A DNA stretch of 64,000 nucleotides from Alphaproteobacteria bacterium (lineage in GTDB: Bacteria; Pseudomonadota; Alphaproteobacteria; Bin95). Shown in pieces: positions 1 to 64,000 of this stretch (the first letter of the stretch is position 1; each line of letters opens with the position of its first letter). The position numbers were made by a program, and so were the translations under genes. Where the stretch lies: the NCBI GenBank assembly GCA_964291285.2, contig OZ219787.1, positions 1,984,001 to 2,048,000 on the forward strand. The letters run 5' to 3'. Below the pieces are notes generated by a model that saw only the letters and a list, made by a program, of their open reading frames with translations, did not search any database and was not told the DNA's origin.

Positions 1-1524
1 GTCGTCCGCGAGACGCTCGACTATTCGACGGCCGTGTTCGACGCGGAGGGGCGAAATGTCGCGCAGTCCGCGCGCATCGCCATCCACCTGAACTCCATGG
101 CGACCTGCCTCGAAGGCATCCTCGCAGGACCCGTCCCGCTGGCGGAATGGCGGGAGGGCGACGTCATCGTCACCAACGACCCCTATGCCGGCGGCCAGCA
201 CCTGCCCGATGTGCTGACCTTCAAGCCCGTCTATTTCAAGGGCCGGCGGATCGCGATTACCGGCACGCTGACCCACCACACCGATGTCGGCGGCGGCGCG
301 CCCGGCAGCTATGACGCGAGCGCGCGCGAGATCTACCAGGAAGGGCTGCGGATCCCGCCCTGCAAGGTGGTGGAGGCCGGACGGGTCAACAGCGCGTTGC
401 TCGGCGTCTTCTACGCCAATACCCGCGAGCCGGAGAAGGTGCGCGGCGTTTTCGAGGCGCAACTCGCCTCGCTCGACATCGGCGCGGCCGGCGTGCTGCG
501 GCTGGCGGAACGGTTCGGCCCGGAGAGGCTCCAGGCCGCGACCGACCGCATTCTCGACCGCTCGGAAGCCGCGATGCGCACGGCCATCGCCGGCATTCCG
601 GACGGCGCGTACCGTTTCGAGGATTTCGTGGACGATGACGGCATCACCGAGGAGCCGCGCCTCATCGCCGCCGAGGTTCGCATCGACGGCGAGACCGCAA
701 AGGTCGATCTCTCCGCTTCGGGGCCGCAGGCGGCGGGGCCGGTCAACTGCACGCTCAACATGTCGAAATCGGCGGTCTATTGCGCCTTCATGTGCGCCGC
801 CGGGCTGGAGGTTCCGGCCAATTCCGGTGCCTATCGGCCGGTCGGGATCACGGCGCGCGAGGGCACGATCTGCAATGCGCTGCCGCCCGCGCCGGTGGCG
901 AACCGCATGGCGACCGCGCACCGCATCGTCACCACCGTTCTGGGCGCGCTCGGCCAGGCGGCGCCGGAGCGCATATCCGCTGCCTATTACGGCGTGAGCT
1001 ACGTCTATGCGCTGGGCCTCAAGGGGCGGTCCGGCCGGCCCGAGGTCTATTTCGACATCGAGGTCGGCGGCTGGGGCGCGCATCCGGATGCCGACGGCGC
1101 GAATGCGCTCTCCGCCTGCCTGCACAATCTCGCCAACACGCCCATCGAAATGGTGGAGAGCCTTTATCCGCTCACCATCATCGAATACGGGCTGGCGCCC
1201 GGCAGCGGCGGCGAGGGCAGGCGGCGCGGCGGGCTCGGCCTCCGGCGCGAGTTCCGGCTGGACGCCGGGGAAGGCATGCTGTCCACCAATTACGACCGTT
1301 TCCGGGTTCCGCCCTACGGGCTTGCCGGCGGCGGCGCGGGCGCGCCGGGCCGCTCCGTGCTGACGCGGGACGGCGAGGCGGTCGAACTCGGCTCGAAGGT
1401 GTCGAACCTGCCCGTACGCCGGGGCGACCGCATCCTGCTGCAGACCTCCGGCGGCGGCGGGCACGGCGCGCCGGAAGACCGCGACCCGCAGGACGCCGCC
1501 CGGGACCGGCGGCTCGGCTACTGA
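1..1524 (+). CDS. Hydantoinase B/5-oxoprolinase family protein (5' truncated by window edge)
   Basis: Frame open from base 1 (VVRETLDYSTAVFD); motifs NDPYAGGQHLPD, HHTDVGG, EIYQEGLRIPP, NTPIEMVE, TSGGGGHG. Confidence 0.9.
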   Translation, partial: VVRETLDYSTAVFDAEGRNVAQSARIAIHLNSMATCLEGILAGPVPLAEWREGDVIVTNDPYAGGQHLPDVLTFKPVYFKGRRIAITGTLTHHTDVGGGAPGSYDASAREIYQEGLRIPPCKVVEAGRVNSALLGVFYANTREPEKVRGVFEAQLASLDIGAAGVLRLAERFGPERLQAATDRILDRSEAAMRTAIAGIPDGAYRFEDFVDDDGITEEPRLIAAEVRIDGETAKVDLSASGPQAAGPVNCTLNMSKSAVYCAFMCAAGLEVPANSGAYRPVGITAREGTICNALPPAPVANRMATAHRIVTTVLGALGQAAPERISAAYYGVSYVYALGLKGRSGRPEVYFDIEVGGWGAHPDADGANALSACLHNLANTPIEMVESLYPLTIIEYGLAPGSGGEGRRRGGLGLRREFRLDAGEGMLSTNYDRFRVPPYGLAGGGAGAPGRSVLTRDGEAVELGSKVSNLPVRRGDRILLQTSGGGGHGAPEDRDPQDAARDRRLGY

Positions 1525-1555
1525 ACGCATCTGAGACAAAGGACGGCAAGGGGCC

Positions 1556-2332
1556 ATGACACTGGAGACCGACGGGTTCCGTATTGAGACCGACCCGGAC
1601 AACGAACGCGTGGACATCGTGCTCGACCGCCCGCCGCTCAATGTCGTGCGGATGGCGCAGCGCCCGCTGCTGCGCGCGGCCTTCGAGGCGTTCGACCGCG
1701 ACCCGGCAGTGCGCGTGGTCGTCGTCCGGGGGGAGGGCGAGCATTTCACCAGCGGCGGCGACATTCCGGGTTTCATGGAAGCGAGCCCCGAGACGGTATC
1801 GCAGCTTCACAAGAACATCGCCGCCGCCGAGCGCTGTTCGAAACCGGTGATCGCCGCCATACGGGGTTTCTGCATGGGCGTGGGCTTCGAACTGGCGCTT
1901 GCCTGCGATTTCCGCATCGTGACCGAAACGGCCCGGCTTGCGCTGCCGGAGATCAATCTCGGCATGATTCCGGGCTCCGGCGGTTCGGCCCGGCTGCAAC
2001 GCATGATCGGCATTTCGCGCGCCAAGAACGTGGCGATGCGCGCCCGCCGGATCACCGGACAGGAGGCCTTCGACTGGGGCCTCGCCTGCGAACTTGTCGA
2101 AGACGCGGAACTCGAAGCGGCGACGGATGCGCTGGTCAATGAGTTGCGCCGTTTCTCCCCGCTCGCCCAGCGCACGCTGAAGCAGGTGTTCAACGCGGGC
2201 GAGAACGCGCCGCTCGAACAGGCGATGGAGATCGAGGGCCAAGCCTACGGCCGGCTGCGCATGAGCGCCGATTTCGCCGAGGGCGTTGCCTCTTTCGTCG
2301 AGAAACGCCGCCCGAACTTCAGGGGCGAGTAG
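1556..2332 (+). CDS. Enoyl-CoA hydratase/isomerase family protein
   Basis: FTSGGDI, KPVIAAIRGFCMGVGFELALACD, LPEINLGMIPGSGG crotonase motifs. Confidence 0.9.
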   Translation: MTLETDGFRIETDPDNERVDIVLDRPPLNVVRMAQRPLLRAAFEAFDRDPAVRVVVVRGEGEHFTSGGDIPGFMEASPETVSQLHKNIAAAERCSKPVIAAIRGFCMGVGFELALACDFRIVTETARLALPEINLGMIPGSGGSARLQRMIGISRAKNVAMRARRITGQEAFDWGLACELVEDAELEAATDALVNELRRFSPLAQRTLKQVFNAGENAPLEQAMEIEGQAYGRLRMSADFAEGVASFVEKRRPNFRGE

Positions 2333-2341
2333 AGCGGAGGC

Positions 2342-2385
2342 GTTTCGGATCGGCCCGACATACGTTCCAATCCGAAACTCTTTTG
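2342..2385. terminator. Hairpin between convergent genes, probable terminator
   Basis: GTTTCGGAT(2342-2350)...ATCCGAAAC(2370-2378) inverted repeat followed by TCTTTT. Confidence 0.45.
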
Positions 2386-2399
2386 CCTTGGAAAGCCCT

Positions 2400-2704
2400 T
2401 TACCCGTCGGCCTCGCGGCGTTCTTCTGCGCGGCGCTCAGCAATCAGTTCATCGGCCATAGAGACGCCTTCACGCGCCTCGTCGCGCACTATCCGCTGCA
2501 AATGGGCGACGGCCGCTTTCGGCGCAAGTATCCTCAGTTCCCCGTCGACCACGCGCGCGGTCAAGAGACCGGTTTTGTCGACAAGCATCGCTTCACGCAT
2601 GTCGGCAGGGATCACGAGTCCTCCGTCCTCGTCGATGCGCAATCTCTGCGAATCGACATTGCCCGGGCCGACAGGCTGTCCCATTTCGGATTTCCGGGGC
2701 CTTG

Positions 2705-2708
<4 letters not shown>
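2400..2708 (-). CDS. AbrB/MazE/SpoVT-family DNA-binding protein (antitoxin-like)
   Basis: 3' end of ORF 2400..3914: [18 protein letters not shown]...[13 protein letters not shown]; GTG start overlaps the clpB TGA (GTGA); alternative ATG at 2684. Confidence 0.75.
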
Positions 2709-5287
<2,579 letters not shown>

Positions 5288-5363
5288 ATGTCCGTCTCCG
5301 TCTTCAGACGCGAGCCTCTGTCGGGAGGGCCGCAGCCTGCGCGCCGCTCCCGCTCGAAGACGG

Positions 5364-5392
5364 ATATGGGAACCGGCGGCGGCGCGCGCAAG
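5364..5392 (-). promoter_or_regulatory. RpoH (sigma32)-type promoter of clpB
   Basis: Minus strand CTTG-N18-CCCATAT upstream of a heat-shock gene. Confidence 0.65.
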
Positions 5393-5425
5393 GAGATGCG
5401 ATGCCCCGCCCGGCGCGACCGGAGG

Positions 5426-5944
5426 TCAGACCGCTTCGGCTGTAGCCTCTTCGGCGGGAGCGCCTTCCGCCGGCTGCGTCGCCTCGCCGGTTTCGGCGGC
5501 GGTCTCCTCGACCGGAGCGTTGCGCTGGCGGCGGCGGCGGCGCGGACGGGGATTCGCCGATTCGCTGCCCTCGGCCTCGGAAGGCCGGTCGGCAGCCTCC
5601 CGGTCGGGCCGGGCCTCGGCCTCGGACTCCTGTGCGCCGTCGGCGTTGCGCTGAGCGTCCGCCGGCGCCGGCTGGGGCTGCTGCGCCTGAGGCGGCGCGA
5701 ACTGCGCCACCAGGCGCTGGTAGTGCTCGGCATGCTGGAACAGGTTCTCCGCCAGCACCGAGTCGCCGCTGGACTGGGCGTCGCGCGCCATTGCCAGATA
5801 GCGGTCGAGGATCTGCTGCGCGGTGCCGCGCACCCGTCCTTCCGGTCCGTTGCTTTCGAGGGCCTGGTTGCGGTGGGCGGGCGCACGTCCGCTCCGCATG
5901 TTGCTGCGGCCGCGTGAGCGGCGCGGTGGCAGGTTTTGCTTCAT
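5426..5944 (-). CDS. DUF4167 domain protein
   Basis: ESNGPEGRVRGTAQQILDRYLAMARDAQSSGDSVLAENLFQHAEHYQR; usual position upstream of clpB in alphaproteobacteria. Confidence 0.9.
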   Translation of the reverse strand: MKQNLPPRRSRGRSNMRSGRAPAHRNQALESNGPEGRVRGTAQQILDRYLAMARDAQSSGDSVLAENLFQHAEHYQRLVAQFAPPQAQQPQPAPADAQRNADGAQESEAEARPDREAADRPSEAEGSESANPRPRRRRRQRNAPVEETAAETGEATQPAEGAPAEEATAEAV

Positions 5945-6120
5945 GTGCTCTCTGTATCTAGAGGCGGTGACGAACGACGCGAGGCCAGCGGGCTCTCATT
6001 CGCGTCGTTCCGGCTCCGCTGCAATAGCTTCCCCGCGGAACCCGACGCAAGGTTAGCCCGGATGCGCAGCTTTGCAACCCCCTCCTGTTTCGCGTGCCGG
6101 GACAGCTATATGCCGCCCCG

Positions 6121-6473
6121 TCAGGCGGCGCGTATCAGGTCCACTTCCATGCGGACGCCGTCATAGGGAAAGCTCATGCGGCCGCCCTCGCCGCGGTCGA
6201 GGAGTCCGGCCTTGACGAGCGCGGTCATGTCCCGGTGGACCGCCTTTACGTCGCGTTCCACCCGCCGCGCGACCTCGCGCACGGGTAGCGGCCCCGCACC
6301 GGCCATCGCCTGCAGGATCGCAAGGCGCTTCGGCGCGTATACCCTGTGAAGCAGATCGACGGACGCGAAGGCGATGCAGGGTTCCGTTTGCCGGCCCGCC
6401 AACGCCTCATCCGCGTACCGGGTTCGCTCCTCGGAGCTACCGTAAGCGTCACGGTCCGTTTCTTCGCAGCCAC
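6121..6473 (-). pseudogene. COG4190/HVO_A0114-like HTH regulator (antitoxin-like), apparently frameshifted
   Basis: N-terminus MAAKKRTVTLTVA (GTG 6473) and body IAFASVDLLHRVYAPKRLAIL..VREVARRVERDVKAVHRD..FPYDGV (6121..6402) lie in different frames. Confidence 0.65.
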
Positions 6474-6477
6474 CTGC

Positions 6478-7164
6478 CTAAACGACTTTCACCTCAATCC
6501 GCCCGACGCCCTCGACCTCGCCTTCGAGGCGGTCGCCGGGGGAGACGGCGGCGACGCCGGCGGGGGTGCCGGTCATGATGAGGTCGCCCGGCATGAGCGC
6601 GAAGAGCGCCGAGATGTGCGCGATCACCTCCGGCAGGCTCCAGATCATCTCCGAGATATCGCCGTCCTGCCGCAGTTCGCCGTTGACATGCAGGCGCACG
6701 GCCCCTGTCTCCGGGTGGCCGATCTCGCTTGCCATCACTACGGGCGAGCAGGGCGCGGCATGGTCGAACGCCTTGCCGATCTCCCAGGGCCTGCCGAGCT
6801 GCTTGGCGACGCCCTGCAGGTCCCGGCGCGTCATGTCGAGGCCGGCGGCATAGCCGAAGACATGGCCGAGCGCGTCCTCCTCGCCGATATCCCGCCCGCC
6901 GGTCCCGATGGCGGCGACAAGCTCCATCTCGTGGTGCAGGTCCGCGGTGCCGGGCGGATAGGGCATGTCGCCGCCGCCTGCGACGATGGAGGTCGCGGGC
7001 TTCATGAAGAAGAAGGGCGGCTCGCGGTCCGGGTCGTGGCCCATCTCGCGCGTGTGCTCGGCGTAGTTGCGCCCGACGCAGAAGATCCGCCCGACGGGAA
7101 ATACCGCCTCCGATCCCCTGACCGGCAGGACCGTCCGGGCCGGAGCCGGAACCGCATAGGTCAT
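6478..7164 (-). CDS. Fumarylacetoacetate hydrolase family protein
   Basis: IFCVGRNYAEH, FFMKP, HHEMEL, DMTRRDLQ, GDLIMTGTPAGV. Confidence 0.92.
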   Translation of the reverse strand: MTYAVPAPARTVLPVRGSEAVFPVGRIFCVGRNYAEHTREMGHDPDREPPFFFMKPATSIVAGGGDMPYPPGTADLHHEMELVAAIGTGGRDIGEEDALGHVFGYAAGLDMTRRDLQGVAKQLGRPWEIGKAFDHAAPCSPVVMASEIGHPETGAVRLHVNGELRQDGDISEMIWSLPEVIAHISALFALMPGDLIMTGTPAGVAAVSPGDRLEGEVEGVGRIEVKVV

Positions 7165-7315
7165 GATGCCGCTTCCTTCCTTTGCATGGCGCCGCATCTT
7201 GCCCGCCGCCGGGAGGCAGTCAAGGAACGCGCATTGCCTTTTTCGTTGCCGAGCGTGTCACTGCATGGAAACATTGGACGCCGGCCGACGGGACGGCCGG
7301 ACACGGGGAGGGACG

Positions 7316-9328
7316 ATGAGCACGAACGCGCGATGCGTGGCCCTTGTGGGCCCTTATCTCAGCGGCAAGACGAGCCTGATGGAAGCCATGCTGCACGCCG
7401 CCGGGGCATTGACGCGCAAGGGCAGCGTCAGGGACGGCAACACGGTCGGCGACGCCTCGCCGGAGTCGCGCGACCGGAACATGAGCACGGAGATCCTGCC
7501 GGCTCGCTTCAACTATCTGGGCGACGACTGGACGGTGCTGGACTGCCCCGGCTCGGTCGAATTCCTGCAGGAGGCGATGCACGGCGCGGTGGTCGCGGAC
7601 ATCGCGGTGGTGGTCTGCGAACCGGACCCGGCGCGCGCCATCATGCTGGCGCCGATCCTGCGCTTCCTCAATGCGCGCAACATCCCGCACATCATCTTCA
7701 TCAACAAGATCGACACCGTGACCCAGGGGCTGGCGGAAACCATGGAGGCCTTGCAGGGGGTCTCCGGCAAGCCGTTGGTGGTGCGCCATATACCCGTCGT
7801 CGAGGGCGAAGCCGTGTCGGGCTATGTCGATCTCATCAGCGAGCGCGCCTACAGCTACAGCGAAGGCGGGCCCTCGGAGCTTATCAAGGTTCCGGACTCG
7901 GTGGGGGACGACACCGAGCTCGCGCGCCAGGAGCTCATGGAGGCGCTGGCGGACTTCGACGACACGCTGCTTGAGGCGCTGCTGGAAGAGGCCATTCCCG
8001 CCCGCGACGAGATCTACGCCTATTTCAAGGCCGCGCTGGCGGAGGGCCATATCGTGCCGGTGATGCTCGGCGCGGCGGAGCGGGACCACGGCATAGTCCG
8101 TCTGCTCAAGGCGCTGCGCCACGACACGCCCGATGTCTCGCGCGCCGCCGCCCGGTTCGAGGCCGGCGACGGCAAGGTGCTGCAGATTTTCAAGACCTAC
8201 CATGCGCAGCACCAGGGCAAGCAGAATCTCGCCCGCGTCTTTTCGGGCATACTCAACGAGGGCGACAATCTCGGCGGCGAGCGCCTCGGCAATCTGGCCA
8301 GCATGCACGGCGCCAACCTGACCAAGGTGAGCTCGGCCGAGGCGGGCGATGTCGTCGCTATCGGGCGTCTCGACGCCTTCGAGACCGGCCAGATGCTGAC
8401 CGCCGGCGGCGCGGAGAGGCCGGACGCCTGGCCGGGACGGCTCAGCGCGATCTACGCCGTGGCGCTCCATGCCGAGAAGCGCAGCGACGAGGTGAAGCTT
8501 TCCGGCGCCCTCCAGCGGCTTGCGGAGGAGGACGGCTCCTACCGGATCGAGCCCAACCCGGAGACGCATCAATTGCTGCTCTGGGGCCAGGGGGACCAGC
8601 ATCTCCAGGTCGGCGTCGCGCGGCTCCAGAGCAAATACAACATCGCCGTGGAAACCGAGCGCCCGCAGACGCCCTACCGCGAGACCATCCGCAAGGGGAC
8701 GGAGCAGCATTCGCGTTTCAAGCGCCAGTCCGGCGGCCACGGGCAGTTCGGCGATGTGGTGGTCGATATCGCGCCGCTGCCGAGAGGCGAGGGCTTCGCC
8801 TTCGAGGAGAAGGTGGTCGGCGGGTCGGTGCCGCGCCAGTTCATCCCGGCGGTGGAGACCGGCGTGCGCGAGTTCCTGTCCCGCGGACCGCTCGGTTTCC
8901 CGGTGGTGGACCTCGTGGTGACGCTGAAGGACGGCAAGCACCATCCCGTGGACAGCTCCGAACAGGCGTTCAAGACCGCCGGACGGCTCGCCATGAGCGA
9001 GGGGCTGCCGAATTGCAGCCCGATCCTGCTGGAACCGATCCTGAAGGTGCAGGTGCATATCCCGTCCGAATACACGGCGAATATCCAGCGGCTGCTGGCA
9101 GGCCGCCGCGGCCAGATACTCGGTTTCGACGCCCGCGAGGGCTGGGCCGGATGGGACCGGGTGGACGCTTTCCTGCCGCAGTCGGAAATGTCCGACATGA
9201 TTATCGAACTGCGCTCGCTGACGCTCGGCGTGGGCACGTTCGACTGGGAATTCGACCATCTCCAGGAACTGTCCGGAAAGCTCGCCGACGACATCGTCGA
9301 GGCGCGCAAGCAAGCGGAGGCGCACTGA
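7316..9328 (+). CDS. Elongation factor G paralogue (EF-G II type)
   Basis: GPYLSGKT P-loop, DCPG, NKID, RQSGGHGQFG, HPVDSSEQAF, PILLEPI; ATG 7316 preceded by GGGGAGG. Confidence 0.92.
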   Translation: MSTNARCVALVGPYLSGKTSLMEAMLHAAGALTRKGSVRDGNTVGDASPESRDRNMSTEILPARFNYLGDDWTVLDCPGSVEFLQEAMHGAVVADIAVVVCEPDPARAIMLAPILRFLNARNIPHIIFINKIDTVTQGLAETMEALQGVSGKPLVVRHIPVVEGEAVSGYVDLISERAYSYSEGGPSELIKVPDSVGDDTELARQELMEALADFDDTLLEALLEEAIPARDEIYAYFKAALAEGHIVPVMLGAAERDHGIVRLLKALRHDTPDVSRAAARFEAGDGKVLQIFKTYHAQHQGKQNLARVFSGILNEGDNLGGERLGNLASMHGANLTKVSSAEAGDVVAIGRLDAFETGQMLTAGGAERPDAWPGRLSAIYAVALHAEKRSDEVKLSGALQRLAEEDGSYRIEPNPETHQLLLWGQGDQHLQVGVARLQSKYNIAVETERPQTPYRETIRKGTEQHSRFKRQSGGHGQFGDVVVDIAPLPRGEGFAFEEKVVGGSVPRQFIPAVETGVREFLSRGPLGFPVVDLVVTLKDGKHHPVDSSEQAFKTAGRLAMSEGLPNCSPILLEPILKVQVHIPSEYTANIQRLLAGRRGQILGFDAREGWAGWDRVDAFLPQSEMSDMIIELRSLTLGVGTFDWEFDHLQELSGKLADDIVEARKQAEAH

Positions 9329-10116
9329 TGTCGAGAGCAAAAACCGCCGCAGCGTTCCTGCGCGAGGCGCGTCTGGCGGGACGGCGCGAGCCTGCTATTC
9401 CGGAGGCCTGCGCGCCCCGCAACGAGGATGAGGCGAAGGCCATCTGGCAGGCGCTGCATGCGATGGAGGACCGCAGGATCGTCGGCTGGAAGATCGGCGC
9501 GACTGCGACCGCCGCGCAGCAGGCGATGGGCCTCTCCGGGCCGTTCGCCGGCCACATTTGCGAGGGCATGGTCGATGAGGGAGCCGAGATCGATTACCGG
9601 TTTGCGGACCTGCTGGGGCCGATCTACGAGAGCGAATACGGCTTCCGGCTCTCGGCCGACCTGCCGGCGCGGGCGCAGCCTTACAGCCGGGAGGAGGTCG
9701 AGGCCGCAATCGGTTCGCTGATCGCCGGCATCGAGCTCCCGGAGCGCCGGCTTGCGGACGACCAGCCGCTCGGCCCGATCGGCACCATCGCCGACCATGG
9801 TGGCACCGGGCGCTACATCGTCGCGCACGAATTCGAGGACTGGCGCGATATCGACTGCGTGGACCAAGAGGTGAGCCTGACCTTCAACGGCGTGGAAGCG
9901 GGGCGCGGCACCGGCCGGGCGATGATGGGTCACCCGGTCGAGGCGGTGCGCTGGCTCGCCAACCATCTCTCCGGTCTCGGCCTCGGGATGACCGAGGGCC
10001 AGTTCGTGACCACAGGCTCCTGCACGGGCGTTCTGCCGGTGCCGGGACCGGACACGCTGGCGGTCTCCGATTTCGGGCCTCTCGGACGTATCCAAGTGAA
10101 CTTCGCAGGGTCCTGA
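9328..10116 (+). CDS. 2-keto-4-pentenoate hydratase/FAH superfamily protein
   Basis: GWKIGAT, ESEYGF, MGHPVEAVRWLAN, VTTGSCTG; TGATG coupling to upstream gene. Confidence 0.85.
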   Translation: MSRAKTAAAFLREARLAGRREPAIPEACAPRNEDEAKAIWQALHAMEDRRIVGWKIGATATAAQQAMGLSGPFAGHICEGMVDEGAEIDYRFADLLGPIYESEYGFRLSADLPARAQPYSREEVEAAIGSLIAGIELPERRLADDQPLGPIGTIADHGGTGRYIVAHEFEDWRDIDCVDQEVSLTFNGVEAGRGTGRAMMGHPVEAVRWLANHLSGLGLGMTEGQFVTTGSCTGVLPVPGPDTLAVSDFGPLGRIQVNFAGS

Positions 10117-10158
10117 CCGGCTGGATTTTCGGCGCGCCGCTGCTATGGTCGCGGCCCC

Positions 10159-10944
10159 ATGAGAATACCGCTCTACCAGGTGGACGCCTTTGCGGACCGG
10201 GCGTTCGCCGGCAATCCGGCCGCCGTCTGCCTGCTGGAGGAATGGCCGCCGGATTCGCTTCTGCAATCCATCGCGCTTGAGAACAATCTTTCCGAGACGG
10301 CCTTCCTGGTGCCGGAAGGGCCGGTATGGCGGCTGCGCTGGTTCACGCCGAAGGTCGAGGTCGATCTGTGCGGCCATGCGACGCTGGCTTCTGCCCATGT
10401 CGTCTTCGAGCATGTCCACCGGGAGGTGCAGAAGGTCGAGTTCGAGACGCGCAGCGGCAGGCTGACCGTTTATCGCAACGGCCCTGTTCTGAGCATGGAG
10501 TTCCCGGCCAATCCGCCCGAAGCGGCCGCGGAGCCGGAGGGGCTGGCGGATGCGCTGGGGACGGCTCCCGAAGCGGTTCTGGAGGCCCCGTTCATATGCG
10601 TGGCGGTCTTCCCCGACGAGCCGTCCGTCCGGGCGCTCAGTCCCGACTTCCGCCGTCTGGCAGCGCTGAACGGCGGAATTACCGCGGCCACCGCGCCGGG
10701 TGGCGAGGTGGATTTCGTGTCGCGCTGCTTCGCGCCCGGCGCGGGGATCGACGAGGACCCGGTAACCGGTTCGGCGCATTGCGCTCTGGCTCCCTATTGG
10801 GCGGACCGGCTCGGCAAGACAGCGCTGACGGCCCGGCAGGTATCGGAGCGCGGCGGGCGGCTTGCCTGCACCATGCAGGGGGACCGGGTGGTGATTTCCG
10901 GGCGCGCGGCGCCCTATCTCAGCGGGACCATCGAACTGCCATGA
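10159..10944 (+). CDS. PhzF family isomerase
   Basis: VDAFADRAFAGNPAAV, NLSETAF, EVDLCGHATLA, EDPVTGSAH. Confidence 0.93.
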   Translation: MRIPLYQVDAFADRAFAGNPAAVCLLEEWPPDSLLQSIALENNLSETAFLVPEGPVWRLRWFTPKVEVDLCGHATLASAHVVFEHVHREVQKVEFETRSGRLTVYRNGPVLSMEFPANPPEAAAEPEGLADALGTAPEAVLEAPFICVAVFPDEPSVRALSPDFRRLAALNGGITAATAPGGEVDFVSRCFAPGAGIDEDPVTGSAHCALAPYWADRLGKTALTARQVSERGGRLACTMQGDRVVISGRAAPYLSGTIELP

Positions 10945-11888
10945 CACTGCCCGGAAAGACGGAAATCGAGGCGGCGGCCGAGTTGGTTTACGGCGCATTC
11001 CCGGCGACCCCGCAGCGGGTCTGGCCGTTGCTAGCCGAGCGCGTCGGCACCGAGGCCTGGGTCAAGCACGAGAACCACACGCCCATCGGCGCTTTCAAGA
11101 TCCGGGGCGGGCTGGCCTACATGGCCCAGTGCGAAGCCGGAGGCATGGTGACGGCGACGCGCGGCAATCACGGCCAGTCCGTCGCCTATGCCGCCCGGCA
11201 GGCGGGCAAGCGGGTCACGGTCGTCGTGCCGGAGGGCAACAGCCGCGAGAAGAATGCCGCGATGCGGGCTTTCGGGGCCGACCTCGTGGTGCATGGCAGC
11301 GACTTCCAGGACGCCTTCGAGCATGCCCGCGCGCTGGCCGAAGGCGAAGGCCTGCATTTCCTGCCGTCCTTCCATCCGGCGCTGGTGGCCGGGGTGGCGA
11401 CCTACAGCTACGAGCTTCTCAGCGCCGCGCCGCATCTGGACACGCTCTATGTGCCCATCGGGCTCGGCTCCGGCATTTGCGGCGCTATCGCCGCGCGCGA
11501 GGCGCTGGGGCTCAGGACGGAGATCGTCGGCGTCGTCGCCCGAAAGGCGCCCTGCTACGCGCTGAGTTTCGAGGCGGGTCGGGCGGTTTCCACCAACAGC
11601 GCCGACACCATGGCCGACGGCATGGCCTGCCGCACGCCGGACGAGTCTGCGCTCGCGATCGTCCTGGAGCACGCGGCCCGCATCGTTGTCGTCGAGGATG
11701 ACGAGATCGAGGCGGCCATGCGCCATTACTTCACCGATACGCACAATGTGATCGAGGGCGCGGGCGCAGCACCCCTGGCGGCGCTGCTGAAGGAACGCGA
11801 CCGCATAGCAGGCAAGGCGGTCGGCCTCGTGGCGAGCGGCGGCAATATCGATATCGAGGTCTATCGCCGGGTGCTGGCCGGGGATTGA
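10941..11888 (+). CDS. PLP-dependent threonine/serine dehydratase (no ACT domain)
   Basis: KHENHTPIGAFKIRGG, ATRGNHG, VPIGLGSG, SGGNID; ATGA overlap. Confidence 0.88.
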   Translation: MTLPGKTEIEAAAELVYGAFPATPQRVWPLLAERVGTEAWVKHENHTPIGAFKIRGGLAYMAQCEAGGMVTATRGNHGQSVAYAARQAGKRVTVVVPEGNSREKNAAMRAFGADLVVHGSDFQDAFEHARALAEGEGLHFLPSFHPALVAGVATYSYELLSAAPHLDTLYVPIGLGSGICGAIAAREALGLRTEIVGVVARKAPCYALSFEAGRAVSTNSADTMADGMACRTPDESALAIVLEHAARIVVVEDDEIEAAMRHYFTDTHNVIEGAGAAPLAALLKERDRIAGKAVGLVASGGNIDIEVYRRVLAGD

Positions 11889-11916
11889 TCCGGGGCGCAG
11901 GAGAGGACAGGCGACC

Positions 11917-12945
11917 ATGAAGGCGTCGATCGGCGTCGGCGGCTACGACCGGAGCGGCGGCGTAGAGCTCACCGAATTCGTGCAGGAGGCCGAGCGGCTG
12001 GGCGTGGATACCGCCTGGTCCGCCGAGGCGTGGGGGGCGGATGCCGCAACGTCGCTCGCCTTCCTTGCCGGGCGGACGACGCGCATCCGGCTCGGCACAG
12101 GCATCATGCAGATCAGCGCCCGTGCGCCGTCCATGACCGCGATGACGGCGCTGTCGCTGCACCACCTCTCCGGCGGGCGCTTTGCGCTGGGCCTCGGCGT
12201 CAGCGGCCCGCAGGTGGTGGAAGGGCTGCACGGCGCGGCCTATGCCCGCCCGCTCTCGCGGCTCAGGGAGACGGTCGCCATCATGCGCATGGCCTTTGCG
12301 GGCGAGAAATTGCAGTTCGAGGGCGCGGAATACCGGCTGCCGCGGCCGGGCGGCGAGGGCAAGGCGATCCGGCTGGATTTCCCGCCGACGGAGATACCCA
12401 TCTACCTGGCGACGCTCGGGCCCCGGGCGCTGGAATATACCGGCGAGGCGGCCGACGGCTGGCTCGGCACCTCCTTCTCGCCCGACTATCCGCAAGCGCA
12501 TCTCGACTATCTCCGCCGGGGCGCCGAGCGCGCCGGACGCACGCTCTCGGACCTCGACCTTGAGGCAGCCTGCACGGTCGCCATCGGCGAGGATGTCGAG
12601 CGGATGATCGAGGACCGCCGCCCCGGCGTCGCCTTCCAGATGGGCGCCATGGGGTCCGCGCGCACCAACTTCTACAACGACGCCTTTCGCCGGGCGGGCT
12701 TCGAGGAGGACGCACGGGCGATCCAGCGGCTCTGGATCGAAGGCAAGCGCGAGGAAGCGGCGAAGCGGGTGCCGGACGAGATGATTACCGCCTTCGGCGC
12801 CATCGGCACGCCGGACATGGTGCGCGCCCGCTTCGAAGCCTACCGGGATTGCGGCATGGACGGCATCAACCTGCGCTTCGATGCGCGCCTCGGCCACGCG
12901 GCCAGGATCGCCCAGCTCGAACAGGCCATGGACCTCCTGCCATGA
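11917..12945 (+). CDS. Luciferase-like (LLM) oxidoreductase, F420-dependent-like subfamily
   Basis: [47 protein letters not shown]. Confidence 0.85.
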
Positions 12946-13634
12946 CGGCGCTCGTCCTGCTCCGACACGGCCAGAGCGTGTGGAACCGCGAGGACCGCTT
13001 CACCGGCTGGGTCGATGTGGACCTGACCGAAGCGGGCGTGGCGGAGGCCGAGCGCGCGGGGGATGCGCTCCGCGCCCACGGGTTCGATTTCGACATCGCC
13101 TACACCTCGGTGCTGAAACGCGCCGTGCGCACACTCTGGATCGCGCTCGACCGCATGGATCGCATGTGGCTGCCGGTGATCCGCGACTGGCGGCTGAACG
13201 AACGCCATTACGGCGGGCTCACCGGCCTCAACAAGCAGGAGATGCGCGAGCTTCACGGCGAGGAGCAGGTGCATATCTGGCGGCGGAGCTTCGACACGCC
13301 GCCGCCCGCCCTCGAACGCTCGGACCCGCGCTGGCGGGAACAGGCGGCCGACCGGCGTTATGCCGGTGTGCCCGGCGGGGTGCCGACCTACGAGACGCTG
13401 AAGCTCACCATCGAGCGGGTCCGGCCCTATTGGGACGCCGAGATCGCGCCCAGGGTCCGGCGCGGCGAGCGGGTGCTGGTCTCCGCGCACGGCAACTCGC
13501 TCCGCGCGCTCATCAAGCATCTCGAGGGCATTTCGGACGCGGACATCCCGTCCTTCGAAATCGCGACCGGCCGCCCGCGCGTCTATGAGCTCGACGACGG
13601 GCTGAAACCCGTCAACGTCTTCGACCTCGACTGA
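12942..13634 (+). CDS. gpmA: 2,3-bisphosphoglycerate-dependent phosphoglycerate mutase
   Basis: [44 protein letters not shown]. Confidence 0.96.
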
Positions 13635-13635
13635 G

Positions 13636-14424
13636 ATGCAACTCCGCCGCCGCCCGACCGTCGCCGTCCTGCCGCTTGCGGGCGTGATCGGCGTGCCGGG
13701 CCGCAGCGGCGCCCGCGCGCTCACCTATGAGGCGGTGGCGCCCGGAATCGAGCGCGCCTTCGGCTACAAGCGGCTGGCGGCCGTCGCGCTTTCGATCAAC
13801 AGCCCCGGCGGCAGCGCCGTCCAGTCCGCCCGGATCGCCGACCGCATCCGCAGGCTCGGCGAGGAGAAGGGTGTGCCGGTGCTGAGCTTCGTGGACGATG
13901 TCGGCGCGTCGGGCGGCTACTGGCTTGCCTGCGCCGGATCAGAAGTCTTTGTGCATCCGGCATCCATCCTCGGCTCCATCGGCGTCATCTCCGCCGGGTT
14001 CGGCTTCGACGGCGCGCTTGCGCGGCTTGGTATCGAGCGCCGGGTGCATGCGTTGGGCGAGCGCAAAGGGATGCTGGACCCGTTTCGGCCCGAAAAGCCG
14101 GAAGACGTCGAAACGCTGCGCGCCATGCAGGAAGACATCCACGGCGTCTTCATCGATTGGGTGCGCGAGCGCCGGGGCGTACGCCTGAAGGAGGAGGGGA
14201 ACGACCTCTTTTCCGGCAGGGTGTGGACCGGCCGGCAGGCGGTCGAGCTCGGCCTCGCCGACGGGCTGGGCGAGATGCGCCAGGTGGTCCGCGAGCGGTT
14301 CGGCAAGCGGGTCCGGCTGCGGGTGGCGTTGCGCCGCCGCCGGCGCTTTCCGCTGCTGCCGGCGCTGCCGGGCCTCGCCGATGCAGTCGAGGAGCGGTTG
14401 CTTTGGGCGCGCTACGGTCTATGA
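13636..14424 (+). CDS. S49 family peptidase (SppA-like)
   Basis: INSPGGSAVQS, ASGGYWLACA, SILGSIGVI, FSGRVWTGRQA. Confidence 0.9.
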   Translation: MQLRRRPTVAVLPLAGVIGVPGRSGARALTYEAVAPGIERAFGYKRLAAVALSINSPGGSAVQSARIADRIRRLGEEKGVPVLSFVDDVGASGGYWLACAGSEVFVHPASILGSIGVISAGFGFDGALARLGIERRVHALGERKGMLDPFRPEKPEDVETLRAMQEDIHGVFIDWVRERRGVRLKEEGNDLFSGRVWTGRQAVELGLADGLGEMRQVVRERFGKRVRLRVALRRRRRFPLLPALPGLADAVEERLLWARYGL

Positions 14425-14451
14425 AGGGGCCGGTGAAGGGAGAATCCGCCC

Positions 14452-14640
14452 ATGCTCTGGAAATTGCTGCTTCTCGCCGCCGTCATCGGGCTGGTGTTCT
14501 TCGGCTGGAAGCGGATCGAGGGCATGGCCCGCAAGGCCAACAAGCTCGTGAACAAGGTGCGGGACGAGCAGGACGCGGAGCCGATCGACCTCGAGCGCGA
14601 CCCGGAAAGCGGGTCCTACCGGAGGCGGGACCGGGACTGA
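14452..14640 (+). CDS. Small single-TM hypothetical protein
   Basis: Hydrophobic N-terminus, [12 protein letters not shown]-terminal motif, AGGGAG RBS, between sppA and glyQ. Confidence 0.6.
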
Positions 14641-14689
14641 TGCGCACGCGCGTCGACGCAGACCGGCGCGCCCGGGCCGCGGCCGCGCC

Positions 14690-15568
14690 ATGACGCCCGC
14701 GCCCAGCTTCCAGGAACTGATCCTGGCGCTCCAGCGCTTCTGGGCGGGGCAGGGCTGCGCCGTGCTGCAGCCCTACGACATGCAGGTGGGGGCGGGCACC
14801 TTCCATCCGGCGACGACCTTGCGCTCGCTCGGGCCGGAGCCCTGGCGCACCGCCTATGTGCAGCCCTCGCGCCGCCCGACCGACGGGCGCTACGGCGAGA
14901 ACCCCAACCGGCTCCAGCACTACTACCAGTTCCAGGTGCTGCTGAAGCCGAGCCCGCCGGACATTCTGGACCTCTATTTCGCCTCGCTGGCGGAAATCGG
15001 CATCGACGCGCGCGAGCACGACCTGCGGCTGGTCGAGGACGACTGGGAGAGCCCGACGCTCGGCGCCTGGGGCCTCGGCTGGGAGGTCTGGTGCGACGGC
15101 ATGGAGGTGAGCCAGTTCACCTATTTCCAGCAGGTCGGCGGCTATGACTGCAACCCGGTCTCGGGCGAGATCACCTACGGTCTGGAACGCCTCGCCATGT
15201 ATGTGCAGGGCGTCGAGAATGTCTACGACCTCGATTTCAACGGCGCGGGCCTCTCCTACGGCGACGTCTTCCACCAGGCCGAGCGGGAGTTCTCGGCCTA
15301 CAATTTCGAACATGCGGACACCGACGCGCTGTTCCGCCATTTCGCCGACGCGGAACGGCAATGCGCGGCGCTGGTGGAGGCGGGGCTGGCGCTGCCGGCT
15401 TACGACCAGTGCATTCTGGCAAGCCACGCCTTCAACATGCTGGACGCGCGCGGCGTCGTCAGCGTGACCGAGCGGGCGGCCTATATCGGGCGGGTGCGCG
15501 CGCTTGCGCGGGCCTCGGCCGGCGTCTGGCTCCGCTCCCGCGGCCACCTGGACAAGGCGGCGGCATGA
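14690..15568 (+). CDS. glyQ: Glycine--tRNA ligase alpha subunit
   Basis: [42 protein letters not shown]. Confidence 0.98.
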
Positions 15569-17616
15569 GCGAGCTGCTCGTCGAACTGCTGTCGGAGGAG
15601 ATTCCGGCCCGGATGCAGGACCGCGCGCGGCGCGATTTCGAACGCCTTGTGCTGGACGGGCTGAAAGAAGCCGACCTCGCACACGGAAGCTCGCGGGCCT
15701 TCGCCACGCCGCGCCGGATCGCGCTGGTCGTCGAGGGCCTGCCGGACCGCCAGCCGGACCGCACCGAGGAGCGCAAGGGCCCCCGCGTCGGCGCGCCGGA
15801 CCGGGCGGTGGAGGGCTTCCTGAAGGCGGCCGGCCTCGCCAGCCTCGACGAGTGCGAGCGCCGGCGGCAAGGCAAGGCCGAGTTCTGGTTCGCCGTGCGC
15901 AAGGTGCCGGGCCGTCCGGCGCGCGAGGTGCTGGCGGAGATCGTGGCGGATGCGGTGGGCGGCCTCGCCTGGCCCAAATCCATGCGCTGGGGCGATGCGC
16001 CGATGCGCTATGTGCGCCCGCTGCGCGGCGTGCTGGCGGTGTTCGCCGGCAAACCGCTGCCCGGCGGCATAGAGGTCGGCGGCACGGAAGGGCGGCTCGA
16101 CTTCTCGAATCGCACACAGGGCCACCGCTTCATGGCGCCGAAGGCCTTCCCGGTCGCCGGCTTTGCCGATTACGAGGCGAAGCTGCGGGCGGCCTTCGTG
16201 CTGATCGATGCGGAAGAGCGCATGCAGCACATCCGGGAGGGAGCGCCGGAGGGAGTGCGCCTCTCCGAACACCTGCTGGCCGAGAATGCGGGCCTCACCG
16301 AATGGCCGGTGCCGGGCGTCGGCGGTTTCGATCCTGCCTTTCTCGAACTGCCGCCCGAGGTGCTGGTGACGAGCATGGAGTCGCATCAGCGCTATTTCCC
16401 GGTGGAGGACGAGGCGGGCGGGCTCGCGCCGCGCTTCCTGTTCGTCGCCAATATCGAGGCGCCCGACGGCAATGCGGCGGTCCGGGCCGGAAACGAACGC
16501 GTACTGCGTGCGCGTCTCGCCGACGCGAGGTTCTTCTGGGAACAGGACCGTTTGCGCCTGCTGGAAGACCGCCTGCCCATGCTCGACAAGGTGGTGTTCC
16601 ACGCGAAGCTCGGCAGCATCGGCGACAAGGTCCGGCGTCTGGAGCGGCTGGCGGAACGGCTGGCTCCCTTCGTCCCCGGCGCCGACCTTGTCCGTTGCCG
16701 GCAGGCCGTGCGCCTCGCCAAGGCCGACCTCGTGACGGGCATGGTCGGCGAGTTTCCCGAATTGCAGGGCGCGATGGGCCGCTATTACGCGCTCGGCGAG
16801 GGGCTGGACACCGAAGTGGCCGATGCGGTGGCGGCGCATTACCGCCCGCAGGGGCCCGGCGACGAAGCCCCGAATGCGCCGGTGTCCATCGCCGCGGCGT
16901 TGGCAGACAAGTTCGACACGCTCGCCGGGTTCTTCTCCATCGACGAGCGGCCGACGGGTTCGCGCGACCCGTTCGCGCTCCGCCGCGCGGCGCTCGGCAT
17001 CGTGCGCATCGTGCTGGAGAACGGCCTGCGCCTTCCGCTGCGCCCCGCGATTGCGGCGGCGCTGGAGGGCTACGGAACGGACGAGGGCGGCGAGGCGCTG
17101 TTCGCCTTTTTCGAGGACCGCCTCAAGGCGCATCTGCGCGAGCGCGGCGCAAGGCATGACCTTGTGTCCGCCGTCTTTGCGCTCGGTACCGAGGACGACC
17201 TGACCCGTCTGATGGCGCGCGTCTCCTTCCTCGAACGCTTCGTGGACGAGGAGGACGGCGCCAACCTGCTGGCCGCCTGCAAGCGCGCCGGCAGCATCCT
17301 CGCCATCGAGGAGAAGAAGGACAGCGCCTCCTACGGCGCGGATCCCGACCCGTCGGCCTTTGCCGTCGAGGCGGAACGCGCCCTGCACGCGGCGCTCGCG
17401 GAGGCCAGCACGGCGGCCTCCCGCGCGGTCGAGGCCGAGGACTTCTCCGCTGCAACACAGGCGCTGGCGACATTGCGCGCGCCGGTGGACCGGTTCTTCG
17501 ACGAGGTGACGGTCAATGCCGACGATGCCGCGCTTCGGGCCAACCGGCTCCGGCTGCTCGCCGGCATCCGCGCCGCGACCGCAGGCGTTGCGGACTTCTC
17601 CCGGATAGAGGGCTGA
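15565..17616 (+). CDS. glyS: Glycine--tRNA ligase beta subunit
   Basis: [50 protein letters not shown]. Confidence 0.97.
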
Positions 17617-17619
17617 GGC

Positions 17620-20286
17620 ATGGCCCGCTGGGTTTACGCCTTCGGCGGCGAGCGGACCGACGGGCGCGCGGAGATGAACGCGCTTTTGGGCGGCAAGGGC
17701 GCCAATCTCGCGGAGATGGCGCGGCTCGGCCTGCCGGTGCCGCCGGGTTTCACCCTCACCACGGAGGTCTGCACGCGGTTCTACGCCGACGGCGAACGCT
17801 ATCCCGACGGGTTGGAAGAGCAGGTCGAGGCGGCTTTGGCGGAAGTGGAGGCGGCCGTCGGCAGGCGCTTCGGCGGCGAGGCGGACCCGCTTCTGGTCTC
17901 GGTGCGCTCGGGCGCGCGGGTGTCCATGCCCGGCATGATGGACACGGTGCTCAATCTCGGCCTGAACGACCGGACGGTGGAGGCGCTCACGGCGAGCTCC
18001 GGCGACCGGCGCTTCGCCTTCGACAGCTACCGGCGCTTCGTCCAGATGTTCGCCGATGTGGCGCTGGGCGTGGACCGGGGCTTGTTCGAGGAAGAGATCG
18101 AGATCCTGAAGGACGAGAAGGGCGTGGACGCCGACGCCGATCTCGACGCGGGCGACTGGAGCAGCCTCGTCGCCCGCTTCAAGGAGATCGTGCTGGAGGA
18201 GACCGGCGCGCCCTTCCCGCAGGAGCCGCGCGCCCAGCTTTGGGAGGCCATAGGCGCGGTGATGCGAAGCTGGCAGACGCCGCGCGCGCGGACCTACCGC
18301 CGCCTGCACGGCATTCCCGAGGAGTGGGGCACGGGCGTCAATGTGCAGGCCATGGTGTTCGGCAATATGGGCGAGGACTGCGCCACGGGCGTCGCCTTCA
18401 CCCGCAATCCCTCCACCGGCGAGAATGCGCTTTACGGGGAATATCTGGTCAACGCCCAGGGCGAGGACGTGGTGGCCGGCATACGCACGCCGCAGAGCCT
18501 GACAGTGGCGGATGCGGAAGCGCGCGGCTCGACCCTGCCGCCGATGGAGCGCGCCATGCCGGAGGCGTTCGCCCGGCTCATGGAGATGCGCGACCGGCTG
18601 GAACGCCACTTCCATGACATGCAGGACATCGAGTTCACCGTCGAGACGGGCCGGCTCTGGATGCTCCAGACGCGCTCGGGCAAGCGCACCGCCCAGGCCG
18701 CGCTGCAGATCGCCGTCGATCTGGTGGATGAAGGAACCATCGGGCCGGACGAGGCGGTCATGCGGGTCGAGCCGCAGGCGCTGGAGCAGCTTCTGCATCC
18801 GACGCTCGACCCCGATGCCGAACGCGATGTGATCGCGCGCGGCCTGCCGGCCTCGCCCGGCGCGGCCTCCGGCCGGATCGTCTTCACCGCGGATGCCGCC
18901 GAGCAGGCGGCCGCGAATGGCGAGGCGGTCATCCTGGTGCGCAGCGAGACCAGCCCCGAGGACATTCACGGGATGCATGCAGCGCGGGGTATCCTCACTT
19001 CGCGCGGCGGCATGACGAGCCATGCGGCGGTGGTCGCGCGCGGCATGGGACGGGCCTGCGTTTCAGGCGCGGGCGCGGTCAGGATCGATGTCGAGGACGG
19101 GGTCATGCTTGCGGGCGGGCGGACCTTCAAGACCGAAGACCGGATCACCATAGACGGCGGCACCGGCGAGGTGATGGCGGGCGAGATCGCCACCATCCAG
19201 CCGGAGGTGACCGGCGGTTTCGCGCGGCTGATGGAATGGGCGGACGATGCGCGGCGGCTCCGGGTGCGCGCCAATGCGGAGACGCCCCGCGACGCCGAGG
19301 CCGCGCGCGCCTTCGGCGCCGAGGGCATCGGGCTCTGCCGCACCGAGCACATGTTCTTCGACGCGGGCCGCATCCTCGCCATGCGCGAAATGATCCTGGC
19401 CGACGACGAGGCCGGGCGCCGCGCCGCGCTCGCCAAGCTGCTGCCGATGCAGCGGCAGGATTTCGCCGACCTGTTCCGGATCATGGACGGCCTGCCGGTG
19501 ACGATCCGGCTGCTGGACCCGCCGCTGCACGAATTCCTGCCGCGCACCGAGGAGGAGACCGCCGAGGTGGCCGAGGCCGCCGGGGTCGATGCGGTGAAGC
19601 TGCGCCGCCGCGCGCTGCGCCTGGAAGAAGCCAACCCGATGCTCGGCCATCGCGGTTGCCGGCTCGGCATCACCTGGCCCGAAATCTACGAGATGCAGGC
19701 CCGCGCGATCTTCGAGGCCGCCGCCGAAACCGGGGCCGAGCCCGAGGTCATGGTGCCGCTGGTCGCGGCCGGCAGCGAGCTCGAACGCATCGGGGCGGTG
19801 ATCGACCGGACGGCGGCGATGGTTGCGGAAGAGACGGGCAGGGCGCTCGCCTACAGCACCGGCACGATGATCGAGCTGCCGCGCGCCGCGCTCAGGGCTG
19901 CCGAGATCGCCGCCGCCGCGGAGTTCTTCTCCTTCGGCACCAACGACCTGACGCAGACCGCCTTCGGCATTTCCCGCGACGACGCCGGCTCTTTCCTGGG
20001 CGCCTATCGCGACAGCGGCATCCTGGCGAACGACCCGTTCGAGACGCTGGACATCGAAGGCGTGGGCGAGCTGGTGCGCCTCGCCGCCGAACGCGGCCGG
20101 GCCACGCGGCCGGACCTCAAGCTCGGCATCTGCGGCGAGCATGGCGGCGACCCGGCCTCGGTCGCCTTCTGCCACGAAATCGGCCTCGACTACGTCTCCT
20201 GCTCTCCCTACCGCGTCCCCGTAGCCCGGCTCGCCGCCGCCCAGGCCGCGCTGGCTGCGGGGGAGGAGAGCGGGGAAGAGGGATAG
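17620..20286 (+). CDS. ppdK: Pyruvate, phosphate dikinase
   Basis: LLGGKGANLAEM, SMPGMMDTVLNLG, GGMTSHAAVVARG, GIGLCRTEHMF, FSFGTNDLTQ. Confidence 0.98.
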   Translation: MARWVYAFGGERTDGRAEMNALLGGKGANLAEMARLGLPVPPGFTLTTEVCTRFYADGERYPDGLEEQVEAALAEVEAAVGRRFGGEADPLLVSVRSGARVSMPGMMDTVLNLGLNDRTVEALTASSGDRRFAFDSYRRFVQMFADVALGVDRGLFEEEIEILKDEKGVDADADLDAGDWSSLVARFKEIVLEETGAPFPQEPRAQLWEAIGAVMRSWQTPRARTYRRLHGIPEEWGTGVNVQAMVFGNMGEDCATGVAFTRNPSTGENALYGEYLVNAQGEDVVAGIRTPQSLTVADAEARGSTLPPMERAMPEAFARLMEMRDRLERHFHDMQDIEFTVETGRLWMLQTRSGKRTAQAALQIAVDLVDEGTIGPDEAVMRVEPQALEQLLHPTLDPDAERDVIARGLPASPGAASGRIVFTADAAEQAAANGEAVILVRSETSPEDIHGMHAARGILTSRGGMTSHAAVVARGMGRACVSGAGAVRIDVEDGVMLAGGRTFKTEDRITIDGGTGEVMAGEIATIQPEVTGGFARLMEWADDARRLRVRANAETPRDAEAARAFGAEGIGLCRTEHMFFDAGRILAMREMILADDEAGRRAALAKLLPMQRQDFADLFRIMDGLPVTIRLLDPPLHEFLPRTEEETAEVAEAAGVDAVKLRRRALRLEEANPMLGHRGCRLGITWPEIYEMQARAIFEAAAETGAEPEVMVPLVAAGSELERIGAVIDRTAAMVAEETGRALAYSTGTMIELPRAALRAAEIAAAAEFFSFGTNDLTQTAFGISRDDAGSFLGAYRDSGILANDPFETLDIEGVGELVRLAAERGRATRPDLKLGICGEHGGDPASVAFCHEIGLDYVSCSPYRVPVARLAAAQAALAAGEESGEEG

Positions 20287-20373
20287 GCGCGGGCGGGGCG
20301 GCGGGTTGCCGTGCGCCGCTCTCCGTCACCCCGCCCTCATCCCAACAGCGGCGCCAGCCCGGCCGCTTCCCAC

Positions 20374-20513
20374 CCCTCATCCTGAGTAGCGCCGCTTCCG
20401 GCGTCAGCCGGGAGCGGCGCGTATCGAAGGACCGTCCCCGCCGTCCCCTTCGACAAGCTCAGGACAGGCTTTCGATACGCGCCCGCTGACGCGGCCGCTA
20501 CTCAGGATGAGGG
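20374..20513. repeat. Palindromic REP/MITE-like element, copy 1
   Basis: 18-bp perfect terminal IR CCCTCATCCTGAGTAGCG / CGCTACTCAGGATGAGGG, inner IR GCGTATCGAA / TTCGATACGC, nested CCTTCGACAAGCTCAGG. Confidence 0.85.
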
Positions 20514-20587
20514 AGTTGGCGGCCCCATGTCGTCGCTCCGGAGCCCGCTGCGAGGCCTTGTGCGGATAGGGCGACGGTGGGGGAATC

Positions 20588-20842
20588 TCACGAAGCTTCG
20601 CGCACATGAACGCGGTCATGGACCCGGTCTCCCGCGACAGAGCGGTGGGCGAACAGGAGGCACGCCTGGATATCCTCCGGGGTCAGGTCGGGATATTCCT
20701 CCAGTATCGTTTCCGCGCTGTCCCCGGCGGCCAGCATTCCGAGCACATGCTCCACGGCAATTCGCATGTCGCGGACCAGCGGCTTTCCGCCGAAGACATC
20801 CGAGCGCACCGTGATTCGCGCCAGCAATTCCGCGTCGGTCAT
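20588..20842 (-). CDS. DUF433 domain protein (antitoxin-like)
   Basis: RITVRSDVFGGKPLVRDMRIAVEHVLGMLAAG..EEYPDLTPEDIQACLLFA. Confidence 0.9.
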   Translation of the reverse strand: MTDAELLARITVRSDVFGGKPLVRDMRIAVEHVLGMLAAGDSAETILEEYPDLTPEDIQACLLFAHRSVAGDRVHDRVHVREAS

Positions 20843-21019
20843 GGTTCCGCTCCGACCGTTCGACCCGGCTCCGGGCGAGCGGCGTCCGGGTTGCGCGCCC
20901 GGGCAGCCGCGCCCTGCGGGACCCAGACTAGCACACCCGGAGGTTCGTTTGCCGCAAGCTCTTCGCTTCAGGCAGAACCGCACCCTCTATATGGCCGGAA
21001 CAGGCCGCGGGTTGCGCGG

Positions 21020-22069
21020 TTACTGCGCGCGGCCGAGATTGTATTTCATGATCCGGCCGTGGCGGCCGGACCTGTCGCCCTCCAACTCGTAGATGCCGCC
21101 GTTCGGGCCGCGGCGGCGCGCGAGCACGGCGTCGATGGCGAAGCGGTCGTCCCGGTCGAGCTCCAGGTCGAAGATGGATACCGTCTCCGCAAGGCGGCCG
21201 GCAGTGCGCGCGCCGATGATGACGGCGCCGACCTGCGGCCGATCCAGCACCCAGCGGGCGGCGACGGCGCCGATGGCCGCTCCGTGCTTCAGGGCGACGG
21301 CCGCCAGCGCCTCCATCAGCTGCTGGAACAGCGCCCAACCGCCGAACTCGTCGATGATGAGCCGGTATTTGACCAGCGAGCGGTTAGCAAATTCGTATCC
21401 CGGATCGGCGGCGCCGAGCCAGCGCCCGGTCAGGAAGCCGCCGGCAAGCGTCCCGTAACACAGCATCTTCATCCGGTTCCCGGCGCACCAGCGCGCGAAG
21501 GCGCCCGCCGGCCGGTTGTCGAGCAGGGAATACTGGACCTGCGTCGAAACCAGGTCGAAACCCGCATCGATGAAGGGCTGCATCGCCGCTTCGCTCCAGT
21601 TGTTGACGCCGAGCAGCCCGATCTTTCCCTTTCGCTGAATGTCCTTCAGGCAGGACAGGACCTCGTAGGGGCGACCGCGCGCCAGGTCCCACCAGTAGAA
21701 CTGGACCAGCGGCAACCGCTCCAGGCGCAGCCGTTTCAGCGACCTGTCGACGATCGCCTCGACGCCGGCGGGCGAGATCGTCTCCAGCCGGTCGAGGTCG
21801 GGCACCAGCTTGGTGTGCACCTTGATCGCGTCGGCCGCCTCCGGGCCGCGGGTCCGGCGCACGCGCTCGATGAACTCGCCGATCATCTCCTCCACGCCGG
21901 TATAGATGTCGGCGCAGTCGAAGGCGGTGATGCCGGCGTCGAGGAAGCGTTCCATGTCGGCGACCGCCCGCGCGCGGTCTACGGGGCCGTGGTCGCCCGC
22001 CAGTTGCCAGCCGCCCTTTATGACGGGCGCGAACTCGTAGCCCGGCCAAAGCGATACCGGCCTAACCAC
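21020..22069 (-). CDS. Aldo/keto reductase
   Basis: GGWQLAG, FDCADIYTGVE, VHTKLVP, QVQYSLLD, YGTLAGGFL. Confidence 0.9.
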   Translation of the reverse strand: MVRPVSLWPGYEFAPVIKGGWQLAGDHGPVDRARAVADMERFLDAGITAFDCADIYTGVEEMIGEFIERVRRTRGPEAADAIKVHTKLVPDLDRLETISPAGVEAIVDRSLKRLRLERLPLVQFYWWDLARGRPYEVLSCLKDIQRKGKIGLLGVNNWSEAAMQPFIDAGFDLVSTQVQYSLLDNRPAGAFARWCAGNRMKMLCYGTLAGGFLTGRWLGAADPGYEFANRSLVKYRLIIDEFGGWALFQQLMEALAAVALKHGAAIGAVAARWVLDRPQVGAVIIGARTAGRLAETVSIFDLELDRDDRFAIDAVLARRRGPNGGIYELEGDRSGRHGRIMKYNLGRAQ

Positions 22070-22433
22070 AAGCTCCGTCCTTGCGCCACCAGGGCGTGCC
22101 CCGCGCCTCCGGAAGGCCGGTCGTTTCCGCGTGGGTGAAGCGGCGCTTCCCCAGGCGCGTGATGCGGAAGCGCCCGCCGCAATGCGGGTCGGGGCAGGCG
22201 ACCTCGGTATCCGTCGTCATCCAGTCGTTTTCGTCCGTGACCCGCTGCTTTGCGGGCAGCAGGGGCAGAATCGCGGCGAGCGGGAACATCGGGAAACGGT
22301 CGGTGCCGGAAAAGACGAGGGTCTCGCCCTCCACCGTGAAATAGGCGCCCTCGGGGTGGTTGCAGACCATCGGCCCGTCGCCGGCGACCACCTCCACCTT
22401 CAGGTCGTAAAGCTCGAACGGTCTTTCCGCCAA
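22062..22433 (-). CDS. TIGR04076-family protein
   Basis: FELYDLKVEV..MVCNH..LPLLPAKQR..DWMTTDTEVACPDPHCG; TTG start after GAAGGAAGG; overlaps the AKR start. Confidence 0.8.
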   Translation of the reverse strand: MAERPFELYDLKVEVVAGDGPMVCNHPEGAYFTVEGETLVFSGTDRFPMFPLAAILPLLPAKQRVTDENDWMTTDTEVACPDPHCGGRFRITRLGKRRFTHAETTGLPEARGTPWWRKDGACG

Positions 22434-22515
22434 TGTCCGCCCCCTTCCTTCGACGCCCGCCGCCGTTCCCGGCTCCCGGTCCAGCCTAACACATGCCGCC
22501 GCCAGCGCCGGAGGG

Positions 22516-22558
22516 TTGCAACGATCCCGGATGGATTTATTTTGTTCTTTATTTGTGC
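22516..22558 (+). promoter_or_regulatory. Putative sigma70 promoter with LexA-like box
   Basis: TTGCAA-N16-TATTTT followed by GTTC-TTTATTT-GTGC (22544-22558), one mismatch to GTTC-N7-GTTC, in an AT-rich patch. Confidence 0.5.
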
Positions 22559-22592
22559 TTTTATGTGTGAAATCGCAGCGGGAGGCGCCGGC

Positions 22593-23291
22593 ATGGCGAA
22601 GGCCTATTCCCCCGACCTGCGCAAGCGGGTCCTTGCAGCCGTGGCGGAAGGGATGCCGCTTGCGGAGGCGGCGGAGCGGTTCCGGGTCAGCGTGCCGAGC
22701 ATCGTGCGCTGGCGCGCGCTCGAACGCGGGGGGCGGGGCGTCGGGCCGAAACCGTTCGCCGGGGGCCGGCGGCCGGTGCGGGTCGAGGCGGCGCGGGATA
22801 CCATCCTCGCCCTCCTGCGCGAAAATCCGGGCCTCTCTACCGAAGCCCTGCGCGCGGCGCTGGCGAAGCGCGGCCTCGTCTTCAGCTACGGCTCGCTCTA
22901 CCGTTTCCGCCAACGCCACGGCGTCCGGCGCCGCGAAGACCGCTGCGAGGCGCGGGTGGGAGCGGCGCGGGAGGCGATCTTCGCCCTTATGAGAGGAAAT
23001 CCGGGCCTCCCGACCCGCGCGCTCCGCGCAGCCCTGGCGGAGCGCGGCTTCGTCCTGGACTACGGCACCCTCCACCGGTTTCTCGCGCGCCACGGTTTGA
23101 AGGGCAAGAAGGCGGGCCGGCAGGACGGTCCGGCTGCCGGAAACGGCCGTACCGGCCCCCGGGCTCTTGCCGACGACCTGCGGCAGCGGATCGTTGCAGC
23201 CGTGGCGGCGGGGATGTCCTATGCGGAGGCGGGCCGGTTGTTCCGCGTCAACCCGGTCACCATCGCCCGCTGGCACGGGCGCCGGCGGTAA
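22593..23291 (+). CDS. IS630-transposase-derived multi-HTH protein lacking a DDE domain
   Basis: MAKAYSPDLRKRVLAAV..AAERFRVS..VRW; two copies of the second HTH; C-terminal repeat of the first HTH (DDLRQRIVAAV..AGRLFRVN..IARW); GGAGG RBS. Confidence 0.8.
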   Translation: MAKAYSPDLRKRVLAAVAEGMPLAEAAERFRVSVPSIVRWRALERGGRGVGPKPFAGGRRPVRVEAARDTILALLRENPGLSTEALRAALAKRGLVFSYGSLYRFRQRHGVRRREDRCEARVGAAREAIFALMRGNPGLPTRALRAALAERGFVLDYGTLHRFLARHGLKGKKAGRQDGPAAGNGRTGPRALADDLRQRIVAAVAAGMSYAEAGRLFRVNPVTIARWHGRRR

Positions 23292-23330
23292 AGCGGGGCA
23301 GCGGGCGGCCTGCCTGCCGCCCGCGATCGG

Positions 23331-23613
23331 CCGAAACGGATTTTCGAGGCCCGCCCCGAGGGCGCCTGCGCTCGACCGAAACGGACTGTTCGCACCGGCC
23401 TCCGAGGCAACCCATGCCGGGGCGGAGACGCCGAATCCGGCCGTCCGGAAACAGGGCGATGCTCAACCGAAACGGATTTTCGAGGCCTGCCCCGAGGGCC
23501 CTGCGCTCGACCGAAGCCGGCTGTTCGCACCGGCCTCCGAGGCAACCCATGCCGGGGCGGAGACGCCGAATCCGGCCGTCCGGAAACAGGGCGATGCTCA
23601 ACCGAAACGGATT
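23331..23613. repeat. Tandem repeat, units of 136 and 135 bp plus a 12-bp partial third unit
   Basis: Units start with CCGAAACGGATT at 23331, 23467 and 23602; bodies nearly identical. Confidence 0.92.
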
Positions 23614-23761
23614 GCCGCCGGCGGCGGGCGCACGTCGCCGGTTGCTCTGCGGGAGCCCCTTTCGCCCAGGCTTTCCTGCCGCAGCGATCCGCCGCGACCG
23701 TTCGTCAGGGTGGCAAGTCCTTCATCCGCTTCGTCCCCGCCCGTTCCTCCGGTCCGCCCCT

Positions 23762-23790
23762 ATATGGGGGCGTTGTTCCTGCATGGCAAG
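23762..23790 (-). promoter_or_regulatory. RpoH-like promoter facing the tandem repeat
   Basis: Minus strand CTTG-N18-CCCATAT, same geometry as the clpB promoter. Confidence 0.5.
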
Positions 23791-23938
23791 GTTTCAGGGA
23801 AAAAATACCCTGATATTCCGGCAGGCGGTCCGGGACGGGCGCGGCGGCCGCCGGCCGGCGGCGCTCCGATTGACAGCGCTACGGTCCGGGACTAGGGAGA
23901 ACGGTGCATTGTCCTTGCGCGTGAGACAGGCTTCTTCC

Positions 23939-24322
23939 ATGGCATCCGACAACCGGCCGCTGTCGCCGCATCTCCAGATTTACCGCCCGCAACTCACCTC
24001 CATGCTCTCCATCGCCCATCGCGGCGCCGGGATTGCGCTGGGCGCGGGCGCGGCGTTCTTCGCCTGGTGGCTGCTGGCCGCCGCCTCGGGGCCGGAGGCC
24101 TACGGAGCCGCGCAATCCTTCTTCGGTTCGGTCCCGGGCATCATCGTCCTGGCGGGCTTCTCCTTTGCGCTCTTCTATCATCTCTGCAACGGCATCAGGC
24201 ACCTGTTCTGGGATGCGGGCATGGGGCTGGAACTCGACCAGGCCTACCGGTCCGGCTGGGCGGTCGTCGCGGCGGCGGCCGTGCTGACCGCGGGCGCCTG
24301 GCTCTGGGCCTGCGCGGGCTGA
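23939..24322 (+). CDS. sdhC: Succinate dehydrogenase cytochrome b556 subunit
   Basis: RPLSPHLQIYRPQLTSMLSIAHR, YHLCNGIRHLFWDAG. Confidence 0.96.
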   Translation: MASDNRPLSPHLQIYRPQLTSMLSIAHRGAGIALGAGAAFFAWWLLAAASGPEAYGAAQSFFGSVPGIIVLAGFSFALFYHLCNGIRHLFWDAGMGLELDQAYRSGWAVVAAAAVLTAGAWLWACAG

Positions 24323-24341
24323 GCGGGGGAGGCGGGAGCCC

Positions 24342-24722
24342 ATGGAATTCAGGACATCCGCCAAGGCGGTGCGCGGGCTGGGTTCGGCCCGGGAGGGCGC
24401 GGCGCACTGGTGGGCGCAGCGGATGACGGCGCTGGCGCTGGTGCCGCTCAGCGTCTGGTTCGCGGTCTCGGTCATCCGGCTCGCCGGCGCGGACCACGGC
24501 GCGTTCGCGGAATGGCTCGCCTCGCCCTTCAACGCCGTCGCCATGCTGCTGTTCACGGTCGCCGGCTTCCACCACGCCGCGCTCGGGCTGCAGGTGGTGC
24601 TGGAAGACTACATTTCCGGCGAAGGCCGGCGGGTCGCGGCCATCGTGGCCGTCAAGGGCGCATGCTGGGCGCTCGCCGCCGCCTGCGCCTTCGCCGTCCT
24701 CAAGATCGCTCTCGGAGGCTGA
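24342..24722 (+). CDS. sdhD: Succinate dehydrogenase membrane anchor
   Basis: GLGSAREGAAHWWAQR, HAALGLQVVLEDY. Confidence 0.96.
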   Translation: MEFRTSAKAVRGLGSAREGAAHWWAQRMTALALVPLSVWFAVSVIRLAGADHGAFAEWLASPFNAVAMLLFTVAGFHHAALGLQVVLEDYISGEGRRVAAIVAVKGACWALAAACAFAVLKIALGG

Positions 24723-24731
24723 GGCGCCCCC

Positions 24732-26534
24732 ATGAACGCCAACGGCAAACCCGCATACGAGGTGACCGACCACAGCTACGACGTCGTCGTCGTCGGCGGC
24801 GGCGGCTCCGGCCTGCGCGCAACGCTCGGATGCGTCCAGGCCGGGCTGAAGACCGCCTGCGTCACCAAGGTGTTCCCGACCCGCAGCCACACCGTCGCCG
24901 CGCAGGGCGGCATCGCCGCCAGCCTTGCCAACATGAGCGAGGACGACTGGCGCTGGCACATGTACGACACGGTGAAGGGCGCGGACTGGCTCGGCGACCA
25001 GGACGCCATCGAATATATGTGCCGCAACGCCGTGCCGGCGGTGATCGAGCTCGAACATTTCGGCATGCCGTTCTCGCGCACGCCGGAAGGCAGGATCTAC
25101 CAGCGGCCCTTCGGCGGCCACATGAAGAACTGGGGCGAGAGCCCCGCACAGCGCGCCTGCGCGGCCGCCGACCGGACCGGCCACGCGCTGCTGCACACGC
25201 TCTACCAGCAGAGCCTGCGCCACGCGGCGGAGTTCTTCGTCGAGTATTTCGCGCTCGACCTCGTCATGGGGCCGGAGGGCGACTGCCGGGGCGTCGTCGC
25301 CTGGAACCTCGACGACGGCACGATCCACTGCTTCCGGGCGAAGCTGGTGATCCTGGCCACCGGCGGCTACGGGCGCTCCTATTTCTCCTGCACCTCGGCG
25401 CATACCTGCACCGGCGACGGCAACGGCATGGTCGCGCGCGCGGGCCTGCCGAACCAGGACATGGAGTTCGTGCAGTTCCACCCGACCGGCATCTACGGCG
25501 CCGGCTGCCTCATCACCGAAGGCGCGCGCGGCGAGGGCGGCTACCTCACCAACTCCGAGGGCGAGCGCTTCATGGAGCGCTATGCGCCGACGGCGCGCGA
25601 CCTCGCCTCGCGCGATGTCGTCTCGCGCTCGATGACCGTCGAAATCCTGGAAGGCCGCGGCGTCGGCGCGGGCAACGACCATATCTTCCTGCACCTGGAG
25701 CATCTGGGCGGCGACGTGCTCCAGCGCCGCCTGCCGGGCATCACCGAGACGGCGCGCATCTTCGCCGGCGTCGATGCCTCCCGCGAGCCGATCCCGGTGC
25801 TGCCGACGGTCCACTACAATATGGGCGGCATCCCGACCAACTATCACGGCGAGGTGCTGAGCCCGACCGCCGACGACCCGGACAGGGTCGTGCCGGGGCT
25901 GATGGCGGTCGGCGAATGCGCGTGCGTCTCCGTGCACGGCGCGAACCGGCTCGGCTGCAACTCGCTGCTCGACCTTGTCGTGTTCGGGCGCGCGGCGGGG
26001 CTGCGCGCGGCCGAGACAGTGGACGGCCCGGGCGCCGTGCCGGATGCGCCGGCGGATGCGGCCGAACGCCCGCTCGCCAGGCTCGACCGCCTGCGCCACG
26101 CCTCCGGCTCGCTGATGACCGGCGAAATCCGCGACGGCATGCAGCGCATCATGCAGAACAACGCCGCCGTGTTCCGCGACGCCGGGGTGCTGGAGGAGGG
26201 CTGCCGCCAGATGGACCAGTCCGCCGCCAGCCTTTCCGACATCAGGCTCTCCGACCGCTCGATGATCTGGAACTCGGACCTCGTCGAGGCGCTGGAGCTC
26301 GAGAACCTGATGGTCTGCTCCATGTCCACCATGTTCTCCGCGGAGGCGCGCAAGGAGAGCCGGGGCGCGCACGCCCGCGAGGACCTGCCCGACCGGGACG
26401 ACGAGAACTGGATGGTGCACACGCTCGCCGCTTGCGACGAGGACTGCAAGGTCACGCTCTCATACCGCCCGGTGCACGATTACACCCTGACCGGCGAGGT
26501 GGAGTACATCCCGCCGGTCGAGCGGGTTTACTAG
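24732..26534 (+). CDS. sdhA: Succinate dehydrogenase flavoprotein subunit
   Basis: [38 protein letters not shown]. Confidence 0.98.
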
Positions 26535-26552
26535 CGAGGAACGGCAACGCCC

Positions 26553-27329
26553 ATGGCCCAGCTCACCCTGCCGAAGAACTCCAGGGTCGGCGCCGGCAAG
26601 ACCTGGCCCGCACCGGCGGGCGCCGGGAAGACGCGGCGCTTCAAGGTCTATCGCTGGTCTCCGGACGAGGGCGGCAACCCGCGCGTCGACAGCTACGATG
26701 TGGACATGGACAGCTGCGGGCCGATGGTCCTGGACGCGCTCATCAAGATCAAGAACGAGGTCGATTCCACGCTGACCTTCCGCCGGTCCTGCCGCGAGGG
26801 CATCTGCGGGTCCTGCGCGATGAATATCGACGGGACCAACACGCTCGCCTGCACCCAGGCCATCGCGGACATACGCGGCGACGTGAAGATCTACCCGCTG
26901 CCGCATCTCAGGGTGGTCAAGGACCTTGTGCCGGACCTGAACGAGGCCTATGCGCAACTCGCGTCGGTCGAGCCCTGGCTCAAGACGGTGAGCGCGCCGC
27001 CGGAGCGCGAACGCCTCCAGTCGGAAGAGGACCGCGGCAGGCTGGACGGGCTCTGGGAGTGCATCCTCTGCTTCTGCTGCGCCACGAGCTGCCCGAGCTA
27101 CTGGTGGAACGGCGAGCGCTATCTCGGGCCGGCGGTGCTCTTGCAGGCGTACCGCTGGGTCGCCGACAGCCGCGACGAGATGACCGGCGAGCGTCTGGAC
27201 GACCTCCAGGACCCGTTCCGGCTCTATCGCTGCCACACCATCATGAACTGCACCAAGACCTGCCCCAAGGGCCTCAATCCGGCCAAGGCGATTGCCGAGA
27301 TCAAGAAGCTCATGGTGGCGCGGCGCTGA
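26553..27329 (+). CDS. sdhB: Succinate dehydrogenase iron-sulfur subunit
   Basis: [34 protein letters not shown]. Confidence 0.98.
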
Positions 27330-27357
27330 CGATTCAGCGGGACTGGACGCCGCGGTA

Positions 27358-29208
27358 ATGGACGGCGAGCTCGGTCCGGTCCTGGCCTTCGGGGCCATAG
27401 CGGTGGCGCTGGCGCTCTATGCGACGCCGAAGCTGCCGCTGGAATTCTCCTCGCTGTTCGTGGTCTGCCTGCTCCTGGTGGCCTTCTACGCCTTTCCGCA
27501 GACCGGGCCGGACGGCCGCAATCTGCTCGGGCCGGAATCCCTGCTCGCCGGGTTCGCCAACCCCGCGCTCCTGGCATTGCTCGGCTTGATCGTGATGGGG
27601 CAGGGGCTGGCGCAGACCGGCGCGCTCGACCACGGCGCCCGCGCGCTTCTCCGGATTGCCGGCGGGCGGACCGAGACGGCGCTGGTCGCGTCCTTGCTCG
27701 CCGTATTGCTCATCAGCGGGGTGCTCAACAACACGCCGGTCGTCGTCATCTTCATCCCGATCCTCCAGACCTTCGCGAGCCGTGGCGGCGCGCCGCCCAG
27801 CCGGTCGATGATGGTGCTCAGCTTCGCCTCGATCCTCGGCGGCATGACGACACTGATCGGCTCCAGCACAAACCTGCTGGTCTCCGGCATGCTGACCGAT
27901 CTCGGCGAACCGGGCTTCGGCTTCTTCGATTTCACCTTGCCGGGCCTCGCCGTGGCTTTGCCCGGCCTGGTGTTCGCGATTCTGGTGGTTCGCCGGCTGC
28001 TGCCGGAGCGCAGCGCTGCGGGAGGCACCGGGATTGCGACCGGCCGGCAGTTCCTTGCACAGATCGACGTCGTGGCGGGCCGGCCGCTGGACGGGCTGAT
28101 GCCGGCCGGCGGCTTCTTCCCGGACCTTGCCGATGTGACGGTCCACGCCATCAGGCGCGGCGAAGCTCGCCTGCTGCCGCCCTTCGGCGGGGAGGCGGCG
28201 CCGCAGCCGGGCGACATCCTGATCGTGAGCGCCACGCGGCAGGCACTGACCGACGCCGTCCGCGGCGAGATGGACCTGCTGCACCCCTCGCTCGGCGACA
28301 GCTGGGCCGTGCGCGACGACGAGACCCACGGCAAGCCGCCCTGGCTGCGCGGGCGCCAGCTGCTCGGCGAGGTGCTGGTGACACCCGGCTCCGAGCTCAT
28401 CGGCCGCACGCTGGAGCAGATCGGTTTCCGCTACCGCTACAACTGCGTGGTCGTCGGCGTGCAGCGCCGCGCGGCGCGCCGCCACGGGCCGATCACCGAC
28501 CTGCCGCTCGCCGCCGGCGACGTGCTGCTGGTGCAGGGCACGGCGGAAGCGAAGGCGGCACTGCGGGGGCGGCCCGGCATCCTGCCGATCGAGTGGTCCG
28601 CAAGCGAGGTGCCGTCGGCTCCGGAAGCGCGGCGCGCGCTCGCGATCTTCGCGGTCGTGGTGGGACTGGCGGCGTTGGATATCCTGCCCATCGTCATCGG
28701 CGCCATGGCGGGGGCGGCCGCCATGCTGGCGACGGGCGTGATGACCTTGCGCCAGGCCGGGCGCGCGATCGGGGCCGACCTCGTGCTGACCATTGCCGCG
28801 GCGCTCGCTCTCGGCAAGGCGCTGCAGGAAACCGGCGGGGCCGCGATCCTGTCCGACCTGCTGGCGGGCGCACTGGCCGGCGCGCCGGTGTCGGTGGTGC
28901 TGTCCGCCTTCTTCCTGCTGGTGGCGGGGCTTGCGAACCTGGTCGGCACGAAGGCGGTGGCGGTGTTGTTCACGCCGATAGCCGTTTCGCTCGCCCAGGG
29001 CCTCGGCGCCCCGGTGGAGCCCTTCGCGGTGGCCGTTGTCTTCGCGGCCAACTGCGCCTTCGCGACGCCGATGGGCTACCAGACCAACCTGCTGGTCATG
29101 GGCCCCGCCGGATACCGCTTCCAGGACTATGTGCGCGCCGGCCTGCCGATGCTGCTCTTCGTCTGGGCGACGGCGAGCCTTGTGCTGCCCTTCTATTACG
29201 GCCTTTAG
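27358..29208 (+). CDS. SLC13-family permease with TrkA-C domains
   Basis: LNNTPVV, GGMTTLIGSSTNLLV, FATPMGYQTNLLVMGPAGYRFQDY. Confidence 0.9.
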   Translation: MDGELGPVLAFGAIAVALALYATPKLPLEFSSLFVVCLLLVAFYAFPQTGPDGRNLLGPESLLAGFANPALLALLGLIVMGQGLAQTGALDHGARALLRIAGGRTETALVASLLAVLLISGVLNNTPVVVIFIPILQTFASRGGAPPSRSMMVLSFASILGGMTTLIGSSTNLLVSGMLTDLGEPGFGFFDFTLPGLAVALPGLVFAILVVRRLLPERSAAGGTGIATGRQFLAQIDVVAGRPLDGLMPAGGFFPDLADVTVHAIRRGEARLLPPFGGEAAPQPGDILIVSATRQALTDAVRGEMDLLHPSLGDSWAVRDDETHGKPPWLRGRQLLGEVLVTPGSELIGRTLEQIGFRYRYNCVVVGVQRRAARRHGPITDLPLAAGDVLLVQGTAEAKAALRGRPGILPIEWSASEVPSAPEARRALAIFAVVVGLAALDILPIVIGAMAGAAAMLATGVMTLRQAGRAIGADLVLTIAAALALGKALQETGGAAILSDLLAGALAGAPVSVVLSAFFLLVAGLANLVGTKAVAVLFTPIAVSLAQGLGAPVEPFAVAVVFAANCAFATPMGYQTNLLVMGPAGYRFQDYVRAGLPMLLFVWATASLVLPFYYGL

Positions 29209-29217
29209 CGGACCGGA

Positions 29218-30114
29218 CTACCCGTCGCCCGGCACGGTACCCGCCGGCAGGCTCTCGACATGGCGGCAGATCTCGCCGGGGCGGGTGAGCCAGATGCGGT
29301 CCCGGTGCCGGGCGATATGCTCGAACGCGCGCCGCAGCGCGCGCATCCGGTAGGGCCGGCCGACGACGAAGGGATGCAGCGAGATCGGGAAGACCAGCGG
29401 CATGGCGGTGGACTGGTCGAGCATCTCGTCGAAACAGTCGATCAGCATGCGGGCATAGTCGTCGGAGGAGTATCGGAACCAGACGAGCGCGCGGTTGTCG
29501 TTGGTCTCGATGGGGTAGGGCATGGAGAGGATGCGCCCGCCCGAGCGCGTGCGCATCCAGACCGGCTGGTCGTCATGCGTCCAGTCCATCACATAGCGGT
29601 AGCCGGCCTCCTGCAGCAGGTCGAGCGTGACCGCGCTGTTGGAGAGCCAGGGGCTCATCCAGCCGGTCGGCGGCGCGCCTTCGTTCTCGGCAATGGCGCG
29701 CGTCACCTCCTCGATATGCGCGCGCTCCCCGTCTTCCGGCAGCCCGCCCTGTTCGTCCGAGTTGGTGACGCCGTGGCCCAGGATCTCGTCGCCCCGCGCC
29801 CTGAGCCGTTCCGTAATGTCGGGGCAGTGCTCATAGACGGCGGTGTTGATCTGCGCCTGGCAGGGAATGTCGAGCGCGTCGAACATCTCGAACAGCCGCC
29901 AGATGCCGACGCGGTTGCCGTAGTCGCGCCAGGAATAGACCGACGCGCTGACCGCCTGGTCCGGCGGCGCGACGCCCGCGCCCTTGCCGCGCCCCCAGGC
30001 GAACACCTCGACATTGAGCGCGACATAGACGGCGAGCCGGTTCCCGTCCGGCCAGTCATAGACCGGGCGCGAGACGATGCTCGAATGGTCGTAGCGTCCG
30101 TGGGTCTCAAGCAT
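29218..30114 (-). CDS. Polysaccharide deacetylase family protein (PuuE-like)
   Basis: WRDYGNRVGIWRL, GHG, GWMSPW, ISLHPFVVGRPYR. Confidence 0.88.
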   Translation of the reverse strand: MLETHGRYDHSSIVSRPVYDWPDGNRLAVYVALNVEVFAWGRGKGAGVAPPDQAVSASVYSWRDYGNRVGIWRLFEMFDALDIPCQAQINTAVYEHCPDITERLRARGDEILGHGVTNSDEQGGLPEDGERAHIEEVTRAIAENEGAPPTGWMSPWLSNSAVTLDLLQEAGYRYVMDWTHDDQPVWMRTRSGGRILSMPYPIETNDNRALVWFRYSSDDYARMLIDCFDEMLDQSTAMPLVFPISLHPFVVGRPYRMRALRRAFEHIARHRDRIWLTRPGEICRHVESLPAGTVPGDG

Positions 30115-30886
30115 GGGGCTTCTCCGCCAGGAATTCGGCAAGCCGCGCATTGTATGCGTCCGGCTTCTCGGCATAGGCCGCGTGGCCCGCGCCCTCGAAG
30201 TGGGTGATACGGGCGTCGGGGAGCAGCGCGGCGATTTCCTCCCCGCGTTCCGGCGGCGCGATGCCGTCCTGCCTGCCGCAAAGCACGAGCGCCGGGAGGC
30301 CGAGCGCCCGGAGGATATCGCGGTTGTCGGTCCCGTTCAGCACGGCGACGCCGCCGGCGAACGCCTCGCGCGTCACCTCGCCCGCGATCAGGGCGAGGCG
30401 CGCCAGCACGTCCGCCGACGCTCCCGGCGCGGCCATGCCCGCGGCCCGCGTCCTGCCGCGTTCCTCGGGCGTGAGCGTGTCGAATTCCCGCAGCCGTTCT
30501 TCCCATCCGAGCGCTCCGACGAAGCCGGCGCGCGTCCCGGACAGGACGAGCCTTTCGATACGGCCCGGATGGCGGGCGGCGACGCGCGGCGCGATGATTC
30601 CGCCCATGGAGTGGCCGAGCAGCACGGCCGTTTCGACGCCGAGCCGGTCCAGCAGGCCCGCCGCCTCGTCGGCCCAGCGGTCGGCGGATGCCTCCGGCGC
30701 CGGGTCGGAGCCGCCGAAGCCGGGCGCATCCCAGCCGATCACCCGATGGCTGGCGGCGAAGGCCCGGTATTGCTCCTCCCAGGTCTTCGAGCTGCCGCCG
30801 ATGCCGTGCATCAGCATCAGCGCAGGCCCCTCGCCCGCCTCGCGATAGGCGATCGGGCCAGACCGGCTGAGTTCGGGCAGGGTCAT
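30107..30886 (-). CDS. Alpha/beta fold hydrolase
   Basis: HGIGG, DAPGFGGS, GHSMGG, GAGH. Confidence 0.9.
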   Translation of the reverse strand: MTLPELSRSGPIAYREAGEGPALMLMHGIGGSSKTWEEQYRAFAASHRVIGWDAPGFGGSDPAPEASADRWADEAAGLLDRLGVETAVLLGHSMGGIIAPRVAARHPGRIERLVLSGTRAGFVGALGWEERLREFDTLTPEERGRTRAAGMAAPGASADVLARLALIAGEVTREAFAGGVAVLNGTDNRDILRALGLPALVLCGRQDGIAPPERGEEIAALLPDARITHFEGAGHAAYAEKPDAYNARLAEFLAEKPHA

Positions 30887-30940
30887 CGGAAGGCTCCTCT
30901 CATCGACGCCTCGGCATCGTGGCGTTGCGGCTGGCGGCAA

Positions 30941-31792
30941 TCAAGGCCGGCCGGGCCGGGTGGTCAGGATGGCGGCGGCGACGACCATGACGCCGCCGGA
31001 GACGATCCAGATGTCGGGCAGGTCGCCCCAGAGCCACCAGCCGAAACCGACCGCCCAGACAAGGCTGAGATAGCGCAGCGGCGAGACGAGCGAGGCCGGC
31101 GCAAGGCGGAAGGATGCGATGATGAGATATTGCGCGATGCCCGCCATGATGCCGGCGGCGCCGAACAGCAGCCAGTCGAACCAGCCGGGCCAGTGCGCCT
31201 CCCAGAACAGGCTGAGGCCGCCGCCGACCAGCGTCAGGACCTGGCTGTAGAGGAAGATGGTCGTGGAGGCCTCCAGCGTGCCGAGCTTGCGGGTGATGAC
31301 GTCGCGGCCGGCGGAGATGACGGCCGCTGTGATGGGCACGATCACCGCCCACTGGAACGCCGAAGTGCCGGGGCGCATCATCACCAGCACGCCGACGAAA
31401 CCGATGAGAACGGCGGCCCAGCCGCGCCATCCGACGCGCTCGCGGAGGAAAATGGCGGACATGATCGTCAGGATGACCGGGCTCACGAAGACGACCGCCA
31501 TGGCGTCGGCCAGCGGCAGCACGGCCCAGGACATCACGATGACAAGGCTGCAAAGGACCGCGAGCACGCCGCGCAGCATGGTCAGCTTCGGCGCGCGGGG
31601 CACCGCCAGCCGCCAGCCGCCGTCGCGGCGCATCAGCCAGGCGACGACCGCCATGCCCGAAATCGTGCGGTAGAACAGGATTTCGCCGGAATGGTAGTCG
31701 GCGGTGAGCCATTTCGCGATGGCGTCCTGCGCCGTCAGGATGATGGTGCTGAGCACCATGTAGAGCGCGCCCAGCCGCGCATCCCTGTCCAC
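30941..31792 (-). CDS. DMT/EamA family transporter
   Basis: About 10 hydrophobic segments, LRERVGWR, PLRYLSLVWA; start approximate (GTG). Confidence 0.85.
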   Translation of the reverse strand: MDRDARLGALYMVLSTIILTAQDAIAKWLTADYHSGEILFYRTISGMAVVAWLMRRDGGWRLAVPRAPKLTMLRGVLAVLCSLVIVMSWAVLPLADAMAVVFVSPVILTIMSAIFLRERVGWRGWAAVLIGFVGVLVMMRPGTSAFQWAVIVPITAAVISAGRDVITRKLGTLEASTTIFLYSQVLTLVGGGLSLFWEAHWPGWFDWLLFGAAGIMAGIAQYLIIASFRLAPASLVSPLRYLSLVWAVGFGWWLWGDLPDIWIVSGGVMVVAAAILTTRPGRP

Positions 31793-31834
31793 GAGCCGCT
31801 TGTTCCCGCCACCGGAGGGCGTAGAGTAACCGTC

Positions 31835-32686
31835 ATGGAAGCATTCGTCTCTACGGAATGGCTGGCGGCGCGCCTGGACGATCCGGCGCTCCGCATTCTC
31901 GACGCGACCGTCCACCTGCATGCCCTGCCGGGCGGCGACATGCGGGCCGAGAGCGGGCGCGGGGACTATCTCAAGGGCCATATTCCGGGCGCCGTGTTCG
32001 CGGACCTCATCGGCGACCTCTCCGACCCGGAGAGCAGGTTCCGGTTCACCCTGCCGGATGCGGCGCGCTTCGGTGCCGCGATGGGCGCGCTCGGCGTCTC
32101 CAACGACAGCGCCGTGGTGGTCTATAGCGGCGGGTCGCCGAACTGGGCGCCGCGGCTCTGGTGGATGCTCAGGGCCTTCGGCCACGACCGGGCGGCAGTG
32201 CTGGACGGCGGCTGGGGCAAGTGGAAGGCCGAAGAGCGACCGACTGCCGCCGGGAACGAAACGGTTGCGCCCGCAGTCTTCGAGGCGGAACGCAGGCCCG
32301 GTTATTTCGTCGGGCAGGGCGAGGTCGAGGCAGCGCTCGCCGATCCGGGCGCGGTGGTGCTGAACTCGTTGACGGCCGAGCAGCACGCTGGCGGCGCGCC
32401 GCATTACGGGCGTCCGGGCCGGATTGCCGGGACGGTCAACGTGTCGAGCCGCGACCTCGTCGATCCGGCGACGGGCGCGATGCTGCCTATGTCCGCGGTC
32501 CGGCAGAAGTTCGACGAGGCGGGCGCGCTCGAAGCCGAGCGCGTGGTGACCTATTGCGGCGGCGGCATCGCGGCAAGCCTCGGCGCGATGGCCCTGCACC
32601 TGCTGGGGCAGGAGAATGTCGCCGTCTATGACGATTCCCTCCAGGCGTGGGCGCGCGACCCGTCGCTGCCGATGGAGACGGGATGA
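31835..32686 (+). CDS. Tandem-rhodanese sulfurtransferase (SseA-like)
   Basis: VSTEWLA, GHIPGAVF, RLWWML, VLDGG, YCGGG active loop. Confidence 0.9.
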   Translation: MEAFVSTEWLAARLDDPALRILDATVHLHALPGGDMRAESGRGDYLKGHIPGAVFADLIGDLSDPESRFRFTLPDAARFGAAMGALGVSNDSAVVVYSGGSPNWAPRLWWMLRAFGHDRAAVLDGGWGKWKAEERPTAAGNETVAPAVFEAERRPGYFVGQGEVEAALADPGAVVLNSLTAEQHAGGAPHYGRPGRIAGTVNVSSRDLVDPATGAMLPMSAVRQKFDEAGALEAERVVTYCGGGIAASLGAMALHLLGQENVAVYDDSLQAWARDPSLPMETG

Positions 32687-32895
32687 GCGCCAACCGCCAC
32701 AGGACGGGCCGGCCGACCACGGCAAAGGCTGATATGGCGGCTTACGATGCATTGCCGCCGGGACTGCGGGCGGCGCTCAACGATGCCCCGGAAAACCTGT
32801 CGGCGGAGGCGGTGCTGGTCGCGGTGGAAGAGGACGGCCTTGCCGAAACGGAAGCACTGGCCCTGCTTGCGGCGCGGGAGGAGGGGCGGGGATGA
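32683..32895 (+). CDS. Small hypothetical protein (DUF6525-like)
   Basis: MAAYDALPPGLRAAL motif; ATGA overlaps at both ends. Confidence 0.6.
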   Translation: MSANRHRTGRPTTAKADMAAYDALPPGLRAALNDAPENLSAEAVLVAVEEDGLAETEALALLAAREEGRG

Positions 32896-33686
32896 TGCGG
32901 CATCTCCTTCTGGCGCTTGCTGCCGCGTCTGTCGTCTGGACGATGCGCCCGGCGCTCGCGCAGGAGGCGGGGGAGCGTTTCCGCGACTGCCCGGAATGCC
33001 CGGAGATGGTCGTGCTGCCGGAAGGCAGCTTCATCATGGGCTCGCCGGCATGGGAGGGCGCGCACCGCGAACATGAAACGCCCGCGCGCCGGATCGGGAT
33101 CGGGCGGCGCATCGCGGTCGGCGTTGGCGAGGTGACCTATGAGGAATGGGATGCCTGCCTCGCCGGCGGCGGCTGCGGCGGCTACAGCCCCTCCGCGCCC
33201 TGGGGCCGGGGCCGGCAGCCCGTCGTCCATGTGTCGTGGCTCGATGCGAAGGCTTATGTCGAATGGCTGGCGCGCCGGACGGGCCGGGACTACCGCCTGC
33301 CGACGGAAGCGGAGTGGGAGTATGCCGCCCGCGCCGGCACGGCGGGGCCGTATCACACCGGCAACCGGCTCGACCCGGACCGGGCGAATTACGGCGGCGG
33401 CGGGACGAAGCCCGCCGGGACCTATCCGCCCAACGCCTTCGGCCTCCACGACATGCTCGGCAATGTGTGGGAGTGGGTCGAGGACTGCTGGAACCCGAGC
33501 CATGCCGGCGCGCCGGCGGACGGGAGCGCGCGGCTTTCGGGCGACTGCAACTGGCGGGTGCTGCGCGGCGGCTCTTGGCTGAACGGTCCCGAATCGCTGC
33601 GCTCCGCCACCCGCTTCAGGACGAGTTCGGAAGAGCGCGCCTATTACATCAACGGTTTCCGCGTCGCGCTTACGCTCGTTCCATAA
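32892..33686 (+). CDS. Secreted FGE-sulfatase (SUMF1-like) domain protein
   Basis: Signal peptide; FRDCPECPEMV, YRLPTEAEWEYAARAG, NAFGLHDMLGNVWEWVEDC, RGGSW, GFRVA. Confidence 0.9.
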   Translation: MMRHLLLALAAASVVWTMRPALAQEAGERFRDCPECPEMVVLPEGSFIMGSPAWEGAHREHETPARRIGIGRRIAVGVGEVTYEEWDACLAGGGCGGYSPSAPWGRGRQPVVHVSWLDAKAYVEWLARRTGRDYRLPTEAEWEYAARAGTAGPYHTGNRLDPDRANYGGGGTKPAGTYPPNAFGLHDMLGNVWEWVEDCWNPSHAGAPADGSARLSGDCNWRVLRGGSWLNGPESLRSATRFRTSSEERAYYINGFRVALTLVP

Positions 33687-33817
33687 GCTGTCTCCGCCTG
33701 CATCCCGTCTGTCGCTTCTTCGTCCCGTTTCGTTCCCTCCGTCCCGGTTTACGTCCGGTATGCCTGCGGAGCCCTCCGCCAATGCCGGGGGACGGCCGGG
33801 GGCCCACTCCAATGGAA

Positions 33818-34068
33818 TGTCATGAAGTGTCATGTTTTGTCATGCGGCCGGTCTCTGCCCCGGTCGTTTGCGCCGGGCCGAGGGTCGTTCGCAAGGCATC
33901 GCAGCCTCCTTGCCGGTCCGTGGTCCCGGACGCTTCGTTGCCGGAGGCGCGTCCCCCGCCCGCGCATAATGCGCGCCCGGCTGCGCGCGCGTCCGCGTCC
34001 GCGGGGTGGCGGGCAGGACCCCTGCCGGAGTGTCGCGGCATGTCATGATATGTCATGTTTTCGTCATG
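33818..34068. repeat. Two clusters of 10-bp-phased TGTCATG repeats
   Basis: TGTCATG at 33818, 33828, 33838 and at 34041, 34051; variants TGTCGCG at 34031 and CGTCATG at 34062. Confidence 0.85.
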
Positions 34069-34524
34069 GAGGCCCGCCGCGGCGTCCTGCTCCTCCCCGC
34101 CGCCGTCTCCGCCTCCGCCGGCCTGTGCGGCCAAGGCCTGTTTCTCCCTCTTCTTCCTCCTCTTCTCCTTCTTCCTCCTCTTCCTCTCGCGCGCTTCGCG
34201 GCGGTCCTGCCGTTGGACCCAGGCGTAGAACTCGGGCGTGTCCCGCCTGCCTGTCCAGACCGCGCCGAGGTAATGGACCTCTTCCTGTTCGGGTTCCGGT
34301 TCGGGCAGGTGCCCGGCGCTCCAGTCGAGCAGGGCGAGGAGCTGTCTGAGATGGGCGAGCCCGGCGCGTGCGGCGCGGTGGTAATCGGCGCGGGCGCGGT
34401 CGTCCTCCGGCGGCGGTCCGGCGTCGATGTCCCCGGCATAGGCAGCAGCGAGGGCTTCGGCGGCCGGGGCAAGCCGCTCCAGCAGCGCCGCCGCCAGTCG
34501 GGGTCGGGGGTCGGTTTCGGTCAT
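33820..34524 (-). CDS. Hypothetical protein with helical N-terminus and Lys/Arg-rich tract
   Basis: ATG 34524 with strong RBS GGAAGGAGG; RERKRRKKEKRRKKREK tract; low-complexity C-terminus. Confidence 0.55.
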   Translation of the reverse strand: MTETDPRPRLAAALLERLAPAAEALAAAYAGDIDAGPPPEDDRARADYHRAARAGLAHLRQLLALLDWSAGHLPEPEPEQEEVHYLGAVWTGRRDTPEFYAWVQRQDRREARERKRRKKEKRRKKREKQALAAQAGGGGDGGGEEQDAAAGLHDENMTYHDMPRHSGRGPARHPADADARAAGRALCAGGGRASGNEASGTTDRQGGCDALRTTLGPAQTTGAETGRMTKHDTS

Positions 34525-34765
34525 CCGTGCCTCCTTCCAGGCCAAGGGCGGGACGGGGTGTCCCTGTTTCGCGCGTAATGCGCGGGGGTGTGCGCGGGCG
34601 GGCGGGCGTATCGCGGCGGCGCGGCTCGCGCGCCTGATTGCGCGCGCGAGCCGCAGGGCGCACCTCTCCTGTCCGCTCTCGCCGGGGGTTTTGCGGCCCC
34701 CAGCCATGCTTCCCTGCGCAGAAAAGCGGAAAGGCGGCCCCGGGAGCCGCCTTTCTCTCATGCCT

Positions 34766-34817
34766 ATTCTACACCATTTCGCTGAAAGTCAAGCTGATGA
34801 GGGAACAAAAGATGGAA
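34766..34817 (-). promoter_or_regulatory. Putative sigma70 promoter with degenerate LexA-like site
   Basis: Minus strand TTGACT-N15-TAGAAT (sub-optimal spacer); GAAC-AAAAGAT-GGAA at 34803-34817; AT-rich patch. Confidence 0.4.
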
Positions 34818-34905
34818 ATATCGGGTGATTTTCTTACAACCCGTTGAACAGGCGGGATAATGTCGGTGTTGCCGGATTGCGATCCATGAGGAACAGTGCT
34901 CCACC

Positions 34906-35007
34906 GTCGCCCCGGCCGCCGCCGTTGCAGAGCGGGCGCGACCGTCGGGGCCGGCGTAACGGCCGCGCTGGACCCCGGCTCTCCGCCGGCGCTCCGGCCG
35001 GGGCGAC
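34906..35007. repeat. REP-like palindromic element
   Basis: 13-bp terminal IR GTCGCCCCGGCCG / CGGCCGGGGCGAC with imperfect inner IR, followed by an A6 run. Confidence 0.65.
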
Positions 35008-35071
35008 AAAAAAGAGTGCAAGGGCAAGGAAAGGCGGCGGCGCCGTCGGTTCCGATCGATGACCGCGGGTA

Positions 35072-35539
35072 TCAGTCCCAGAAGCGCTCGCGCTCGGCCC
35101 GGTCCCGGTAGGCGCGGGCGTGGCGGGCGGCGATGCGGGCGGTGCGTTCGGGCGCGAAATCGAGCTGGCCGAGCGCGACGGCGATGTCGAGCAGCTCGTC
35201 ATAGCGCGCGATCAGCCCGTCCCGGAGGCGGAAGCGCGACATGCCCTCGACGACCACCCGGCGCCCGGCGGCGCCCTCCAGCAGCGAGCGGTAGCCGAAC
35301 AGCCAGGACGCATAGCCGGTATCGCCCGCCTCGCAGACATCCCGGAACCGCCAGCGGAAGCCCTCCGCATCGCGCCAGAAACGGTTCTCCAGCATGTCCG
35401 CAATGGCCTCCCGGCCCTCGAACTCGCCGTAGAAGGTGTCGTGGTAAATGCCGTCCTCGGTAAAGCAGGCGGCCAGCGCCCGCCCGTCGCCCGCCTCCAC
35501 GGCGGCCGCGAAGCCGGGCAACAGGGTGTCCAAGGCCAT
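35072..35539 (-). CDS. NTF2/SnoaL-like protein
   Basis: LAACFTEDGIYHD..GREAI..GMSRFRLRDGLIARYDE. Confidence 0.85.
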   Translation of the reverse strand: MALDTLLPGFAAAVEAGDGRALAACFTEDGIYHDTFYGEFEGREAIADMLENRFWRDAEGFRWRFRDVCEAGDTGYASWLFGYRSLLEGAAGRRVVVEGMSRFRLRDGLIARYDELLDIAVALGQLDFAPERTARIAARHARAYRDRAERERFWD

Positions 35540-35579
35540 CGCAACTTTCCTTTCCGCGCGGGCTCCGTTCGCCAGGTCC

Positions 35580-37097
35580 CTACATCACCGCGCCGACCTG
35601 CCAGGGGATGAACTCGGCCGCGCCGAGGCCCTGGGCTTCGGACTTGGTGGCTTCGCCGGAGGCGACGGCGAGGAACTTGTCGAAGATCTCGCTGCCGACC
35701 TCCTGGACGCTGGCCGCGCCGTCGGCGATGGCGCCGCAATTGATGTCCATGTCTTCTTCGAGGCGGCGGTACATCTCGGTGTTGGTGGCGAGCTTGATCG
35801 AGGGCACCGGCTTGTTGCCATAGACGGAGCCGCGCCCGGTGGTGAAGCAGACAAGGTTCGCCCCGGACGCCACCTGCCCGGTAATGGAACAGGGGTCGTA
35901 GCCGGGGCTGTCCATGAACACGAAGCCCTTGCGGTCGATGGGCTCGCCGTAGCGGTAAACCCCGGCGAGATTGGTGGTGCCGCCCTTGGCCGCTGCGCCG
36001 AGCGACTTCTCCAGGATGGTCGTGAGCCCGCCCGCCTTGTTGCCGGGGGAGGGGTTGTTGTTCATCTCGCCGCCATTGCGCGCCGTATAGTCCTCCCACC
36101 AGCGGATGCGCTCGATGAGCTTCCGGCCGGTGCGCTCGTCCACGGCGCGGCGGGTGAGCAGGTGCTCCGCGCCGTAGATTTCCGGCGTCTCGGCCAGCAC
36201 GCCGGTGCCGCCGTGGCGGACCAGATTGTCCACGGCCGCGCCCAGCGCCGGGTTCGCAGTGATGCCGGAATAGCCGTCTGAGCCGCCGCATTGCAGCGCG
36301 ACGGTGAGTTCGGACGCCGCGACCGGCCGGCGCCGCGCGCGGTCCGCGTCCGGCAGCATCTCGCGGATGAGGTCGCGGCCCCGCTCCACGGTGCGCCGGA
36401 GGCCGCCGGTCTCCTGGATGTTCATGGTGCTGAGGAAGGGGCCGCGCTCGAGGCCGTAGGCTTCCAGCAGGAAATCGATCTGGTTGACCTCGCAGCCGAG
36501 CCCGACCAGCACGATGCCTGCGAAATTCGGGTGGCGCGCATGGCCCCAGAGCACGCGCTGGAGGTTTTCATAGCCGTCTCCCGCCCCGGCCATGCCGCAG
36601 CCGGTGGAATGGGTGAGCGCCACGACGCCGTCCACATGCGGATAATCGGCCAGGACCCGGTCTTCGACCGCCTCGGCGATGAAGCGCGCGGCGGTGGCGG
36701 AGCAGTTCACGCTGGTCAGAACGCCGATATAGTTCCTTGTGCCGACCCGGCCGTTGTCCCGCAGATAGCCTTGGAAGCTCGCCCGCTCGCCTTCCGGCAC
36801 GAAATCGACCGGCTTCGTCTCCTGCCCGATGGCGTAGTCGCGCTCGAAATCGCCCATGGCGCAGTTGTGGACATGGACATGCGCGCCGGCCTCCACCGGC
36901 TCGCTCGCAAAGCCGATGATCTGGTCGTATTTGCGCACCGGCTCGCCCGCCGCAATCGGGCGCGTGGCGATCTTGTGGCCGGCCGGCACGACGTCCAGCG
37001 CGGTGACGCCCTCGCCGGGAAGCTCCGTTCCGGAGAGGATATCGATGCGCGCGACGACCACATTGTCTTTGGGCGCAAGACGGATGGAGAGGGTCAT
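35580..37097 (-). CDS. UxaA/GarD-family (altronate-type) dehydratase with SAF domain
   Basis: GHKIA, HVHVHN, GTRNY, CGGSDGYSGITANP, NNPSPGNKAGGLTTILEKSLG, FTTGRG. Confidence 0.92.
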   Translation of the reverse strand: MTLSIRLAPKDNVVVARIDILSGTELPGEGVTALDVVPAGHKIATRPIAAGEPVRKYDQIIGFASEPVEAGAHVHVHNCAMGDFERDYAIGQETKPVDFVPEGERASFQGYLRDNGRVGTRNYIGVLTSVNCSATAARFIAEAVEDRVLADYPHVDGVVALTHSTGCGMAGAGDGYENLQRVLWGHARHPNFAGIVLVGLGCEVNQIDFLLEAYGLERGPFLSTMNIQETGGLRRTVERGRDLIREMLPDADRARRRPVAASELTVALQCGGSDGYSGITANPALGAAVDNLVRHGGTGVLAETPEIYGAEHLLTRRAVDERTGRKLIERIRWWEDYTARNGGEMNNNPSPGNKAGGLTTILEKSLGAAAKGGTTNLAGVYRYGEPIDRKGFVFMDSPGYDPCSITGQVASGANLVCFTTGRGSVYGNKPVPSIKLATNTEMYRRLEEDMDINCGAIADGAASVQEVGSEIFDKFLAVASGEATKSEAQGLGAAEFIPWQVGAVM

Positions 37098-37112
37098 GGG
37101 CGGAAGTGCCTC

Positions 37113-38456
37113 CTAAGCGGCGAGAAGGTTGTGGAGTTCGCCGGCGCGGCCGGGCGTGTCGAAGTCCCAGGCGAGCGCGCTCAGCGCCGCCGCCGCATCG
37201 CCCAGCGCCGGTTCGGCGAACGAGCGGAATTTGGCCTCCAGGTCGGTGCGGGAGAGCGGGTTGCCCGGATTGCCGCGCGCCATGGCCGTTTCGCGCCGGT
37301 CGGTGGCGCCGTCGAACCACTGGACCTCCAGCGCCGCCGAGCGCGTGTCCCGGCCGGGCTCGGCTACCGGCTCGACGCGGGCGAGCACCGAGCGCAGGTC
37401 CGGTTCGGCGAGCGTCCCGGCGGTGAAGTCGCCTTCCACCGCCGCCCGCCCGGCAAGGCCAAGCGCCGTGCAGAAGGCGAGGCTGAACTTGCCTTCGAGC
37501 GGGGTTTGCGGGTCCGCCTTGCCGGCGAGGCGGATCGCGGCGGGATTGACGCGCAGTTCGATGCGCCGGGCCTCGCGGCCGGCCGCGTCGGCCGCGAGCG
37601 ACCGCGCGGCGTCGATGGCCGGGTGGGTCAGCAGGCAGGCGGCATAGGGCTTGACCGTGTTGCGCAGCAACTCCCAGCCGTCATCGAAATCCACTTCGCC
37701 GATGGCCGCCGCGCCGTCCTGCACCAGCGCGCTGCCGAGCCCGCCTTCGGCTTCCAGCAGGGCCTCGGACGCCTCGAAGCCGGCGGCCGCGAGCTCCGCC
37801 GCCAGCACGCCGTTCATCGCCGCCTTGCCGGCGTGGAAGGGCTTGGCGTGGGTGCCGAAGGAGCCGGTCAGGCCGCCGGCCTGGGTGGCGGCGGCGCCGA
37901 GCGCGCGGGCGATGCCGTCCTCGTCGAGCCGCAGCAGCACGGCCGCGGCGACCGCCGCGCCGAGCGCGCCGAAAATGCCGGTGGAATGCCAGCCGCGCAG
38001 GTTGGCGACCCCGCCGATGCCGTTGCCGAGGCGCGCGCCCGCTTCGAACCCGGCGATGAAGGCGGCCGTCATCTCCCGGCCCTCGGCCCCGGTCTGCTGC
38101 CCCACGGCCAGCGCAGCGGACCAGACGGGCGCGGAAAGATGCGCGGTCGCGCCGACATGGGTGTCGTCATAGTCGAGGCAGTGGGCGAAGGTGCCGTTCA
38201 CGAGCGCCGCCCCGGCCGCGCAGGTCGTGCCGCCGAGCGCGATGCGCGCCCTGCCGTCGGCCCGCCAGCCCTCGACGACGCGGCGCACCGCCCGGCCCGC
38301 CGGCTCGCCGAGCGCGCCGAGCGTCACGCCCAGCGTGTCCAGCAGGCAGGCCCTGGCCGCTTCCATGACCTCGGGCGGCCAGTTTCGGCCGGGGGCCGCC
38401 GCCGCCCAGGACGCCACGCGCCGGATCGTTTCGTTTTCGCTCATCTTCCTGTCCAC
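37113..38456 (-). CDS. MmgE/PrpD family protein
   Basis: NGTFAHCLDYDDTH, GWHSTG, KPFHAG, KPYAAC, GKFSL. Confidence 0.92.
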   Translation of the reverse strand: MDRKMSENETIRRVASWAAAAPGRNWPPEVMEAARACLLDTLGVTLGALGEPAGRAVRRVVEGWRADGRARIALGGTTCAAGAALVNGTFAHCLDYDDTHVGATAHLSAPVWSAALAVGQQTGAEGREMTAAFIAGFEAGARLGNGIGGVANLRGWHSTGIFGALGAAVAAAVLLRLDEDGIARALGAAATQAGGLTGSFGTHAKPFHAGKAAMNGVLAAELAAAGFEASEALLEAEGGLGSALVQDGAAAIGEVDFDDGWELLRNTVKPYAACLLTHPAIDAARSLAADAAGREARRIELRVNPAAIRLAGKADPQTPLEGKFSLAFCTALGLAGRAAVEGDFTAGTLAEPDLRSVLARVEPVAEPGRDTRSAALEVQWFDGATDRRETAMARGNPGNPLSRTDLEAKFRSFAEPALGDAAAALSALAWDFDTPGRAGELHNLLAA

Positions 38457-38484
38457 CCTTCCTTGGCACCCCGGTGCGCGCCCG

Positions 38485-38964
38485 TCACGGCCCGCCGCAG
38501 GCGCCCCAGACCTCGCCGCTCTTCAGCCAGCCCTTGTGGCCTTCCTTCGAAACTCTGCACCAGCCCTCGCGGCGTTCGAGCACCGTGACCACCACGCCCG
38601 GCTCCAGCACGGCCACGCCGCGGGCGCCCGTTTCCGGCGACCGCCTGAGCAGCCGGTTGGCGGTCGTCACGATGGCGCGGGGCCAGTCCGCCAGCAGATG
38701 CGCGCTCATCCAGCCCGTCTCGCCTTTGGGGTCCTCGACCTTCCGCCAGTCGAAATGCTCCTTGACGATTCGCACCGGCAGGCCCCGCTCCTCGTAACGC
38801 CAGAGCACGGGATAGTTCGTGCTCGGCCCGACGCGGAGATTGGCCTCGGTGGCGCGGATTGCCGCATATCGCGGCAGCGGCAGGCCGGTGAGCCGTTCGC
38901 CGGCCGCGGCCGCGGCGCTGCAGAAGCACAGGGCCGCGATGACGCTGCTTCGCAATGCCGTCAT
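38485..38964 (-). CDS. Secreted SH3-domain protein (SH3_4 type)
   Basis: TGLPLPRY, NLRVGPSTNYP, WRKVEDPKGETGW; signal peptide. Confidence 0.88.
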   Translation of the reverse strand: MTALRSSVIAALCFCSAAAAAGERLTGLPLPRYAAIRATEANLRVGPSTNYPVLWRYEERGLPVRIVKEHFDWRKVEDPKGETGWMSAHLLADWPRAIVTTANRLLRRSPETGARGVAVLEPGVVVTVLERREGWCRVSKEGHKGWLKSGEVWGACGGP

Positions 38965-40172
38965 CGCCTCGCCTCGGGCCAGACGACGAGCGCCAGCGCC
39001 AGAACGACCAGCCCCTCGACGGCGACGACGGTGACGGCCGTGTAGGCGCCCAGCCATTCCGCAAGCAGGCCCATATGCAGGAAGCCGATCGGCCCCGTGC
39101 CGATGCAGATGGTCAGCGCGCCCATGGCGCGGTTGCGCATTTCCGGGCTCGCGCCGAGATAGGTCAGGGTCGCTTGCATGGTCGCGAAACAGGCGCCTCC
39201 GATGCCGGCCGCGACCAGAATTGTGCCAGAAAGCAGGAACCAGGGCGAGGCCGCGAACACGATGGCGGACAGCATGTAGGACGCGACGCCGAAGACATAG
39301 ATGCGCCGGAACCAGACGGCGCGGCCGAACCAGGCGATGCCGAGCGCGCCGAGCAGGGCCCCCAGGCCCTCGGCGCTCTGCAGCACGCCCACCGGGAATG
39401 CGGTGAGGCCGAGCGCTTCCTTCCCGATCACCGGCACCATCGAGGTCATCGGGAAGCCCCAGATATTGTAGATGACGGTGACGGCCAGCGTGGCGACCAG
39501 CGGGCGGTTGGTGCGGATGTAGCGGAAGCCGTCGCGAAGCGCGGTCAGCACGCCGGCGGGCGCCGCCCCCGTCCGGACGTCCGTCCCGACACGGACGCGC
39601 GCCATCAGCAGCAGCGAGAGCAGATTGAGGGCCGCGCCGGCGAAGAACGCCCCGGAGATGCCGATGCCCTCCAGCAGTGCGCCGCCGGCAACGGGCCCGA
39701 GCATCCGGGTCGCATTGTTGGTGGCGGTGTCGAACCCCATTGCCTGGGCCACCTGCCCGTCGCCGGCGATGTCGCCCAGCATGGTGCGCCGGAGCGGCAT
39801 TTCGCCGGACCAGATCATGCCGTTGAGGAACGCGCCCGCCGCGACATGCCAGACCTCCAGCGCGCCGAGCGCGGCCAGGGCGCCCAGCAGCACCGAGTTC
39901 GCGACCAGCACGCAGAGGCCCGCGATCACCAGGACCCGGCGGTCGAACCGCTCGGCCAGCGAGCCGGCGAGCGCGCCGAACAGCATGAGCGGCAGGAACC
40001 GCAGCACGAACATCAGCGTCACGTCGAATGCCGAACCGGTGCGGTCGAACACCCACACGCCGACCGCCAGGATTTCCAGCCAGCGGTTCACATTGGAGAG
40101 CGCGCCCGAAACCCAGACGCGCCGGAACGCGACATTGCCGATAAGTGCGAAGGGACTTATTGTGCCGGTCAT
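38961..40172 (-). CDS. MFS transporter
   Basis: About 12 TM segments, GSLAERFDRR motif A. Confidence 0.88.
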   Translation of the reverse strand: MTGTISPFALIGNVAFRRVWVSGALSNVNRWLEILAVGVWVFDRTGSAFDVTLMFVLRFLPLMLFGALAGSLAERFDRRVLVIAGLCVLVANSVLLGALAALGALEVWHVAAGAFLNGMIWSGEMPLRRTMLGDIAGDGQVAQAMGFDTATNNATRMLGPVAGGALLEGIGISGAFFAGAALNLLSLLLMARVRVGTDVRTGAAPAGVLTALRDGFRYIRTNRPLVATLAVTVIYNIWGFPMTSMVPVIGKEALGLTAFPVGVLQSAEGLGALLGALGIAWFGRAVWFRRIYVFGVASYMLSAIVFAASPWFLLSGTILVAAGIGGACFATMQATLTYLGASPEMRNRAMGALTICIGTGPIGFLHMGLLAEWLGAYTAVTVVAVEGLVVLALALVVWPEARR

Positions 40173-40270
40173 AGGATATGCAAACCCCACCCGCGTTCCG
40201 GGCGCAATCCCGAAAGCCGGCCCGGCCGCCGGATTGCGGGCGCTCCCTGCCCGTATCGGGAAAGGCCGAT

Positions 40271-41488
40271 ATGCTTTACGCGCTTCACGAGATGCAGCGC
40301 CTCGCCTGGGCGCCGGCGCGCATGATGGCCGAGGCCGGCCGGCAGGCGGCGTCCAATCCGCTCCACCCGATGTCCTGGCACCCAGCCGGACGCGCCGTCG
40401 GCGCGGCCTGCGAGCTGTTCGAGCGGGCGAGCCGCAAGCATGGCAAGCCGGAATTCGCCATTCGCCAGGTCCTGAGCGGCGACATTCCGCTTGCCGTGCG
40501 CGAAGAGGTCGTCCTTTCCACGCCGTTCTGCGACCTCCTGCATTTCGCGCGCGAGGGCCGCACGGGGGACCCCGCGGTGCTGGTGGTGGCGCCGCTTTCC
40601 GGCCATTTCGCCACCCTCTTGCGCGACACGGTGCGCGGGCTGCTCGCGGAGCATGACGTCTACATCACCGACTGGCAGGATGCCCGGCAGGTGCCGGCGA
40701 GCCGCGGCCCGTTCACGCTCGACGACTATATCGACACGCTGCTGGACTTTCTTGCGCGGCTCGGGCCGGACGTGCATCTCGTCGCCGTCTGCCAGCCCTC
40801 CGTGCCGGCGCTTGCGGCGACGGCGCTGCTGGCCGCCGCCGGCGAGGGCGCGCCGCGTTCGCTCGTGCTGATGGGCGGGCCGATCGACACCCGCGTCGGC
40901 GTCACGAAGGTCAACGACTTCGCCAAGTCGCACAGCCGGCGCTGGTTCGAGCAGATGCTGGTCCAGACCGTGCCGCCGCCCTATCCGGGCCTCGGGCGTC
41001 GGGTCTATCCGGGCTTCATGCAGCTTTCGGGCTTCATGGGCATGAACCTCGACCGCCATGTCGGCGCGCATCTGCGCATGTTCGAGCATCTGGTGACGGG
41101 GGACGGCGAGAGCGCCGAGGCCCATCGCCGCTTCTACGACGAGTATCTGGCGGTCATGGACATGCCGGCGGAGTACTTTCTGGAGACGGTGGAGCGGGTC
41201 TTCCAGGAACACCACCTGCCGCGCGGCCTGTTCACCCATCGCGGCCTGCCGGTGGATACGGCGGCCATCCGGGGCACGGCGCTCATGACCGTCGAGGGCG
41301 AACGCGACGATATTTCGGGCGTCGGCCAGACGGAGGCCGCACACCGCCTCTGCCCGAACGTGCCGGCGGAACGCCGCCGCCACCGCTTGCAGGCCCGGGT
41401 CGGCCATTACGGTATCTTCAACGGGCGCCGATGGCGGAACGAGATCCTGCCGGATGTCGCCGATTTCATTCGCGCCGCGCGAAGCTGA
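40271..41488 (+). CDS. phaZ: Intracellular polyhydroxyalkanoate depolymerase
   Basis: APLSGHFATLLR, VYITDW, AVCQP, TVEGERDDI, GHYGIFNG. Confidence 0.93.
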   Translation: MLYALHEMQRLAWAPARMMAEAGRQAASNPLHPMSWHPAGRAVGAACELFERASRKHGKPEFAIRQVLSGDIPLAVREEVVLSTPFCDLLHFAREGRTGDPAVLVVAPLSGHFATLLRDTVRGLLAEHDVYITDWQDARQVPASRGPFTLDDYIDTLLDFLARLGPDVHLVAVCQPSVPALAATALLAAAGEGAPRSLVLMGGPIDTRVGVTKVNDFAKSHSRRWFEQMLVQTVPPPYPGLGRRVYPGFMQLSGFMGMNLDRHVGAHLRMFEHLVTGDGESAEAHRRFYDEYLAVMDMPAEYFLETVERVFQEHHLPRGLFTHRGLPVDTAAIRGTALMTVEGERDDISGVGQTEAAHRLCPNVPAERRRHRLQARVGHYGIFNGRRWRNEILPDVADFIRAARS

Positions 41489-41503
41489 GGAGCCCGAACC
41501 CCG

Positions 41504-42427
41504 ATGAACGATGTCCTGCAGACCAACGAGCCGCGGGGCGTTGCGGTGGCAACCCTGACGCCCATGACGCCCGGTCTCGAGCCGGATTTCCAACGTTTCG
41601 CGGCGCATTGCCGGCGCATGCTGGAGTTGGGCGCCGACCTGCTGGCGGTTCTCGGCACGACGGGCGAGGCGAACTCGCTCGGCGTGGACGAGAAGCTGCG
41701 CCTCCTCGACGCCCTCGGCGAGTCGGACATCCCCGGCGAGACCCTGCTGCCCGGCACCGGCACCTGCTCCATCGCTGACACGGTGATCCTGACCCGGAAA
41801 GCGCTGGAAGTCGGCTCCGCCGGCGTCGTCATGCTGCCGCCCTTCTACTACAAGGGCGTGTCGGATGCGGGGCTGCATGCCGCCTACGAGGAAGTCATCC
41901 AGCGCGTGGGCGACCCGCGGCTCAGGATCTATTTCTACAACTTCCCCTTCAATTCCGGCGTGCCGATCTCGCACGGTCTGATCGAGGGCCTGCTTGCGGC
42001 CTATCCGGGCACGATCGCCGGGATCAAGGACAGTTCCGGCGACCTCGACAACATGCTGGCGATGTGCCGGCGCTTCCCCGGCTTCGGCGTGTTTGCGGGC
42101 TCGGAACAGTTCCTGTTGCCGGTGCTGGAGGCGGGCGGCGCCGGCTGCATCTCCGCGACGGCGAACGTCACCATAGGCCTCTGCGCCGAGGTGCTGGCCG
42201 CGGCAAGGGCCGGGGAGGATGCCGGCGCCCTTCAGGATAGGCTCTCCGCCTGGCGCCTCGCGATCCAGTCGCAGCCCCTGATTCCGGCGCTCAAGGCGAT
42301 CGTGGCCCGGGGCGCGGGCGACGATGACTGGCTGGCGCTCCGGCCGCCGCTTACGGCCCTGGATGCGGCGTCCGGCACTGCGCTCGACGAAGCGCTCGAG
42401 GCGGCCGGATTCGGCAGGGCGGCCTGA
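41504..42427 (+). CDS. DapA/dihydrodipicolinate synthase family protein
   Basis: GTTGEA, LPPFYYK, YNFP, GIKDSSGD. Confidence 0.9.
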   Translation: MNDVLQTNEPRGVAVATLTPMTPGLEPDFQRFAAHCRRMLELGADLLAVLGTTGEANSLGVDEKLRLLDALGESDIPGETLLPGTGTCSIADTVILTRKALEVGSAGVVMLPPFYYKGVSDAGLHAAYEEVIQRVGDPRLRIYFYNFPFNSGVPISHGLIEGLLAAYPGTIAGIKDSSGDLDNMLAMCRRFPGFGVFAGSEQFLLPVLEAGGAGCISATANVTIGLCAEVLAAARAGEDAGALQDRLSAWRLAIQSQPLIPALKAIVARGAGDDDWLALRPPLTALDAASGTALDEALEAAGFGRAA

Positions 42428-42501
42428 GGCGCGGAACGGGGCGGCGTCCGGCTTGCCGATCTGCGACAAATTGTGCTAGCAGGAAGCGGCTTTCGGCGGA
42501 G

Positions 42502-43458
42502 GTGCGCGTGCCCCTGAAAGGCCTGCTGCTTTGTCTCGCCGCTGCTTTGGCGGCAGCCATGCCGGGGCCTGTCCGGGCCGGTGACGCCTATCCGGACCGC
42601 ACGGTCGAATGGGTGGTCCCGTTCGGGCCGGGCGGCGGGTCGGACCGCTGGGCGCGCATCATGTCCTCGGCAGCCATCGACGCCTTCGGCCAAGCCTGGC
42701 ATGTGCGCAACCGGGGCGGGGAGGAAGGCCGGCTGGGCTGGCGCCACATGCTCGGCCAGCCCCCGGACGGCTACACCATCCTGCAGGGAAGCATGACGCC
42801 CGCCATTGCGGCGCTCAGGGACCCTGATTCCGACCTTGATCCGAAAGACCTGAAGATCGCTGCGTTCATCTCGTCGATCAAGACGCACCTGATCGCCGCG
42901 CCGGACTCGGAGTTCGACAGCTGGGACAAGCTGGCGGCCCGGCCGCCGTCCAGCGCGCCGCCGCGAATCGGCGGAACCTCCGCCGTGCTGCTGGCCGCCG
43001 CCACCGGCCTCGACAGGCTCGGGGTTCCCGCCGCGCTGCACCGCTATTCCGGCACGGGCGAGGCCGTCGAGGCGCTCATGGCCGGGCAGGTCGATATGGC
43101 CGCCGTCAGCACCTCGACCGTGTTTTCGCTCGCGGGGCGGGCGTCCGCCGTCATCAATCTCGGCGCGCGCGACAACACGCCGGCAATCAAGGAGAAGATC
43201 GGCGACGTTCCCTGGATCGGCGCGCTCGGGGCCGTCGGCGTCGGCGTTCCGCGCTGGGTGGGCGTTCACCCGGACACGCCGGATGAAGTGGTCGAACGTA
43301 TCTCCGACGGCGTGGGCAAGGTCCTTGCGGACAAATCCGTCATCAAGCTGATGGCCAAGCTCGGCGAGGAAATCCACTATCTGCCGCGAGACGCCGCCGC
43401 CGCCGCCTATGGTGAGCTGCTGGAACGCATGAAGGAGCTTCTGGACCGCATGCCGTAG
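42502..43458 (+). CDS. Tripartite tricarboxylate transporter substrate-binding protein (TctC/Bug)
   Basis: Signal peptide, YPDRTVEWVVPFGPGGGSD, PDGYT, PDTPDEVV. Confidence 0.85.
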   Translation: MRVPLKGLLLCLAAALAAAMPGPVRAGDAYPDRTVEWVVPFGPGGGSDRWARIMSSAAIDAFGQAWHVRNRGGEEGRLGWRHMLGQPPDGYTILQGSMTPAIAALRDPDSDLDPKDLKIAAFISSIKTHLIAAPDSEFDSWDKLAARPPSSAPPRIGGTSAVLLAAATGLDRLGVPAALHRYSGTGEAVEALMAGQVDMAAVSTSTVFSLAGRASAVINLGARDNTPAIKEKIGDVPWIGALGAVGVGVPRWVGVHPDTPDEVVERISDGVGKVLADKSVIKLMAKLGEEIHYLPRDAAAAAYGELLERMKELLDRMP

Positions 43459-43518
43459 GCGCCCGATTGCGTCTTCGCGCTATGGCGGCGCCGCCGGGTT
43501 TCGGTTAGCATCCGGGGA

Positions 43519-43953
43519 ATGAGCGCGAACGTGGAAGTGCCTCTCGCAGCGGACCTCGGCGAGTTGTCCCGTCTGGCGGAGGCCGTGGAGGATTTCGGCG
43601 GAGCGAACGATTTGCCGCCGGGTGCGGTGTTCAAGCTCAACCTCTGCTTCGACGAACTGATTACCAACGCCATTTCCTATGGTTTCGATGCGCCGGACAA
43701 GGCGGATCTCTCCGTGGCGCTCGCAGTCGAGGGCGGCGCCGTAGTCGCGGTAATTCGCGACAATGGCCGGCCCTTCGATCCGTTCACCGAAGCGCCTGAG
43801 GCCGATACCACCCTGGCAGTCGAGGACCGGCCTGTCGGCGGCCTTGGCGTTTTGCTCGTGCGCGAATCGATGGACGATTTCTCCTATGAGCGCCGCGATG
43901 GCTTCAATGTGGTCACGCTGCGCCTGAAACTCGACGGGCAGGAGACTCCGTGA
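43519..43953 (+). CDS. RsbW-like anti-sigma factor / HATPase_c_2 protein
   Basis: DELITNAISYG, RDNGRPFDP, GGLGVLLV. Confidence 0.88.
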   Translation: MSANVEVPLAADLGELSRLAEAVEDFGGANDLPPGAVFKLNLCFDELITNAISYGFDAPDKADLSVALAVEGGAVVAVIRDNGRPFDPFTEAPEADTTLAVEDRPVGGLGVLLVRESMDDFSYERRDGFNVVTLRLKLDGQETP

Positions 43954-44795
43954 CGGAGGAACCCCGCCGCTCTTTCTTCAACGAGTCAATCGGCCGCGCC
44001 CCCGGATTCGGCAGGCTCGCCGGCAGGCGAATCCTGGTGGTGGGCGGCGGCCAGCGCGACATCGAGGACCCCGATCCCCCCATCGGCAACGGCCGGGCGG
44101 CCACCATCCTCTATGCCCGCGAAGGCGCCCATGTCGCCTGCGCCGATGTCTCCGGACCGGCCGCCGACGGAACGGTCGCCGCGGTCAAGGAAGAAGGCGG
44201 CCGCGCCTTCGCGATCGAGGCGGATGTCGCGGACCCTTCGGCGGTCGAATCCATGGTGTCGCTCGCCGCGGAGCGGCTGGGCGGGCTGGACGGGCTGCTG
44301 CTGAATGTGGGCGTCAGCGGTCCGCCGCTGGGCCTCGCCGGCGAGTCCCCGGACGAATGGGACCGCGTGATGGCGATCAACCTGCGCAGCCACATGCTGA
44401 CCTGCCGGGCGGCCCTGCCGATATTGGCCGACGGTTCCAGCATCGTGTTCATCGCGTCTGTTTCGGGCATGCGCCCCAATACAGCCAAACCGTCCTACGA
44501 TGCCTCGAAGACGGCGTTGAAGGGGCTTTGCGGCCATGTCGCGCAGGAGGGCCATGGGCGGGGGATCCGCGCCAATATCGTCGCTCCCGGACTGATGGAT
44601 ACCGCGCTGGGGCGCAACGCCAGCCGCCGGCGCCCTGCCCGGAACGCGAAACCCCTGCCGTTCGACCGCCAGGGGACCGGCTGGGAGACCGCTTACGCAT
44701 CCCTGTTCCTGATGTCGCGTGAAAGCGCCTATATCACCGCCCAGACCCTGGTCGTCGATGGCGGCCTGATCGACCTTTGGTGGCGAGCCGGTTGA
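43950..44795 (+). CDS. SDR family oxidoreductase
   Basis: GNGRA, NVG, YDASK, RANIVAPGLMDT, VDGG. Confidence 0.9.
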   Translation: MTEEPRRSFFNESIGRAPGFGRLAGRRILVVGGGQRDIEDPDPPIGNGRAATILYAREGAHVACADVSGPAADGTVAAVKEEGGRAFAIEADVADPSAVESMVSLAAERLGGLDGLLLNVGVSGPPLGLAGESPDEWDRVMAINLRSHMLTCRAALPILADGSSIVFIASVSGMRPNTAKPSYDASKTALKGLCGHVAQEGHGRGIRANIVAPGLMDTALGRNASRRRPARNAKPLPFDRQGTGWETAYASLFLMSRESAYITAQTLVVDGGLIDLWWRAG

Positions 44796-44872
44796 CGGCC
44801 AGCGGCGCTGGAGCGCCGGCATGGCGGGTTCTATAAGTAGCTGGCAGATGGCAGGGCGCGGAAGGCGGTAGG

Positions 44873-46141
44873 ATGCTGGACCTCAGGTGGATAAGGGAGA
44901 GCCCGGAGGCGCTCGACCGGGCCTTGGGGCGACGGGGAGAACCTCCCGCCGCGGCGCAGGTGAACGCGCTCGACGCCGAACGGCGCGCCTGCCAGACCCG
45001 CTTCCAGGAATGCCGCCAGCGCCGCAATGCGCTCTCCCGCGAGATCGGCAAGGCCAAGGCGGCCGGTGAGCCGGCCGATGAGTTGATCGCGGAAGTCTCG
45101 CGCCTCAAGGATGAGGAGCGGGACGCCGAAGAGGCCGAGCGCAAGGCGGCTGCGGAACTGGACATGCTGCTTGAGGGCATGCCGAACCCGCCGGACGAGG
45201 ATGTGCCGGACGGTGCGGACGAGGCCGACAATGTAGAGCTCAGCCGGACCGGCGCGCGCCCCGAGTTCGATTTCGCGCCGAAGGACCATGTCGAGCTCGG
45301 CGAGGCGCTCGGCCTGATGGATTTCGAGCGGGCGTCGTTCCTGTCCGGCGCCCGCTTCGTCGTCCTGCGCGGCGCGCTGGCCCGGCTGGAGCGGGCGCTC
45401 GCTCAGTTCATGCTGGACGTGCACACGCAGGAGTTTGGCTACGAGGAGGTATCGCCGCCGACACTGGTCCGCAGCCCGGCGTTGTTCGGCACCGGCCAGT
45501 TGCCGAAATTCGAGCATGACCTCTTCAGGACCGACACCGGCCACTGGCTCATTCCGACGGCGGAGGTGCCGCTCACCAACATGGCGGGGGGGCGCATTCT
45601 GGCGGAGGAGGAATTGCCGCTGCGCTTTACCGCCTTCACGCCGTGCTACCGTTCCGAAGCGGGCTCGGCCGGGCGCGACACGCGCGGCATGATCCGCCAG
45701 CACCAGTTCCAGAAGGTCGAGCTTGTTTCGGTCGCCCATCCGGACACTTCGGCAGAAGAGCATGAGCGGATGACGCGGGCGGCGGAAGCGATTCTGGAAC
45801 GCCTGGAGCTTCCCTGGCGCCGCGTCATCCTCTGCACGGGAGACATGAGCGCGGCTGCGCGCAAGACCTACGATCTGGAAGTCTGGCTGCCGGGGCAGGG
45901 CGCCTACCGCGAAATCTCGAGTTGCTCCAATTGCGGCGACTACCAGGCGCGGCGCATGAATGCGCGCTTCCGCCCGTCCGGAAGCAAGGCAACGCGCTTC
46001 GTGCATACCCTGAACGGGTCCGGGCTGGCCGTAGGCCGGGCGCTAATTGCCCTGCTGGAAAACGGCCAGCAGGGCGACGGGTCGATTGTGCTGCCGCCGG
46101 CGATTCGTCCCTATATGGGCGGATGCGAGCGCCTTGAATAG
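44873..46141 (+). CDS. serS: Serine--tRNA ligase
   Basis: [48 protein letters not shown]. Confidence 0.98.
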
Positions 46142-46841
46142 GAAACGTCGAGGAACCGCGCCGCATGGCGGGGCGGAGGCGCCCCCGACGCCGGGCGCCA
46201 CGCGCGCGCGGCTGCTGATGATGCTGCGCGGGTCCGGCGTTATCGACGAGAAGATACTTGCAGCCATCGAACGCACGCCGCGCGATGCCTTCGTTCCGGC
46301 GATATTCCGCGACCAGGCCTATGAGGACACCGCCTTGCCGATCGGCAACGGCCAGACCATCAGCCGCCCGAGCGTTGTCGCCTTCATGACGGCCATGCTG
46401 GCTCCGGGCCCGCGCATGCGCGTACTGGAAATCGGCACGGGGTCCGGCTACCAGGCTGCTGTGCTCACCTGGCTGTGCCGCAGGGTTTACACGATGGAAC
46501 GGCACCGGCCGCTTCTCTCGGAGGCCGAGGCGCGGTTCGAACGGCTGGGGCTCACCAACATCACCACACGCTGCGGCGACGGCGTGCGCGGCTGGCCCCG
46601 GGCGGGCCAGTTCGACCGTATCCTGGTTACGGCCGCGGCCGACGATGTGCCGACGGCGCTGGTGGAGCAGCTTGCCGATGGCGGCCGGATGCTGGTGCCG
46701 ATCCGCGAGTCCGATGGCGTGCAGCGGCTGGTCTGCCTGTCCCGGACAGAGCATGGCGTCGAGGTCGAGGCCTTGCGCGAAACGTCCTTCGTGCCGCTGG
46801 TCGGAGCCTATGACGAGCCGGCTTCGCAGGAGGCCGCCTGA
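46134..46841 (+). CDS. pcm: Protein-L-isoaspartate O-methyltransferase
   Basis: [45 protein letters not shown]; start uncertain. Confidence 0.92.
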
Positions 46842-48010
46842 TGCGGGCGGTTGCCCTCCTCGCCGTGCTGCTGCTCTGCGCCTGCGGCTGGGTCGAAGTC
46901 GCCGACCCCGGCAAGCCGGAGGGGGCGCCCAGGGCCTCGGCCCCAAAGAAGGCCGTTGCGGAAGACGGCCGGATCCGGGTGCGGAAGGGAGACAGCGTCT
47001 ATCTCATTGCGAGACGCCACGGCGTTGCGATGCGCGACATAATCGAGCGCAACAGGCTGACGGCGCCCTACCATCTAAGGGAGGGGCAAATGCTGGTCCT
47101 GCCGGCTCCGCGCGAACATGTGGTGGAGGCCGGCGACTCCCTGTGGCTGATTTCGCAGCGATACGACGTGCGGATCGCGGCGCTGGTGCGCGCCAACGGG
47201 CTGAAGGAGCCCTATACGATCTACAGGGGAACGACGCTTCGAATCCCCAGGCGGACGGAACCGTCTCCTGAAGATGTTGCCGAGGCGCGCGAAGAACCGG
47301 CGCCCGGCCGCAAATCCCGAGCAGCAGGGACCGCCGCAAGCGCGCCGCCGGTTCCCAGACCGGCGCCGGTCGCGCTCGCGGAAGCGCCGCCGTCGAATGA
47401 GCCCGGCGCCGCGAGGTCCCGCGATGCCGCGCCCGTTCCAAGGCACGCCCCGGCCTCCGCCTCGACGCCCGCGCCGCGCAAGGAGGCAGCGGCGAAGGCC
47501 GCGCCTGACGCAGTGGTGGCGGCCAGGTCTTCACCCCGCCGGGCGGCAGCGGAGAAACCCGCGCCGCGAACCGTGGCCAAGCCGCCGGCCGCGCCGGTCC
47601 AGACAGCGCTCAAGCCGTTGCCGCCCCGCGCCGGACGGTTCCTGCGCCCCCTGACCGGCCCGGTCGTCACCGGGTTCGGACCGCAGCCGGACGGCCTGCA
47701 CAATGACGGCATCAACATAGCCGCGGCGCGCGGCGCGGCGGTGCATTCGGCGGAGGCCGGGCGGGTGGCCTATGCCGGCAACGAGCTTCCGGGATACGGA
47801 AACCTCCTGCTCATCAGGCATCGCGGCGGCTGGGTCTCGGCATATGCCCACAATGACCGCCTGCTGGTCGCGAGGGGAGACGAGGTCCGGCGCGGACAGA
47901 GAATCGCGCTGGTCGGCAGCAGCGGCCGGGTAACGACCCCGCAGCTCCATTTCGAATTGCGGCGGCAGGGACGCGCCGTCGATCCCGTTCCCCATCTCGC
48001 CGGCGGCTGA
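46841..48010 (+). CDS. LysM-M23 peptidase-family lipoprotein (NlpD-like)
   Basis: Lipobox LCAC, two LysM domains, NDGINI, YGNLLLIRH, YAHN, PQLHFELR. Confidence 0.9.
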   Translation: MRAVALLAVLLLCACGWVEVADPGKPEGAPRASAPKKAVAEDGRIRVRKGDSVYLIARRHGVAMRDIIERNRLTAPYHLREGQMLVLPAPREHVVEAGDSLWLISQRYDVRIAALVRANGLKEPYTIYRGTTLRIPRRTEPSPEDVAEAREEPAPGRKSRAAGTAASAPPVPRPAPVALAEAPPSNEPGAARSRDAAPVPRHAPASASTPAPRKEAAAKAAPDAVVAARSSPRRAAAEKPAPRTVAKPPAAPVQTALKPLPPRAGRFLRPLTGPVVTGFGPQPDGLHNDGINIAAARGAAVHSAEAGRVAYAGNELPGYGNLLLIRHRGGWVSAYAHNDRLLVARGDEVRRGQRIALVGSSGRVTTPQLHFELRRQGRAVDPVPHLAGG

Positions 48011-48021
48011 GCGCGAGGAGT

Positions 48022-49170
48022 TCAGGTCCCGGCCAGGAAGTCCCGGATGACGAGCGCTTCGTCGAGCCCGGCTGCCACATAGTCGGGCTCCAGCGGCAGG
48101 GCGCGAGAGGAAAGGCGCACGATCACGACTTCGGCGCGCCGGTCCACATAGAGGTTCTGGCCGTGTATGCCGATGCCGAAGATCAGGGGGCTTTGGCCGC
48201 GCAGCACATAGCATTGCGAACGATAGTGCATCGGCCTGTCCGGAAGGAACGGAGCGAAATCTCCCGCATCCCAGGCCTCCGGGTCGCCATTGCGTTCGAT
48301 ATCGTCGATCCAGCGCTCGGGCAGCACCTGCCGCCCGTCCCGGCGGCCGTTCCCGACGATCAACTGTCCGATGCGGGCGAGGTCGCGGGCGGTGACGCAC
48401 ATGCCGCCGGCCGCGCGCGGCGCGCCCAGCCGGTCCACGGTGATGTAGGCCGGACGCCCGGCCCCGGCCGGGGCCCACAGCAGGCGGCCCATCAGGTCGG
48501 CATAGCGCTCGCCCGTTGCCCGCTCGATGACCCATGCGAGCAGGTCGGTATTGGTCGAGACGTAGTGGAAGCGCTGCCCGTGCAGCCCGTCCGTCCCTGT
48601 CAGTTGCGCATAGAAGGACCGAAGGTCGGAGGGCGGCTCGTCCGGTCCGGGCGGGTTCCAGCCCGTCGCGCGGCGATAGGCGATGATCGGCCCGTCGGCG
48701 GCCATGTAGTCCTCGTCGAAGAGTATGCCCACGCGCATGTCGAGCAGTTGACGCACCGTTGCGCCGCGATAGGCGGTGTCCCGGACCTCGGGCACATAGT
48801 CGGTGACGGGCGCTTCGGTATCGAGACGGCCGGCCTCCGCCAGGATGCCCGCCAGCAGGCCCAGCATGGACTTCGAGACCGACATCAGAATGTGGGGCGT
48901 GCCGGCCGTCATGCCTTCCGCATAGCGTTCCGCCACGATACGGCCGCGATGGAGCGCCAGCAGGGCGTCGCAGCTCCCGGCCATCCTGTCGAAACCCGGC
49001 AGCGCCGTCGGCGCCTCGGGCAGGGGGTGCACCGAGGCCGGGTCGTTCACGATTTCCGCCGAGGGGATCAGCTCCCGCACATGGCTGAAGGCCCAGCGGC
49101 TGAAGGGCGCGGTCCGCCAGTTTGCGAGAGTGACCTGTGCCTCCGGCGGAGGCGGGAAACGGTCCATCAT
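48022..49170 (-). CDS. Serine hydrolase, beta-lactamase family (NylB-like)
   Basis: NWRTAPFSRWAF, SVSK (SxxK), YVSTNTDLL, GIHGQ. Confidence 0.88.
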   Translation of the reverse strand: MMDRFPPPPEAQVTLANWRTAPFSRWAFSHVRELIPSAEIVNDPASVHPLPEAPTALPGFDRMAGSCDALLALHRGRIVAERYAEGMTAGTPHILMSVSKSMLGLLAGILAEAGRLDTEAPVTDYVPEVRDTAYRGATVRQLLDMRVGILFDEDYMAADGPIIAYRRATGWNPPGPDEPPSDLRSFYAQLTGTDGLHGQRFHYVSTNTDLLAWVIERATGERYADLMGRLLWAPAGAGRPAYITVDRLGAPRAAGGMCVTARDLARIGQLIVGNGRRDGRQVLPERWIDDIERNGDPEAWDAGDFAPFLPDRPMHYRSQCYVLRGQSPLIFGIGIHGQNLYVDRRAEVVIVRLSSRALPLEPDYVAAGLDEALVIRDFLAGT

Positions 49171-49202
49171 GTTTTTTGTCCCCTACAGTCTGGCGGCGCG
49201 GA

Positions 49203-50519
49203 TCATAGCGGGAGGCGCACGCGGACGCCGAGGCCGCCTTCGGGCGAGTTGCCCAGATGAATGTCGCCGCCATGGCTCTGGACCACGTCGCGCGCGATGG
49301 AAAGGCCTAGTCCGATGCCGCCGGGTTTCCCTCCCTGCGGGCGGTCCCGGCGGTAGAAGGGACGAAAGACCTTTTCCCGATCAGTGGCCGGCACGCCCGG
49401 CCCGTCATCGTCGATTCCGATCTCGAACCATTCGCCCTGCTCCCGGCAGGCGATCCAGACCTGGTTGCCGTAGCGCATCGCATTGTCGATCAGGTTGACG
49501 AGGCAGCGCCTGATGGCGGTTGCCTGCACGGGGATTTTCGGCGCGCTTGCGATGCGCAGGTCGATGGAGCCGCCGGCCCGGCGCGCGCCGGTCACAACGT
49601 CCTCGATCAGTTCGCCGAGGTCGGTCTCCACCGCCGCTTCGCCGCCTTCGCCGCGGGCGAACGCCAGATAGGCTTCCAGCATCGCCTCCATTTCGACGAT
49701 ATCGGTCTGCAGGCCGCGCGCGTCGTCGTCCTCCGGCAACAGGGCGAGCGCCACCTTCATGCGCGCCAGCGGCGTTCGCAAGTCGTGCGAGACGCCGGCC
49801 AGCATCTCCGTGCGCTGGTCTATCTGGCGCCGGATACGCTCGCGCATGCGGCGGAAGGCGATGGTCGCGCGGCGCACTTCCGAGGCCCCCGCCAGTTTCG
49901 GGTCCTTGGCCTCCCGCCCCTTGCCATAGGCGTCAGCCGCCTCCGCAAGGCGTCTGACGGGCCGGATCTGGTTGCGCATGAACAGCCCGGCCACCGCGAA
50001 CAGGATCATCGAGGTGCCCACCATCCAGAGCGCCCAGAAGGTCGTCGTCGAGCTGAACAGCCGCCGCCGCGGGGTGACGACATGCAGCACGCTCTCCTTG
50101 AGCTGGACCTTGATGACGATTTCGTCCTCGAAGGTGGTCGTATCGAACTGGAACGGTCGCCGCACGCGGTTGGTCAGCTCCCGCGCCAGCAAGGTGTCGA
50201 GGCCGCCCCTCGGCTCCGGCTGCGGGCGGTTCGGCAGGATGGCGCCCGGCGCGATGGTCGCGCGAAGGTCGGTGCGCTCGGCGAGCAGTACCAGCAGCGC
50301 CCCCTGCGCATCGGCGCCCGGGAACCTGTCCATCGCGTCTATGACAAGGCCGATCTCGCCCGCCACGCCGGCCGCCAGGCGCTTCAAGATGATGTGCCAG
50401 TGCCGTTCGTAGAAGATCCAGGTCGAGACGATCTGCAGCAGGATGAGCGGCATCACGATGATGAGCAGGGAGCGCGCAAACAATGTGCGCGGCAGGAAGC
50501 GGTCCAGACGCCCGGCCAT
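49203..50519 (-). CDS. EnvZ-like sensor histidine kinase
   Basis: Two TM segments, HAMP, SHDLRTPL, NLIDNA, DDDGPG, GLGLSI. Confidence 0.93.
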   Translation of the reverse strand: MAGRLDRFLPRTLFARSLLIIVMPLILLQIVSTWIFYERHWHIILKRLAAGVAGEIGLVIDAMDRFPGADAQGALLVLLAERTDLRATIAPGAILPNRPQPEPRGGLDTLLARELTNRVRRPFQFDTTTFEDEIVIKVQLKESVLHVVTPRRRLFSSTTTFWALWMVGTSMILFAVAGLFMRNQIRPVRRLAEAADAYGKGREAKDPKLAGASEVRRATIAFRRMRERIRRQIDQRTEMLAGVSHDLRTPLARMKVALALLPEDDDARGLQTDIVEMEAMLEAYLAFARGEGGEAAVETDLGELIEDVVTGARRAGGSIDLRIASAPKIPVQATAIRRCLVNLIDNAMRYGNQVWIACREQGEWFEIGIDDDGPGVPATDREKVFRPFYRRDRPQGGKPGGIGLGLSIARDVVQSHGGDIHLGNSPEGGLGVRVRLPL

Positions 50520-51220
50520 CAGTCGGGCCGCAATGCGTAGCCGCGTCCCCAGATCGTGACCAGATAGCGCGGGTGTTTGGGGTCGGGTTCCAACTTGCGG
50601 CGCAGCCGGGCGACCTGCACATCGACGGCCCGCCCGGAGCCGACGCTCATGACGGCGAGTTCCTCGCGCGAGACCGTGCCGCCGCCCCTGAGCGAGAGGG
50701 CGTTCAGCAGCACCGCTTCCGCCGGGGCCAGGCGGCGAACGCTGCCGTCCTCGTGCTCGAGGGACTCGCGCCCGGTGGTCCAGGCGAGCGGGCCGAAGCG
50801 GAGCGTCTCGCGTCTGGCGGTTTCGCGGCGGCGCAGGATCGTGCGGATGCGCAGCACCAGTTCGCGCGGCTCGAACGGCTTGACCATGTAGTCTTCCGCG
50901 CCCGCTTCGAGGCCGCGCACCCGGTCCTCGGGCTCGTCCATCGCCGTCAGCAGCAATATCGGCGTCGCGTTGCCGGATGCGCTCAGCGCCGCGCTGAGTT
51001 CGAGGCCCGACTCACCGGGCAGCATGATGTCCAGCACCACAAGGTCGAAGGCGACGCCGGCCATTGCGCGCCGGGCCGCCTCGGCCTCCTCCATCGCCGT
51101 GACCCTGAAGCCCGACCCTGAGAGGTAGCGCTTCAGGAGCGCGCGCAGCCGCTCGTCGTCGTCCACCAGCAGGATATGGGGAAGGTCCTGCGAATGAGCG
51201 GGCAAAATCGCTTCACGCAT
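50519..51220 (-). CDS. OmpR-family response regulator
   Basis: LLVDDD, LDIMLPG, KPFEPREL, VDVQVARLRRKLE, GRGY; start approximate. Confidence 0.92.
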   Translation of the reverse strand: MREAILPAHSQDLPHILLVDDDERLRALLKRYLSGSGFRVTAMEEAEAARRAMAGVAFDLVVLDIMLPGESGLELSAALSASGNATPILLLTAMDEPEDRVRGLEAGAEDYMVKPFEPRELVLRIRTILRRRETARRETLRFGPLAWTTGRESLEHEDGSVRRLAPAEAVLLNALSLRGGGTVSREELAVMSVGSGRAVDVQVARLRRKLEPDPKHPRYLVTIWGRGYALRPD

Positions 51221-51296
51221 GGTCAGAAATCCGCCATAAGCTGCAACGCTGCGTTCCGGTATCATATCGTGCCCGAAGAACGAGGAGAAATGCGCG

Positions 51297-52178
51297 ATGG
51301 CGGTGGACCTGCTCCCCTATGACGACCGCGACGGCTATATCTGGCTGGACGGCGCGCTGGTTCCGTGGCGCGACGCCAGGCTGCATGTCATGACCCATGG
51401 CCTGCACTACGCCAGCGCGGTCTTCGAGGGCGAACGTGTCTATGGCGGGCACATCTTCCGTTCGCGCGCCCATACCGAACGCCTGCGCAACTCGGGCCGG
51501 CTCATGGGGTTCGAAATTCCCTACTCGGTAGAAGAGCTGGAGAGCGCCAAACGGGAAGTGCTGCAGGCCAACGGCCTTGAGGACGCCTATGTCCGCCCGG
51601 TGGCATGGCGCGGCGCGGAGATGATGGGCGTGTCGGCCCAGGAGGCCACGATCCATGTCGCGATTGCGGCCTGGTTCTGGGGCGCCTATTTCGGCGACGG
51701 CACGGAGATGTCCGGCATCCGCATGAAGACCGGCCGCTATCGCCGGCCGGGCCCCGAATGCGGTCCCGTGCAGGCCAAGGCGACCGGCCACTACCTGATC
51801 TGCACGCTGAACAAGCACGAGGTCGAGGCCGAGGGCTACCACGATGCCCTGTTCCTCGACACGCGCGGCTTCGTGGCGGAGGGCTCCGGCGCCAATATCT
51901 TCCTGGTCCAGGACGGCAAGCTGCACACGCCGACGCCCGACTCCTTCCTTAACGGCATCACCCGCCAGGCGGTGATCGGCCTTGCGGAGAAACGCCAGAT
52001 CCCGGTGGTCGAGCGCTCGATCCTGCCGGAGGAGTTCGCGAAGACCTCGGAGGTCTTCGTGACCGGCACCGCCGCGGAGGTCACGCCGGTCGCGGAAATC
52101 GACGACTACCGGTTCACCCCGGGCGACATCACCCGCACGCTGATGGAAGATTTCCGCGCCATCACCTCGACCGGATAA
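51297..52178 (+). CDS. ilvE: Branched-chain amino acid aminotransferase
   Basis: LHYASAVFEG, AKATG, EGSGANIF, LNGITR, TGTAAEV. Confidence 0.93.
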   Translation: MAVDLLPYDDRDGYIWLDGALVPWRDARLHVMTHGLHYASAVFEGERVYGGHIFRSRAHTERLRNSGRLMGFEIPYSVEELESAKREVLQANGLEDAYVRPVAWRGAEMMGVSAQEATIHVAIAAWFWGAYFGDGTEMSGIRMKTGRYRRPGPECGPVQAKATGHYLICTLNKHEVEAEGYHDALFLDTRGFVAEGSGANIFLVQDGKLHTPTPDSFLNGITRQAVIGLAEKRQIPVVERSILPEEFAKTSEVFVTGTAAEVTPVAEIDDYRFTPGDITRTLMEDFRAITSTG

Positions 52179-52201
52179 CGAAAGCAAGAGGACTGCCACC
52201 C

Positions 52202-53404
52202 ATGCGCGATGCCTATATCTGCGACGCCGTCCGCACCCCCGTCGGCCGCCATTCCGGCGCGCTTGCCGCGGTCAGGGCGGACGATCTCGCCGCCCTGCCG
52301 CTCAAGGCGCTGATGGAGCGCAATCCGGGCCTCGACCCGGAAGCCGTCGAGGATGTGATCTTCGGCTGCGCCAACCAGGCGGGCGAGGACAACCGCAATG
52401 TCGCGCGCATGGCGGTGCTGCTGGCCGGCCTGCCCCAGTCCGTGCCGGGCAGCACGGTGAACCGGCTCTGCGGCTCGTCGCTCGATGCGGTCGGCTCGGC
52501 CGCCCGCGCCGTCAGGCTCGGCGAGGCGGACCTGATGATCGCGGGCGGCGTCGAGAGCATGTCGCGCGCGCCCTATGTGGTGAGCAAGTCCGGCGCGCCC
52601 TGGGGCCGGGACATGCAGATGTTCGACACCTCCATCGGCTGGCGCTTCGTCAACCGCCGGATGGAGGAGGAGTTCGGCACGGACTCCATGCCGCAGACGG
52701 CCGAGAACCTGGCCCAGGAGCGGCAGATCTCGCGCGAGGACCAGGACGCCTTCGCCGCGCGCAGCCAGCAGCGCGCGGTTGCAGCACAGGAAAACGGGCG
52801 GCTCGCGAAGGAGATCGTCGCGGTGACTATCCCGCAGCGGCGCGGCGAGCCGGCGGTCGTGGACAGGGACGAGCATCCGCGCCCCGGCACGACGGCGGAG
52901 AGCCTCGGCAAGCTGCGCTCTCTGCACAGGGACGGCACGGTGACCGCAGGCAACGCCTCGGGCGTGAACGACGGCGCCGGCGCGCTCATCATAGCGAGCG
53001 AGGAGGCGGTGAAGCGCCACGGGCTGACGCCGAGAGCGCGGGTGCTCGGCATGGCGACTGCCGGCGTGCCGCCGAGGATCATGGGCATCGGCCCCGCGCC
53101 GGCCACACGCAAGCTGCTGGAGCGGCTCGGCATCTCGATCGGCGAGATCGACGTGATCGAGCTCAACGAGGCGTTCGCCGCCCAGTCCCTTTCGGTCACG
53201 CGCGACCTCGGCCTTCCCGACGACGCCGAGCATGTGAACCCCAATGGCGGTGCCATCGCGCTCGGCCACCCGCTCGGCATGAGCGGCGTGCGCCTCGCCG
53301 GCGCGGCGACGCAGGAGCTCCAGGAGCGGGACGCCCGCTACGCGCTCTGCACCATGTGCATCGGCGTCGGCCAGGGCATCGCCGCGGTGCTGGAGCGGGT
53401 GTAG
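52202..53404 (+). CDS. pcaF: 3-oxoadipyl-CoA thiolase (PcaF/PaaJ)
   Basis: GCANQAGEDNRNVARM, NRLCGSS, NEAFA, GHPLG, CIGVGQG. Confidence 0.9.
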   Translation: MRDAYICDAVRTPVGRHSGALAAVRADDLAALPLKALMERNPGLDPEAVEDVIFGCANQAGEDNRNVARMAVLLAGLPQSVPGSTVNRLCGSSLDAVGSAARAVRLGEADLMIAGGVESMSRAPYVVSKSGAPWGRDMQMFDTSIGWRFVNRRMEEEFGTDSMPQTAENLAQERQISREDQDAFAARSQQRAVAAQENGRLAKEIVAVTIPQRRGEPAVVDRDEHPRPGTTAESLGKLRSLHRDGTVTAGNASGVNDGAGALIIASEEAVKRHGLTPRARVLGMATAGVPPRIMGIGPAPATRKLLERLGISIGEIDVIELNEAFAAQSLSVTRDLGLPDDAEHVNPNGGAIALGHPLGMSGVRLAGAATQELQERDARYALCTMCIGVGQGIAAVLERV

Positions 53405-53495
53405 CCTTACCGGCAGCCGTATCCGCACCGGCCTGACGCCGGAGCCTTCGGGACAGGGGGCGGCCCGCCCCGCCATTACCGCCGCAAGGGGGCCC

Positions 53496-54821
53496 ATGAC
53501 CGCAACCCGCCAGCTCCGGTTAGGGGCGTTCATGCGCCCGGTCAGCATCCATACGGCGTGGTGGCGCTATCCGGGCAGCGCGCCCGACGCCAATTTCAAC
53601 CTCGGCCATCTGGTCGCGTTCGCCCGGACGCTCGAACGCGGATGCTTCGATGCGTTCTTCATGGCCGATCACCTTGCGGTGCTCAACATGCCGATGGAGG
53701 CGCTCAAGCGCAGCGCCACCGTCACCTCGTTCGATCCGCTCACGCTGCTGCCGGCGCTGGCGATGGTCACCGGGCGCCTCGGCCTCATCGCGACCGCATC
53801 GACCACGTTCGAGCCGCCCTATACGGTCGCCCGGCGGTTCGCATCGCTCGATCACATCAGCAACGGGCGCGCAGGCTGGAATCTCGTCACGACCTCGAAT
53901 CCGGATGCCGCGCTCAACTTCGGCCAGACCGGGCAGATGGCGCACGCCGAGCGTTACCGCCGGGCCCGTGAGTATTACGATGTAGTGACCGGCCTGTGGG
54001 ACAGCTGGGCCGACGACGCCTTCACGCGCGATGTCGGGACGGGGCAGTTCTTCGATCCCGACCGGCTCCACACCCTGGACCATCGCGGCGAGTTCTTCTC
54101 CGTGCGCGGACCGCTGAACATCGCCCGTCCGGTGCAGGGCTGGCCGCTCATCGTGCAGGCCGGCGCGTCGGAGGCGGGCCGGCAGCTCGCAGCGGAAACC
54201 GCGGAGATGGTGTTTACCGGACAGGGCACGCTGGCCGAGGGTCAACGCTTCTACGCCGATGTGAAGGGCCGGATGGAGCGCATCGGGCGCGATCCCGACC
54301 ACATGAAGATCCTGCCCGGCGTCCTTGTCGTCATCGGGGACAGCGTCGAGGAGGCGCGCGAAAAGCGGGCGTATCTCGACAGCCTGGTCAACGAGGACAG
54401 CGCGATCGCGAGCTTGTCCATCGCGCTCGGGCACGACGCTTCGGCCTTCGACCCGGACGGGCCGCTGCCAGAGGTGCCCGAGAGCAATGCGAGCAAGAGC
54501 GGCCGGGAGCGCGCCATTGCGCTCGCACGGCGCGAAGGGCTGACCGTGCGCGAGCTCGCGCGCCGTCTCGGCGGCTATTCGGGGCTCGCCATGGTCGGCA
54601 CGCCGGCCACCATTGCCGATGAGATGGAGCACTGGCTCGAGGCCCGGGGCAGCGACGGCTTCAATGTCATGTTCCCTTACCTGCCCGGCAGCCTGGACGC
54701 CTTTGTGGACCGGGTCGTGCCCGAGTTGCAGCGCCGGGGCCTCTATCGCCGTGCGTATGAGGGCGCCACGCTGCGCGAGAACCTCGGCGTGCCGCGTCCG
54801 CCCAACCGGTTCTTCCGGTAG
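53496..54821 (+). CDS. LLM flavin-dependent monooxygenase (NtaA/SnaA/DszA family)
   Basis: FMADHL, ARRFASLDHISNGRAGWNLVT, QAGASEAG, VPELQRRG. Confidence 0.92.
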   Translation: MTATRQLRLGAFMRPVSIHTAWWRYPGSAPDANFNLGHLVAFARTLERGCFDAFFMADHLAVLNMPMEALKRSATVTSFDPLTLLPALAMVTGRLGLIATASTTFEPPYTVARRFASLDHISNGRAGWNLVTTSNPDAALNFGQTGQMAHAERYRRAREYYDVVTGLWDSWADDAFTRDVGTGQFFDPDRLHTLDHRGEFFSVRGPLNIARPVQGWPLIVQAGASEAGRQLAAETAEMVFTGQGTLAEGQRFYADVKGRMERIGRDPDHMKILPGVLVVIGDSVEEAREKRAYLDSLVNEDSAIASLSIALGHDASAFDPDGPLPEVPESNASKSGRERAIALARREGLTVRELARRLGGYSGLAMVGTPATIADEMEHWLEARGSDGFNVMFPYLPGSLDAFVDRVVPELQRRGLYRRAYEGATLRENLGVPRPPNRFFR

Positions 54822-55032
54822 GATTTCGCAACAACCGCCGAACGCTGCCGCATGACCGCGCCGCACACGCCCCCGACGGAGGGGCGCACAGGTATGACGG
54901 ACAGGAGGGGTGGACCGGGAACACCGCGCGGCCCCGAAAATCCCCGACCGGCCTCGCCCGATGGCTGAACCAACCGGACAGCAGTGGAACAAGTCCGGGC
55001 ATGACGGGAAGAGGAGGATGGCGGTATTTTTT

Positions 55033-55066
55033 CTTGACTTTATCCCCGATAGTTCTATATAAGTTC
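55033..55066 (+). promoter_or_regulatory. Sigma70-type promoter overlapped by a perfect alphaproteobacterial LexA box
   Basis: CTTGAC-N16-CTATAT; GTTC-TATATAA-GTTC at 55052-55066 covers the -10. Confidence 0.7.
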
Positions 55067-55295
55067 CATTCCGGTGCACGGAGAGAGCGAGGGAATGACC
55101 TGACGGGCTATCGGGCCGGACGCATTGCGGCGTCCGTTCCGGCGCGAATTTCGAAGGAAACTGCCGGCGGCCGGGGGCCGGGCGGCAAACCGGCGAGATG
55201 CGCGCGCCGCGATAGCCGGCGATGCGTTTTCAGGCCGTTTGAGTGCGTCGATTGGCAGGTCGGGTTGAACCGGCGGGGACGGAAAGGGGCAAGGC

Positions 55296-55727
55296 GTGGC
55301 GGAAGGGCCGGAAGACGGGTCGGAGAAGTCCGGGCGGGGCCGGGCGGTCGGCATGGCGTTGCGGAGCCGGGCGGTGGCGGCGGTGCTGGAGGAGGGCATG
55401 AGCACCCGGGCGGCGGCGGCGCGGTTCGGGCTGAGCGCGCCGAGTGTCAGCCGCTGGGTGAAGCGTTTCCGCGAGCGCGGACATGCGCGGCCGGATGCGC
55501 GCGGGGGGAGTCTCTCGCGGGTGGAGGCGGAGCGCGACCGGATCGTCCGCATCCTGGAGGCGCGCCCGGAGCTGTCCAGCCGGGCGCTGGGCGAGGCGCT
55601 GGCCGCAGAGGGCGTGCGGTTCGCCGACCGGACCCTGCGCGGGTTCCTCAAGCGCCACCGGATGGAGCGCCGCCGCCGTCTCGCCGTCCGCCGCCAGCGG
55701 AAGCGGTGGAAGGCAAGCGGCGGTTAG
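55296..55727 (+). CDS. IS630-transposase-derived HTH-only protein
   Basis: ALRSRAVAAV..MSTRAAAARFGLSAPSVSRW..EARPELSSRALGEALAAEGV..TLRGFLKRH; no downstream DDE frame. Confidence 0.78.
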   Translation: MAEGPEDGSEKSGRGRAVGMALRSRAVAAVLEEGMSTRAAAARFGLSAPSVSRWVKRFRERGHARPDARGGSLSRVEAERDRIVRILEARPELSSRALGEALAAEGVRFADRTLRGFLKRHRMERRRRLAVRRQRKRWKASGG

Positions 55728-55832
55728 AAGGCACCCGCTGGCCTTGCCGGGTGGGCATCCGCCCTCCATTCGCCGCCCCCGCGCCCCGGCGGGAACCTGC
55801 TCCGAACCGTCACCCCGGACTTGCCTGCCCCA

Positions 55833-55984
55833 TCCCTTATCCTGAGTAGCGACCGCGCCAGCGGGCGCGTATCGAAGGACCGCCCTGAGCCTGTCGAAGG
55901 GGACCGCCCCGAACTGCCGGCAGCCGTCCTTCGATATGCGCCGGCCTTCTCAGGGCGAAGGCCGGCGCTACTCAGGATGAGGGA
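55833..55984. repeat. Palindromic REP/MITE-like element, copy 2 (inverted relative to copy 1)
   Basis: TCCCTTATCCTGAGTAGCG...CGCTACTCAGGATGAGGGA; nested CCTGAGCCTGTCGAAGG; left arm matches the reverse complement of the copy 1 right arm. Confidence 0.85.
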
Positions 55985-56140
55985 CGCCGGGCGGCCGATC
56001 CGAGCCTCGATTCCGCCGGCCCCTTCGCAACCCGGTTGAACCCGGGCCGTGCGCTCTGTCCGCAAACCTAAACCGGACAGCAGTGGCGTCGATCCGGGTT
56101 CGGGCATGGCGGGCGGCGCGGTTGGGCATTACGCTGCGGC

Positions 56141-57319
56141 ATGATCTCAGCGAAACCGCGCCCGGATGAGCCGCCCTGCATCGCCGGGGCGCGCGCCCTC
56201 GGCGACACGATCCGGGCGCACGCCGAGGCCATCGAGCGCGACCGGCGCCTGCCCGATGCGCTCATGGACCGCCTGCACGAGGCCCGGCTCGCCCGGATGC
56301 TCCTGCCGCGCTCGGCCGGGGGCGACGAGATCGCGCCGGGCGTCTATCTCGACACGCTGATCGAGCTCGCGCGCCATGACGGCTCGGTCGGCTGGAACAT
56401 CTTCGTGGCCAACAGCGCCGCGCTCCTCGCCGCGTTTCTTCCCCTCGACGCCGCGCGCGAAATCTATGCCCGCCCCGACGCCCTGATGGCCTGGGGGCCG
56501 CCCGATTCGCACCAGGCCCGCGCCGTCGAGGGCGGCTACCGGGTGGGCGGCGAGTGGAGCTTCGCCTCGGGCTGCCGCCACGCCACCTGGATGGGCGCGC
56601 ATTGCCAGGTGCTGGAGCCGGACGGGTCGCTGCGCCGCAACAGCGCCGGCCGCCCCGCCATTCGCAGCCTGCTGTTCCCCGCCGGGCAGGCGCAGCTGCT
56701 CGACGACTGGAACCCCATCGGGCTGCGCGGGACCGGGTCGGAAAGCTACCGCGTCGAGGACGTGTTCGTGCCCGAGCGGTTCAGCGCCACGCGGGAGGAG
56801 CCGGCCGAGCGCCGGGAGCCCGGTCCCCTCTACGCCTTTACCCAGCAAAGCCTCTATGCGGTCGGCGTGGCCGGGGTCGCGCTCGGCCTCGCCGATGCCA
56901 TGCTCGATGCCTTCTTGGAACTCGCCCGCGGGAAGACGCCGCGCGGCCTCGCGCGCCATGCCGAGAGCCCCGGGGTCCAGGCGGAGGTCTCCCGCAGCCT
57001 CGCGCGCCTCGGGTCGGCCCGGGCGTGGCTGGTGGAGACCGTCGATGCCGTTTATGACAGCGCGCAGGACATTGCCTGTATCGACGTGCCCACCCGGGCC
57101 CGCGTCAGGCTCGCCTGCAGCCACGCCATCCAGGGCGCGGTGGAAACGGCCGCGGCGCTTTACCGGCTCGCCGGCGTCGACGCCATTTTCCCCGGCAGCG
57201 CTTTCGAGCGGCGCTTTCGCGACATCCACACGCTGTCCCAGCAGATCCAGTCGCGCCCGCAGCATTTCGAGGCCACCGGCCACGTCCTCCTCGGCGGCGC
57301 GCCCGAGGTGTTCTACTAA
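56141..57319 (+). CDS. Acyl-CoA dehydrogenase-like flavin-dependent hydroxylase (HsaA/HpaH type)
   Basis: DGSVGW, WSFASGCRHATW, WNPIGLRGTGS, ERRFRDIH. Confidence 0.88.
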   Translation: MISAKPRPDEPPCIAGARALGDTIRAHAEAIERDRRLPDALMDRLHEARLARMLLPRSAGGDEIAPGVYLDTLIELARHDGSVGWNIFVANSAALLAAFLPLDAAREIYARPDALMAWGPPDSHQARAVEGGYRVGGEWSFASGCRHATWMGAHCQVLEPDGSLRRNSAGRPAIRSLLFPAGQAQLLDDWNPIGLRGTGSESYRVEDVFVPERFSATREEPAERREPGPLYAFTQQSLYAVGVAGVALGLADAMLDAFLELARGKTPRGLARHAESPGVQAEVSRSLARLGSARAWLVETVDAVYDSAQDIACIDVPTRARVRLACSHAIQGAVETAAALYRLAGVDAIFPGSAFERRFRDIHTLSQQIQSRPQHFEATGHVLLGGAPEVFY

Positions 57320-58611
57320 TTCATCCAGGCGGCCACGGCGCCCGGCTTCTGGGCGGCGCGCTCGGCCACCAGCGCCCGGAGTTCGCGCTCGCGCCCGGCC
57401 TGCCTGGCGGCGGCGATCAGGAGCTGCATGAACACATCGCGCTGGGCGTGGCTGCCGCCGAGGCGGTACAGCTCGTAGCGGACCGGCTCCAGCAGCTTGA
57501 AGCAGCGCTCCGGCTCGCCGGCGCCGAAGGCCGCGATGGCCTCGCAAAGCGGCAGCCCGACATCGTCATAGACGGCGTCGGCCGTCGCCTCGCCGCTGCG
57601 GGCGGACATGGCGTCGAGATGGCCCCGCACGCTTTCCGTGTCGCCGGCCATGGCGAGCGCCGCCATGTAATGGGCGTCGAAGAAGGGGAAGATGCCGTCG
57701 GCGAACCGGCCGGCGGCGTGTTCGGCCAGTTCCGCCCAGCGCCCGCCGGCGTCCACGCCCCGGAAATGCAGGCGGAGCAGCATGGAGGCCGCATTCGCGA
57801 TGTCGAGCACGTCGTCGCTCGCGGCGTCGGCCCTGAAACGGTTGTCATAGAGGTCGAGCGCCGCATCCGCCTCGTCCAGCGCCAGGTGGAACAGCGCCTG
57901 GTGCCACCACAGATGGTGGCGGAAATTGTGGACCTTGTGTTCCCAGTGCGCCTCGTTCTCGCGGACCCAGGCGATGCCTTCCCCGGCGCGGCCCTGCATC
58001 TCCATGACATGGGCGACGGAGTGGACCGACCACGCATCGGAGGGGTCTATGGCCACAGCCCGGCGGCCGAAATCCTCGGCCCGGGCGTAGTCGCCGACCT
58101 CCTCCAGCCCGAAGGCGCGCATGCCGAGCACATAGCCGTAGCCGGGCACGCTCTCGTCCCAGGCCGGCAGCACGCGCGCGACGCTGTCCCGGTGCTGGGC
58201 GAGCGCGCCGTGATAGAAATGCAGGTAGTGCGCGAGGCGGATGGCGAGGATGTCGCGCGGGTGGTCCAGCAGGATGTCCTCGAAGCGGAGGACGGCCCCG
58301 GCCGTGTCGCCCGCAGCCCAGCGCGACAGGGCGTCCGCATGGGCGCGTTCGCGCGCCGTCGCCGCCAGCGCGCCTGCCTGTTCGCCGGACTTCGCCGCCC
58401 GCGGGCGGAGCGCGCCCACTCCCATCAGCAGGAAGAAATAGCCCCGGAGGGCATGGGCCATCGGCATCTCGGCATCGGCGTCGAATGCAGCCTTGAGCAG
58501 CGGCCCGGCCTCCCGCCCGAAAGCCAGGAAATCGTCGAGCGCCGCATCCAGCGCGGCCGCCGCCTCGCCGCCGGCTGCGGTCAGTTCCAGACCCCGCTTG
58601 TCCTGAGCCAA
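57316..58611 (-). CDS. Tetratricopeptide repeat protein, TTC38-like
   Basis: HPRDILA, GMRAFGLEE, DAWSVHSVAHVMEM, HLWWHQALF, LGGSHAQRDV. Confidence 0.85.
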   Translation of the reverse strand: MAQDKRGLELTAAGGEAAAALDAALDDFLAFGREAGPLLKAAFDADAEMPMAHALRGYFFLLMGVGALRPRAAKSGEQAGALAATARERAHADALSRWAAGDTAGAVLRFEDILLDHPRDILAIRLAHYLHFYHGALAQHRDSVARVLPAWDESVPGYGYVLGMRAFGLEEVGDYARAEDFGRRAVAIDPSDAWSVHSVAHVMEMQGRAGEGIAWVRENEAHWEHKVHNFRHHLWWHQALFHLALDEADAALDLYDNRFRADAASDDVLDIANAASMLLRLHFRGVDAGGRWAELAEHAAGRFADGIFPFFDAHYMAALAMAGDTESVRGHLDAMSARSGEATADAVYDDVGLPLCEAIAAFGAGEPERCFKLLEPVRYELYRLGGSHAQRDVFMQLLIAAARQAGRERELRALVAERAAQKPGAVAAWMN

Positions 58612-58745
58612 AGTCAGCCTCCCGAAAATCCGTAGCCGCCGGTCCGTCCGGTTGCTGAGCAGCGTAGAACGGATTTGAACGACGCGCCAAGATGGGAACG
58701 GGCGGCGGCACGCGAATGGCTGCGGGAAGATCGGGAGAGCGCGGG

Positions 58746-59684
58746 ATGGGGAAAGCCTGGGAGATACCGGAACCGGCGGATGTGCTCGAAGTCCCCACCG
58801 CTGACGGAAGCATCATCCATGTCCGCCGTCACGGCGTTCCGCACGGGCCGCGCCTGCTTCTGACCCACGGGAACGGCATGGCCGTGGATGCCTATTTCCC
58901 GTTCTGGGGAGGATTGACGGACCGGTTCGACATCTTCGTCCACGATCTCCGCAACCACGGGTGGAACCCGGTTGGCCGTCTCGAAGACCACCGGATCGCC
59001 AATCTGGTCGACGATGGCGGCCGGGTGGCGGGAGCCATCGAGCGGAATTTCGGCAGCAGGCCCCTGACCGGCGTGTTCCATTCCCTCTCCGGGCTGCTCG
59101 GCCTCTGGCAATCCATCGCGGGCGCAATCCGGTTCGACGCCATCGTGGCGTTCGACCTGCCGCTTGTGCCGCCCGGCCAGACCCGCGGCGACCTCGAAAG
59201 GGTAGGAAAACACCTGGGCCGAATGGCGCGCAAGCGGCGCAGCAGCTACCCGACTCGGGAAGGCTTCGCCCGGCGGCTGGCCCGGATGCCGGTGTTCAAC
59301 CGGCTGCAGGCGAGGGACTTCGACCTGATCGCGCGGACGACGCTGAGGGAACGGGCCGACGGCGGACACGAACTCAGATGCCCGCCGGAGTACGAAGCGC
59401 AGATGTTCGAGGAATACTATTCCTGGTCGAGCATAACCGAGACGAGAGACGCGCCCTGCCCGGTAAAGGCGATTTCCGCGGACCCGACGATAACCGGCAC
59501 CTATCTTCCCGGAGAGGGGATGGAGGAACTGGTGCATGTGGACTACGACTTCGTCCCGGAAACCTCCCATCTGCACCAGATAGAAGCACCGGAGCAATGC
59601 CGCGAGGCGATGCTGGAATTTCTCGACGGGATCGGTTTTCAGGAACAGGCGTCGGCGGACCGGGCGAACTCATGGCCGGAGTAA
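58746..59684 (+). CDS. Alpha/beta fold hydrolase
   Basis: THGNG, DLRNHG, FHSLSG nucleophile elbow, TSH; 3' end overlaps the convergent gene by 46 bp. Confidence 0.82.
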   Translation: MGKAWEIPEPADVLEVPTADGSIIHVRRHGVPHGPRLLLTHGNGMAVDAYFPFWGGLTDRFDIFVHDLRNHGWNPVGRLEDHRIANLVDDGGRVAGAIERNFGSRPLTGVFHSLSGLLGLWQSIAGAIRFDAIVAFDLPLVPPGQTRGDLERVGKHLGRMARKRRSSYPTREGFARRLARMPVFNRLQARDFDLIARTTLRERADGGHELRCPPEYEAQMFEEYYSWSSITETRDAPCPVKAISADPTITGTYLPGEGMEELVHVDYDFVPETSHLHQIEAPEQCREAMLEFLDGIGFQEQASADRANSWPE

Positions 59685-61666
59685 CAGGCCGCCGCGATGA
59701 GGCCCGGCGCGAGGCAATCGCCGATCCGCGTCACCGACCGGACGCCGGCGTCCTCCCACTCGTCCCTGCGGGCGGCCAGGCCGTCCCACAGCCCGTCATT
59801 CGGCAGGCGCGAGGTAACCGCGACCAGCGTCCCGCAATCCACCTCCTGCGTCCTGCCGGAATACACGCATTCGACCCGAAGCCGGTCCTTCGACAGCCCG
59901 GCAAGCCCGTGCAGCGGCACGATCTCGACACCCAGCCCGATCAGCCGCTTCTGGATGCGCTCCTGTTCCAGCGTGTTCTCCGACCAGGGGGCGACGATGG
60001 GAGCCGGCGTCACGAATATCGTGCGATGCCCGGCTCCCGCCACCAGCTCCGCCAGAACGCTTGCCATGTAGAACCTGTCATCGTCGAAAAGGACGACCGG
60101 GCCGGGCGCGGTTATCGCGCCAATGCCGCGCGTCATCAGGTCGTCGGAGGTCAGCACGGGTTTGCCGGCCAGGAAGGGCAGGGGCTTCCTGTGTTTCCGG
60201 CCGACCCCGTCCGCGCGCCATGCCGCTCCGGTCGCCAGAACGACATGGGGGCTCCCGTGTTCGAGAATGTCCGCGGTCGTGAGCCGGCTCTCCAGATACA
60301 TCCGGACGCTCGGGGATTGCCGCAATTGTCCGAGCCGCCAGTCGCGCACGCGGGCCCAGGCCGCCAGGCCGGGAAGCCGGCTTTCTCGTGAGACCCGGCC
60401 TCCCCATTCGGATTCTGCTTCAGCCAACACGACTTCCGCGCCGCGCCGGACGAGCGCACGTGCCGCCTCAAGACCTGCCGGACCGCCGCCCACCACCAGA
60501 TACGGTCCCCTGTCCGCGAGCTCGGGGATGGCCTCCGGGTGCCAGCCGCGCCGCCATTCCTCGCCCATTGTCGGGTTCTGGGTGCAGCGTATGGGCACCC
60601 TCGTCCGGTCTCCCGCGACGCAGATATTGCACCCGATGCACTCCCGGATATCGTCGATGCGCCCGTCGCGAATCTTGTTCGGAAGGAACGGGTCGGCAAT
60701 CGAAGGCCGCGCGGCGCCGATGAAGTCCAGGATGCCGTTCCCGACGGTGCGCGCCATGGTGTCGGGCGAGGTATAGCGGCCCACGCCGACGACAGGCTTG
60801 CTCGTCAGGGACTTCACGAAAGCGATGTAGGGCTCCTGGAATCCCTCCTCGGAGAAGCGCGATGTCTGGCTGTCATTGGCCCAGTCGGAGAGGTTGACGT
60901 CCCAGAGGTCAGGTTCGTCCGCGAGCGCCGCCACGATGTCGCGGCCTTCGTCGTCATGGGTTATCCCGTCTTCGCCGAGAAGCTCATCGACGGCCAGCCG
61001 TATGGCGATCCCGCATTTGTCGCCGACGGCTTCCTTCGTGTCGGCAAGCACTTCCCGGAAGAGCCGCAACCGGTTCTCGAACGAGCCGCCATATTCGTCG
61101 GTGCGGTGGTTGTAGCGCTTCAGCAGGAAGTGCTGGAGAAGCGTCAGATCGTGGCCGGCATAGACATAGACGATGTCGAAGCCGATTTCCCTTGCGAGCA
61201 GCGCGGCGTCCCGGTGCCAGCGCCGGAAGTCCGCGATGTCCGCCCGGTCCATCCCGCGGGCCTGCAAGGGGTCGTCGCTGTCCACCACTGCATGAGACGG
61301 CGCCAGCGGGGGAACGCGGCTGTAGCGGTTGTTGGAGTGCAGCCCGTTATGGACGAGTTCGACCGCGGCGAGGCTTCCATGGGCATGGATGGCGTCCACG
61401 GTCAGTCTCAGCGCCGACACCCCGGCCTCGTCCCACAACCGCGCCTGGTTGGAGGGCGAGACGTCGGAGGTCGGGTGGATTTCCGTTTCCTGGGTGGATA
61501 CGACGCCCCATCCGCCCTCGGCCTTGACGCCGCGAAGCGCGGCTTCCGACTCCGGGTAGCGGTGCCCCATGCCGGTGCAGTGCGGCACCTGGTAGAAGCG
61601 GTTGGGCGCCGTTACGGGGCCGATCCGGACAGGCTCGAACAGGATGTCGTATCGGGGGTCCCGCAT
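59639..61666 (-). CDS. Trimethylamine/dimethylamine/histamine dehydrogenase-like flavoenzyme
   Basis: NRFYQVPHC, YVYAGH, RTDEYGGSFENR, ECIGCNIC...RCTQNPTMGEEWRRGWHPE, GGGPAG. Confidence 0.88.
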   Translation of the reverse strand: MRDPRYDILFEPVRIGPVTAPNRFYQVPHCTGMGHRYPESEAALRGVKAEGGWGVVSTQETEIHPTSDVSPSNQARLWDEAGVSALRLTVDAIHAHGSLAAVELVHNGLHSNNRYSRVPPLAPSHAVVDSDDPLQARGMDRADIADFRRWHRDAALLAREIGFDIVYVYAGHDLTLLQHFLLKRYNHRTDEYGGSFENRLRLFREVLADTKEAVGDKCGIAIRLAVDELLGEDGITHDDEGRDIVAALADEPDLWDVNLSDWANDSQTSRFSEEGFQEPYIAFVKSLTSKPVVGVGRYTSPDTMARTVGNGILDFIGAARPSIADPFLPNKIRDGRIDDIRECIGCNICVAGDRTRVPIRCTQNPTMGEEWRRGWHPEAIPELADRGPYLVVGGGPAGLEAARALVRRGAEVVLAEAESEWGGRVSRESRLPGLAAWARVRDWRLGQLRQSPSVRMYLESRLTTADILEHGSPHVVLATGAAWRADGVGRKHRKPLPFLAGKPVLTSDDLMTRGIGAITAPGPVVLFDDDRFYMASVLAELVAGAGHRTIFVTPAPIVAPWSENTLEQERIQKRLIGLGVEIVPLHGLAGLSKDRLRVECVYSGRTQEVDCGTLVAVTSRLPNDGLWDGLAARRDEWEDAGVRSVTRIGDCLAPGLIAAACYSGHEFARSADACS

Positions 61667-61704
61667 GGGCTGATGCCTTTCCCGAAAGCCGCGGGCAATC
61701 CGGC

Positions 61705-62757
61705 CTATCGGAAGTGCGGCGCGATTTCTTCCGTGAAGCGCGTCATCTGGTCCTTGACCTCTTCATGCGGCTTCAGGCCGTAGTTGAAGTAGAGCACGAC
61801 CTCGTCGATGCCGGCCGCCTCCACCGGCTTGAGGTCTTCGACGATCTGCGCCGGTGGGCCGATGAGCACCGAGCGGTTGGTGAGCTTGTCGGGCGACATC
61901 TCGCGCAGCAGGCGGCAGATCTCGACGAAATAGCGGTAGCTCGGCGGCGCGGTCGCCGGGTCGCCGGGGAAGGCGGCCACCAGCGCGTCCTGGAAATAGC
62001 GCACCAGCGCCTCGCGGCCGCGCAGGTCCTCCGCCGGCGTGTCGGCGATATGGATGAAATAGGAGCAGACGGCCCGTCTCGGCGGCCGGGCATGTTCGTC
62101 CTCGCAGGTCCGGCGGTAGATTTCGACCGCTTCGGCGAGCGAGCCGTAAACCATGGCGGCGGCGAAGGGGGCATAGACGACATGCCAGTCGCGCCTGGCC
62201 GCCAGTTCCATGCTGGGGCGGGAGAAACAGGCGACATGCGGCCTCAGCGGCCGTTGCATCGGTTTCGGGCGCACATCGACATTCTCGAAGCGCCAGAACC
62301 GCCCGTCATGGGAGAACGGGCCGGTCTCGGTCCAGGCGCGCCAGACGATGTCCAGCCCTTCGGCGAACGCCTCGGCCGAGTCCTCGAACGGCGCGCCGAA
62401 GGGGCCGTATTCCAGCCGGTCGTAGCCGCGCCCGGCGGCGAAATCGACGCGGCCGCCGGAGAGCAGGTCGAGCGTCGCCCAGTCCTCCGCCACCTGCAGC
62501 GGGTGATGGACCGGCAGCAGCACGACCGCCGGCGCCAGCCGGATGCGCGAGGTGGCGCCGGCAAGCTGCGCCAGCAGCATGTGCGGCGAGGCGTTGACGC
62601 CCAGCAGGTTGAAGTGGTGCTCGCCGATCCAGGCGGAATCGAGGCCGACGGCCTCGGCGTGGAGCGCCTGCTCGTAGATCTCGCGGACCAGCGTCTCGGC
62701 CGAGCGCGTATTGCCGGGATAGCGGTTGTCGGAAAGGGTGAAGTAGCCGAACTTCAC
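61705..62757 (-). CDS. LLM class flavin-dependent oxidoreductase
   Basis: WIGEHHF, HPLQVAEDWATLDLLSGGRV, GRGY. Confidence 0.9.
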   Translation of the reverse strand: MKFGYFTLSDNRYPGNTRSAETLVREIYEQALHAEAVGLDSAWIGEHHFNLLGVNASPHMLLAQLAGATSRIRLAPAVVLLPVHHPLQVAEDWATLDLLSGGRVDFAAGRGYDRLEYGPFGAPFEDSAEAFAEGLDIVWRAWTETGPFSHDGRFWRFENVDVRPKPMQRPLRPHVACFSRPSMELAARRDWHVVYAPFAAAMVYGSLAEAVEIYRRTCEDEHARPPRRAVCSYFIHIADTPAEDLRGREALVRYFQDALVAAFPGDPATAPPSYRYFVEICRLLREMSPDKLTNRSVLIGPPAQIVEDLKPVEAAGIDEVVLYFNYGLKPHEEVKDQMTRFTEEIAPHFR

Positions 62758-62764
62758 GGGGACG

Positions 62765-63664
62765 CTACGGCGCGCCGGTGCGGGCCCGGATGAAGGCTGC
62801 CGCTTCGTCTATGCCCTCCCTGGCGCGGTCGAGCAGGCGGTCGAACCAGTGCCAGACATGGATCATCTCGTCCGCCACGGTGAGTTGCACTTCAACGCCC
62901 GCCCGGCGGGCCGCTTCCGCCAGCGACACAGAATCGTCGAGGAGCACTTCCTCGCTGCCGACCTGCACCAGCAGCGGCGGCAGGCCCTCAAGGTCGGCGT
63001 AGAGCGGCGACGCCCAGGGATGGCGGCGGTCGGTCTCCGCGCCGAGATAGACGCCCGTCCAGCGTTCGATCTGGTCCTTCTTCACCATCGGGTCCGACTC
63101 TGCTTTGGCGGCGTAAGAGCCGGCTTCCAGGGTCATGTCCGTCCAGGGCGAGATGCAGAGCCCGCCGGCCGGCATGGGCAGCCCGTCGTCGCGCGCCTTG
63201 ACGAGCGTTGCGACCGTCAGGCCGCCGCCCGCCGAGTCGCCGCCGATGACGGCGTGAGCCGGGTCGATGCCGTTCTCCAGCAGCCCCTGCCAGGCTGCCG
63301 CGCCGTCCTCGACGGCGGCCGGGAAGGGATGCTCGGGCGCCAGCCGGTAATCGGCCGAGAAGGCATGGACGCCGGCGCCGGCCGCCAGCGCCGCGACCAT
63401 ATGCCGGTGCGAGCGCGTCGAGCCCAGCACATAGCCGCCGCCGTGGAAGTAGAGCAGCGCGCGGCCCGGGTCCACGCCCTCCGGCCGCAGCCACTCGCCC
63501 GGAACGCCGCCGAGCGTTCCCGGCTCGCGCGCCACGGTCTCCGGCAGCGGGAATATTTCGACCGCGCGGTCGTATTCCTCACGGAGGTCTGCGATGGCGG
63601 CGGTTGCGCCGTCCGGCCGTTCGGCAAGCTTTACCCGCAAAGCGGCGATCGAGCGGTCCTTCAT
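62765..63664 (-). CDS. HSL-family esterase (alpha/beta hydrolase 3)
   Basis: HGGGY, DYRLAPEHPFPAA, GDSAGG, EVLLDD, HVW. Confidence 0.92.
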   Translation of the reverse strand: MKDRSIAALRVKLAERPDGATAAIADLREEYDRAVEIFPLPETVAREPGTLGGVPGEWLRPEGVDPGRALLYFHGGGYVLGSTRSHRHMVAALAAGAGVHAFSADYRLAPEHPFPAAVEDGAAAWQGLLENGIDPAHAVIGGDSAGGGLTVATLVKARDDGLPMPAGGLCISPWTDMTLEAGSYAAKAESDPMVKKDQIERWTGVYLGAETDRRHPWASPLYADLEGLPPLLVQVGSEEVLLDDSVSLAEAARRAGVEVQLTVADEMIHVWHWFDRLLDRAREGIDEAAAFIRARTGAP

Positions 63665-63686
63665 GGGGTCGTTCCCCTCCGTTTCG

Positions 63687-63944
63687 TCAGCCGCCTTCCA
63701 GCTTCGGGATGAAGAACACCTCGCCGCCCGGCGGCACGGGCTGGAAATAGGCGGTCTCGTGCATCATGCCGTCGATAGCGACGGTGGTTTCCTCCACCAG
63801 GCGCTCGCCGAGGCCGGGGAAGCGCTCGTTCATCGCGCGGATCACATCGCGCAGGAGTTTCGCCTCGACCTCGAATTCGCGCACGCCTCCGGTGAAGGCG
63901 CGTGCGAACCCTTCGGTGAACCGCACCTGGACGGTCGGACCCAT
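63687..63944 (-). CDS. MoaD/ThiS family sulfur-carrier protein
   Basis: 85 aa beta-grasp-like sequence ending in GG. Confidence 0.85.
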   Translation of the reverse strand: MGPTVQVRFTEGFARAFTGGVREFEVEAKLLRDVIRAMNERFPGLGERLVEETTVAIDGMMHETAYFQPVPPGGEVFFIPKLEGG

Positions 63945-64000
63945 GAAGTCCCCGCCGCGTCCTCAGTCGTCACCGTCCGCCCCGTTCGCATCGATGGCCG

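Follow-up and report, generated by a model that had tools for sequence, protein, structure and literature searches.

The InsA protein of IS1 and the OrfA proteins of IS911/IS3 consist of the DNA-binding N-terminal portion of a transposase, produced in the absence of its catalytic portion; they bind IS ends, repress the transposase promoter, and inhibit transposition. An active IS carries their genes and is at the same time their target. The genes that we describe here likewise specify the DNA-binding part of a transposase without the catalytic part, but they stand alone, number about 40, have diverged, lie behind a predicted SOS operator, and have no cognate IS that can be seen in the genome. 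SOS regulons, in turn, are thought of as small sets of single-copy genes for repair, mutagenesis, and division, and the LexA operator of alphaproteobacteria is the direct repeat GTTC-N7-GTTC. To our knowledge, the SOS regulons described for alphaproteobacteria consist of DNA-repair, mutagenesis, and cell-division genes, each present in a single copy. A literature search that covered listings and the openings of abstracts returned no description of LexA-box-fronted HTH-only IS630 derivatives.

The locus under study lies in a 64,000-nt window, the whole stretch of DNA that was analyzed, from the genome of an uncultured alphaproteobacterium, and comprises an HTH-only ORF at position 55296 with its upstream region (Table 1). 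This locus belongs to a set of about 40 copies, scattered over the genome, of a small cassette of about 700 bp, which is laid out as a -35-like hexamer, a LexA-type box over the -10-like hexamer, a leader of about 180 to 230 nt, and an ORF of 140 to 160 aa encoding a bipartite HTH. On the strength of sequence comparisons, we consider it probable that the locus belongs to a lineage-specific multicopy family in which a LexA-box promoter, a folded leader, and an OrfA-like HTH-only ORF work together in the way proposed below. The earlier note had counted two paralogues, which falls far short, as the genome holds 43 family members. The leader was detected in 35 copies by iterated nhmmer and in at least 27 by covariance model among the 150 candidates scored. 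Paralogues are 50 to 80% identical. The family is expanded solely in this uncultured alphaproteobacterial genus, where genomes carry between 0 and 43 copies; two complete genomes (100% completeness) have none.

Table 1. Positions within the window of the features of the 55296 cassette and of the related 22593-type locus
Feature	Position	Strand	Remarks
-35-like hexamer CTTGAC of the cassette promoter	55033..55038	+	columns of 1.3-2.0 bits across 114 distinct cassette rows
LexA-type operator GTTCTATATAAGTTC	55052..55066	+	overlaps the -10-like CTATAT/TATATA (55055-55061)
Core of the conserved structured leader	55079..55223	+	small hairpin around ATGACCTGA, stem-loop I, long composite stem-loop II
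Most conserved leader block CATGACCTGAC	55094..55104	+	columns of 1.5-2.0 bits
HTH-only ORF, 143 aa: bipartite HTH and basic tail, no DDE	55296..55727	+	GTG start
LexA-type box GTTCTTTATTTGTGC of the 22593-type subfamily	22544..22558	+	21.6 bits; putative promoter spacer
22593-type HTH-only ORF, 232 aa	22593..23291	+	internally duplicated HTH modules; internal repeats D1 and D3
Degenerate leader-like element, convergent with the 22593-type gene	23610..23733	-	R2 25.4 bits, E 0.0018

The description of the 55296 product as an HTH protein with a basic tail and no DDE domain, given in the earlier note, is borne out by domain searches. Pfam returned HTH_23, HTH_28, and HTH_32 together with a weak PAX match, and zero matches to a DDE domain, while the NCBIfam IS630 model NF033545 aligned only over its positions 3 to 123 of 299, with 56 bits against a cut-off of 100. 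Neither an A7 run nor a DDE frame is present after 55727. The GTG start lines up with ATG in the paralogues, and homologues range from 113 to 190 aa, mostly 138 to 160 aa. Among 26 diverse members, 30 columns are invariant, including those of both recognition helices. When an AF2 model of moderate confidence (pLDDT 72, pTM 0.41) was compared with the PDB, the paired domains of Pax5, Pax6, and Prd came out on top (E, 4e-3 to 9e-3), and the DNA-binding domains of SETMAR and Tc3 were also among the matches; zero of these structural matches reached an E value of 1e-3. The domains matched are bipartite HTH DNA-binding domains of the paired/Tc1-mariner type, which occur within larger eukaryotic proteins or in complete transposases.

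The sister genomes G007 and G010 hold the closest complete relative of the family, an active IS630 element of the frameshift type with a length of 1,056 bp. This element has TA-flanked ends, orfA, an A7 slippery site, and a DDE orfB, and at least five copies of 98.7 to 99.3% identity are present in G007. Its OrfA is 45% identical to the 55296 protein over 105 aa (E, 5e-21) and 51% identical to the 22593 protein over 115 aa (E, 1e-33). Like OrfA of this type of IS, the cassette protein comprises a bipartite HTH of about 140 aa with a basic end at the point where the IS has its A7 slippery site. Furthermore, the left-terminal sequence of the IS, CATGATCTGACCTGA, resembles the most conserved block of the cassette leader, a likeness noticed post hoc that was not significant in an HMM comparison of the block with the IS end (E, 4 to 8). 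In contrast to the IS, the cassette lacks orfB/DDE, a slippery site, and TA-flanked terminal repeats, whereas it owns a LexA-box promoter and a 200-nt structured leader that are both missing from the IS; a LexA box is absent from the left end of the 1,056-bp element. Also, the cassette copies are old and diverged, whereas the IS copies are near-identical. We found neither OrfB of the related IS nor any other catalytic partner from this closest IS clade in the genome, and the resident IS630 transposases show an N-terminal identity of only about 32%, so that a role in the control of a cognate IS has no visible target here. By coordinate comparison, none of the 32 DDE_3 matches of the genome adjoins a paralogue, except for one neighboring independent IS copy. 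A search among proteins of 252 to 2000 aa found no fused full-length relatives, which is weak evidence.

Upstream of the ORF, the sequence GTTC-TATATAA-GTTC, a perfect GTTC-N7-GTTC direct repeat, sits on the -10-like hexamer of CTTGAC-N16-CTATAT, with all features where the earlier note had placed them. The distance from CTTGAC is 16 nt to CTATAT or 17 nt to TATATA, and 229 nt separate the box from the start codon. The box overlaps conserved hexamers of the -35-like and -10-like kind. The call of the cassette promoter is based on hexamer conservation across more than 100 copies rather than on similarity to the E. coli consensus; a strict sigma-70 consensus scan of positions 54800 to 56200 found zero promoters. 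Taken within the window by itself, a perfect box could be expected by chance, as two are present where 1.14 are expected and 35 of 100 shuffles reach two. Likewise, the 111 perfect boxes found genome-wide compare with about 107 predicted by arithmetic from base composition. By the same arithmetic, about 4 boxes with an A/T-rich spacer would be expected in the genome and 20 are present, 11 of them in the conserved cassette promoter context. The exact 15-mer of the 55052 box occurs six times in the genome.

The identity of the boxes as LexA operators of this lineage, which the earlier note had taken from general knowledge of the class, is supported by the SOS genes of the genus itself. A perfect GTTCTA(T/C)ATT(G/A)GTTC is found upstream of lexA in 18 of 18 genes from 17 genomes, and GTTC-N7-ATTC, with one mismatch, upstream of recA in all 17. 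Perfect boxes also precede genes that we take, from a reading of N-terminal sequences, to be imuA-like, MCGR-type SOS-response peptidase-like, and mmcB-like. When both boxes of the window were scored with a matrix from 10 non-cassette SOS gene sites, the 55052 site reached 25.5 bits and the 22544 site 21.6 bits, compared with 25.6 bits for the operator of lexA itself and 22.6 bits for that of recA. Among the 32 cassette promoters of the 55296 type in this genome, 21 score at least 18 bits and 24 at least 15 bits, whereas all 26 full-length IS630 5' regions and all 300 random windows stay below 15 bits, a clearly positive outcome of the enrichment comparison with full-length IS630 that the earlier note had proposed. 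LexA control of the cassettes is nevertheless predicted not to be universal, given that 8 of the 32 fall below 15 bits in this genome and that 19 of 105 cassettes across genomes have three or more mismatches in the box.

Possibly, GTTC-N7-GTTC in the cassettes is just an A/T-rich part of the promoter or the site of another regulator, for example the HTH protein, and has nothing to do with SOS control. Part of the conservation seen in the box is accounted for by the -10 that it overlaps, and the eight cassettes without a good box do retain TATATA. We nevertheless consider this reading very unlikely. The same 15-mer class is the operator of lexA in all 18 genes, also in genomes that have no HTH family (G001 and G003, which still carry the lexA and recA boxes), and hence the motif is independent of the HTH proteins. 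One lexA paralogue of G007 even carries exactly GTTCTATATAAGTTC. Moreover, the second half-site, which lies downstream of the -10, retains 0.7 to 1.3 bits in the cassette rows, compared with 0.0 to 0.5 in the 15 columns that follow, and the promoter of the 22593-type genes is built differently yet has the box, at another place.

An 11-site matrix placed cassettes at all ten of the best sites in the genome, and 21 of the top 25 sites belong to cassettes or 22593-type genes. The cassettes appear to make up most of the predicted DNA-damage regulon of this bacterium. As in the known alphaproteobacterial SOS regulon, the same direct-repeat operator lies over putative core promoters, and lexA, recA, and the imuA-like gene carry it here too. 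What differs is that, of the 25 best sites, 20 lie before paralogues of a single family derived from a transposase. In a 6-Mb genome, then, the strongest predicted LexA sites mostly stand before a single expanded family that is catalytically empty; if the cassettes indeed form a regulon, "the SOS response" would have a different role in this lineage.

The leader between promoter and ORF is the second element that sets the cassettes apart from the IS. Covariance model R2 scored the leader core of the 55296 locus at 143.9 bits, and a loose pattern for the CATGACCTGAC block, with variant bases allowed, matched 98 of 105 deduplicated cassettes. In alignment A4, 88.7% of the cells were paired, compared with 36 to 54% in slid controls, none of 500 shuffles was as good, and compensatory changes occurred at 21 of 30 pairs. 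For alignment A5, with 77 distinct sequences, the paired fraction was 81.2% (38 to 48% in slid controls) and compensatory changes were seen at 29 of 30 pairs, in 257 cells compared with 98.5 +/- 7.5 (0 of 500 shuffles). The covariation was counted on alignments fitted to the structure of the model, which biases the counts toward that structure. The fold was derived from a curated seed and covariance models; RNAalifold gave no structure when all copies were aligned simply with MAFFT or nhmmer, the single-sequence fold of the leader was no better than shuffles (z = -0.5), and Rfam had zero matches in 54800 to 56200 at E values up to 1. We regard the leader as a candidate RNA motif, represented by about 100 natural variants and showing covariation that can be measured; alternatively, its hairpins could act at the level of DNA instead of RNA. 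A protein-coding leader was rejected, as indels that are not multiples of three and the block-wise conservation argue against it. A small candidate uORF, ATG-ACC-TGA, has GAGG only 1 to 4 nt from its ATG; its variants keep an in-frame stop (MT, MIWI, MTWT), an SD-like word at canonical spacing precedes it in 45 of 105 copies, and we treat the block as a nucleic acid motif. For an intrinsic terminator or attenuator in the leader, there was one weak site at 55205 to 55221, and the count of 2 does not exceed the 1.2 +/- 1.1 of shuffles.

The earlier note had called the system host-integrated, which the comparison with sister genomes makes doubtful. Cassette C5:113526 is missing from G006 and G014, where a gap of 31 to 40 nt is found, and in G000 this cassette has replaced the terminal codons of the gene upstream; cassette C3:1818577 is missing from G012, G007, and G005. 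At the 55296 locus, the promoter and two thirds of the leader are gone from the G006 orthologue, and only the last 58 nt of the ORF remain in G012. Judged from these sites, the cassettes behave as discrete modules that come and go from one sister species to the next, which is closer to the pattern of a mobile or selfish module than to that of fixed host genes. Close copies are homologous from about 12 nt before the -35 to the final codons, with no inverted ends; the close-copy comparison revealed no terminal inverted repeats, and no target duplication was found where filled and empty sites were compared. The hairpins, together with the absence of terminal inverted repeats and target duplications, had suggested mobilization by Y1/HUH transposases (IS200/IS605, RAYT), an idea rejected because Y1_Tnp is absent from the genome and from 15 of 16 relatives. 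Neither do the cassettes look like a mobile SOS promoter with downstream cargo, as 12 neighbors are co-oriented and 12 convergent (24 callable), with unrelated functions. A PADLOC search for defense systems yielded only generic HTH noise.

Such gain and loss also bears on the view that the proteins are domesticated host transcription factors, constituting a second regulatory tier within the SOS response through which host genes are switched on or off, with the multiplicity serving as dose. The recognition helices are conserved across paralogues, the genes are fronted by LexA boxes, and the genome has no catalytic partner, all of which would fit. A host regulator, however, is normally single-copy and syntenic, whereas species of this one genus carry anywhere between 0 and 43 copies, two complete genomes have no copy, orthologous sites are empty in sister species, and no conserved neighbor or target was found. 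We therefore regard this view as quite unlikely.

Could the cassettes instead be decaying relics of an extinct IS630-type element, that is, orphan orfA pseudogenes that inherited promoter and box and have no present function? The copies are dispensable, as illustrated by the lost promoter in G006 and the 58-nt remnant in G012, and the copy number ranges from 0 to 43 inside one genus. Nei-Gojobori dN/dS values are 0.17 to 0.4 for several close pairs and exceed 1 for others, with a median of 0.63 that is not clearly below 1; the estimate, distorted by the extreme GC3, gives no clean sign of purifying selection on the ORFs. In contrast, internal stops were present in just 3 of the G000 matches listed (43 members in all), the length is held at about 140 to 160 aa in many genomes, and 30 columns are invariant. 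Furthermore, old paralogues of 50 to 80% identity retain the hexamers, both half-sites, and compensated leader helices, which neutral decay would erase. An origin of the present-day cassettes as mere relics thus seems highly improbable.

In the reading that we favor, that of a LexA-controlled cassette family, transcription would start from a sigma-70-type promoter that is occluded in undamaged cells by LexA bound to the box over the -10. RecA-stimulated cleavage of LexA would then derepress 20 to 30 cassette loci together. Because the recognition helices are conserved across paralogues, the result would be a burst of one kind of sequence-specific DNA-binding protein, the translation of which might be limited or timed by the folded leader. 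More speculatively, the protein may bind the CATGACCTGAC block in the leader DNA, perhaps a relic of an IS end, and thereby exert feedback repression. Equally speculatively, it may serve as a non-catalytic competitor or repressor at related IS630 ends, like the OrfA/InsA-type proteins.

A more far-reaching version of this scheme, which we consider unlikely as a whole, would have a transposase-derived gene become fused to an SOS promoter and an undescribed RNA leader, spread to about 40 sites without a transposase of its own, and now constitute most of the LexA regulon. Its damage-induced repressor would silence incoming or resident IS630 elements, or remodel the genome at a repeated target, and the leader would form a new class of cis-regulatory RNA. 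The heritable "IS immunity" that the cassette protein might confer would be reminiscent of the repressor-only derivatives of eukaryotic transposons. The family may represent a natural case of transposase-domain domestication in bacteria or of repressor-only selfish spread. Sister genomes still hold the active parent-like IS, and this transition is thus open to comparative study. Likewise, since the elements are short and can be synthesized (a 15-nt operator, a 145-nt leader, and a 143-aa protein), the scheme is testable in vitro or in a surrogate alphaproteobacterium, although the host is uncultured.

The second LexA-type box of the window, GTTCTTTATTTGTGC, belongs to the 22593-type subfamily and lies 35 nt upstream of the ATG at 22593, with one mismatch (GTGC). 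The earlier note had the coordinates of this box right but put it directly after the -10, whereas an alignment of six paralogues places it between the -35-like and -10-like elements; we infer that it occupies the spacer between a -35-like TTTAC(A) and the -10-like hexamer. Across the genus, 21 of 27 HTH-only genes of this type have a box of at least 15 bits at a fixed position, -48 to -56, compared with none of three DDE-bearing relatives. Inverted repeats around the 22593 gene were considered as an invertible switch, and nothing convincing was found. The degenerate leader-like element that converges on the 22593-type gene of the window has counterparts at three other 22593-type genes in the genome, with E values of 5e-5 or lower.

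The earlier note described, at 55 kb, a CTTGAC hexamer, a LexA-type box overlapping the -10, a leader and an HTH-only ORF, all of which we find at their coordinates (see table). HTH_23, HTH_28 and HTH_32 are the sole domains of the encoded protein, which matches positions 3-123 of the 299 in the NCBIfam IS630 transposase model with a score under the cut-off. A strict consensus promoter scan over this region found no promoter, which counts against an SOS reading. The proposal of two such paralogues proved far too modest: a whole-genome search of the window's genome (G000; replicons C1, C2, C3 and C5) at E <=1e-8 yields a large family of 43 HTH-only loci, and tblastn 45 related ones. An iterated nhmmer profile of promoter plus leader retrieves 35 copies of what we call the cassette (boxed promoter, structured leader and HTH-only ORF), and a covariance model 27 among 150 candidates scored. 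A set of about 26 genes in the genome, distinct from the HTH-only genes, encodes genuine IS630 transposases that do have DDE domains; the N-termini of these resident transposases are about 32% identical to the 55296 protein. By coordinate comparison in G000, no DDE domain adjoins an HTH-only gene, bar one independent IS copy beside C3:951463. Database homologues measure 113-190 aa, mostly 138-160 aa, the fullest name among them being 'helix-turn-helix domain-containing protein', and a database search for longer relatives found none, which is weak evidence. One duplicated segment lies on two replicons in inverted order (C2:1421806-1424876 and C3:2195042-2198112); besides an HTH-only gene it holds one GC-rich GTTC-N7-GTTC string twice, and the copies of the segment score identically.

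Coordinates of the principal features (window positions unless a replicon of G000 is named)
Feature	Position	Details
-35-like CTTGAC	55033-55038	
LexA-type box	55052-55066	GTTCTATATAAGTTC; overlies CTATAT/TATATA -10-like hexamer
Leader gap		229 nt from box to start codon
HTH-only ORF (55296)	55296-55727	GTG start, 143 aa
LexA-type box	22544-22558	GTTCTTTATTTGTGC; 5' of 22593 ORF
HTH-only ORF (22593)	22593-23291	ATG start, 232 aa
Leader-like element, degenerate	23610-23733 (-)	
Leader-like element, degenerate	C1:904656-904782 (-)	
Leader-like element, degenerate	C1:1101849-1101965 (-)	
Leader-like element, degenerate	C3:1335922-1336054 (+)	
lexA	C3:1242759	upstream box GTTCTATATTGGTTC, reverse orientation
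recA	C2:931753	upstream box GTTCCTGAAATATTC
L207, first gene		61-aa ORF, no Pfam match
L207, second gene		N6_N4 DNA methylase, E 1e-45
L207, third gene		BglII-like restriction endonuclease, E 6e-35

Perfect GTTC-N7-GTTC strings are not improbable by themselves, with 2 observed against 1.14 expected in the 64-kb window and 111 against about 107 estimated from composition genome-wide. What goes beyond chance is the context of the boxes, not their number. Among the perfect boxes, 20 have an A/T-rich spacer, and 11 of these share one conserved setting, in the order TTGAC, about 13 nt, box, about 25 variable nt, the block CATGACCTGAC and a conserved leader, and an HTH-only ORF follows in 10 of these 11. 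GTTC-N7-GTTC is the alphaproteobacterial LexA motif, and the comparative result stands without this background: perfect GTTCTA(T/C)ATT(G/A)GTTC occurs at all 18 lexA genes in 17 genomes of the genus and GTTC(C/T)(T/C)GAAATATTC at 17 of 17 recA genes, including those of G001 and G003, two genomes of the genus without any member of the HTH family.

The earlier suggestions to score both sites with a matrix from SOS-gene promoters and to compare HTH-only with full-length IS630 genes were both rewarded. The matrix was built from 10 distinct non-cassette sites, namely lexA and recA variants and sites at genes that we take, from N-terminal sequence alone, to be imuA-like, MCGR-peptidase-like and mmcB-like. 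It gives 25.5 bits to the site at 55052-66 and 21.6 bits to that at 22544, against 25.6 bits for lexA's own site and 22.6 bits for recA. Among 32 cassette promoters, 21 reach at least 18 bits and 24 at least 15, compared with none of 26 full-length IS630 5' regions (maximum 8.9) and none of 300 random 320-nt windows (maximum 13.0) at the lower threshold; the operator match is thus specific to the HTH-only genes. With an 11-site matrix, the top ten sites of the whole genome are all cassettes, and 21 of the best 25 belong to cassettes or to the second HTH-only subfamily (22593-type). Per-column information in an HMM-anchored alignment of 114 distinct rows is 1.3-1.9 bits over the first half-site, 0.7-1.3 bits over the second, beyond the -10, and 0.0-0.5 over the next 15 columns. 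Mismatches to the eight defined box positions in 105 deduplicated cassettes from at least 10 genomes numbered none in 32, one in 37, two in 17, three in 15, four in 3 and five in 1, with a mild bias since the best placement within a 16-nt range was chosen. A good box is missing from about one cassette in four, which counts against universal LexA control. On these comparisons, the cassette box is a predicted LexA operator of this lineage.

Three further sites were noted. The operator of a second lexA gene in sister genome G007 (L177, G007:C3:5303691-5303876, minus) matches the cassette 15-mer at every position. Another site, GTTCGTATAAGGAAC, a palindrome, lies some 20 nt 3' of the main lexA operator (e.g., G000:C3:1242720-1242735); most of the 18 lexA genes across the genus retain it with minor variation. 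Finally, a perfect box, GTTCTTTGAATGTTC, at C1:992432 (minus) stands 5' of a 220-aa ORF whose N-terminus by eye resembles an HTH/S24-type repressor, distinct from canonical lexA.

The seven 22593-like genes of G000 have a short leader and a promoter built differently from that of the cassettes, cTTTACAATATTC-N7-GTTCTA or TTTATTTTGTTC-N7-GTGC, with the box within the spacer in both forms. Thirty loci of this type were compared across 13 genomes of the genus. A site scoring 15 bits or more fronts 21 of 27 HTH-only genes, and one scoring 18 bits or more fronts 16; its place is fixed, 48-56 nt 5' of the ATG. The three loci with a DDE frame behind them lack a box (maximum 7.3 bits). L231, a further locus that scored as HTH-only, has no box and a left end of the IS type, and it resembles a decayed IS. 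The 22593 ORF itself is internally duplicated, with its second HTH module at 22775-22921 and 22949-23095 (75% identity) and its first at 22613-22719 and 23174-23280 (74%), a layout A-B-B'-A' that differs from its paralogues of 125-141 aa. Directly downstream of four of the seven genes, on the opposite strand and facing the gene, lies a degenerate leader-like element (see table), and a fifth gene has a weaker one (E 0.046); these could reflect nested insertion, what is left of another IS end, or an antisense organisation.

The cassette leader did not match Rfam, and its single-sequence fold was no better than shuffles (z = -0.5). For a 13-sequence seed (A3), a structure was curated from RNAalifold and the minimum-free-energy fold. 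It comprises a 3-bp hairpin that encloses the conserved block's ATGA, stem-loop I, and a long stem-loop II, itself a composite of an apical hairpin and two outer helices. Covariance models were built twice in succession, the first aligning 34 leaders and the second 89, from 92 sources. In the first alignment (30 distinct leaders), 88.7% of cells are paired against 36-54% in slid controls, and 21 of 30 pairs changed on both sides; in the second (77 distinct), 81.2% are paired against 38-48%, and 29 of 30 pairs changed on both sides, in 257 cells against 98.5 +/- 7.5, with 0 of 500 shuffles as good in either case, although fitting to the model biases all these counts towards its structure. The leader, with its compensated helices, is a candidate new RNA motif; hairpins in single-stranded DNA would also fit these counts.

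Relatives of the 22593 protein with identical scores in sister genomes G007 and G010 belong to a 1,056-bp IS630-family element (L238-L246). Its ends, TAGAGC...GCTCTA, are flanked by TA, and between them lie orfA (138 aa), an A7 slippery run and a DDE orfB (188 aa). At least five copies in G007 (C3) are 98.7-99.3% identical, and four in G010 are about 89% identical to these. The element is apparently active in sister genomes. At least one copy is inserted in a palindromic target. The OrfA encoded by the element shares 51% identity with the 22593 protein and 45% with the 55296 protein, and through this kinship the HTH-only family corresponds to OrfA of a frameshift-type IS630 clade. The IS has a DDE orfB and, on searching, no LexA box, whereas the cassette is boxed and lacks an adjoining DDE domain. 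No orfB of this clade was found in G000, and the want of a cognate IS there counts against a role in IS control. The IS left end, TAGAGCATGATCTGACCTGA, resembles the most conserved leader block, (G)CCATGACCTGAC, with the common variant CATGATCTGGA(C/T)CTGA; the leader HMM places its block on the terminus in all five G007 copies, at non-significant E values of 4-8, and we treat this likeness, spotted post hoc, as a lead. If real, the block would be what remains of a transposase-binding site, in which the HTH proteins would have a natural target.

In 26 diverse aligned members, 30 columns are invariant, including both predicted recognition helices and the basic C-terminal tail; since the recognition helices do not vary, the paralogues probably share a DNA target. 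An AF2 model of moderate confidence (pLDDT 72) finds its best PDB matches in the paired domains of Pax5, Pax6 and Prd (E 4e-3 to 9e-3, short of significance by the tool's threshold), with the DNA-binding domains of SETMAR, Tc3 and CENP-B lower in the list, consistent with a paired-like bipartite HTH. The dN/dS of the HTH-only ORFs is equivocal, which counts against the proposed SOS reading.

The 37 genomes of the order fall into three genera, and only in the window's genus has the family expanded (14 of 16 other genomes, 2-40 copies); single weak matches occur in 3 of 10 genomes of a second genus, and it is absent from all 10 of the third. Of 80 related records from the genome collection, 79 are titled 'MAG: Alphaproteobacteria bacterium' and one bears the title of a Chloroflexi MAG. 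The paralogues within G000 are old (50-84% protein identity), and sister genomes differ in what they hold. At the 55296 locus, G006 has a 97% identical orthologue with the promoter and first two thirds of the leader deleted, and G012 retains no more than the ORF's final 58 nt. The C5:113526 cassette is absent from G006 and G014, with 31-40 nt instead, and G007 and G012 have a different gene there; in G000 its 5' end replaces the last codons and stop of the upstream gene, which makes the filled site the derived state. The C3:1818577 cassette lies between convergent genes that only 36-50 nt separate in G012, G007 and G005. In the five closest copies, homology extends from about 12 nt 5' of the -35 into the last codons or, in three, to about 35 nt past them. 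Neither terminal inverted repeats nor target duplication were found at cassette copies or filled and empty sites, nor was a Y1 transposase in G000 or in 15 of 16 relatives. Genome comparison thus reveals a module gained and lost with no transposase of its own seen. Its neighbor genes are unrelated in function, 12 co-oriented and 12 convergent.

Taken together, LexA would repress the cassette promoters, and DNA damage would derepress 20-30 of them at once; the leader may tune translation of a protein predicted to bind DNA without catalysis. More speculatively, this protein might bind the conserved leader block for feedback. It may also compete or repress at the ends of related IS630 elements, as IS1 InsA and IS911 OrfA reportedly do at IS ends. 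The LexA operator, the OrfA-like transposase fragment and the structured 5' leader are each of a known kind; what appears new is their combination in about 40 diverged stand-alone copies, each with a predicted SOS promoter and a conserved leader, which together dominate the predicted LexA regulon of the genome and apparently spread with no transposase of their own. The portions of the literature reached by full-text search contain no description of such an SOS-boxed HTH-only cassette family.

Elsewhere in G000, at L207 (C1:955600-958400, minus), a cassette-type promoter with the LexA-type box GTTCGTTTTAAGTTC at C1:958205, together with the leader's first ~100 nt, precedes three genes and no HTH gene (see table); this may be an SOS-controlled restriction-modification system. 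REP-like short palindromic repeats crowd the intergenic DNA round both window genes (54972-55014, 55740-56100 and 23331-23613), examples being a block starting CCCCATCCC..ATCCTGAGTAGCG and a 135-nt tandem pair. They recur at many sister-genome sites with 79-100% identity, and the same element types adjoin other cassettes.
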